In this document: piece after piece, positions 1 through 32,000 of the stretch
Layout of the letters: each line of letters begins with the position of its first letter
Numbering within the stretch: the first letter of the stretch is position 1
Assembly: GCA_025839675.1 (NCBI GenBank)
Contig: CP104013.1
Location: forward strand, 3,630,001-3,662,000
Length of the DNA: 32,000 nt
Reading direction: 5' to 3'
Source of the DNA: Candidatus Lokiarchaeum ossiferum
GTDB taxonomy: Archaea; Asgardarchaeota; Lokiarchaeia; Sigyniarchaeales; Promethearchaeaceae
Notes under the pieces: model-generated
Databases searched by the model: none
Told to the model about the DNA's origin: nothing
The model's input: the letters and a program-made list of their open reading frames with translations, nothing else
Made by a program: the position numbers and the translations under genes

Positions 1-1
1 G

Positions 2-625
2 ATTGAAAACAATAAAAAAGATTATGCGAGAAAAGAAATTACAATTTCAGTTCGCTTCGAAGGTCAAGATGCAGATGTAATTAATGAATGCACTGAACTG
101 TTTGGAATAAGTCGATCTGAACTTATAAGGAAAGCTGCCTCATCTTATATCGATTTACGTGTTTCGAATCCAAAATATCCTAATCCAAAATTATTCTTCT
201 CTCATAATATGATGCTTATTCTTATGGAAACCGCTCCAGATGAAACACTTAAAAAACTTGCTAAACAATCCTATGAAAATGGTATCAGAGATTATGAATT
301 CTTCCAATTATTGGGTCGAAATCACTCTCTTGAAGTTTTACCAGAACCAGATCCTGAGGATGAAGTGCGTTCTCTAGTTCAAAATGTCTTCTCAGAAAGG
401 GGTCAAAATTGGTTTCAGAAAGTTCATTTTTCCCAGAAAAAAGATACAATCATCATTGCTGGAAGACATATCATGGGAGAACGTTTCTCCGTTTTTATTC
501 GATTTCTACTCGAGTATTACATGGAAGATATTAATTATCATTATGAATCAGGAATGATTCGTAATTCTAAATCTAATAGAAAGACCTCTACATTACGCTT
601 TATATATAAACGGAATGAGGTTTAA
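2..625 (+). CDS. Ribbon-helix-helix (CopG/Arc/MetJ-like) DNA-binding protein with uncharacterised C-terminal domain; 5' end cut by window edge
   Basis: Frame 2 is open from nt 2 to the stop at 623-625. The ORF track began it at ATG 209 only because no upstream stop exists. The extra N-terminal part reads ...KEITISVRFEGQDADVINECTELFGISRSELIRKAASSYIDL, a strand-helix-helix RHH pattern. The C-terminal ~140 aa matches no family I recognise. Confidence 0.6.
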   Translation: MENNKKDYARKEITISVRFEGQDADVINECTELFGISRSELIRKAASSYIDLRVSNPKYPNPKLFFSHNMMLILMETAPDETLKKLAKQSYENGIRDYEFFQLLGRNHSLEVLPEPDPEDEVRSLVQNVFSERGQNWFQKVHFSQKKDTIIIAGRHIMGERFSVFIRFLLEYYMEDINYHYESGMIRNSKSNRKTSTLRFIYKRNEV

Positions 626-711
626 AAATTTGGATTCTTTTCTCTTTCTTTTTTGAAAATTTGGGTCGTCAATATTTTTAGCCCAATTGAGCTAGTGTTA
701 TATGAGAAAAT

Positions 712-1845
712 ATGATTCTTGAGCAAATACATTTAGGCACTTTTGAAGGGATTACTCAATTAATCGCCGTTATTCCGTTAATTTTTATTCTTGGATTTTT
801 CAGTTACTTTACCTATCAAGCGATTAAGACCCGTTTTCGTATGTATTATCATCTGATGTTATTATTTTTCTTTTCGACTACAAATCTTGTTTTTAGCTTC
901 CTTCTCCTGGGAAGAACTTTTGGATTTATTCCTGAGAATGAATTAATCTTTTCGGATTCAATTGTCATAATTATTTCCCAAATTTTTGATCTTTTCGCCC
1001 TATTGGATGTCCTTGTATTATTATTGATTTTTGAACAATCGAAAAATACTTTAAAGACGCTTCTTCCCCTTGTTATCATACTTGCCATGATTTTAGGTGC
1101 TTTGTTCAGCAATCATGAGTCATTTTCTACTGGATCTGGAATAATTTTGCAAGGTTTTACATTAATTTCAATATTGATCCTAATTTTTTCAGTTTTAGCT
1201 TCCATGGTTATAGGAAAAATATTTTTATCTTCCTTTCGTATGATCGAAAGTGGAAAACAGCGCCATTTATTTTTAAATATGATCATAGGAATTAGCCTTT
1301 CTCAATTGTTTGGAGGTGTTCTTCCTTTTACTTTGGAAGTCTTCAGCGAAGATTCAGTCGGTAGAGTGTCGGGGATTTTCTCTTTCATAAAAATTTTTGG
1401 ATTAATGTCAGTGGGATATGCTTTTCTTCGAGTTTCAAAAAATCCATGGTTGATGGAACGTCAAAAGAATCATTTCTTGCTAATATATTCCACTTCAGGA
1501 CTTCTATTATTTTCAAAATCATTTCGCAAAGATATAACGCAAGATAATATGTCTCTTTTTTCAGGTGCTTTTTCAGCGATTACCATTATGTTGAAAGAAA
1601 CGACCAAAATTGATGAGTCCATAAAAATGATTCAGTATGAAAATAAAGAAATGCATGTTGTCACTAAGGAGCATTTTATATGTGTTTTAATGCAAGATTA
1701 CTCCACTCAAGCTTCTCAGAATGCATTGAAAGAATTTGTAAACGATTTTGAAACTAAATTTGCAGAAAATCTTTCAAATTTTACAGGAAATATCACTCCT
1801 TTTTCAGAATCTAAGATAATTGCCGAGAAATATTTTACCTATTAA
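712..1845 (+). CDS. Seven-TM membrane protein with C-terminal cytosolic longin/roadblock-like domain (function unknown)
   Basis: 377-aa ATG ORF. Seven hydrophobic segments lie between aa ~14 and ~238, followed by a ~130-aa soluble domain starting HFLLIYSTSGLLLFSKSF...DNMSLFSGAFSAITIMLKE. The domain assignment is pattern-based only. Confidence 0.7.
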   Translation: MILEQIHLGTFEGITQLIAVIPLIFILGFFSYFTYQAIKTRFRMYYHLMLLFFFSTTNLVFSFLLLGRTFGFIPENELIFSDSIVIIISQIFDLFALLDVLVLLLIFEQSKNTLKTLLPLVIILAMILGALFSNHESFSTGSGIILQGFTLISILILIFSVLASMVIGKIFLSSFRMIESGKQRHLFLNMIIGISLSQLFGGVLPFTLEVFSEDSVGRVSGIFSFIKIFGLMSVGYAFLRVSKNPWLMERQKNHFLLIYSTSGLLLFSKSFRKDITQDNMSLFSGAFSAITIMLKETTKIDESIKMIQYENKEMHVVTKEHFICVLMQDYSTQASQNALKEFVNDFETKFAENLSNFTGNITPFSESKIIAEKYFTY

Positions 1846-1945
1846 GTTGATTCAATCCTTTTCTTTATAATTTTTTCATTTATCAGATTAACTCAATATA
1901 AAAATGAATTTTGTCTGTGATTAAATCTCTATTTTATGAAAATTG

Positions 1946-1995
1946 AAAAAAAAATCCAAGTCAAAATATTAGTGGTGCAATGATCTTGACTTGGA
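1946..1995 (-). terminator. Hairpin + T9 terminator downstream of the GH94 cellobiose phosphorylase gene
   Basis: Perfect 10-bp inverted repeat TCCAAGTCAA (1955-1964) / TTGACTTGGA (1986-1995) with a 21-nt loop. On the minus strand the hairpin is followed immediately by T9 (A-run 1946-1954 on +). It starts ~30 nt past the stop at 2027. Confidence 0.55.
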
Positions 1996-2026
1996 ATAGA
2001 GTGAATAGTTGAGGAATTTTGCAGCA

Positions 2027-4480
2027 TTAGGGAATTTTTATTAAAACTTTTACTTCTTTTTTTGACACATCTGGCAAGGGGATTGTTGAGGAGTTTACTT
2101 GGATTCCATCGACTTCACATGAAGGATTTTCTCCCTCTTCCACTCGCTTAACTTCTATTGAATATATTACTCCGCGGAAGAGTCTAGATACTTTGTACTC
2201 TAACCAAGTTTGGGGTACTTTAGGTTCAATCGTTAATCCATTAAAAGTGGGGTGAATTCCGAGAATATATTGTGAAATTGCAACAAAATTCCATGCTGCC
2301 GTCCCAGTAAGCCAAGAATTCTTAGCTTCACCAAACGTTGGGGCATCATAACCTGCTATTGTTTGGGCATAAATGTAGGGTTCACACCGGTGAAGATCAC
2401 TAAGGTGCTCACGAGCTGATGGATTAATTCGTAAATAATAATTGTAGGCTTGTTCAGGATTTCCATTCATTGCTTCAGCAATCATAATCCATGGATTCGT
2501 ATGACAAAATATACTCCCATTTTCCTTATAACCTGGTGGATAGGAAGAAATTTCTCCTAATTCTAAGTGGTATCTTGTATAGGGAGGATGATGAAGCATA
2601 ATTCCATGAGGAGTAGCTAAATGACGGTGTACAGATGCCAATGTTTTTGTTGCCAACTTCATTTTTTTTCCAACTTCAGCCATTAGACACATTCCTTGGG
2701 ATTCAATGTAGATTTGACCTTCATTATTCTCATGTGAACCTACTTTATGGCCCCTATCATCATAAGCTCTCAGAAACCATTCTCCATCCCATCCATGTTG
2801 TACTATTGCTTCTTCCATTTTTTGAATCGCACCACTATAATGATTGGCTTTATCAACCATCTTCAAATAAATAAAAAGTTCATTCATTTGTTTTGCTGCA
2901 TACACGAATTGACCAGCAATGAAAAGTGATTCGGCAATTTTTCCCTCTTTATTGGCGGTAGTCTGAAAAGATTGGTTTGGTTCTTCAGAAAAACAATTTA
3001 AGTTCAAACAATCATTCCAATCTGCTCTTCCAATTAAAGGCAATCCATGGGGTCCAAGTCGATCGAGTGTATATTTTAAACTCAATTCTAAATGAGTTAA
3101 CAGTGATTTTTCACTATTTTTTTGATTTTCAAATGGAATGTCTTCTTTTAGGATATCAAAATCACCTGTTTCTTTTAAATAAGCCACTGTACTTAAAATC
3201 AACCACAAAGGATCATCATTAAAATTACTCCCCAATTCATGATTTCCTCTTTTGGTCAAAGGTTGATATTGATGATAGGCACCTCCACTAGGCATTTGGG
3301 TTGATGCAAGATCTAAAATTCGTTGACGGGCTTTTTCGGGGATTAGATGGACAAATCCTAAAATATCCTGATTGGAATCACGAAATCCCATTCCTCGCCC
3401 TATTCCAGACTCAAAAAATGAGGCCGATCTTGATAGATTAAATGTAACCATGCATTGATACTGGTTCCATATATTCACCATCCGATTTGTATGGACATCA
3501 GGAGTATCAATAGTAAATTTACTTAGTAACTGATCCCAATATCTTTTCAATGCAATGAACGCATCCTCAACATTTTTTGGATCCTTGTAATAGGTGATTT
3601 TTTGATTGACTTTTTCTTTGTTTAAAATCTGTGAATCAGGAGGAGAGAATTTTTCTGACTTCTTATTTTCTGAATAACCTAATATGAAGATTATTTCTTT
3701 TGTTTGTTCAGGCTCCAAGGTCACTTCTATATGATGAGAACCTATTGGAGCCCACCCATGAGCATGGGATTTTAAAGAATTTCCATTTTCAACAACGACT
3801 GGACTTTCCATACTATGATAAGATCCAATAAATTTTTCTCTTTGCGTATCATAGCCTTTCAAGGGTTCTGAACATGAGAAAAAAGCAAAATGATTTCGGC
3901 GTTCGCGATATTCGGTTTTGTGATAAATAGTACTTGTTGCTGAATCGATTTCTACTTCTCCTATGTTGAAATTGCGTTGGAAGTTAGTTGCATCTCCTTG
4001 AGCATCCCACAAGCAAAATTCAACAAACGAAAACAAAGAAAGATCTACAGTATGAGTGTGATGATTGGTTATTTTGATCTTCCAGATTTCCAAATTTTCA
4101 TTCAATGGGACAAAATAAGTGACGTTGGAATGAATTTTTTCAGCTTGGGATTGAATTGTTGTATAACCCAATCCATGTTGGCATTGATACATTTCCATTG
4201 TATGTCGTGTAGGTTGCCAAGTTGTTGACCAAAATTTACCGGTTTTATTTTCCCGAATATAGATATATTTGCCATTAGAATCAAAAGGAGTATTATTGTA
4301 TCGATATCTCGTTAGTCGTCGATATCGAGCATCTTTATAAAAAGAATACCCTCCTCCAGTGTTTGAAATTAAGCTAAAGTAGCTATCCGTTCCAAGATAA
4401 TTAATCCAAGGAAGGGGAGTATCGGGGTGAGTAATTATGTATTCCTTCCGCAAATCATCAAAATAACCATATTTTTTCAT
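2027..4480 (-). CDS. cbp: GH94 cellobiose phosphorylase (less likely another GH94 disaccharide phosphorylase such as chitobiose phosphorylase)
   Basis: 817 aa, the size of characterised cellobiose phosphorylases. N-terminus is MKKYGYFDD..EYIITHPDTPLPWINYLG...RYRYNNTPFDSNGKYIY. Conserved blocks: MVNIWNQYQCMVTFNLSRSASFFESGIGRGMGFRDSNQD, GLPLIGRADWNDCLNLNCF (catalytic Asp motif), YPPGYKENGSIFCHTNPW, AKNSWLTGTAAWNF. Confidence 0.9.
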   Translation of the reverse strand: MKKYGYFDDLRKEYIITHPDTPLPWINYLGTDSYFSLISNTGGGYSFYKDARYRRLTRYRYNNTPFDSNGKYIYIRENKTGKFWSTTWQPTRHTMEMYQCQHGLGYTTIQSQAEKIHSNVTYFVPLNENLEIWKIKITNHHTHTVDLSLFSFVEFCLWDAQGDATNFQRNFNIGEVEIDSATSTIYHKTEYRERRNHFAFFSCSEPLKGYDTQREKFIGSYHSMESPVVVENGNSLKSHAHGWAPIGSHHIEVTLEPEQTKEIIFILGYSENKKSEKFSPPDSQILNKEKVNQKITYYKDPKNVEDAFIALKRYWDQLLSKFTIDTPDVHTNRMVNIWNQYQCMVTFNLSRSASFFESGIGRGMGFRDSNQDILGFVHLIPEKARQRILDLASTQMPSGGAYHQYQPLTKRGNHELGSNFNDDPLWLILSTVAYLKETGDFDILKEDIPFENQKNSEKSLLTHLELSLKYTLDRLGPHGLPLIGRADWNDCLNLNCFSEEPNQSFQTTANKEGKIAESLFIAGQFVYAAKQMNELFIYLKMVDKANHYSGAIQKMEEAIVQHGWDGEWFLRAYDDRGHKVGSHENNEGQIYIESQGMCLMAEVGKKMKLATKTLASVHRHLATPHGIMLHHPPYTRYHLELGEISSYPPGYKENGSIFCHTNPWIMIAEAMNGNPEQAYNYYLRINPSAREHLSDLHRCEPYIYAQTIAGYDAPTFGEAKNSWLTGTAAWNFVAISQYILGIHPTFNGLTIEPKVPQTWLEYKVSRLFRGVIYSIEVKRVEEGENPSCEVDGIQVNSSTIPLPDVSKKEVKVLIKIP

Positions 4481-4495
4481 TAGAATCTCTTTCTC

Positions 4496-4505
4496 CGAAA
4501 TTTCG
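4496..4505. promoter_or_regulatory. Perfect 10-bp palindrome CGAAATTTCG between a TATA-like box and the cbp start (candidate operator)
   Basis: CGAAATTTCG lies 16 nt upstream of the cbp ATG (4480, minus strand). A minus-strand TTTATATT box (complement of 4514-4529) sits ~25 nt further upstream, so the palindrome falls about where the TSS would be. Confidence 0.3.
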
Positions 4506-4580
4506 TAAAAATCCTTTTAATATAAATTGCAATACATTTGTTTTTCATTTAAATATAAGACGTAATACGAAATCACAAGC

Positions 4581-4588
4581 TTTATATA
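4581..4588 (+). promoter_or_regulatory. TATA-box candidate (TTTATATA) for the ABC importer operon
   Basis: Exact match to the archaeal TATA consensus TTTAWATA in the divergent intergenic region. The implied TSS is near 4610, upstream of the binding-protein start (4651/4693). Confidence 0.3.
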
Positions 4589-4620
4589 TTAATTGTAATA
4601 CAGATAAATATAAGGTTTTT

Positions 4621-4649
4621 GAATTCTCCTTTTGGAGAGTTTTTTTTTG
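4621..4649 (+). promoter_or_regulatory. Terminator-like hairpin + T9 inside the predicted 5' leader of the binding-protein gene
   Basis: GAATTCTCC (4621-4629) / GGAGAGTTT (4634-4642) form a 9-bp stem including 2 G.U pairs, with loop TTTT. The stem runs into a T9 tract (4640-4648). It lies between the TATA candidate and the start codon. Confidence 0.3.
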
Positions 4650-4692
4650 GATGATACTTTTTTCAAAAAACAATTGGTTGTTGGTAAAAAAA

Positions 4693-6624
4693 ATGAAATT
4701 ACGACGAAACTTATGGATGGCATTGTTTATGATGGCCTTCATAGTTCCAGTGATTGCCTCTGTGAGCGCTACAACCGCTCCAGAACGGGCAACAATTGTC
4801 TGGTCCACTGGCTATGATACTCAACATGACAATTACAATCCTTGGACAGGTTCTCCTGCCTTCGGAATTGCTCTAATGTATGAACCTCTTTTTGGTTTAA
4901 ACGGAGCTATGAACGATACTTTAATTCCTGTCATTGGCACCGAATATTCTTGGAATGCTGATGGTACCGAATTGACTGTAAAGATTAATGAAAAAGCCAA
5001 ATGGTCTGATGATGAAGTTTTAGATGCTGATGATGTTATTTACAGCTATGAAATCGCTCAATATCAACCACGATGGACTGGTATGCAAGATATCATTGCT
5101 TCTATGGAAAAAATTTCTGCAACAGAAATGAAATTTGTTATGACAGCAGAAAAGAAATTTTCCTACCGTATGGAACAATTCTTATACACTGAAATTCCAA
5201 TCGTTCCTGAACATGTATGGTCAGAAATTAATGATGGAAATGTCACCAAAGATTTAGATCTCTTTAAGAATGATTGGCTAAATGCCTCCTTCAATGAAGA
5301 TTGGAAAGTCGCTTCTGGTCCATATTTCCCATACTTCCGTGATTTAACCGCGGGAGAAGAAATTTATAAATTACGTGATGATTGGTGGGGTATAAATACT
5401 CTACACATGGATATTCCTAATTACTCTGGAACTCCTGAAGCAGAGTATATCGGAATGCGAAAATATGCAGATAATACTGCTAAAGATGCAGCTATTTTAA
5501 CTGATGAAATTGATTTACATGCTGGATTTTACTCAAGCGTTTGGACTGCCTTAGGTCGAAATGATAATATTGAAACTTGGTTTGGAAAAAGCTTTGATGA
5601 ATATTACTTAGCCCTCGGGGCTATTATTGAAGTGGCTCCAAATCACATGAAATTTCCATTCAATCAGTTATGGTTCCGACAAGCCTTAGCTTATTCTATT
5701 GATTATGATTCAATCGAGGTAGCTGCTTCTGGTGGATATTGGAATCGAGCTCGACAAGGAGTTATTGATAATCGTTCTGCAGGTCATAAATCACTTTACA
5801 ATGAATCCATTCAAGAAGAATATGGTATTGACTTGGATGTAGCAAAAGCTATTGATATTCTTAATGAAAGCTGTTATCAAGTTGATGGTGTTTGGTATAC
5901 TGATGATGTTCCAGTAGAATTCCAAGGAACATTAGGTGCAGAAGCTGATGAAGATTCTGGTCATGCTGGATTCAATATTGCCTTAGGGGGCTATGAAATT
6001 TTAGTTCCAGCTGGGTGGACCGATGTCTGCATTGCAACATCTATGTGGGCAGGTGATTTCTCTGATATTAACATTACTACCACCAAGCGGGAAGTAGATT
6101 TCTGGAATGGTTGGAGAGTGAAAATTATGGAAGGCGATTTTGATATGGTTATGCAATGTTGTACTCCTCATTTAGTAAATGATCCATACACCGTTTTAGG
6201 TGGGTGGAGAGGAACTGCCAACTTACCATGGGATAATGCTTCTCACTGGGAAAGTCCTGAATATGAAGCACTCTATCAAGAGTTTGATACCGCCAAAGGA
6301 GATGAGCGTGTTGCTGTTGCTTCTCAAATGCAAGAATTATTAGCATCTGAATTGCCAACAATTGTTTCCCATGCAAATGGATTCTGGTATTTGACCAACA
6401 CAAAGTATTGGGATAATTGGCCAAGTGCAGAAAATGAATATCAAGATGCTCAAACTGCGTATTCAATAAATCGAATGGCTTTGAAACAACGAATGTATTT
6501 GGGTTTAATTCAATCTGAATCTACCGGTGCAAGCATTCCATGGAATGGATTTACAGCTTCCTTAATTGTCGGAGTTCTTAGTGTGCTCTCAGTTCAAATA
6601 ATTCGAAGAAGAAAACAAAATTAA
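4693..6624 (+). CDS. ABC transporter substrate-binding protein, family 5 (Opp/Dpp-type; predicted beta-glucoside/oligosaccharide binding), C-terminally membrane anchored
   Basis: Family-5 SBP block ...YSWNADGTELTVKINEKAKWSDDEVLDADDVIYSYE. Signal peptide MKLRRNLWMALFMMAFIVPVIASVSA starts at ATG 4693; the ORF-track ATG 4651 adds 14 residues that do not look like signal sequence. C-terminal TM (LIVGVLSVLSVQII) plus RRRKQN. First gene of an SBP-permease-permease-ATPase-ATPase row. Confidence 0.85.
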   Translation: MKLRRNLWMALFMMAFIVPVIASVSATTAPERATIVWSTGYDTQHDNYNPWTGSPAFGIALMYEPLFGLNGAMNDTLIPVIGTEYSWNADGTELTVKINEKAKWSDDEVLDADDVIYSYEIAQYQPRWTGMQDIIASMEKISATEMKFVMTAEKKFSYRMEQFLYTEIPIVPEHVWSEINDGNVTKDLDLFKNDWLNASFNEDWKVASGPYFPYFRDLTAGEEIYKLRDDWWGINTLHMDIPNYSGTPEAEYIGMRKYADNTAKDAAILTDEIDLHAGFYSSVWTALGRNDNIETWFGKSFDEYYLALGAIIEVAPNHMKFPFNQLWFRQALAYSIDYDSIEVAASGGYWNRARQGVIDNRSAGHKSLYNESIQEEYGIDLDVAKAIDILNESCYQVDGVWYTDDVPVEFQGTLGAEADEDSGHAGFNIALGGYEILVPAGWTDVCIATSMWAGDFSDINITTTKREVDFWNGWRVKIMEGDFDMVMQCCTPHLVNDPYTVLGGWRGTANLPWDNASHWESPEYEALYQEFDTAKGDERVAVASQMQELLASELPTIVSHANGFWYLTNTKYWDNWPSAENEYQDAQTAYSINRMALKQRMYLGLIQSESTGASIPWNGFTASLIVGVLSVLSVQIIRRRKQN

Positions 6625-6651
6625 TTTAATCAAACCAAATCTTATAATTTA

Positions 6652-6694
6652 TTTTTTTTCATTTTTCACCACTTTTTTTTATAGATTTTTTTTT
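6652..6694 (+). terminator. Cluster of oligo-T tracts after the binding-protein gene (partial terminator/attenuation point)
   Basis: T8 (6652-6659), T8 (6673-6680) and T9 (6686-6694) fall within 70 nt of the stop. Oligo-T is the archaeal termination signal. Confidence 0.45.
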
Positions 6695-6748
6695 CTTAAT
6701 TAGCATTAAATAATGGTTAGTTAGCTTACACAATATAAGGTTTTAAAA

Positions 6749-7813
6749 ATGGAAACGACTGGACTAGAAATCACCCCGATGCTAACCGACAATAAGTTGG
6801 TTGATGAAAAAAGGGGATTTAGTATAAAATCAATTACATCTAATTCATACTTTAAATTCATACTACGAAAAGCATTGTTTTATGCTTTTGTATTCTTCAT
6901 CGCAATTTCACTTGCATTTTGGATACCAAGAATGCTACCTGGAGATCCTATTGCTGGATTACTTACTCCTCCTGCAACTGTAACTGATATTGAAGCGTGG
7001 AATGAACGTAAGGCTGTTTTAGAATCATATTTAGGATTAGATTTGCCGCTGTGGCAGCAATATCTTAACTTTTTAATCAACTTTCTTAAAGGGGATTTGG
7101 GTTATGAATACATTAATTTAATACCTGTTAGTGACATTGTTCGTCCACGCTTGATGTTTAGTTTAATTCTTGTTGTTCCAACAGTTGCCCTTACCTTCGT
7201 TTTAGGCAATAGTATTGGTGCAAAAATTGGGTACAAACCAAGTAGAAAAAATAATATTATCTATTATGTCTTCGTTTTTCTGCAATCTGCGCCTTTTTTC
7301 TGGATTGCGTATATATTTTTTGATATTTTTGTTTTGGGGTTAAGATGGGTTGTAGCTGATCCACCCTCTGCCATTGATCCCTTTTTTTCAAAGTTTAAAT
7401 TATTTTTAATGTGCTTTATTATTCTAACCCTTGCATTCACTGGAGGTTGGGCAACAGGGGCTCGTTCAATGATGATTTATGAAGCTGATTCTGATTATAT
7501 TCTTTATTGTCGAAAGTTAGGTTTCACAGATGAGAAAATGCGGGAATATGCTAAACGTAATGCAATGTTACCTCAACTAACGGGCTTGAATCTTCGTTTT
7601 AATGAAATTTTAGGTGCTACTTTCATTATTGAATTTGTATTTAATTGGCCTGGGTTAGGTTGGACAACTATTGAAGCTATGACTCAGCAAAATTATACAC
7701 TGATTGTAGGTACTTTTGTTGTGAATATTATGATAGTCGTTATCGGAAATTTTTTCATTGACATATTATATGGATTTATAGATCCTCGAATTAGAATCGG
7801 AGGAGACAAGTAA
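6749..7813 (+). CDS. ABC transporter permease, DppB/OppB-like
   Basis: 354 aa, multi-TM. N-terminal signature ...ILRKALFYAFVFFIAISLAFWIPRMLPGDP and C-terminal ...DILYGFIDPRIR are typical of Opp/Dpp B-type permeases. An alternative start at ATG 6779 is possible. Confidence 0.85.
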   Translation: METTGLEITPMLTDNKLVDEKRGFSIKSITSNSYFKFILRKALFYAFVFFIAISLAFWIPRMLPGDPIAGLLTPPATVTDIEAWNERKAVLESYLGLDLPLWQQYLNFLINFLKGDLGYEYINLIPVSDIVRPRLMFSLILVVPTVALTFVLGNSIGAKIGYKPSRKNNIIYYVFVFLQSAPFFWIAYIFFDIFVLGLRWVVADPPSAIDPFFSKFKLFLMCFIILTLAFTGGWATGARSMMIYEADSDYILYCRKLGFTDEKMREYAKRNAMLPQLTGLNLRFNEILGATFIIEFVFNWPGLGWTTIEAMTQQNYTLIVGTFVVNIMIVVIGNFFIDILYGFIDPRIRIGGDK

Positions 7814-7815
7814 AA

Positions 7816-8754
7816 ATGACAGAAATTGCAGCAGAAAAAATAATACAGCCAGATCCAAACGCATTAACAATTAAAACCCTCAAAACTGAGAGAAAATTTG
7901 AGTTATTTTTAAAGAGATATAAAAAGCAAATTATCCCTCTGTCTATATTTCTTTTGGTAGTCCTTTTCGCATTCATTGGTTCAGCAGTAGTCGGAGATCC
8001 TGAATATGTTTACGAAGTCATCATTGACGGTAGATCCACCGGTCTTCCTTTATTTTTTGCAGAACCGCAATCAGGATTACCTCTTGGAACAAACCAACAA
8101 GGATATAGCTGGTTTGCTGTACTCCTTCATTCCTTTAAGAACTCATTAAAAATAGGATTCACGGCAGGGATTGTTTGCGTAGTCATTGCAGTCTTCGTCG
8201 GTCTAATTGGTCCATTTTTAGGTGGTGCTATCGATGATTTCTTTGTTTTTATTACCAATATTTTCTTAGTTTTTCCAGTAATTCCATTTATTTTGCTTTT
8301 GGGGACAATGATGGAAAAAACGAGTGTATTGACTATAGAAATTGTAATTGCTCTATTTAATTGGCCATGGGCCGCTCGATCAATTCGTTCTCAAGTATTA
8401 AGTCTCCGGGAACGGGATTTTGTTAAGGTATCCAAAACATCGGGCCTTAGTGAAGTTAAAATCGCAATAGTGGATATAATTCCAAATATGTTTTCCTATA
8501 TCTTCTTGGTTTTCACTATTTTAATCAATGTTGCCATTTTAACGGAAGCCGGTATCGCTATATTGGGATTAGGTCAAAGTGATATGTGGACATTAGGACG
8601 AATGTTAGATTTGGATAGGAAGGCTCATATTATTCCGGGTTATTACCACCTATGGATACCTACTGGATTGTCATTAACGTTGTTTTTAGTCTTAATGTAT
8701 GTCATTAATACAAATCTAACGGAAGTATTTAATCCTCGATTAAGGGAAAAATAA
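7816..8754 (+). CDS. ABC transporter permease, DppC/OppC-like
   Basis: 312 aa, multi-TM, starting 3 nt after the previous stop with GGAGG at 7799-7803. The C-terminal ...NLTEVFNPRLRE resembles the OppC-type ...DPRLR tail. Confidence 0.85.
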   Translation: MTEIAAEKIIQPDPNALTIKTLKTERKFELFLKRYKKQIIPLSIFLLVVLFAFIGSAVVGDPEYVYEVIIDGRSTGLPLFFAEPQSGLPLGTNQQGYSWFAVLLHSFKNSLKIGFTAGIVCVVIAVFVGLIGPFLGGAIDDFFVFITNIFLVFPVIPFILLLGTMMEKTSVLTIEIVIALFNWPWAARSIRSQVLSLRERDFVKVSKTSGLSEVKIAIVDIIPNMFSYIFLVFTILINVAILTEAGIAILGLGQSDMWTLGRMLDLDRKAHIIPGYYHLWIPTGLSLTLFLVLMYVINTNLTEVFNPRLREK

Positions 8755-8789
8755 GTTGGAGAATAGAACAATTAAAAAAGGTAAAAAAA

Positions 8790-10379
8790 ATGGTTCAAGA
8801 AATATTAAATGTCAATAATCTCGTTGGTTGTTATAAAGGCACATTTGGAAAAGTATATGCAGTAGATCATGTCTCCTTGAAAGTAAATCGAGGGGAAATA
8901 GTGGGCATTGCGGGAGAATCTGGTTCTGGCAAATCCACTTTAGCTGAATTAATTTCAGGAATGCCTCGACCTCTCCTTCACTTTGAAAGTGGGTTAGTTG
9001 AAGTCAAAGGTTATGATATCTATCGAATCGATCAAAACACTTTGAGATCTGAAGTGTTAAGCCAAATTATTGGATATGCACCTCAAGCGTCTATGAATTC
9101 CCTTAATCCTGTCCTCAAAGTTAAAAGATTTCTATTAGATGTAATGAAACAAAGAACAGCTCAACAGTTGGGAATTGGAAGAAAAATTCGATTGAGTAAT
9201 TCAATTTTGTTGGAAGGCATAAAAAACAAGGATGCAATTGGAATCAAGGATGCAGAAATTCATAACTTTATTGAACTCTTCTTAAGATATTCCAAAATTG
9301 CGAAAAATCCTACTTATGAATTCTTACTCTTCTTAACCAAGATTTTGGTAAAAGATTTCGAGTTTCATTCATTCAAATTATTGAAGGATAAAGTACCTCT
9401 TCATATTCAAAACAAAATGAATAATAAAATTGATCTTGAAGAAGATGAAGAACTTTCGGCATTTCTAACCAAATTAATTAAAAACGCTAGCTCAACAACA
9501 ATCCATGATCTGTTTTTGAATTGCATTAAGAATCTTAAACAGTGGGAAATCGAAGAAGATTTCATAAAAATGCTTCACATTTCGATTAACAAGAAAGTAT
9601 ATAAAAAAATTCAACCAGCGATTGATCCCATGCTTACAATAGTATTTGCAAATCAAGATGATGTACGAATCAATCCTAATTGGGGAGAACTCTTCCCAGA
9701 ATCTATTTCGGGGGTTCCTCCTATTCCATTGAAATCTGATGCAGAAGTTCTTCAAGATGCTATCGTTCATATGGAAAAATTAGGATTAGATCCAAAAGTT
9801 TTAGACCTTTATCCCCATGAACTGAGTGGAGGGATGAAACAAAGAACAGTAATTGCTATCTCGACACTTTGGAATCCGAAATTATTAATTGTTGATGAAC
9901 CTACTAGTGCTCTTGACGTTTCAACTCAGAAGAAATTATTAGATTTATTTGTTCAATTACAAAGGGATAAGATTGTTGAATCGATCTTGTTTATTTCACA
10001 CGACATTCCGACTTTACGTCAGTTATGTACTCGATGTATTATAATGTATGGAGGACAAATTGTTGAGGATGCAGATATGGAAACAATTATCAACAATCCG
10101 AGCCATCCATACTCTAAAAGTTTGGTTGGGTCAATTGTATCCTTCAATCCTGATGGGTCAGTAGAAGCAGAATTATCTCGAATTGAGGGTGCCCCTCCTG
10201 ATTTGAGGGAACCTCCATCAGGTTGTAGATTTCATCCGCGATGCAAACGTGCCATGGATATTTGCAAGAGGGAAGTTCCTAACTCATATTATCCTAATGG
10301 AGAAAACCATCCTGTAAAATGTTGGTTATTTGATAAAAAAATTCGAGAGAATCAAATGGAGAATGAAAATGATGAGTAA
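8790..10379 (+). CDS. ABC transporter ATP-binding protein, OppD/DppD-like, with ~190-aa insertion in the helical subdomain
   Basis: Walker A GESGSGKST (aa 42-50), Q-loop Q99, signature LSGGMKQR (aa 345), Walker B LLIVDEPTSALD, H-loop ISHDI. C-terminal Opp-type extension NPSHPYSKSL...SGCRFHPRCKRAMDICK...VKCW contains four Cys. Total length is 529 aa versus ~320-330 typical. Confidence 0.9.
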   Translation: MVQEILNVNNLVGCYKGTFGKVYAVDHVSLKVNRGEIVGIAGESGSGKSTLAELISGMPRPLLHFESGLVEVKGYDIYRIDQNTLRSEVLSQIIGYAPQASMNSLNPVLKVKRFLLDVMKQRTAQQLGIGRKIRLSNSILLEGIKNKDAIGIKDAEIHNFIELFLRYSKIAKNPTYEFLLFLTKILVKDFEFHSFKLLKDKVPLHIQNKMNNKIDLEEDEELSAFLTKLIKNASSTTIHDLFLNCIKNLKQWEIEEDFIKMLHISINKKVYKKIQPAIDPMLTIVFANQDDVRINPNWGELFPESISGVPPIPLKSDAEVLQDAIVHMEKLGLDPKVLDLYPHELSGGMKQRTVIAISTLWNPKLLIVDEPTSALDVSTQKKLLDLFVQLQRDKIVESILFISHDIPTLRQLCTRCIIMYGGQIVEDADMETIINNPSHPYSKSLVGSIVSFNPDGSVEAELSRIEGAPPDLREPPSGCRFHPRCKRAMDICKREVPNSYYPNGENHPVKCWLFDKKIRENQMENENDE

Positions 10380-11169
10380 AGAAGCAAGTATTTTGCGATT
10401 TGACGGAGTGAGTAAAATTTTTACCTCTGGATTAATCAAAGTATCTAAAACTACTGCAGTAAACGATGTTTCCTTTGAAATTAAAGAAGGTGAAATTCTG
10501 TCTCTTGTTGGAGAAAGTGGAAGTGGGAAATCAACCATCGCCAACATGATTCTCCGAATAATTAAACCTAACCTTGGTCAGATATATATTAATGATCAAG
10601 AAATAGAAAAGATACCAATAAATGATTATTATAAACAAGTACAGATGGTTTTTCAAGATCCATTTAGTTCCTTTAATTATTTCTATAAAGTAGATCGGGT
10701 TTTGCATCAAGCAGTCAATTTCCATTATGGAAAAAAAATATCTGATACTGAAAGAACCAAACATATACATAACGCCTTGAAGTTAGTTAGTTTAAATCCT
10801 GAAGAAGTTTTAGGGAGATATCCTCATCAATTAAGTGGAGGACAACTTCAAAGATTTCTTTTGGCTCGTATTTTAATAATTGAGCCATCTGTCTTAATTG
10901 CAGACGAGCCTACTAGCATGGTAGATGCATGTGCTCGAGCAGAAATATTAAATTTACTTAAGAGATTGCGTAAAGAAATCAATATATCCATTATATTTAT
11001 TACGCATGATATCGGACAAGCCCAATTTATATCGGATAGAGTTATTGTAATGGAAAATGGGTTGTTAGTTGAACAAGGTCCAACAAAAAAAGTATTTTTG
11101 GATCCTCAACATCGATACACTCAAAATCTTTTGGCGAGTGTTCCAAGTTTGTATCGAAAATGGAATTAA
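10369..11169 (+). CDS. ABC transporter ATP-binding protein, OppF/DppF-like
   Basis: Walker A GESGSGKST, signature LSGGQLQR, Walker B LIADEPTSMVD, H-loop ITHDI. The likely start is ATG 10369 (MMSKEASILRFDGVSK...), overlapping the upstream stop by 11 nt. The ORF-track start 10330 is less likely. Confidence 0.88.
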   Translation: MMSKEASILRFDGVSKIFTSGLIKVSKTTAVNDVSFEIKEGEILSLVGESGSGKSTIANMILRIIKPNLGQIYINDQEIEKIPINDYYKQVQMVFQDPFSSFNYFYKVDRVLHQAVNFHYGKKISDTERTKHIHNALKLVSLNPEEVLGRYPHQLSGGQLQRFLLARILIIEPSVLIADEPTSMVDACARAEILNLLKRLRKEINISIIFITHDIGQAQFISDRVIVMENGLLVEQGPTKKVFLDPQHRYTQNLLASVPSLYRKWN

Positions 11170-11181
11170 TTTTAAGTTCAC

Positions 11182-11191
11182 TTTTTTTTTT
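11182..11191 (+). terminator. T10 tract after the second ATPase gene
   Basis: CTTTTTTTTTT lies 13 nt after the stop at 11169. TATA-like AT-rich sequence follows before the next gene. Confidence 0.4.
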
Positions 11192-11256
11192 AATATCCTG
11201 TTTTAATGCTCATATAATTCATATAGGAAAATCCAAAAAAATTGTTGAGAAATATA

Positions 11257-14223
11257 ATGGACACACGAATAGCTACTCGAAATTTAAAAAATTCTCCAGA
11301 ATCTCAAGCACAAAATATATTTTCTTCAATTATAAAAGAAAATTCACAAATTGATGCTATTTTTACCGACAGTCGTTTTAATCATGTTTTTGCCGCTATT
11401 AACATTCCTAAAAAAGCTCCAATTGTCATTGAAATATTGAAAAGTGAAATTTTTACATATTTCTTTGATCCAAACTGTTCATTACTATTCAAATATTCAG
11501 ATCGTGGTAGAGATGTTTCGTTGTATCAGTTTAAACTAGGAAAAACAACCCATTTGGCATTGAACACACCTCAAAAGCAGATATTGCTTACTATTTATAA
11601 TAAGGTATCTTCATGGGGGGGCAAATTAACTACAAAAGGGGAATTGGTTGTTGATTTGCTCTCGCCGTTACCAGGACCTCATTATTACACGAATTTATTG
11701 ATTGGAAATCGAATTGGGTTTGATTTTCCATTGCAAAGTACTCCCAAAGGAGTTGTGGATCGCTTGGGTCGCGGTAGTTTTCGTTCACATGCTGCAACTC
11801 AAGTTTTAGCCACTCGTTGGGATATGCTTCCTGAAGAGAATGGATTCCCAGCAAATCGGCAATTTTATCTACTTGAAAATGGCAAACAAATCTTTTTTTC
11901 AGCTAATCCTTCGGATGACAATATACTCGAAGCAAAGTGTGTTCACTCCCAAAATTATACAACAATTTCATATTCTACCAAATGTGGAATAAAAATTTTG
12001 CGAAAAATTTGCATTTTGCCACAAGAAAAGGGAATGCCTTTAGCTACTGAATTGCAGCAAATTTATATTGAAAATAATTCAGATTCAAATCGAGACTTAA
12101 AATTAATTTATGTAGGCATGTTTGGTTCTGCCACTCCCCATGCAATGAAGGAGGATGTCATTTATTCTAATATTATAATGCAATCTCAATTAGTAAGGAA
12201 TGAAGATGGTAGTATTAAAGCTGTAGGGTGGGATTATTATCCTGAATTCTGTCGTGAGGATCTTCTTTTTCATTCTTCCATTGCTCATATTGATAAGCAA
12301 GTAATTTATCCGACTGAATTTTGCTTTAATTATAACGATTTTGTTGGAAATGGAAATTTAAGTCATCCTCAAAATATTTATCCTCTTAACAATAAAATGC
12401 AACGAAAAGGTCCTGGTTTTTTTGCAGTTGCCTCTAATTTGTTAGTATCTGCAAAATCTTCAGTTTATATTGATAATTTTACTGGGATTGTATCCAGCAA
12501 ACTTAATCCGAAATTTGATGATCTCCAAACCTATGAGAAAGAAATCTCAAGTTTAATCCATAAATATTCGCAGAATGGGGCATCTAATTCTGTTCTATCA
12601 TCAATTATTCAATTTCAAGAAAAGTTCTCTGAATATCTTCAAGTTGAATCAGAAGATAAATATTTTCAATCTTATTTCAACAAAAATTTACCATTTCAAA
12701 TTGCGTATCAGACCTTTGTATCACGTTCGTTTGCTCAAACTCAGAAAGGATATCGGGAAATTGGATTCCGGGAAATTCAAGATTTATTTGCATCCATGTA
12801 CTATTTTAGTGCCATGGGTCAAAGTGAATTTGTAAAAACACTAATAAAAATATGGGCTAGCAAGGTTTTTGAATTTGGATTTGCTTATCATAATTTCTTT
12901 TGGAATGGTAAAGAACCTGGAAAATGGTCTGATGATGCACTTTGGTTATTACAAGCGATTGATCGCTACATCAAATTAACTGGTGATAATTCTATTTTGG
13001 ATGAAAAATGTGCCATTGCTGGAACTAACCCAAAAAAAAGTCGATCGATTTATGAGACAATTCAGGCAATAATTCAATTTTCTGCTGAGATTTCTGTGGG
13101 CCAACATGGTCTTCCCTTGTTAGATAAAGCAGATTGGAATGATTGTCTTCAGTTAGAAGGAAACCCAATAGATGGACCAACAAAAGAAAAACTCTATAAG
13201 AAACAAATTAGAGGAAATCCCACCTTAATAGAACCTTTGGAAAATAATTTTGCTGAGAGTGTTATGAATGCTTGTTTATTACAAATTGCACTAGATATTT
13301 CCATTAGATTTGCAGAATCACGTCAAGATGATAAAATACTCCAGAAATGGACTAATCTATCGACTAAACTTAAACATAATATTCAAACACATGGTTGGAA
13401 AAATGATTTTTATGCGCGTGTATTGTTTAATCAAGATTCAACTCATAATTATTCTTATTTAGGTGCTCAAAAGGATGGAATTTCCGCTGATCCTCATATT
13501 GATGGCTCATATTTCCTCAATTCATTTAGTTGGGCAGTAATGGCAAATATTGCTTCCGAAGATCAAATAGATATCATGTTAGATCGAATTGAAAAGTATT
13601 TGAAATCCCCTTTTGGAATAAAATTAGTCACTCCCACTAATTTAGAAAAAATACATAAAGGAACTGCTACGGGACATTATTTTCCTGGAGATCGAGAAAA
13701 TGGGGGCGTTTTTAAGCATGCATCAATGATGTTTACTGCCTCCCTCTTCAAAGCGGCAAATAATGTTGAAAAGGAAGAACTTGCTCGTAAAATGTGTCGA
13801 TTAGCATATTGGATGATAGATTTAGTCTTACCTTACTATACAATAGAAAATCCATTCGAAATCTGTGGAAATCCACGGTTTTGTACTCAATATAATAATA
13901 GCCAAACAGGTGAAAATATCGGACCTATTTTAAGTGGGACTGCAACTTGGTTGAACATCAGTTTGATCTCAGCCTTTGGTATAAATTATTCAAAAGATAA
14001 ATTGCAATTAAATCCAATCCTTCGAGAACAAGAAGAATATTTTCATTTTACGCTTAATACTGGGTCAACCATTTTAAATGTGAATATTTCTAAGCCCAAA
14101 GGATTTTATCGGATGAAAAATGCACAAGTTGAAATCAAATTAAATGGTAAAATTCAGAAAGGAACAATTTTCCCTTCCCTTCATGATCATCAAGAACATT
14201 TAATTGAAATAATATATCTATAA
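11257..14223 (+). CDS. Long, divergent GH94-family glycoside phosphorylase (cellodextrin-phosphorylase-sized; specificity unknown)
   Basis: About 988 aa from ATG 11257; the ORF-track start 11242 is a TTG. It carries GH94 catalytic-core equivalents of the cbp blocks: QKGYREIGFREIQDL (cf. GRGMGFRDSNQD), HGLPLLDKADWNDCLQL (cf. GLPLIGRADWNDCLNL), GDRENGGVFKHASMM (cf. KENGSIFCHTNPW), LSGTATWLN (cf. LTGTAAWNF). No signal peptide. Confidence 0.8.
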   Translation: MDTRIATRNLKNSPESQAQNIFSSIIKENSQIDAIFTDSRFNHVFAAINIPKKAPIVIEILKSEIFTYFFDPNCSLLFKYSDRGRDVSLYQFKLGKTTHLALNTPQKQILLTIYNKVSSWGGKLTTKGELVVDLLSPLPGPHYYTNLLIGNRIGFDFPLQSTPKGVVDRLGRGSFRSHAATQVLATRWDMLPEENGFPANRQFYLLENGKQIFFSANPSDDNILEAKCVHSQNYTTISYSTKCGIKILRKICILPQEKGMPLATELQQIYIENNSDSNRDLKLIYVGMFGSATPHAMKEDVIYSNIIMQSQLVRNEDGSIKAVGWDYYPEFCREDLLFHSSIAHIDKQVIYPTEFCFNYNDFVGNGNLSHPQNIYPLNNKMQRKGPGFFAVASNLLVSAKSSVYIDNFTGIVSSKLNPKFDDLQTYEKEISSLIHKYSQNGASNSVLSSIIQFQEKFSEYLQVESEDKYFQSYFNKNLPFQIAYQTFVSRSFAQTQKGYREIGFREIQDLFASMYYFSAMGQSEFVKTLIKIWASKVFEFGFAYHNFFWNGKEPGKWSDDALWLLQAIDRYIKLTGDNSILDEKCAIAGTNPKKSRSIYETIQAIIQFSAEISVGQHGLPLLDKADWNDCLQLEGNPIDGPTKEKLYKKQIRGNPTLIEPLENNFAESVMNACLLQIALDISIRFAESRQDDKILQKWTNLSTKLKHNIQTHGWKNDFYARVLFNQDSTHNYSYLGAQKDGISADPHIDGSYFLNSFSWAVMANIASEDQIDIMLDRIEKYLKSPFGIKLVTPTNLEKIHKGTATGHYFPGDRENGGVFKHASMMFTASLFKAANNVEKEELARKMCRLAYWMIDLVLPYYTIENPFEICGNPRFCTQYNNSQTGENIGPILSGTATWLNISLISAFGINYSKDKLQLNPILREQEEYFHFTLNTGSTILNVNISKPKGFYRMKNAQVEIKLNGKIQKGTIFPSLHDHQEHLIEIIYL

Positions 14224-14224
14224 C

Positions 14225-14242
14225 TTTTTTTTCCCTTTTTTT
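14225..14242 (+). terminator. T8 + T7 tracts after the GH94 gene
   Basis: TAAC-TTTTTTTT-CCC-TTTTTTT sits directly after the stop at 14223. Confidence 0.45.
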
Positions 14243-14545
14243 GTACATTTACACACTGTTATTTAGTTTGGCTATCCTAATAATACATCACTGATTATCA
14301 TGGTAATTTAATTCGTTGAAAATACTCTTAATATTTTGTTGGTTATATAGGTTCTCTAACGCTCCTTCATGCTAGAAAAAATGAGGGTCTATCCTGCAAT
14401 TCTTCTTATGTATTTCAAAATCTCGTTCTTTTTAAATTTCAGTTCCATATAAAAATTCAAGAAATATTTAAAAAATACAAAATTTAAGTAGTGATCAAAG
14501 CATTTTTGAAAAATTTAGACAAAAAAGTTGATATGTGAAATTCTA

Positions 14546-17500
14546 ATGAATAATAGAAAAGTTTTAAGAAAACCCCAGAAATTTGTATATTTTATGATTT
14601 TGATGGGTTGTATCTGTAGTTCTTCTTTAATAACCAGTCGTTTAATAATTAGAGAAGAAATTTCAATGGAAAAAACTAACCCAATATCTATTGAATTTAC
14701 TGAAGAAGAAATGTCATTTTCATCGATAGCAAGTTTATCTGCAAGTGATATAACACTATGGGATGAAAAATGGGCATTGAATTTATTTGAGCCTGAAAAT
14801 GAATATTTTTGGACCCGTTCAAGCCCTGGTGCTTATGATGTGGATAAGGATGGAGTTCTAGAAATAATTATGAATTATGAGGAAATGTATTGTATAAATG
14901 GAGAAACTGGAGAGATTGAGTGGATATTTGAATCTTTTTCACATTTGTATTATTCAAGTCCTGTTATCAACGATATTGACAGTGATGGTACCTTTGAAAT
15001 TGTAACTGGTTCAGGGGGGAATCAAATCTATTGTATTAATGGAGAAGATGGATCACTTCAGTGGGCGAATTACGATACTCATAGTGGTGCACAGACGGTT
15101 CCAGCTCTTGGAGATATTGATGGGGATGGAATCCAAGATGTACTCGTTGGTGTGAATGATGATAATCTTTATTGTTTGAATGGAAGTGATGGTGAAGTAT
15201 TGTGGTCATATTCAGGAAAGGATATGATAAAATGTAACCCCTCAGTAGGTGATATTGATGGTGACGGATATTTAGAAGTGATGTTTGGGGATGATTCTGG
15301 TGTTTTATATTGCGTAGATCACGAAGGCAAATTACTATGGACTTCTTCATTCAATGAGGAATTTAATTGGAACTCTCTTCTACTTGGTGATATTGATTCA
15401 TCTGGATATTTAAATATTATTTGCTCGGTAGGTTCGCTAACTTATTGTTTGAATGCAAATGATGGTTCAATTTTATGGGATTTTAATCATGGTTATTCAA
15501 ATTATTTTGGAATTACTCCAGTTCTTGGAGATGTCACAGGAGATGGTAATTACAATGTTGTTATTCCTGGCCAAAACTCTGTTTATTGCTTAGATTCTTC
15601 TTCTGGGGAATTAATATGGGAGCATAATGTTGATTGGAGTGATAAAACCTCTCCTGTCCTATGTGACTTCGATGGAGATTCATTCATCGAAATTATCTAT
15701 GGTGATGAAACTGGGAGTATAATCAGTCTAGACGGTTTAACTGGAAACGAAGAATGGAATAGTTTAAGTTATGGAAGTATACATTCAAGTCCAATTGTTT
15801 GTGATGTTGATTTTGATGGGCTTGCAGATCTAGTCTTTGGTACTGATTTAGGTGATTTATATTGTTTAAATGGTTTAGGTTCTCCGCGTTCACAACCAAT
15901 TCCATGGCCATGTTATGGCGGTTCATCCTTACATTGTTCAAATTTAGTTGATTTAAATAATGACTTCATACCAGATTATTATGAAATGTCATTAGGACCT
16001 CTAGATAGTGATCATGATAGATTAAGTGACAACGATGAAGCCATATATTTCACTGATCCATTAAATCCTGATACTGATGGAGATGGAATGATTGATGGTT
16101 GGGAAGTCCGATATTTTCTTAATCCTTTAGTAGATGATGGATTACTTGATAAAGATAACGATGGTCTGGTAAATATTGATGAATTACTCTATGAATGTGA
16201 TCCGACAAATCCAGATTCGGATTTCGATCAATTATTAGATGGACAAGAAATATTCATTTATTTTACAAATCCACTGTCACCAGACACTGATCAAGATGAA
16301 TTAAATGATTATTTTGAAGTAAATTACTTTGGTTCAAATCCAAACTATTTGGATAGTGATTATGATGGAATACCCGATGGTTGGGAAGTTGATTTCGGTT
16401 TTAATCCTTGTAATATAAGTGATGCTACTACTGATGATGATAACGATGGCTTAATTAATTTAATCGAATTTATACTCAATTCTGATCCATTAATATCAGA
16501 TTCTGATAATGATGGAATAATTGATGGAAATGAATATTTCAATTATGCTTCTTCCCCAATTATTTATGATACCGACAATGACAATCTTGGAGATGGACAA
16601 GAAATTCTTAACTATTTTACTTCACCAGTGAATGAAGATACAGATAACGATGGTTATCAAGATGGTCTGGAAATTAATTTGGGTTTAGATCCACTTAATT
16701 CGCATGACCCAATTGTTGGATTTTCTGGAGATATTGGAGAAGAAGCTTGGATGTCCCAAGTTTACTATACCAATGATGAAAACTTTTGGACACGATCAAA
16801 TCCGGTGATTTTTGATGTTGATAATGACGGTCAACTTGAAGTTATTATCAATTTTGAGAGTGTTTATTGCTTGAATAGTTTAACAGGAGAAATTGAATGG
16901 AAATTTGATGGTGTTTTGCATATGCAATATTCAAGTCCCGTAATTGATGATGTTGATGGAGATGGGACATTTGAAATTCTAACTGGCTCTGGAGGCAATC
17001 AAGTTTATTGCATCAATGGTGAAGATGGTAGTCTTCAATGGCTAAATTATGATACTCAAAGTGGTGCTCAAACAGTTCCAGCTATTGGCGATGTCGATGG
17101 TGATGGAATAAAAGAAGTATTTATTGGAGTAAATGATAACCGTTTATATTGTTTAAATGGAGAAAACGGTGATTATAAATGGTCTTTCAATGGATTTGGG
17201 ATGATTAGATGCAATCCATCCTTGGGAGACATCGATAATGATGGCTATTTAAATATTTTATTTGGCGATGATTCTGGAACACTATTCTGTTTAAATCCAG
17301 ATGGTTCTTTAGTGTGGAATAAATATTTGGGTAATTCCTTCTCTTATAATACAGTTATTTTAGGAGATATTAATAATAATGGGATGATAGAAGTAATTGT
17401 TTCTGTTGGATCAAATACATATTGCATAGATGGTCATAATGGAGATACCAAATGGGTCTTCAATCATCAATATCAAGATTGGATGGGCATTGACCCAGTG

Positions 17501-19729
17501 ATTGGAGATGTAGATAATGATAACAACAATGAAATTATTATTGCTTCGCCTGGAACTATCTTCTGTGTGGATAGCGAAACCGGAATTCAAGAATGGGAAC
17601 GATCTGGTTCTTGGGCAGAAAAAACTTCTCCTTTCATAGTAGATGCTGATAGTGATGGCATAGTTGAAGTTTTGATTGGAACTGAACAAGGGGAACTGAT
17701 GTGTCTAAATGGGATAGATGCTAGTTTGGAATGGTCCTTTTATGTTCCAGGATCTATTCAGTCATCCCCTATGGTTGCAGATTTAAATTCAGACGGATAT
17801 GGAGAGATTATTTTTGCTTCTAATGATGGGACGGTACATTGTATTAATGCACGAGCAGATATGAATTCGATTGGTCTATTATGGCCTTGTTATGGAGGTT
17901 CTCTGATTTCTGGATCAAATATAATTGATCTTGATCATAATTCTATACCAGATCGAATTGAAAGGACAATTCCGCCTCTTGATACTGATCATGATGGTTT
18001 AAGTGATATTGACGAATCGAAGTATTTCACTGATCCATTAAATCCTGATACTGATGGAGATGGAATGACAGATGGTTGGGAAGTTCAGAATTTTCTTAAT
18101 CCAATAAATTCTTCTGATCAATACCTTGATTTCGATAATGACGGATTATCTAATCTTTTAGAATATAGCATTAACACTGAAGCAGATAATGAAGATTCAG
18201 ATAATGATGGACTTTCTGATGGCGACGAATATTATATTTATTACACTGATCCTGTTGATAGTGATTCAGATAATGACTTTGTAAGTGATGGGGAAGAAAT
18301 AATCGATCTTCAAACAGATCCTGCTAATTCTGATTCAGATAATGATTTTATTTTGGATGGAATTGAATTATGGATATCTACAGATCCTTTGAATCCAGAT
18401 ACTGATGTTGATGGTCTTTCTGATGGCTGGGAAGCATTTAATGGTTTAGATTATCATGATTTTGATAGTGATGCTGATGGTCTTTCTGATGGTTGGGAGA
18501 TTACTCATGGTTTTAATCCTAGCAATCCTGATATGGATGGTGATAGTTTGATAGATGGATGGGAAATTGTTAACAATTTCAATCCATTTAATCCTTTTGA
18601 TGCGGACTATGATCTTGATTCTGATGGCTTATCTAATATTGAAGAAATCTTGATTGGAACAGATATGAATAACAACGATACAGATTTAGATACCCTCTCT
18701 GATGGTTGGGAAGTAGCAAATGGTTTAAATCCCCTATTATTTGATACTGATAATGATACCCTCTCTGATGGCTGGGAAGTAGCAAATGGTTTAAATCCAC
18801 TCGCATTTGATACTGATAATGATACCCTCTCTGATGGCTGGGAAGTAGCAAATGGTTTAAATCCACTCGCATTTGATACTGATAATGATACCCTCTCTGA
18901 TGGCTGGGAAATAGAATATGGATCAAATCCTTTACTAGAAGATAGTGATTTTGATGGATTATTTGACAGCTGGGAACTATATTTAGGGACCGATTTAATT
19001 TGTAATGATACGGATCAAGATGGAATGGCTGATGGTTGGGAATACTTCAATAATTTATCCCCTCTAAATCCCATTGATGCCAACATTGATCTAGATGGAG
19101 ATGGTTTTTCGAACTTGGAAGAATTTTTAGCTGGGACGAATCCTCATGTGGAGCAATCACTACAACCATATGTTCAGTTTTTATCATCTTCAATCGATAT
19201 AATGGATGATAAGAAGAACAAAGACTATAGTTTGAAATGGAAGGTTGATCGAAACAATGTTGATATTCTACCATACAAACTTGCTATATTTAATCAAGTG
19301 ATTTTTGAAAATGTGGATAATTCTTCTAATCAAGAATTTATTTATGAAATTGAAGATGTGTCTTATAAGATGAATTCCAAATCAATCGTTGTTCATTGGA
19401 TGCTAAATGGTCAAGAATGTGAACTTACGATTAATGATGAGATTGTAATTCTAAAGATCGAAGAAAAATCATATATATGGGAACCCGACCAGTTTACCTA
19501 TTTCAATTTTGAGACGAATGTACTTGATTTATCCTTTACATTAGCTGTTGGCGACTCAGAAGTGAGTGAAATTGAAAGTTCGTTGTCAATTTCGTTCGAA
19601 ATAAAATCAAATTTCAAGATTTTAGAAGATTCTATCAATGCAAATATTTTAGCCATCATTAATATCTTTGGTTCAATAGGAATTTTTGCATATACACTTT
19701 TTAAACGAAGATCAAGAAATAATCTCTAA
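14546..19729 (+). CDS. Giant cell-surface protein: 2 x (8-bladed FG-GAP/PQQ-like beta-propeller + thrombospondin-type-3-like Ca-binding repeat array), C-terminal TM anchor
   Basis: The ORF is open 14528-19729 (TTG at 14528); the first ATG is 14546. N-terminal hydrophobic segment FVYFMILMGCICSS. There are sixteen ~47-aa blades with GD(I/V)DGDG and (L/I/V)YC(L/I)(N/D)GxxGxxxW motifs. Many DxDxDGxxDxWE repeats follow each propeller. The C-terminus is ILAIINIFGSIGIFAYTLF-KRRSRNNL. Confidence 0.85.
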   Translation: MNNRKVLRKPQKFVYFMILMGCICSSSLITSRLIIREEISMEKTNPISIEFTEEEMSFSSIASLSASDITLWDEKWALNLFEPENEYFWTRSSPGAYDVDKDGVLEIIMNYEEMYCINGETGEIEWIFESFSHLYYSSPVINDIDSDGTFEIVTGSGGNQIYCINGEDGSLQWANYDTHSGAQTVPALGDIDGDGIQDVLVGVNDDNLYCLNGSDGEVLWSYSGKDMIKCNPSVGDIDGDGYLEVMFGDDSGVLYCVDHEGKLLWTSSFNEEFNWNSLLLGDIDSSGYLNIICSVGSLTYCLNANDGSILWDFNHGYSNYFGITPVLGDVTGDGNYNVVIPGQNSVYCLDSSSGELIWEHNVDWSDKTSPVLCDFDGDSFIEIIYGDETGSIISLDGLTGNEEWNSLSYGSIHSSPIVCDVDFDGLADLVFGTDLGDLYCLNGLGSPRSQPIPWPCYGGSSLHCSNLVDLNNDFIPDYYEMSLGPLDSDHDRLSDNDEAIYFTDPLNPDTDGDGMIDGWEVRYFLNPLVDDGLLDKDNDGLVNIDELLYECDPTNPDSDFDQLLDGQEIFIYFTNPLSPDTDQDELNDYFEVNYFGSNPNYLDSDYDGIPDGWEVDFGFNPCNISDATTDDDNDGLINLIEFILNSDPLISDSDNDGIIDGNEYFNYASSPIIYDTDNDNLGDGQEILNYFTSPVNEDTDNDGYQDGLEINLGLDPLNSHDPIVGFSGDIGEEAWMSQVYYTNDENFWTRSNPVIFDVDNDGQLEVIINFESVYCLNSLTGEIEWKFDGVLHMQYSSPVIDDVDGDGTFEILTGSGGNQVYCINGEDGSLQWLNYDTQSGAQTVPAIGDVDGDGIKEVFIGVNDNRLYCLNGENGDYKWSFNGFGMIRCNPSLGDIDNDGYLNILFGDDSGTLFCLNPDGSLVWNKYLGNSFSYNTVILGDINNNGMIEVIVSVGSNTYCIDGHNGDTKWVFNHQYQDWMGIDPVIGDVDNDNNNEIIIASPGTIFCVDSETGIQEWERSGSWAEKTSPFIVDADSDGIVEVLIGTEQGELMCLNGIDASLEWSFYVPGSIQSSPMVADLNSDGYGEIIFASNDGTVHCINARADMNSIGLLWPCYGGSLISGSNIIDLDHNSIPDRIERTIPPLDTDHDGLSDIDESKYFTDPLNPDTDGDGMTDGWEVQNFLNPINSSDQYLDFDNDGLSNLLEYSINTEADNEDSDNDGLSDGDEYYIYYTDPVDSDSDNDFVSDGEEIIDLQTDPANSDSDNDFILDGIELWISTDPLNPDTDVDGLSDGWEAFNGLDYHDFDSDADGLSDGWEITHGFNPSNPDMDGDSLIDGWEIVNNFNPFNPFDADYDLDSDGLSNIEEILIGTDMNNNDTDLDTLSDGWEVANGLNPLLFDTDNDTLSDGWEVANGLNPLAFDTDNDTLSDGWEVANGLNPLAFDTDNDTLSDGWEIEYGSNPLLEDSDFDGLFDSWELYLGTDLICNDTDQDGMADGWEYFNNLSPLNPIDANIDLDGDGFSNLEEFLAGTNPHVEQSLQPYVQFLSSSIDIMDDKKNKDYSLKWKVDRNNVDILPYKLAIFNQVIFENVDNSSNQEFIYEIEDVSYKMNSKSIVVHWMLNGQECELTINDEIVILKIEEKSYIWEPDQFTYFNFETNVLDLSFTLAVGDSEVSEIESSLSISFEIKSNFKILEDSINANILAIINIFGSIGIFAYTLFKRRSRNNL
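14795..16130 (+). repeat. Intragenic duplication, copy A (propeller + first TSP3-like repeats)
   Basis: ...ENEYFWTRSSPGAYDVDKDGVLEII... through ...FTDPLNPDTDGDGMIDGWEVRYFLNP parallels copy B residue for residue (~70% identity in the stretches I compared). This includes a shared 45-nt exact DNA match, ATTTCACTGATCCATTAAATCCTGATACTGATGGAGATGGAATGA. Confidence 0.8.
16775..18100 (+). repeat. Intragenic duplication, copy B (offset ~1,980 nt from copy A)
   Basis: ...DENFWTRSNPVIFDVDNDGQLEVII... through ...FTDPLNPDTDGDGMTDGWEVQNFLNP has the same order of eight blades and the same PWPCYGGS linker as copy A. Confidence 0.8.
18689..18910 (+). repeat. In-frame 66-bp tandem repeat, ~3.3 copies (22-aa unit DTLSDGWEVANGLNPL(L/A)FDTDN)
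   Basis: Unit starts at 18689, 18755, 18821 and 18887. Units 18755-18820 and 18821-18886 are identical. The first unit differs at a few bases and the fourth diverges after GATGGCTGGGAA. Confidence 0.95.
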
Positions 19730-19739
19730 TTTTTTTTTT
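19730..19739 (+). terminator. T10 tract directly after the giant-protein stop
   Basis: TAA (19727-19729) is followed by TTTTTTTTTT. Confidence 0.45.
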
Positions 19740-19858
19740 ATCATTTATTTTGAATTGCTCATCATCCCTATAATTGATCTGGGTTAATTCTCATGGATAT
19801 TGAACATTTTTTTTACACTAAATAAATATAAAAAAATATTGAAGTAATTATGCAAATA

Positions 19859-22450
19859 TCAAACTAAAAGTTCTGATACTGTATCTGATTTTTGATGGGA
19901 TTCAATCGATTTCCCTTTTTTGACTCCAATATAGAAAATAAGTGATGAAATCACAAACAGAACCGCTAGCTGAAGAATCAATGGAACATATGTGATAGTT
20001 AGAAAATTCTGCCAGATTAAATCTGGGGAGATCATCAGGTTTTCTACTTTGATAACAAAATCCATAAAGAAAATGAGAATTCCAAACAAAGTACCAAAAA
20101 TTATCCCAATGAATACTCCGATCACATAAATTATTGTGGTTTCAAAGAACATTATTTTCCAGAAAGATTTATTGTCCAAACCTCGAATGAAGAGGGTTTT
20201 ATTAATCACTTGGTTTTCTTGAAACAACAAAACCTCGGCAATACCAACTAAAATTGCGATTATAATTAGTGAAAATTGTAAAAATTGTGCTAAAATTTGA
20301 TAGAATTCATAGGTTCCTAACATAGCTTGTAATGAGGCATCCGTTTCAATTTCGGTCAAAAATGTTACTGAAAGTCCAAATTTTGAGTTGAATAGTATAC
20401 TGATTGAAATAAGCAACGCAGAAATTGTGCTAATCGACATCAAAATATTTCGCCATTTCCTTTTTCCAATTATCTCCAAACTCACAAACACATTAAGATC
20501 CTTTAGAAAAACATAGGAACTCGTTTGAATTAATTTAGCAAATATCTGAGGTTTCTCCTCAATTATAATCCGGGAAATTCCAACAATAAGGCATATCATT
20601 CCTAGTAAGGGTAATAATTCGAGGGCTGGTCCCCAAAATATGAAAAATCTCACAATATCCTTAAAAAAATCCGATAGGGTAATGTTGTAAGAAAGGTAAA
20701 TAAGAAGATAGACTAAAAGTGAGAATATTCCAAGTAGAAATAGAGCAAATGTTAGTTTAGTATAATTTGATTTGATTTTCAAGGGGGTTTTTTGAAATTT
20801 GGATAAATTATGGTAAGTTTCGAAAGGGTTATCTAATTCATTCGAATCATCTGTTTGGTCGGGTAAATCGTTGTCATCTCCCAAATCATTAAAAATTTCA
20901 TTTTCTTCACTATTTTTCGAAGAATATCGCGAAGTTAAAGTTCGGTTAAATCCATCGTAATGGGTTTTTTTAATTTTTCTTAGAAGGGGGGTAGAAATAA
21001 GCATATTTAGAATGATCCCAAAGAGAAATGAGAGTAAAATAGTTCGAAGGGTTATAAAGGGTAACAATATTGAAGGGGTATCATTATAAAATTGCTCTCC
21101 GACGATAAACCAATACCCGTAAAACAAGGCAAACCCAAGAATATCCCCCAATATTGCCTCTCCGATACCTACGATGCACGATTCCGATAAAATTTGATTT
21201 CGAATGGTTTTAATGGGGACTCCTTTTAACCGAAGGAAGAAAATTTCTTCCATACGTTTTTTTTCAAATGAGTTCTGAAAACTTAATCCAAAAATAATAG
21301 AAAAACAAATAATAGGTAAATTCATTAATTGCAGAATCGTCCTGGTTTGACCAACATCCCGCAAAAAATTGTCAAGATTCATTCCTAATACAAATTGGAT
21401 TCCCATGTTAATCGGAATTTGTTTAGTTATATTGGCAATCTTTACATCCAAAACCTTGGTTTCAGAAGAAATTTTCCTATATTGAATGTTCTCTCTATCA
21501 TAAATTAAAAAATAGCCTGATTTGGTGATCACTCTGTCTAAATACCCAAAATATGACGTATTCTTGATTTCCGCAAATAAATTTTGAACCGGATGCCCTA
21601 TATCTGGACCCGAAAAATTATAATATGTGAAAATTGCGGGTTTATCAATCAGCGCATTTTCTTGATAGGGTTTTTCAACAAGGTAATCATCTTGGGAATA
21701 AGAATATCGAAAATCTTCTTGATTAAGTGAGAAGGTGTATTCTTGAGGAACATATATTCCCGCTATGGTGATTTTATCGAGTGAAAAATTGCCTAAATTG
21801 ATGTACAACCGAGCATACCGCCAATAGCGAACAAACATAGAGCCAATTCGGATTGATAAATTAGTTGTATCACCCGCGTTTAAACCATATTTTGTGGCTG
21901 TTCCGTAGTCTATCAAAATTTCATTTGGTGATTTTGGACTCGAACCGTTTATTATTTGGAAGTAATTAGTAAAACGTGATGAATTGTATAAATCGGTATC
22001 AGCAAACACAAATGAGAGTTCTGTCGCATTGGATCTTTTCTTATATCCTAATTCTGAAGAAATATCTGTGAAGTTGAGATCAGGATAATTCGGATCAGAT
22101 ATAAATGCTGCATCCCAAATACTTAATCCATACTTACATGTTTTTATAAGATCCAACTCGGTTTCATTTAAGATCGTATCAATTCTTTCATTGGTTTCAT
22201 TGAAAAGATTAGTATAATGCATATTGGTGGTGCAATACCTTGTTCCTTCTAGATCATACCAAATTGCGTGAGAATGCGAAATCTCAATATCAGAGATATC
22301 TTTGAAAAAGGAATCATAGTTATTTTTTAGACTGTCTTCATAAAAGTAGTTTAAACCCGAAACCACTGCAATAGAGAGAATCAAGCAGATCGCTGTAGGG
22401 ATATGAATTTTCTTTTTTAACGAAAGGAGCTGGAATTTAATTGCTTTCAC
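19859..22450 (-). CDS. ABC transporter permease with two FtsX domains (863 aa; MacB/YbbP/BceB-type architecture) and large extracytoplasmic domain
   Basis: GTG start at 22450. After the N-terminal TM comes a ~320-aa sequon-rich extracytoplasmic region. The first FtsX block follows (EKKRMEEIFFLRLKGVPIKTIRNQILSESCIVGIGEAILG), then an acidic linker, more TMs, and a second FtsX-like block (NKTLFIRGLDNKSFWKIMFFETTIIYVIGVFIGIIFG). Confidence 0.8.
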   Translation of the reverse strand: MKAIKFQLLSLKKKIHIPTAICLILSIAVVSGLNYFYEDSLKNNYDSFFKDISDIEISHSHAIWYDLEGTRYCTTNMHYTNLFNETNERIDTILNETELDLIKTCKYGLSIWDAAFISDPNYPDLNFTDISSELGYKKRSNATELSFVFADTDLYNSSRFTNYFQIINGSSPKSPNEILIDYGTATKYGLNAGDTTNLSIRIGSMFVRYWRYARLYINLGNFSLDKITIAGIYVPQEYTFSLNQEDFRYSYSQDDYLVEKPYQENALIDKPAIFTYYNFSGPDIGHPVQNLFAEIKNTSYFGYLDRVITKSGYFLIYDRENIQYRKISSETKVLDVKIANITKQIPINMGIQFVLGMNLDNFLRDVGQTRTILQLMNLPIICFSIIFGLSFQNSFEKKRMEEIFFLRLKGVPIKTIRNQILSESCIVGIGEAILGDILGFALFYGYWFIVGEQFYNDTPSILLPFITLRTILLSFLFGIILNMLISTPLLRKIKKTHYDGFNRTLTSRYSSKNSEENEIFNDLGDDNDLPDQTDDSNELDNPFETYHNLSKFQKTPLKIKSNYTKLTFALFLLGIFSLLVYLLIYLSYNITLSDFFKDIVRFFIFWGPALELLPLLGMICLIVGISRIIIEEKPQIFAKLIQTSSYVFLKDLNVFVSLEIIGKRKWRNILMSISTISALLISISILFNSKFGLSVTFLTEIETDASLQAMLGTYEFYQILAQFLQFSLIIIAILVGIAEVLLFQENQVINKTLFIRGLDNKSFWKIMFFETTIIYVIGVFIGIIFGTLFGILIFFMDFVIKVENLMISPDLIWQNFLTITYVPLILQLAVLFVISSLIFYIGVKKGKSIESHQKSDTVSELLV

Positions 22451-22529
22451 CTGGTAAAAATGTAACCTTTGTAGAAAACAAAGATTGATTTCTTATTAAT
22501 TAACCATAAAAAATACTCACAATTTTGAG

Positions 22530-22539
22530 AAAAAAAAAA
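22530..22539 (-). terminator. T10 tract (minus strand) between the two permease genes
   Basis: The A10 run on + (22530-22539) is T10 on the minus strand, 30 nt downstream of the 438-aa permease stop. AT-rich promoter-like sequence follows before the 863-aa gene. Confidence 0.35.
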
Positions 22540-22568
22540 TAAAGTGTATTTTTTTATATCATTTAAGA

Positions 22569-23885
22569 TTACTCCATTCTTAAGGTTTCTACGGGGGGTT
22601 TTTGGGAAGCCCTATAGGCAGGTAAGAATCCAAAAATAACCGTCGTACCCAACCCGAATCCAATTGCCGAGAAAACTAAGCTCAAAGAAAGTGTGATGGT
22701 AATTCCTCCTCCCCCACTCAAGTGGCCTAAAATTCCCGAAGTTCCATCTACACTTCCTAGAAATGAACTAGCAACGTTTCCAAATATAAAACCCAATCCA
22801 ATACCTAAAATAGATCCAAGAAGCCCGATGAGAAGAACCTCAGTGAGAAAAATACTCAAAAGGGTCCTGTCCTTCATTCCTAATGCCTTCAATATTCCAA
22901 TTTCTCGAGTGCGTTGCATCAGGGAGATCGTCATAATATTCATAATACCTATTCCCGCCACAAATAAGGATATGGCTGCAATTCCTGTCAAGAAAAGCTG
23001 AATAGTTTCAAAGGTTGATGCCATTGTACTAATGATTTGAGTCGCAGATAAAATTCTGACCTCATTATCAAACATAGTTTCAATCACTTCAATAGTACTT
23101 GCAATTACTTCCTCACTGTCTGAATCCAATTTAATTAAGTAGTAGGAAACAATTTCCGTATCTTCAGGATCAAATAAAAATCGATAATAATCAAGCGGAA
23201 CATAAATCCCTAAATCTGAGGTTCCCCCAATAAAGCTAGAACCTCCTATTTCTTGCAGCGATGCTGATATATTTAATGTAATTTCTTGGGATTGTATTCC
23301 TGTTTCTGTAAAAGTTTGGACTGTAAATGTGATATTATCTCCTGCGCTATAGAATGTAGTTCCATTTTCCCAAGGATCATGAAGCGTGTTTCCAATTATT
23401 GCCTCTGTTGCATTATTTTCCAATGGTATTTCTCCTACATTCGCTTTAAATGAAGAGGTGACAGTAGAATAATCCTCGAAATCGAAGCCGTAAATAGTTA
23501 CCATCTCATCAATCCCATCCATGGTTATTTTTCGCGTAATAACTGGTACTACTTTTTCAACATGAGCGATTTCATCCAATATATCGCTAGTGTTCAAATA
23601 TAGTTCAAAACTTTCATCAACTGTCTCTGTTGCACTTGATGGGGGTTTTCCTCCACCCCCCATTCCTCTTCTATCACTGATTGCAATAGATTTACTCATA
23701 ACAAGGGTGTCTGCATCCAAAGTATCAAAATTTGATGCAACATTACGTTCAAACCCGGCTCCAAGGGATTGCAATGAAACAATTGCAGCAATACCAATGA
23801 TTATACCAAGCATGGTTAGGAAGGTTTGACGTTTCCGAGTTTTTAGTGTTTTCAAAGCACTTTGAAAAATATCCGCGATTAGCAT
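22569..23885 (-). CDS. ABC transporter permease, MacB/LolC-like (single FtsX domain, extracytoplasmic domain between TM1 and TM2)
   Basis: The 438-aa product starts with MLIADIFQSALKTLKTRKRQTFLTMLGIIIGIAAIVSLQSLG, a typical MacB-family N-terminus. FtsX block: QRTREIGILKALGMKDRTLLSIFLTEVLLIGLLGSILG. Its start overlaps the ATPase stop (TAATG). Confidence 0.88.
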   Translation of the reverse strand: MLIADIFQSALKTLKTRKRQTFLTMLGIIIGIAAIVSLQSLGAGFERNVASNFDTLDADTLVMSKSIAISDRRGMGGGGKPPSSATETVDESFELYLNTSDILDEIAHVEKVVPVITRKITMDGIDEMVTIYGFDFEDYSTVTSSFKANVGEIPLENNATEAIIGNTLHDPWENGTTFYSAGDNITFTVQTFTETGIQSQEITLNISASLQEIGGSSFIGGTSDLGIYVPLDYYRFLFDPEDTEIVSYYLIKLDSDSEEVIASTIEVIETMFDNEVRILSATQIISTMASTFETIQLFLTGIAAISLFVAGIGIMNIMTISLMQRTREIGILKALGMKDRTLLSIFLTEVLLIGLLGSILGIGLGFIFGNVASSFLGSVDGTSGILGHLSGGGGITITLSLSLVFSAIGFGLGTTVIFGFLPAYRASQKPPVETLRME

Positions 23886-24613
23886 TAGATTTTTTCCTCC
23901 ACATGCAACAAATCTTTTGGTGTTTCAAATTCTTCCACCGTGATATCTTGGCTGATTTTTCCATCAAGAAAATATATTGTCCGATGTGCATATTTTGCCA
24001 CGATTGGGTCGTGAGTAACGATGATGATTGTTGTCTGAAATTTGCTATTCAAGTTATTAATGAGGTTCATTATATCATCTCTTGTACGGGTATCAACATT
24101 CCCTGTTGGTTCGTCGAGTAACAAGAAATATGGATCTTGAGCTAAAGCACGAGCGATAGCTACTCTTTGCTTTTGGCCCCCGCTCAATTCGGATGGTTTA
24201 TGGCTACTTCGATCCGCCAAGCCAACATCGCTCATGATTTTTTGTGATTTGAGTCTTCGTTCTTCCCTTGGAATTTTCTGGATACTCATAGCCAGTTCCA
24301 CATTTTCCAAGGCATTCAGCCTTTCTATTAAATTATAAGATTGAAAAACGAAACCGATCCGCTGTCTTTGTTCTGCGAGTTCATCTTTCGTCATCTTAGA
24401 TATATCTTTTCCAGATAACTTAATTACTCCCTCTGTTGGTTTGTCCAATGCTCCGATCATATTAAGAAACGTAGATTTGCCTGATCCGGAAGGACCAAGA
24501 ATGGCCACAAATTCTCCTTCGTTTATTTGAGCGTTAACACCCGCTAATGCTTGTATAGATATTTTGCCTTGGGAATAAAATTTTTTTAAATTAATTGTTT
24601 CAATAACTGCCAT
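23885..24613 (-). CDS. ABC transporter ATP-binding protein, MacB/LolD-type
   Basis: 242 aa. Walker A GPSGSGKST, signature LSGGQKQRVAIARAL, Walker B LLLDEPTGNVD, H-loop VTHD. The N-terminal IETINLKKFY...ALAGVNAQINEGEFVAILG is typical of the LolD/MacB NBD family. Confidence 0.92.
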   Translation of the reverse strand: MAVIETINLKKFYSQGKISIQALAGVNAQINEGEFVAILGPSGSGKSTFLNMIGALDKPTEGVIKLSGKDISKMTKDELAEQRQRIGFVFQSYNLIERLNALENVELAMSIQKIPREERRLKSQKIMSDVGLADRSSHKPSELSGGQKQRVAIARALAQDPYFLLLDEPTGNVDTRTRDDIMNLINNLNSKFQTTIIIVTHDPIVAKYAHRTIYFLDGKISQDITVEEFETPKDLLHVEEKI

Positions 24614-24850
24614 TGATTTACTTCTCTCCCTTTTTTTACCAAACCGTACTCTTTGTAATATTAGGTTGTTTTTTTTAGCCTTTCTAACACCATAAACATA
24701 AATTTATTCTTTTCTATCAAAAACCGATGATTTTTGAGGAATCCTAGATTAACATAATTGGGATCTCTATTTAAACAGTGTCGGACCAAAGGTTCATTTT
24801 GGAGGAACAATGGTCCCGATACAATTAAATTGGTTCGCGGGATTGATCGT

Positions 24851-25150
24851 ATGGGAGCCACAAAATATCGCACATCAAATTTGATAATTCAAGATATTTT
24901 GGAGGGAATTCTTCGAGTTGAACAAGAAAACTTACATGTAAAAAACGGGATCATCAAATCGCATCTAATTAAATATACTGCTCTGAAAACTGCTACTGCC
25001 GAAAAATATCTCCAAAAAATGGAGAAAGCAGGTTATATAACATCTCAAGAAGAAGCGTGGGGAGAACGAAAAATAATCGTCTATCATACCACCCCCACCG
25101 GTCGCGAACGCTATCAATGGTTTGTAAAAATTAATGCTGAAATCGAATGA
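24851..25150 (+). CDS. Small winged-helix transcriptional regulator (99 aa)
   Basis: From ATG 24851 the product reads MGATKYRTSNLIIQDILEGIL...KSHLIKYTALKTATAEKYLQKMEKAGYITSQEE...IVYHTTPTGRERYQWF, an HTH plus beta-wing pattern. The ORF-track start 24758 is a TTG adding 31 non-homologous-looking residues. The gene is divergent from the MacB-type ABC operon. Confidence 0.65.
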   Translation: MGATKYRTSNLIIQDILEGILRVEQENLHVKNGIIKSHLIKYTALKTATAEKYLQKMEKAGYITSQEEAWGERKIIVYHTTPTGRERYQWFVKINAEIE

Positions 25151-25171
25151 AACAAATTGGGAGAAAAATCA

Positions 25172-25918
25172 ATGTCTAATCCAACTGAAAAGGTGCAACC
25201 AAAAATTGAAAACTCAGAGGAAACTAGCCCTAATCTCAAAGACTATTTTTCTACGGGGACTTATTCGAGAATTGAAAAGGGAGGTTTAGACTATATTCAA
25301 AAGAAGAAATGGTATCTTATTATTTCCGCAGTTTTCCCGATCTATATTTTTATTGTTGAAATTCTCACTACTCTCTTCTATTTGAGATCACTAAAAATGG
25401 AAGTGGAATTTCATGGAAGAGTGATATCCTATATACTTACTTCAAGTTTTGGAACGATGTTCATATTAATTCTGTTATTATTTCAGTTTCTTTTTCTTCT
25501 GGGTTGGAGAAAAAAATTACAGCAATATTTGGAACAAAAAGAGGGTAATCACTCACGGGATGCGGATCCAAATATTACAGATGGGGATTTAAACCAAACA
25601 ACAGAACAAAGAGTTTCCTTAACAAAACTCTTTTATGGTATTGTGAATCACATGGAAAAAATTCGGACTTTATTTTTCTTCCTCAATTTCTTAGCTCTTT
25701 ACATGATTTTTTCCAGCACCCGGATTTTCTGGCTTAACAAACGGCCATTTCAAATGGATAATCTCCAGTTTGGGATGATGAAATGGTTGAAAATAACATC
25801 ATCAATCTTGCTTCTCTTCTATTTAGGCTTTGAATGGTTTCATTTTCTCAAATGGAACCAAAAATTCTCTCAACTTCGGGCTTTTGAAAAACGTGTGTAT
25901 GAAGAATTGGATCTTTAA
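25172..25918 (+). CDS. Membrane protein, 4 predicted TM segments, unknown function
   Basis: ATG 25172 (the ORF-track start 25157 is TTG) lies 22 nt after the wHTH stop and is preceded by GGGAG. Two TM pairs are separated by a ~50-aa hydrophilic loop. I recognise no family. Confidence 0.6.
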   Translation: MSNPTEKVQPKIENSEETSPNLKDYFSTGTYSRIEKGGLDYIQKKKWYLIISAVFPIYIFIVEILTTLFYLRSLKMEVEFHGRVISYILTSSFGTMFILILLLFQFLFLLGWRKKLQQYLEQKEGNHSRDADPNITDGDLNQTTEQRVSLTKLFYGIVNHMEKIRTLFFFLNFLALYMIFSSTRIFWLNKRPFQMDNLQFGMMKWLKITSSILLLFYLGFEWFHFLKWNQKFSQLRAFEKRVYEELDL

Positions 25919-26010
25919 TTCGAGCCATTTTCTTCATAACTTTTTCTGTGCTTTTCTTTTTAAATTGTAAGGTTTAACTCATTTAGGGAAATATCTCGTA
26001 AATAGAACAC

Positions 26011-26017
26011 TTATATT
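26011..26017 (+). promoter_or_regulatory. TATA-like box positioned for a leaderless transcript of the 114-aa membrane protein gene
   Basis: TTATATT is centred ~25 nt upstream of the A of ATG 26039. No Shine-Dalgarno-like sequence lies in between. Confidence 0.3.
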
Positions 26018-26038
26018 GAAAAGCGACAAAATTAATTT

Positions 26039-26383
26039 ATGGCAGGTAAATATTTATCTTTGTCAAAAATTCTCTCCATTATCGGAGGGTTGCTCATGCT
26101 TATCATTGGGGTTCTTAGCCTTTTGAGCCATTTAAATATCTTTTCCTATTCAGTACCTCTAGGCTATGCTGGTTTGGGCTTATTGGGGGCACTTGTGGGT
26201 GCGATAGTGCTTATTGCTGTAGGAGTGCTGACGTTAATGGCAACTGGAACAGTAAAAAAATCTAGTTCAAAAGTTGGTTTTAATGGTGTAACGATCTTAA
26301 TTCTGGGTATAGTAGGCCTTTTATTTGGTGGTGGAGTTTGGGCTATTTTGCTTATCATCGCTGGAATTTTAATGTTAATTTAA
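26039..26383 (+). CDS. Small glycine-rich integral membrane protein (114 aa, ~4 TM), unknown function
   Basis: ATG ORF, almost entirely hydrophobic and Gly-rich helices (IIGGLLMLIIGVLSLL, GLGLLGALVGAIVLIAVGVLTLMA, ILILGIVGLLFGGGVWAILLIIAGILMLI). The antisense ORF 26164-26358 is a shadow. Confidence 0.6.
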   Translation: MAGKYLSLSKILSIIGGLLMLIIGVLSLLSHLNIFSYSVPLGYAGLGLLGALVGAIVLIAVGVLTLMATGTVKKSSSKVGFNGVTILILGIVGLLFGGGVWAILLIIAGILMLI

Positions 26384-26463
26384 AATTGATTCCATTTTTT
26401 GTTTTTTCTTTCTCTTCTCAATCTGGATATATTAATTTTTATGGGGAGAACTATCCTTTAGAC

Positions 26464-26480
26464 TTTATATAGTGATCACA
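26464..26480 (+). promoter_or_regulatory. TTTATATA box immediately followed by palindrome GTGATCAC (promoter/operator candidate for the secreted-protein gene)
   Basis: TTTATATA at 26464-26471 is an exact archaeal TATA consensus. The 8-bp palindrome GTGATCAC lies at 26473-26480. ATG 26536 is ~65 nt downstream. Confidence 0.3.
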
Positions 26481-26535
26481 CTAATTCTTTCTTAACTCCC
26501 CAGTAAAACTAAAATTGGGAAGAAAAGTGATAAAA

Positions 26536-27708
26536 ATGAAAAAAATTATAACAATGCCTCTTATGGCTTTGATTATTGTCAGTATGTTTAGTTCAATGGC
26601 ATTTATATCTGCGGATGAGGTCGGTGTAAATCCAGAAAATGGCAACCGTTATCAAGGCACTATAAAAGGAAATGAATCGGCTCAATTTAAATTTCAAAAT
26701 CGTCTAACATTTCAAATTCGCACCAATATGAGTCTTGATGTGGATATAACCTGTGACTGCGAAAATCCGCAGCTGAAAAATATGACTATGCTGTTAAATA
26801 CGACCCAAAATCGCAAAATGACCATGAATATTTCCAATAGTGAACCAGAATTAGGATTGTATAATGGAACAATTGTCATGGCCCAAAATCAACACCAATA
26901 TCAATTTCGAAACCAATATATCTACAATATCTCTTTGAATGGGACCGATGCCGTAAAAGCTCAACTTCGAACTCAGTGCGATGATCCAATGGCCACTTGG
27001 GCTTATTTAAATGAAGAAACCAACGTATGGGTACCAGTGCAATCCCAGTATGAAAATGGTGAAGTATTTGCTGACACCACTCACTTCTCTATTTGGACTG
27101 TGCTTTCCTCTTTACCCCAAGGGCCAAAAGATGTTGATGTAGATCACAAATTCAATGGTAAAGTTAATGCAAATGAGACCAATCAATTCAAATTCAAGAA
27201 CAATTTCCAATTCAATTTTCGTGCCAATAATAGCATGGAAGTAGACATTGAATGTGATGAAGCAGTTCAAGCAAAAACCATGGAAATGAATATGAATACC
27301 TCTGAACAAGTGCGATTACAAATCCGAATTAATAATTCTAACAGCGATTTGGGATTGACGAATGGGAGCACAATAAAAACACAAAACCGCTATCGATATC
27401 AGTTTATGGAAGGAGCAATCTTTAATTTCAGCTCAAATGCTACAGATCCTTTTATGGCTCAATTAAGATATCAAGTAGGAGAACAAAATTGCACTTGGGC
27501 CTACTATGACGAAGATAAAGGTGAATTTGTGATGGTACAATCTCAATTGGAAGATGGATATTTAATTGCCAACACCAATCACTTTTCAATCTGGACAATT
27601 CTAACCATCAACGAAATTGAAGATGAATCTACCATTCCAGGATATGCTTTCTTAGGTGTTTTTAGCATCTTGGGCTTAGCAGCAATAATTCTAAAGAAAA
27701 AACACTAA
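26536..27708 (+). CDS. Secreted, probably N-glycosylated surface protein with two ~150-aa internal repeats and a PGF-CTERM-like C-terminal anchor
   Basis: Signal peptide MKKIITMPLMALIIVSMFSSMAFISA starts at ATG 26536 (the ORF-track start 26515 is TTG). Repeat 1 spans ~26647-27105 and repeat 2 ~27148-27603; both end (T/N)HFSIWT(V/I)L. I counted about 15 N-x-S/T sequons. The C-terminus is TIPGYAFLGVFSILGLAAIILKKKH. Confidence 0.75.
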   Translation: MKKIITMPLMALIIVSMFSSMAFISADEVGVNPENGNRYQGTIKGNESAQFKFQNRLTFQIRTNMSLDVDITCDCENPQLKNMTMLLNTTQNRKMTMNISNSEPELGLYNGTIVMAQNQHQYQFRNQYIYNISLNGTDAVKAQLRTQCDDPMATWAYLNEETNVWVPVQSQYENGEVFADTTHFSIWTVLSSLPQGPKDVDVDHKFNGKVNANETNQFKFKNNFQFNFRANNSMEVDIECDEAVQAKTMEMNMNTSEQVRLQIRINNSNSDLGLTNGSTIKTQNRYRYQFMEGAIFNFSSNATDPFMAQLRYQVGEQNCTWAYYDEDKGEFVMVQSQLEDGYLIANTNHFSIWTILTINEIEDESTIPGYAFLGVFSILGLAAIILKKKH

Positions 27709-28568
27709 TAAACAAGAAATTTTTTTTTTTTTCTCTTTTCTAAACTGTGTTTCATGATATTATGATTGCGAATGGTTTGAGGATCATGATACGGTGTGAT
27801 ATCATCAAAAATAACATATAGCCCAAAACGGATAGTACTATTGGAAGAATTTAAATCGATGATATCACAAATCCCTTTGCCCCCGTATAGTGGAGTAACG
27901 AAATAATCTAAAAAACTCTCGAAAATCCCTGCTTGTATGAAATAATGTGCGTATCCGTTTCCATTTATAACTTCTTCTCCCAAATAGGTACCTTGTAAAG
28001 AAATTGTGGCAACTAATTGTGTATAAGGATCTGGAAAGCCTGTCTTTGAATCAATTTTGGATTCTAAGTGGTATTCCTCCAAACATTTCAGCTCTCCAAG
28101 TAATTGGCGAATATAAATGAAGAGATCCTTTTTGTGAAGTGTATCAAGACTCAATTCGTTTAAATTTGTATAATAATGCTTTAATTTTGGGAATATTGCT
28201 TTTCCCAGCTGTTTATATTTATTTTGTCCTTCTATTGTTTGAATATTCCAATTTTCTCCCCCAATTTTTGCGATTCCTTGTAATATCGCTTGATATTGAT
28301 GTCCGGAGACGCGAGATCGTAATCGATTGTGATGAATTGAATATATCTTGTCAGGACCTCGTTCAATCACTTTTTCTAGTTCAAGTTGATTGAGATATTT
28401 ATATAATGTATTTCGAGAGCAAGGAATATTATTATTTAAGTTAGCAAATTTTAATCCATCGGGATTTCGATTGAGTGTGGATAATATTTTTTCACGAATT
28501 AAAAGACCTTTGGGAGTATGCACAATCAAAAAATAGAAAATTATCGTTTTAAATATTACTATTTTCAT
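27705..28568 (-). CDS. wHTH-domain protein with uncharacterised ~190-aa C-terminal domain (putative ligand-sensing regulator)
   Basis: The N-terminal region REKILSTLNRNPDGLKFANLNNNIPCSRNTLYKYLNQLELEKVIERGPDKIYSI shows a winged-helix pattern. The start is uncertain: ATG 28568 gives a hydrophobic 17-aa leader, and GTG 28523 is an alternative. The 3' end overlaps the convergent gene by 4 nt. Confidence 0.6.
   Translation of the reverse strand: MKIVIFKTIIFYFLIVHTPKGLLIREKILSTLNRNPDGLKFANLNNNIPCSRNTLYKYLNQLELEKVIERGPDKIYSIHHNRLRSRVSGHQYQAILQGIAKIGGENWNIQTIEGQNKYKQLGKAIFPKLKHYYTNLNELSLDTLHKKDLFIYIRQLLGELKCLEEYHLESKIDSKTGFPDPYTQLVATISLQGTYLGEEVINGNGYAHYFIQAGIFESFLDYFVTPLYGGKGICDIIDLNSSNSTIRFGLYVIFDDITPYHDPQTIRNHNIMKHSLEKRKKKKFLVY
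27720..27732 (+). terminator. T13 tract after the secreted-protein gene (also encodes the Lys tail of the convergent gene)
   Basis: T13 starts 12 nt after the stop at 27708. On the minus strand the same bases encode ...KRKKKKF of the 287-aa ORF. Confidence 0.45.
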
Positions 28569-28664
28569 TTTTTAGTAATTCATATTTACTATATAAAAAA
28601 TGAAGTCACATCCACAAAAAATCAATTTGCAAAGTTTCTAAAATTATTCCGTGATATGCTCCTT

Positions 28665-29189
28665 ATGGCTATTTACAAATATGGTGAATTTACTCCCAAA
28701 ATTGATCCATCAGCATGGATTTTTCCTTCAGCTGATATTATTGGAAATGTGGAAGTCGGAAAAGGGGTGTATATTGGAGCTGGTGCGGTATTGCGCGGGG
28801 ATTATTGTAAGATAATTATTGAAGAGGGTGCGGCAATAGAAGAGCAAGTTTGTATTCATGCATCGCCAGGTAGCGAAACGATTGTAAAAAAAAATGCTGT
28901 AATCGGTCATAAAGCCATGTTGCATAAGTGCATAATTCATGAAGATGCTGTCATTGGAATGAATGCGGTTGTAACTAATAATGCAGAGATTGGTGAAGGT
29001 GCCATCATTGCTGAAGGTGCTGTTGTGAAAAATCGCGATATAATTCCCCCTCATATGATTGCTGCAGGTGTTCCAGCGAAAATAAGAGGCCCGGTACCAA
29101 AATCAACTCAAAGAGTGTGGTTGCAAGCAGGAAAAATTTATCGCCAACTCGCCATTGATTACAAAACAAAATTGATAAAATTGAAATAA
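28665..29189 (+). CDS. Gamma-class carbonic anhydrase-like / left-handed beta-helix (hexapeptide repeat) protein, YrdA/CaiE/PaaY family
   Basis: From ATG 28665 the product reads MAIYKYGEFTPKIDPSAWIFPSADIIGNVEVGKGVYIGAGAVLRGD..., with His pattern CIHASPG...IGHKAMLHKCIIHEDAVIGMNAVV typical of the family. The ORF-track start 28518 adds 49 low-complexity residues overlapping the divergent gene. Confidence 0.85.
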   Translation: MAIYKYGEFTPKIDPSAWIFPSADIIGNVEVGKGVYIGAGAVLRGDYCKIIIEEGAAIEEQVCIHASPGSETIVKKNAVIGHKAMLHKCIIHEDAVIGMNAVVTNNAEIGEGAIIAEGAVVKNRDIIPPHMIAAGVPAKIRGPVPKSTQRVWLQAGKIYRQLAIDYKTKLIKLK

Positions 29190-29219
29190 CTTGTTATTTT
29201 TTTCTATTTGGAGTTTATT

Positions 29220-29318
29220 GTGATAGGTAATCAAATTAACCAACTTTCTACTTCTGTTCGCCCCTATTCACAGATAGTTTTCTCCGAGCATCATCATCAT
29301 ATGCATCATCATTGTTAA
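29220..29318 (+). promoter_or_regulatory. Candidate his-operon leader ORF (32 codons, 7 His codons among the last 9 sense codons)
   Basis: GGAG (29210-29213), a 6-nt spacer, then GTG 29220. The translation is (M)IGNQINQLSTSVRPYSQIVFSEHHHHMHHHC*, with CAT codons at 29289-29300 and 29304-29312 and TAA at 29316-29318. It lies 170-190 nt upstream of hisC on the same strand. Confidence 0.4.
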
Positions 29319-29398
29319 ATGATGATTAGCTGCAATGCAACATTCGTTCGTTTCTGATTTTCCGTAGTAATTCTATTCAGCTATGACATTTTTACAAA

Positions 29399-29418
29399 GA
29401 AAATCAGTGATTTTTTTT
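29399..29418 (+). terminator. Small A/U-rich hairpin running into a T8 tract between the leader ORF and hisC (candidate attenuator terminator)
   Basis: GAAAATC (29399-29405), loop AGT, GATTTTT (29409-29415), with the T-run at 29411-29418. The 5' arm can alternatively pair with CTGATTTTC at 29354-29362 (9 perfect bp). Confidence 0.35.
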
Positions 29419-29485
29419 ACACAAATTAAAACCAACTCTTGAAAAATGGAGGTTAAAATCATGCAAAATACAAACCCAGGTGAAT

Positions 29486-30667
29486 ATGTTCACCTCAAAT
29501 TCAAATATGCAAACCAAGCCTAATACCCCGACAATTCGTCCAAGATCTATTATAGATCGAATCGTAGATTACGTCCCTCCCATTGAAAACCGGATGGGAA
29601 AGTTACGATTGGACTTTAATGAAAATACGATTGGTTGTTCTACCAAAATTTTGGAAGCCATACGTGAACTAACTGTTGAAGATTTCGCAGTATATCCGAA
29701 TTATTTGCCCTTTAAACAGAAACTTTCAAATTATCTTGAAGTTTCACCAAAAAATCTTCTGTTAACCAATGGAACCGATGAAGCGATAAAACTTGTCCTA
29801 GAAACTTATCTCGAAGCCCAAGATGATATTATTCTTCCCTCTCCGACCTTTTCCATGTTTGAAGTTTATGCTTCAATAGTTGGGTGTAAAATTACGAAAG
29901 TCCTTTACAAAAAAGATTTATCGTTCCCTTTTGATCAAACAATTGCCTCCATTACTTCGGATACTAAATTAGTAGTGTTGGTAAATCCAAATAACCCCAC
30001 AGGTACTGCAATATCCGAGGAAGAAATTTCTCAAATTCTCCAATTTACTCAAAAGAGAAATATTTTGGTGTTGATTGATGAAGCTTATTATCAGTTTTAT
30101 GGTAAATCGGCTATAAAATATTTGAATGAGTTTAAAAATCTAATAATATTGCAGACTTTTTCTAAAGCATTTGGATTAGCAGGTATTCGATTAGGATATA
30201 TAATCTCCAATCCATCCACAATCCAAACCTTACAAAAAGTACTATCTCCCTATAGTGTAAATAAATTAGCAATAGTTGCTGGTTCTGCAGCATTATCCGA
30301 TTTAGAATACATATCTGCATATACTAGGGAAATTCGTAAGAATCGACTATTTTTAGCTTTAGAAATTCAAAAACTTGGATTTAGTACTTTTCCATCTCAA
30401 GCTAATTTCATAGTGGTGAATTTCAAAGAGAAATGTGAGTTTTTATGTAATCAGTTAAAAATGGGTGGAATATTGACCCGAAATCGATCTAAATATCCTT
30501 TATTACAAAATTGCTTGCGAATCACTATTGGAACCAAGTACCAATGTGAGTTTTTACTAAAAGAAATTAAATTTCTCTTAGATCAATGGGATTTTTTTAC
30601 AAAAAAAGGGTATTCCATCCCTGATAATTTAATTAAAATACGAAATCAAAATGGTGCATGGAGATAA
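29486..30667 (+). CDS. hisC: Histidinol-phosphate aminotransferase
   Basis: Class-II aminotransferase motifs: ...RLDFNENTIG..., LVNPNNPTG, PLP-lysine block TFSKAFGLAGIRLGY. It is first in a his gene row. The start is ambiguous: GTG 29480, ATG 29486, or ATG 29507 (the last gives the most typical N-terminal length). Confidence 0.9.
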   Translation: MFTSNSNMQTKPNTPTIRPRSIIDRIVDYVPPIENRMGKLRLDFNENTIGCSTKILEAIRELTVEDFAVYPNYLPFKQKLSNYLEVSPKNLLLTNGTDEAIKLVLETYLEAQDDIILPSPTFSMFEVYASIVGCKITKVLYKKDLSFPFDQTIASITSDTKLVVLVNPNNPTGTAISEEEISQILQFTQKRNILVLIDEAYYQFYGKSAIKYLNEFKNLIILQTFSKAFGLAGIRLGYIISNPSTIQTLQKVLSPYSVNKLAIVAGSAALSDLEYISAYTREIRKNRLFLALEIQKLGFSTFPSQANFIVVNFKEKCEFLCNQLKMGGILTRNRSKYPLLQNCLRITIGTKYQCEFLLKEIKFLLDQWDFFTKKGYSIPDNLIKIRNQNGAWR

Positions 30668-30672
30668 ATAAA

Positions 30673-31260
30673 ATGAGAACAACCAAATTAACACGAAATA
30701 CAAATGAAACTCAAATTGACATATCCATTAATTTGGATGGAACCGGAATTTATGATGTCAAAACACCAATAGGATTTTTAACTCACATGTTAGAATCTTT
30801 TGCAAAACATGGCCTATTTGACTTAGAATTAAATTCTATGGGGGATTTGGAAGTCGATCAACACCACCTAGTGGAGGATGTTGGAATTGCTTTAGGGGAA
30901 GCTTTCGATCAAGTTTTAGGGGATAAAAAAGGGATCAATCGAAATGGATTCTGTATTTATCCTATGGATGATTCTCTTGTCACTGTAGCTTTAGATCTCG
31001 GAGGAAGGCCTTATTTCTCTTTTTTGGGAGAATTCCGACGAAGATACTGCGGAGAGTTGGATCTTGATTTACTTGAGGATTTCTTTAGAGGTTTTTCGAG
31101 TGCATTGAAAATAAATTTGTTTATTGAGATAAATCAAGGTACAAATGATCATCACAAAGTAGAGGCGATTTTCAAAGCCCTTGCCAAAAGTTTGATGCAA
31201 GCATGCAGTATTAATTCTCGTATCAAAAATATTATTCCGAGTACAAAAGGTGTGATCTAA
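30673..31260 (+). CDS. hisB: Imidazoleglycerol-phosphate dehydratase
   Basis: MRTTKLTRNTNETQIDISINLDGTG..., plus the DQHHLVEDVGIALGEAF and NDHHKVEAIFKALA motifs of IGPD. GGAG (30660-30663) lies 9 nt upstream of ATG 30673. The ORF-track ATG 30658 is an alternative. Confidence 0.92.
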   Translation: MRTTKLTRNTNETQIDISINLDGTGIYDVKTPIGFLTHMLESFAKHGLFDLELNSMGDLEVDQHHLVEDVGIALGEAFDQVLGDKKGINRNGFCIYPMDDSLVTVALDLGGRPYFSFLGEFRRRYCGELDLDLLEDFFRGFSSALKINLFIEINQGTNDHHKVEAIFKALAKSLMQACSINSRIKNIIPSTKGVI

Positions 31261-31851
31261 ATGGATGATAACATTGCAATAATTGATATTGGGAGTGGAA
31301 ATCTCCAAAGTGTTCAAAAAGTCCTCAAATACTTAGGAAAAGATTCAGAAATTATCGTTAATCCAGAGAAAATATCCAAGTTTGACAAAGTGATTTTACC
31401 TGGCGTAGGAAATTTTGGAAAAGTGATGGAGGGTATAAGATCAAGAGGATTTGAGACGCCAATCAAAGAAATTATCAATCAAAATACAAAATTCCTTGGG
31501 ATTTGTGTAGGGATGCAAGTTTTGTTTGAAAGTAGTGATGAGAGTCCGGGATGTCCAGGGCTATGTTCATTCAAAGGAAAAGTCCTCAAATTTCAAAAGG
31601 GAAAAATTCCCCAAATTGGATGGAACCTCCTTGAACCACGCGAATCTAAAATAATTTCTAAAGGGTATGTGTATTATGTCAATTCTTATTATGTTCAGCC
31701 TGAAAATGAATCCTTAATCTCTGCAACATCAGATTATTATGGAGAATTTACTGGTGCTATTCAATTCAAAAACCTCACGGCAGTACAATTCCACCCAGAA
31801 AAAAGTGGGGAATATGGTATTGAATTTTATCGGAGATGGTTATCGTGCTAA
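31261..31851 (+). CDS. hisH: Imidazole glycerol phosphate synthase, glutamine amidotransferase subunit
   Basis: [27 protein letters not shown], catalytic Cys block [11 protein letters not shown], and [14 protein letters not shown] lies 8 nt upstream of the ATG. Confidence 0.92.
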
Positions 31852-32000
31852 CTAAACGCATTATTCCTTGCCTTGATATTAAGGACGGCAGAGTAGTCAA
31901 AGGAATCAATTTTGAAAACTTCAACGATGCAGGAAATCCTGTAGAACTCGCAAAGTACTATAATAATCAAGGTGCGGATGAGTTATCAATCTTGGATATC
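31845..32000 (+). CDS. hisF: Imidazole glycerol phosphate synthase, cyclase subunit (3' end beyond window)
   Basis: This gene is not in the ORF track because it has no stop in the window. Frame 3 reads (M)[51 protein letters not shown], a canonical HisF N-terminus. GTG 31845 lies 9 nt after GGAG (31832-31835). ATG 31836 is an alternative start. The gene overlaps the hisH stop. Confidence 0.88.

Follow-up and report, generated by a model that had tools for sequence, protein, structure and literature searches.

The window, a stretch of 32,000 nucleotides from Candidatus Lokiarchaeum ossiferum (contig CP104013.1), encodes on its forward strand the histidine biosynthesis genes hisC (29486-30667), hisB (30673-31260) and hisH (31261-31851). 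These were assigned from Pfam matches (Aminotran_1_2, IGPD and GATase, respectively) and from the annotation of a sister strain of Ca. Lokiarchaeum ossiferum, whose hisC is 98% identical to that of the window. According to the sister-strain annotation the operon runs past the window into hisA and hisF-hisIE, and the corresponding operon at L091 (other loci are given here by L numbers) additionally contains hisG and hisD. The genes between 29486 and 31851 are those that we propose to be regulated by the sequence lying between them and the upstream LbH gene.

This intergenic sequence encodes a leader ORF of 32 codons, which we have designated ORF1 (29220-29318, forward strand; (M)IGNQINQLSTSVRPYSQIVFSEHHHHMHHHC*). 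Its GTG start at 29220 follows a Shine-Dalgarno-like GGAG (29210-29213) by 6 nt, a spacing that was also kept by GGTG in L083 and AGTG in L082. ORF1 ends in ...EHHHHMHHHC* with the stop codon TAA at 29316-29318, and seven of its last nine sense codons are CAT, arranged in a cluster of four (29289-29300) and a cluster of three (29304-29312). These seven CAU codons (29289-29312) are the proposed stalling site. A sequence-only reading of the window had pointed to this His-codon ORF before hisC, and all of its positions were confirmed base for base. A six-frame scan of the 32-kb window revealed ORF1 to be the sole stop-free frame with seven His in 10 codons, the runner-up having 4-5. The leader peptide had no homologue among 1.84 billion representative proteins, and the peptides of five leaders gave no match in Pfam-A or NCBIfam at E values up to 10, libraries that we assume to contain his-leader models.

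Leader ORFs homologous to ORF1 were found at L081, L082, L083, L001, L091/L092 and L213/L214. Together they represent five divergent archaeal lineages in which a hisC-led operon is immediately preceded by an ORF carrying 5-7 His codons close to its stop, these codons falling within the last 8-14 sense codons. The hisC genes of these loci shared 47-98% identity with that of the window (L082 74%, L083 62%, L001 59% and L091/L213 47%), and the upstream neighbours varied between an LbH gene, a dapA operon, DUF362 and isochorismatase. The expectation that relatives would carry such an ORF 5' of their his operons was thus borne out, and the ORF was tied to the his genes. Only six protein clusters grouped with the leader-bearing hisC, so the sample stays at five lineages. 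The leader was absent from the Promethearchaeota his loci L084, L086 and L089, and among the matches listed from a metagenome-contig pattern scan (TGTTGCATTKNAGCN{12,20}ATGATG) all 80 of 80 had arisen by chance and lacked a His ORF. In the annotations of leader-bearing contigs that were inspected, the leader ORFs, of 28-39 codons, and their RNA elements were uncalled.

The arrangement of the His codons in two clusters was conserved, and the interruptions were lineage-specific, with the frame between start and stop retained. For this reason a (CAT)n microsatellite, which had been raised as an alternative, was rejected. Away from the His run the peptide sequence drifts between lineages, which makes the other suggested alternative, a small metal-binding peptide, unlikely. 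Between the leaders of L091 and L213 there were three nonsynonymous changes and a TAA to TGA change of the stop codon; the 95 nt following the stop were identical.

Upstream of ORF1, a candidate archaeal promoter for the leader transcript (BRE/TATA-like, TTGATAAAATTGAAATAA, 29170-29189, forward strand) was recognised in the sequence, overlapping the final LbH codons. In L082, L083 and L001, each with a different gene upstream, GAAAAcTT(g/a)A(t/a)A(t/a)-like elements are placed 35-45 nt 5' of the leader start; the BRE/TATA-like element conserved in four lineages is a putative leader promoter. A T7 tract (29197-29203) separates the candidate TATA element from the leader Shine-Dalgarno sequence. 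It had been suggested that this tract would oblige the leader to depend on read-through from the LbH gene or on a promoter inside that gene. This caveat is resolved by taking T7 as the terminator of the LbH gene and by the conservation of the BRE/TATA-like element before the leader in four lineages.

The same interpretation of T runs applies further downstream. In a survey of the window, T runs of 6-13 followed operon-final stop codons, mostly without a hairpin, and no T run of six or more was found between co-operonic genes. Because T runs in this genome stand at the ends of operons and not between co-operonic genes, the T8 tract at 29411-29418 (U8 in the RNA) places a terminator-type signal within the his leader, and it is the proposed attenuation site. 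At the level of the signal, its earlier designation as a terminator was upheld by this survey. The distance from the leader stop to the T tract was 92 nt in the window, 91 nt in L082 (T6), 106 nt in L083 (T6) and 87 nt in L001 (T7); L091 had no long U tract 3' of its helix.

Between ORF1 and hisC, what was conserved was a pairing of the His codons with the post-stop sequence, a helix adjoining the oligo-U tract and the spacing between these elements. The first pairing, hairpin r1:r2 (29288-29338), was predicted from MFE structures and duplex energies and joins the His codons (29288-29313) to the sequence after the stop (29318-29338), with the stop codon in the apical loop. It contains the shorter hairpin (a) of the sequence-only reading (29305-29313 with 29318-29326), which was present in both the MFE and the centroid structures. 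When r1 was paired with shuffled partners, the r1:r2 duplex energy was matched by 23, 65, 12, 28 and 3 of 1000 in the five lineages. The His hairpin alone compared with shuffles only marginally (z -0.7 to -1.75), and the whole 281-nt region folded no better than shuffled sequence (z -0.54), so that folding of the region as a whole gave no excess stability.

The post-stop sequence carries a motif, GCUGCAAUGCAACA (29329-29342), that was conserved in alignments and reads GCUnAAAUGCAACA in the other lineages. Within it AAUGCAACA is invariant throughout and is predicted to pair with the His codons. AUGAUGA and CUGA motifs are present, but in L082 and L083 the CUGA follows only 3-4 nt on, and a box C/D or K-turn element was not supported; box C/D sRNA models scored 13-16 bits against gathering thresholds of 38-50. 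Mimicry of the tRNA-His anticodon arm was likewise rejected, as the likeness was to one tRNA only.

The second pairing, helix r3:r4 (29354-29407), is a perfect 9-bp stem between CUGAUUUUC (29354-29362) and GAAAAUCAG (29399-29407) that encloses a 36-nt loop and ends 3 nt before U8. It is stem (b) of the sequence-only reading. An equally long perfect stem beside a T tract arose in only 2 of 2000 shuffles. Equivalents of the helix adjoin the U tract in L082, L083, L001 and L091 with arms of differing sequence, the variants across the lineages being CUGAUUUUC, GAUUUUCUU, UGUAAUUC, GUAUCU and UUUUAUUC. The r3:r4 pairing was beaten by 6, 6, 4, 35 and 73 of 1000 shuffles in the five lineages; the fold z-scores were significant for the window alone. 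RNAalifold on a MAFFT alignment gave only a 2-bp consensus and no consensus structure because the AT-rich arms cannot be aligned by sequence. The helix itself is conserved beside the U tract, with lineage-specific sequences. A scan for bacterial terminators did not call the 9-bp A/U-rich helix before U8, and a decayed tRNA as the origin of r3:r4 was rejected, there being no tRNA match up to E = 10.

From the AUG within the invariant motif a second reading frame, candidate ORF2 (29335-29367, forward strand; MQHSFVSDFP*), crosses the 5' arm of r3:r4 and stops 2 nt beyond it. An ORF from the same AUG was present in all five lineages, with lengths of 10, 11, 15, 6 and 5 codons. In three of these, the window, L082 and L083, the frame closes 2-5 nt past the 5' arm, leaving 46, 44 and 46 nt, respectively, to the U tract; neither a 1-nt indel nor the different ORF lengths (10, 11 and 15 codons) have altered this geometry. 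In four of the five lineages the MFE structure pairs the ORF2 AUG with a His codon. Modelling suggested that masking of the His codons lowers the cost of opening the ORF2 start by only 0.5-2 kcal/mol, and on this geometry ORF2 is a possible relay between stalling and termination.

Nearer to hisC, a strong Shine-Dalgarno sequence, GGAGGU (29448-29453), precedes a 20-codon frame, uORF3 (29461-29523; MQNTNPGEYVHLKFKYANQA*), which overlaps the hisC start in a different frame. The uORF3 equivalents of L082 and L083 are of equal length and share a GEYVH core. The hisC start codon (29486) is predicted to lie in the loop of a hairpin, AGGUGAA-UAUG-UUCACCU (29478-29495), with its weak GGUGA Shine-Dalgarno in the stem. 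This hairpin was predicted in the window and L082; wobble pairing would allow it in L083, but it was not part of the MFE structure there.

Comparison with known systems placed the locus closest to the enterobacterial hisL leader of E. coli and Salmonella. Both have a short ORF with a seven-His run directly 5' of a his operon, His codons that form the 5' strand of a hairpin, and a helix and U tract that separate the leader from the first gene. In both, the supply of charged tRNA-His, sensed by the translating ribosome, is the presumed signal. Unlike hisL, the present leader belongs to an archaeal host, in which oligo-T or factor-dependent termination is expected, and has no detectable 2:3 antiterminator, only 1:2 and 3:4 being conserved. 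The helix before its U tract is A/U-rich with a loop of 36-41 nt, and it has extra parts, namely the invariant post-stop motif, ORF2 and a uORF3 overlapping the first gene. Searches of the window and 8 related loci gave no Rfam match at the gathering score, including none to a T-box riboswitch, and His_leader (RF00514) was not among the matches up to E = 10 for 29100-29600. The likeness to hisL drawn in the sequence-only reading thus holds for the His run 5' of his genes and does not extend to a sequence or covariance-model relation or to a 2:3 helix.

In ermC, and in ermA with its two leader peptides, a ribosome stalled in one small ORF opens the hairpin in which the start of the following ORF is buried. 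The r1:r2 hairpin is similar in that it contains the ORF2 AUG; unlike the present case, the erm signal is an antibiotic together with the nascent peptide and the output is translation of a resistance gene, whereas ORF2 ends on the helix beside the U tract. Archaea use both intrinsic termination at oligo-T and aCPSF1/FttA-dependent termination. The use of U8 as a termination signal would be shared with these general mechanisms, and dependence on the presence of a ribosome behind the polymerase would give polarity. Archaeal termination factors are among the subjects of PMC9371683. His-rich leaders also lie 5' of his operons in Acidobacteriota and Acidimicrobiia (L022-L080), and these are of the same general design and non-homologous to the archaeal leader; bacterial leader-peptide attenuators evolve fast and independently of sequence similarity (PMC2965389, PMC1262725). 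In mycobacteria, leaderless short ORFs rich in cysteine codons at the start of polycistrons are described as acting as attenuators (bioRxiv 10.1101/834739). As far as that description goes, they share the enrichment of cognate codons with the archaeal leader and differ in domain, amino acid and sequence.

On the evidence of the ORF, which is conserved and linked to his operons, of two conserved helices and of the terminator character that T runs have in this genome, we read 29170-29485, with moderate confidence, as a cis-acting ribosome-mediated histidine sensor: a leader-peptide attenuator acting on the hisC-B-H-A-F/IE operon. From its layout we infer the promoter, stalling, termination that is regulated at U8, which way the switch works and the relay through ORF2. 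The leader transcript would begin just 5' of the GGAG at 29210, and ORF1 would be translated during RNA synthesis. When charged tRNA-His is abundant, the ribosome would clear the seven CAU codons and be released at 29316, after which r1:r2 would form, r3:r4 would fold right before U8 and most transcripts would end there. When charged tRNA-His is scarce, a ribosome stalled on the CAU run would occupy r1 and free the post-stop sequence, and the outcome at r3:r4 and U8 would be altered such that more polymerases continue into uORF3 and hisC. The most likely link between the two events would be a relay in which the freed sequence bears the ORF2 start (AUG 29335), and the ribosome translating ORF2 covers the 5' arm of r3:r4 and stops 2 nt past it, preventing a helix that may assist oligo-U or FttA-dependent termination. 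With ample histidine, a ribosome that has terminated on ORF1 could go on to reinitiate at ORF2, and the logic would then be reversed. At oligo-T, termination by the archaeal polymerase proceeds without a hairpin, and U8 might therefore terminate whatever the RNA structure.

A classical four-segment attenuator, in which stalling frees segment 2 and a 2:3 antiterminator then blocks 3:4, would account for the presence and conservation of helices 1:2 and 3:4 and the U tract. Pairings that could serve as 2:3 can be drawn: GAUGAUUAG (29321-29329) can form 8 of 9 pairs with CUGAUUUUC, two of them G-U, and in L083 GAUUACG can pair with UGUAAUU. In the models, pairing of r3 with the post-stop region also becomes slightly more frequent on stalling in the window, L082 and L083. 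However, the r2:r3 duplex energies were at chance, being equalled by 329, 715, 181, 459 and 927 of 1000 shuffles, and r3:r4 survived every simulated ribosome position, never being lost when the RNA was masked at every plausible ribosome position. No antiterminator was predicted at any of them, and capture of r3 before synthesis of r4 had no consistent effect in the occupancy model. With r3:r4 persisting, r3 not consistently captured and r2:r3 at chance, the switch itself was not demonstrated by these models. The variant put forward in the sequence-only reading has stem (b) compete with a hairpin (c) for 29399-29405. Hairpin (c) does exist, extends to 10 bp and folds better than shuffles in the window (-4.7 kcal/mol, z -2.4), but it was confined to the window, the 98%-identical strain and L082, all with the same sequence, and was missing from L083, L001 and L091; it has no covariation and consumes the U tract itself, and the competition is thus unsupported. 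The further link proposed between TAGCTG (29327-29332) and CAGCTA (29378-29383) was present as sequence in the window but is likewise unsupported: in the 98%-identical strain a SNP (29383 A>C) weakens it, and it was absent elsewhere. We consider an attenuator of this classical kind improbable. We also think it unlikely, to a similar degree, that control is exerted on translation or mRNA fate in the manner of ermC and ermA, with stalling unmasking ORF2 and then uORF3 or hisC, or stabilising the mRNA, and with U8 unregulated. Such control would fit the pairing of the ORF2 start with a His codon in 4/5 MFE structures, and a hisC start that lies in a hairpin loop with its Shine-Dalgarno at an unfavourable distance, and over which runs a uORF whose own Shine-Dalgarno is strong; similar overlapping uORFs occur at hisG of L215 and L216. 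Yet ORF2 and uORF3 are separated by about 95 nt and by U8, a strong terminator-type signal in this genome, with no conserved pairing bridging the gap, and the modelled unmasking was small. In a second leader type, described below, a tRNA gene lies between leader and operon, and its processing would sever the leader from the mRNA.

The leader could instead be a separate small unit, encoding a His-rich micropeptide or a small RNA and having a promoter and a terminator (r3:r4 and U8) to itself, with the his operon transcribed from a second promoter overlapping or following the T tract that uses, for example, T8A or AAATTAAAA as its TATA box. All parts of such a unit are present (promoter-like element, Shine-Dalgarno, ORF and terminator), T tracts in the genome normally precede the next promoter, and AAATTAA lies 4-6 nt 3' of the T tract in the window, L081 and L083. 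A C-terminal HHC, which could bind metal, was conserved in the window, L082 and L083, and L017 has HHHC. Against these points, the leader stays with his operons in nine contigs whose neighbours differ, the peptide is otherwise poorly conserved with variable His spacing and lacks homologues in protein libraries, the ordinary terminators of the genome have no adjoining helix, and the spacer of 29-49 nt between T tract and Shine-Dalgarno is A-rich and without a TTTATATA-like box. We give this arrangement a small chance of being correct. A still slighter chance attaches to DNA-level operators for a histidine-responsive transcription factor, with the ORF incidental. Candidate inverted repeats were found (CATCAT...ATGATG, TTGCAT...ATGCAA and a 15-bp palindrome, AAAATCAGTGATTTT, at 29400-29414), the 10-nt invariant motif is conserved beyond the needs of pairing, and the 19 nt surrounding the palindrome are identical between the window and L082. 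The repeat arms are, however, 30-40 bp apart, the palindrome was absent from three of the five lineages, and in every lineage the in-frame His codons, start, Shine-Dalgarno spacing and stop were kept.

Leader-peptide attenuation is textbook coupled transcription-translation control, and archaea likewise couple transcription and translation. To our knowledge it is established in bacteria only, and our literature search found no report of an amino-acid-sensing leader ORF in archaea or of one exploiting archaeal termination. A histidine-sensing attenuator would be new for archaea. If the reading is true, attenuation logic would extend to the domain nearest to eukaryotes, represented there by one cultured Asgard archaeon and by a minimum of eight further archaeal contigs, and a systematic search for cognate-codon leaders before other archaeal amino-acid operons would be justified. 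The 300-nt element would offer a concrete means to study how a ribosome signals to the archaeal polymerase or termination factor.

Outside the hisC-linked leader type of the five lineages, a second, homologous type was found on four archaeal contigs (L013, L017, L215 and L216). Here a leader ending in ...HHH(H)(C)* is followed by a tRNA-His gene and lies before a hisG-led operon, and 17 nt are identical to the window (ATGCATCATCATTGTTA). The mini-ORF of this type starts about 25 nt after a TTTATATA box and is therefore probably leaderless. In these uncultured archaea the tRNA-His gene would occupy the place of the helix after the leader. It is a tentative suggestion, and one we hold as possible rather than probable, that the two types form an archaeal attenuator family, with a two-ORF relay in Lokiarchaeia, a leader fused to tRNA-His elsewhere and a hisG-derived start at least in the L216 lineage, where the leader begins as if the 5' end of hisG had been partly duplicated.

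Analysis of the window confirmed a GGAG (29210-29213) followed by a GTG at 29220 that opens a 32-codon leader ORF, ORF1, ending in EHHHHMHHHC before a TAA stop (29316-29318), exactly as the sequence-only reading had described. It was the only stop-free frame of the 32 kb to reach seven histidine codons in ten. The perfect hairpin (29305-29313 with 29318-29326), the perfect 9-bp helix (29354-29362 with 29399-29407), the small hairpin running into a T8 tract (29411-29418) and the T7 tract (29197-29203) that it reported were all found. From the claimed downstream order hisC-hisB-hisH-hisF, hisC, hisB and hisH were identified by Pfam. Folding against shuffled controls, proposed as a check of these structures, gave the 281-nt region as a whole no advantage over the shuffles (z -0.54). 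Rfam gave no match to the window at gathering score and no relevant family for the leader region up to E = 10. Sub-threshold Rfam matches to box C/D snoRNA families (13-16 bits) at 29313-29452, a segment containing AUGAUGA (29319-29325) and CUGA (29354-29357), are probably due to chance, as the spacing of the boxes is non-canonical.

The hisC protein of the window shared 98% identity with its counterpart in Candidatus Lokiarchaeum ossiferum, and CP163304.1 showed 98.0% nucleotide identity to the window across 5.5 kb, indicating that the host is an Asgard archaeon and a close strain of a cultured species. Alignment with the 98%-identical sister strain revealed only three differences within 29190-29485 (A>C at 29383, loss of an A at 29419 and C>A at 29422), each of them outside the ORF, helix and tract elements of the leader. 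One of these weakens the TAGCTG/CAGCTA pairing, and with it the suggested link between the post-stop hairpin and the 9-bp helix.

Histidine-codon ORFs were also sought before the his operons of relatives, in DNA fetched around hisC homologues, and a short ORF of the same design was found immediately 5′ of hisC in four further lineages. These were L082 (hisC 74% identical; leader peptide MIGNQVKIRSSFVRAYHHHSLHHLKHHC), L083 (62%; (M)IGFNNKQSSILGNSYPQFIFYVHHHLLHHPKHHC), L001 (59%; ending in YQIIFYDLQHSVHHHHHSY) and L091/L092 with the 96%-identical L213/L214 (47%; MISGKFYSYLKSKISFDFTFHILHYNPHHHKQHS), each peptide being followed by a stop codon. A Shine-Dalgarno-like tetramer lay 6 nt from the start codon in the window (GGAG), L082 (AGTG) and L083 (GGTG). 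The genes 5′ of the leader varied by lineage (the LbH gene, a dapA-dapB-dapF operon, DUF362 and isochorismatase) and the gene 3′ of it was the first of the his operon in every lineage; the operon of L091 is complete (hisC-B-H-A-F/IE-G-D). Between L091 and L213 the leader carried three nonsynonymous changes in its N-terminal part and a TAA>TGA stop change, with zero differences across the 95 nt after the stop. A microsatellite, which the sequence-only reading had raised, does not fit the interruptions of the histidine run, which are different in each lineage and always keep the frame, and a functional small protein does not fit a peptide that drifts among lineages outside that run; the pattern fits a leader whose codons matter. 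The leader peptides matched no Pfam or NCBIfam family and nothing among 1.84 billion representative proteins, and three other Promethearchaeota his loci (L084, L086 and L089) had no such ORF. We conclude that the finding is real and that the leader belongs to a conserved archaeal family of His-codon leader ORFs tied to his operons; its functions, all of them, we infer from sequence.

Alignments of these leaders showed an invariant AAUGCAACA within GCUnAAAUGCAACA after the leader stop. This post-stop strand (r2) is complementary to the His-codon strand (r1), pairing CAUCAU with AUGAU(G) and (U)UGCAU with AUGCA(A). In each of the five lineages the r1:r2 duplex energy was better than that of shuffled partners (23, 65, 12, 28 and 3 of 1000), and for the hairpins alone the advantage over dinucleotide shuffles was marginal (z -0.7 to -1.75). 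The 9-bp helix of the window (r3:r4) has a counterpart in all five lineages, with differing sequences and a 3′ arm ending 1-5 nt before an oligo-U tract; the arms are CUGAUUUUC and GAAAAUCAG in the window, GAUUUUCUU and AAGAAAAUC in L082, UGUAAUUC and GAAUUACA in L083, GUAUCU and AGAUAU in L001, and UUUUAUUC and GAAUAAAA in L091. Shuffles beat this duplex in 6, 6, 4, 35 and 73 of 1000 cases respectively, and an equal perfect stem beside the T tract arose in 2 (window), 34 (L083) and 42 (L091) of 2000. The tract started 92 (window), 91 (L082), 106 (L083) and 87 nt (L001) after the leader stop.

Runs of 6-13 T lie at most 30 nt past the stop codons at 6624, 11169, 14223, 19729, 22569 (minus strand), 27708 and 29189. 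Those directly after operon-final stops, of 7-13 T, were mostly without a hairpin, and none was found in the window between co-operonic genes (the ABC transporter genes; hisC-hisB-hisH), so that oligo-T terminators stand out clearly in this Lokiarchaeum genome. This distribution identifies the T7 at 29197 as the LbH gene terminator and the U8 at 29411 as a signal of the same, terminator type within the his operon 5′ leader. The helix beside the U8 is an extra feature that ordinary terminators of this genome do without. Additionally, a BRE/TATA-like element, GAAAAcTT(g/a)A(t/a)A(t/a), was present 35-45 nt 5′ of the leader start in the window, L082, L083 and L001. It would put the transcription start directly past the T7, and so would remove the caveat that the leader needs read-through from the LbH gene.

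The r3:r4 helix had been proposed to compete with the small hairpin as antiterminator against terminator. With a ribosome masking the stop codon or the first, middle or last His codon, r3:r4 was still predicted in the window, L082, L001 and L091; modelled capture of r3 by the post-stop sequence before r4 synthesis was not consistent, and r2:r3 duplex energies were at chance level. The small hairpin (-4.7 kcal/mol, z -2.4 in the window) occurred only in the window, its sister strain and L082, with identical sequence. Therefore neither the classical four-segment model nor the proposed competition is supported. In the window and L082 the hairpin lies within an identical 19-nt block, despite hisC being only 74% identical, which holds a perfect 15-bp palindrome, AAAATCAGTGATTTT (29400-29414), covering r4 and the start of the T8. 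The palindrome, absent from L083, L001 and L091, could act as the RNA hairpin or as a DNA-binding site.

An AUG within the invariant post-stop motif opens a mini-ORF, ORF2, in all five lineages: MQHSFVSDFP in the window (29335-29367), MQQCFRQIFFK in L082, MQHRSFILNLLCNSH in L083, MQQRPL in L001 and MQHGF in L091, each before a stop. In the window, L082 and L083 (10, 11 and 15 codons) ORF2 spans the r3:r4 5′ arm and its stop lies 2-5 nt farther on, leaving 46, 44 and 46 nt to the U tract; a 1-nt indel lies inside ORF2 between the window and L082. The ORF2 of L001 stops 2 nt before the arm. As the MFE structures of four of the five lineages had the ORF2 AUG base-paired to a His codon, stalling on the His codons could free the start of ORF2, and a ribosome translating ORF2 would then prevent r3:r4 from forming. 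The modelled opening cost of this start drops by only 0.5-2 kcal/mol under stalling. Reinitiation at ORF2 after termination of ORF1, which would invert the logic, is also conceivable because the gap between them is only 10-16 nt. The relay through stalling and ORF2 is the best available link between stalling and r3:r4, albeit one that we consider less likely than not. Further downstream, a strong Shine-Dalgarno GGAGGU precedes a 20-codon uORF (MQNTNPGEYVHLKFKYANQA; 29448-29523 with the Shine-Dalgarno), which runs in a different frame across the start of hisC. A 7-bp hairpin (29478-29495) presents the hisC AUG (29486) in its loop, the GGUGA of hisC itself being poorly spaced, and uORFs of equal length with a GEYVH core were found in L082 and L083; together these suggest coupling between the uORF and hisC translation.

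A related arrangement was found in four other archaeal contigs, two MAGs labelled Nanoarchaeia and Methanosarcinales and two run assemblies (L013, 3040-3420; L017, 3060-3400; L215, 1-320; L216, 2140-2460), whose hisC proteins were 46-56% identical to that of the window. This second type consists of a TTTATATA box, a mini-ORF (M..V..IHC) that begins about 22 nt past it and is probably leaderless, an ORF that overlaps the mini-ORF and ends in HHH, HHHH or MHHHC, a conserved AAUUCUUKCAUYGUU, a tRNA-His(GUG) gene, and a Shine-Dalgarno with a small uORF overlapping the hisG start. Rfam confirmed the tRNA-His in each of the four contigs, and ARAGORN did so in two; those of L013 and L017, missed by ARAGORN and found by Rfam, contain an insert that reads as an intron. 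The leader of a histidine biosynthetic operon here contains the tRNA for the very amino acid that it would sense. The leader end of L017 shares 17 identical nucleotides (ATGCATCATCATTGTTA) with the window, and the start region GAGTT...ATTGTGA is common to both leaders, so the two types, with their common histidine theme, appear to share ancestry. In L216 the leader start (2155-2180; TTG GTT GTA TTC ACT GTC, (M)VVFTVGK) resembles the hisG start (2436-2460; ATG GTT GTA TTC ATT GTC, MVVFIVVPK) and the mini-ORF before the leader resembles the uORF before hisG (GCIHCR in both); a partial duplication of the operon 5′ end may have given rise to this leader.

The sensing part of the archaeal leader would work like that of the bacterial hisL attenuator. 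The leader is not a member of the hisL family by covariance-model, peptide-family or antiterminator tests and, unlike hisL, its output step must use archaeal termination. The literature searched contained bacterial leader attenuators, including some outside Proteobacteria, and general statements on uORFs, and no archaeal amino-acid leader attenuator. About 2.6 kb 5′ of hisC, where the his operon presumably starts, dozens of Acidobacteriota (Terriglobia, Bryobacterales) and Acidimicrobiia loci (L022-L080) carried short ORFs with clusters of 5-8 His codons, such as FMFFTHAHHHHHSRWRAGV before a stop; examples are L029 (1376-1438), L059 (1347-1442) and L023 (1228-1338). They appear to be His leader peptides of bacteria other than Proteobacteria. 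Some relatives encoded a hisG-hisC fusion (L215, 284-1939; P0013) with HisG and aminotransferase domains in 551-625 aa, and in many DPANN-labelled relatives hisC was fused to a HAD phosphatase domain.
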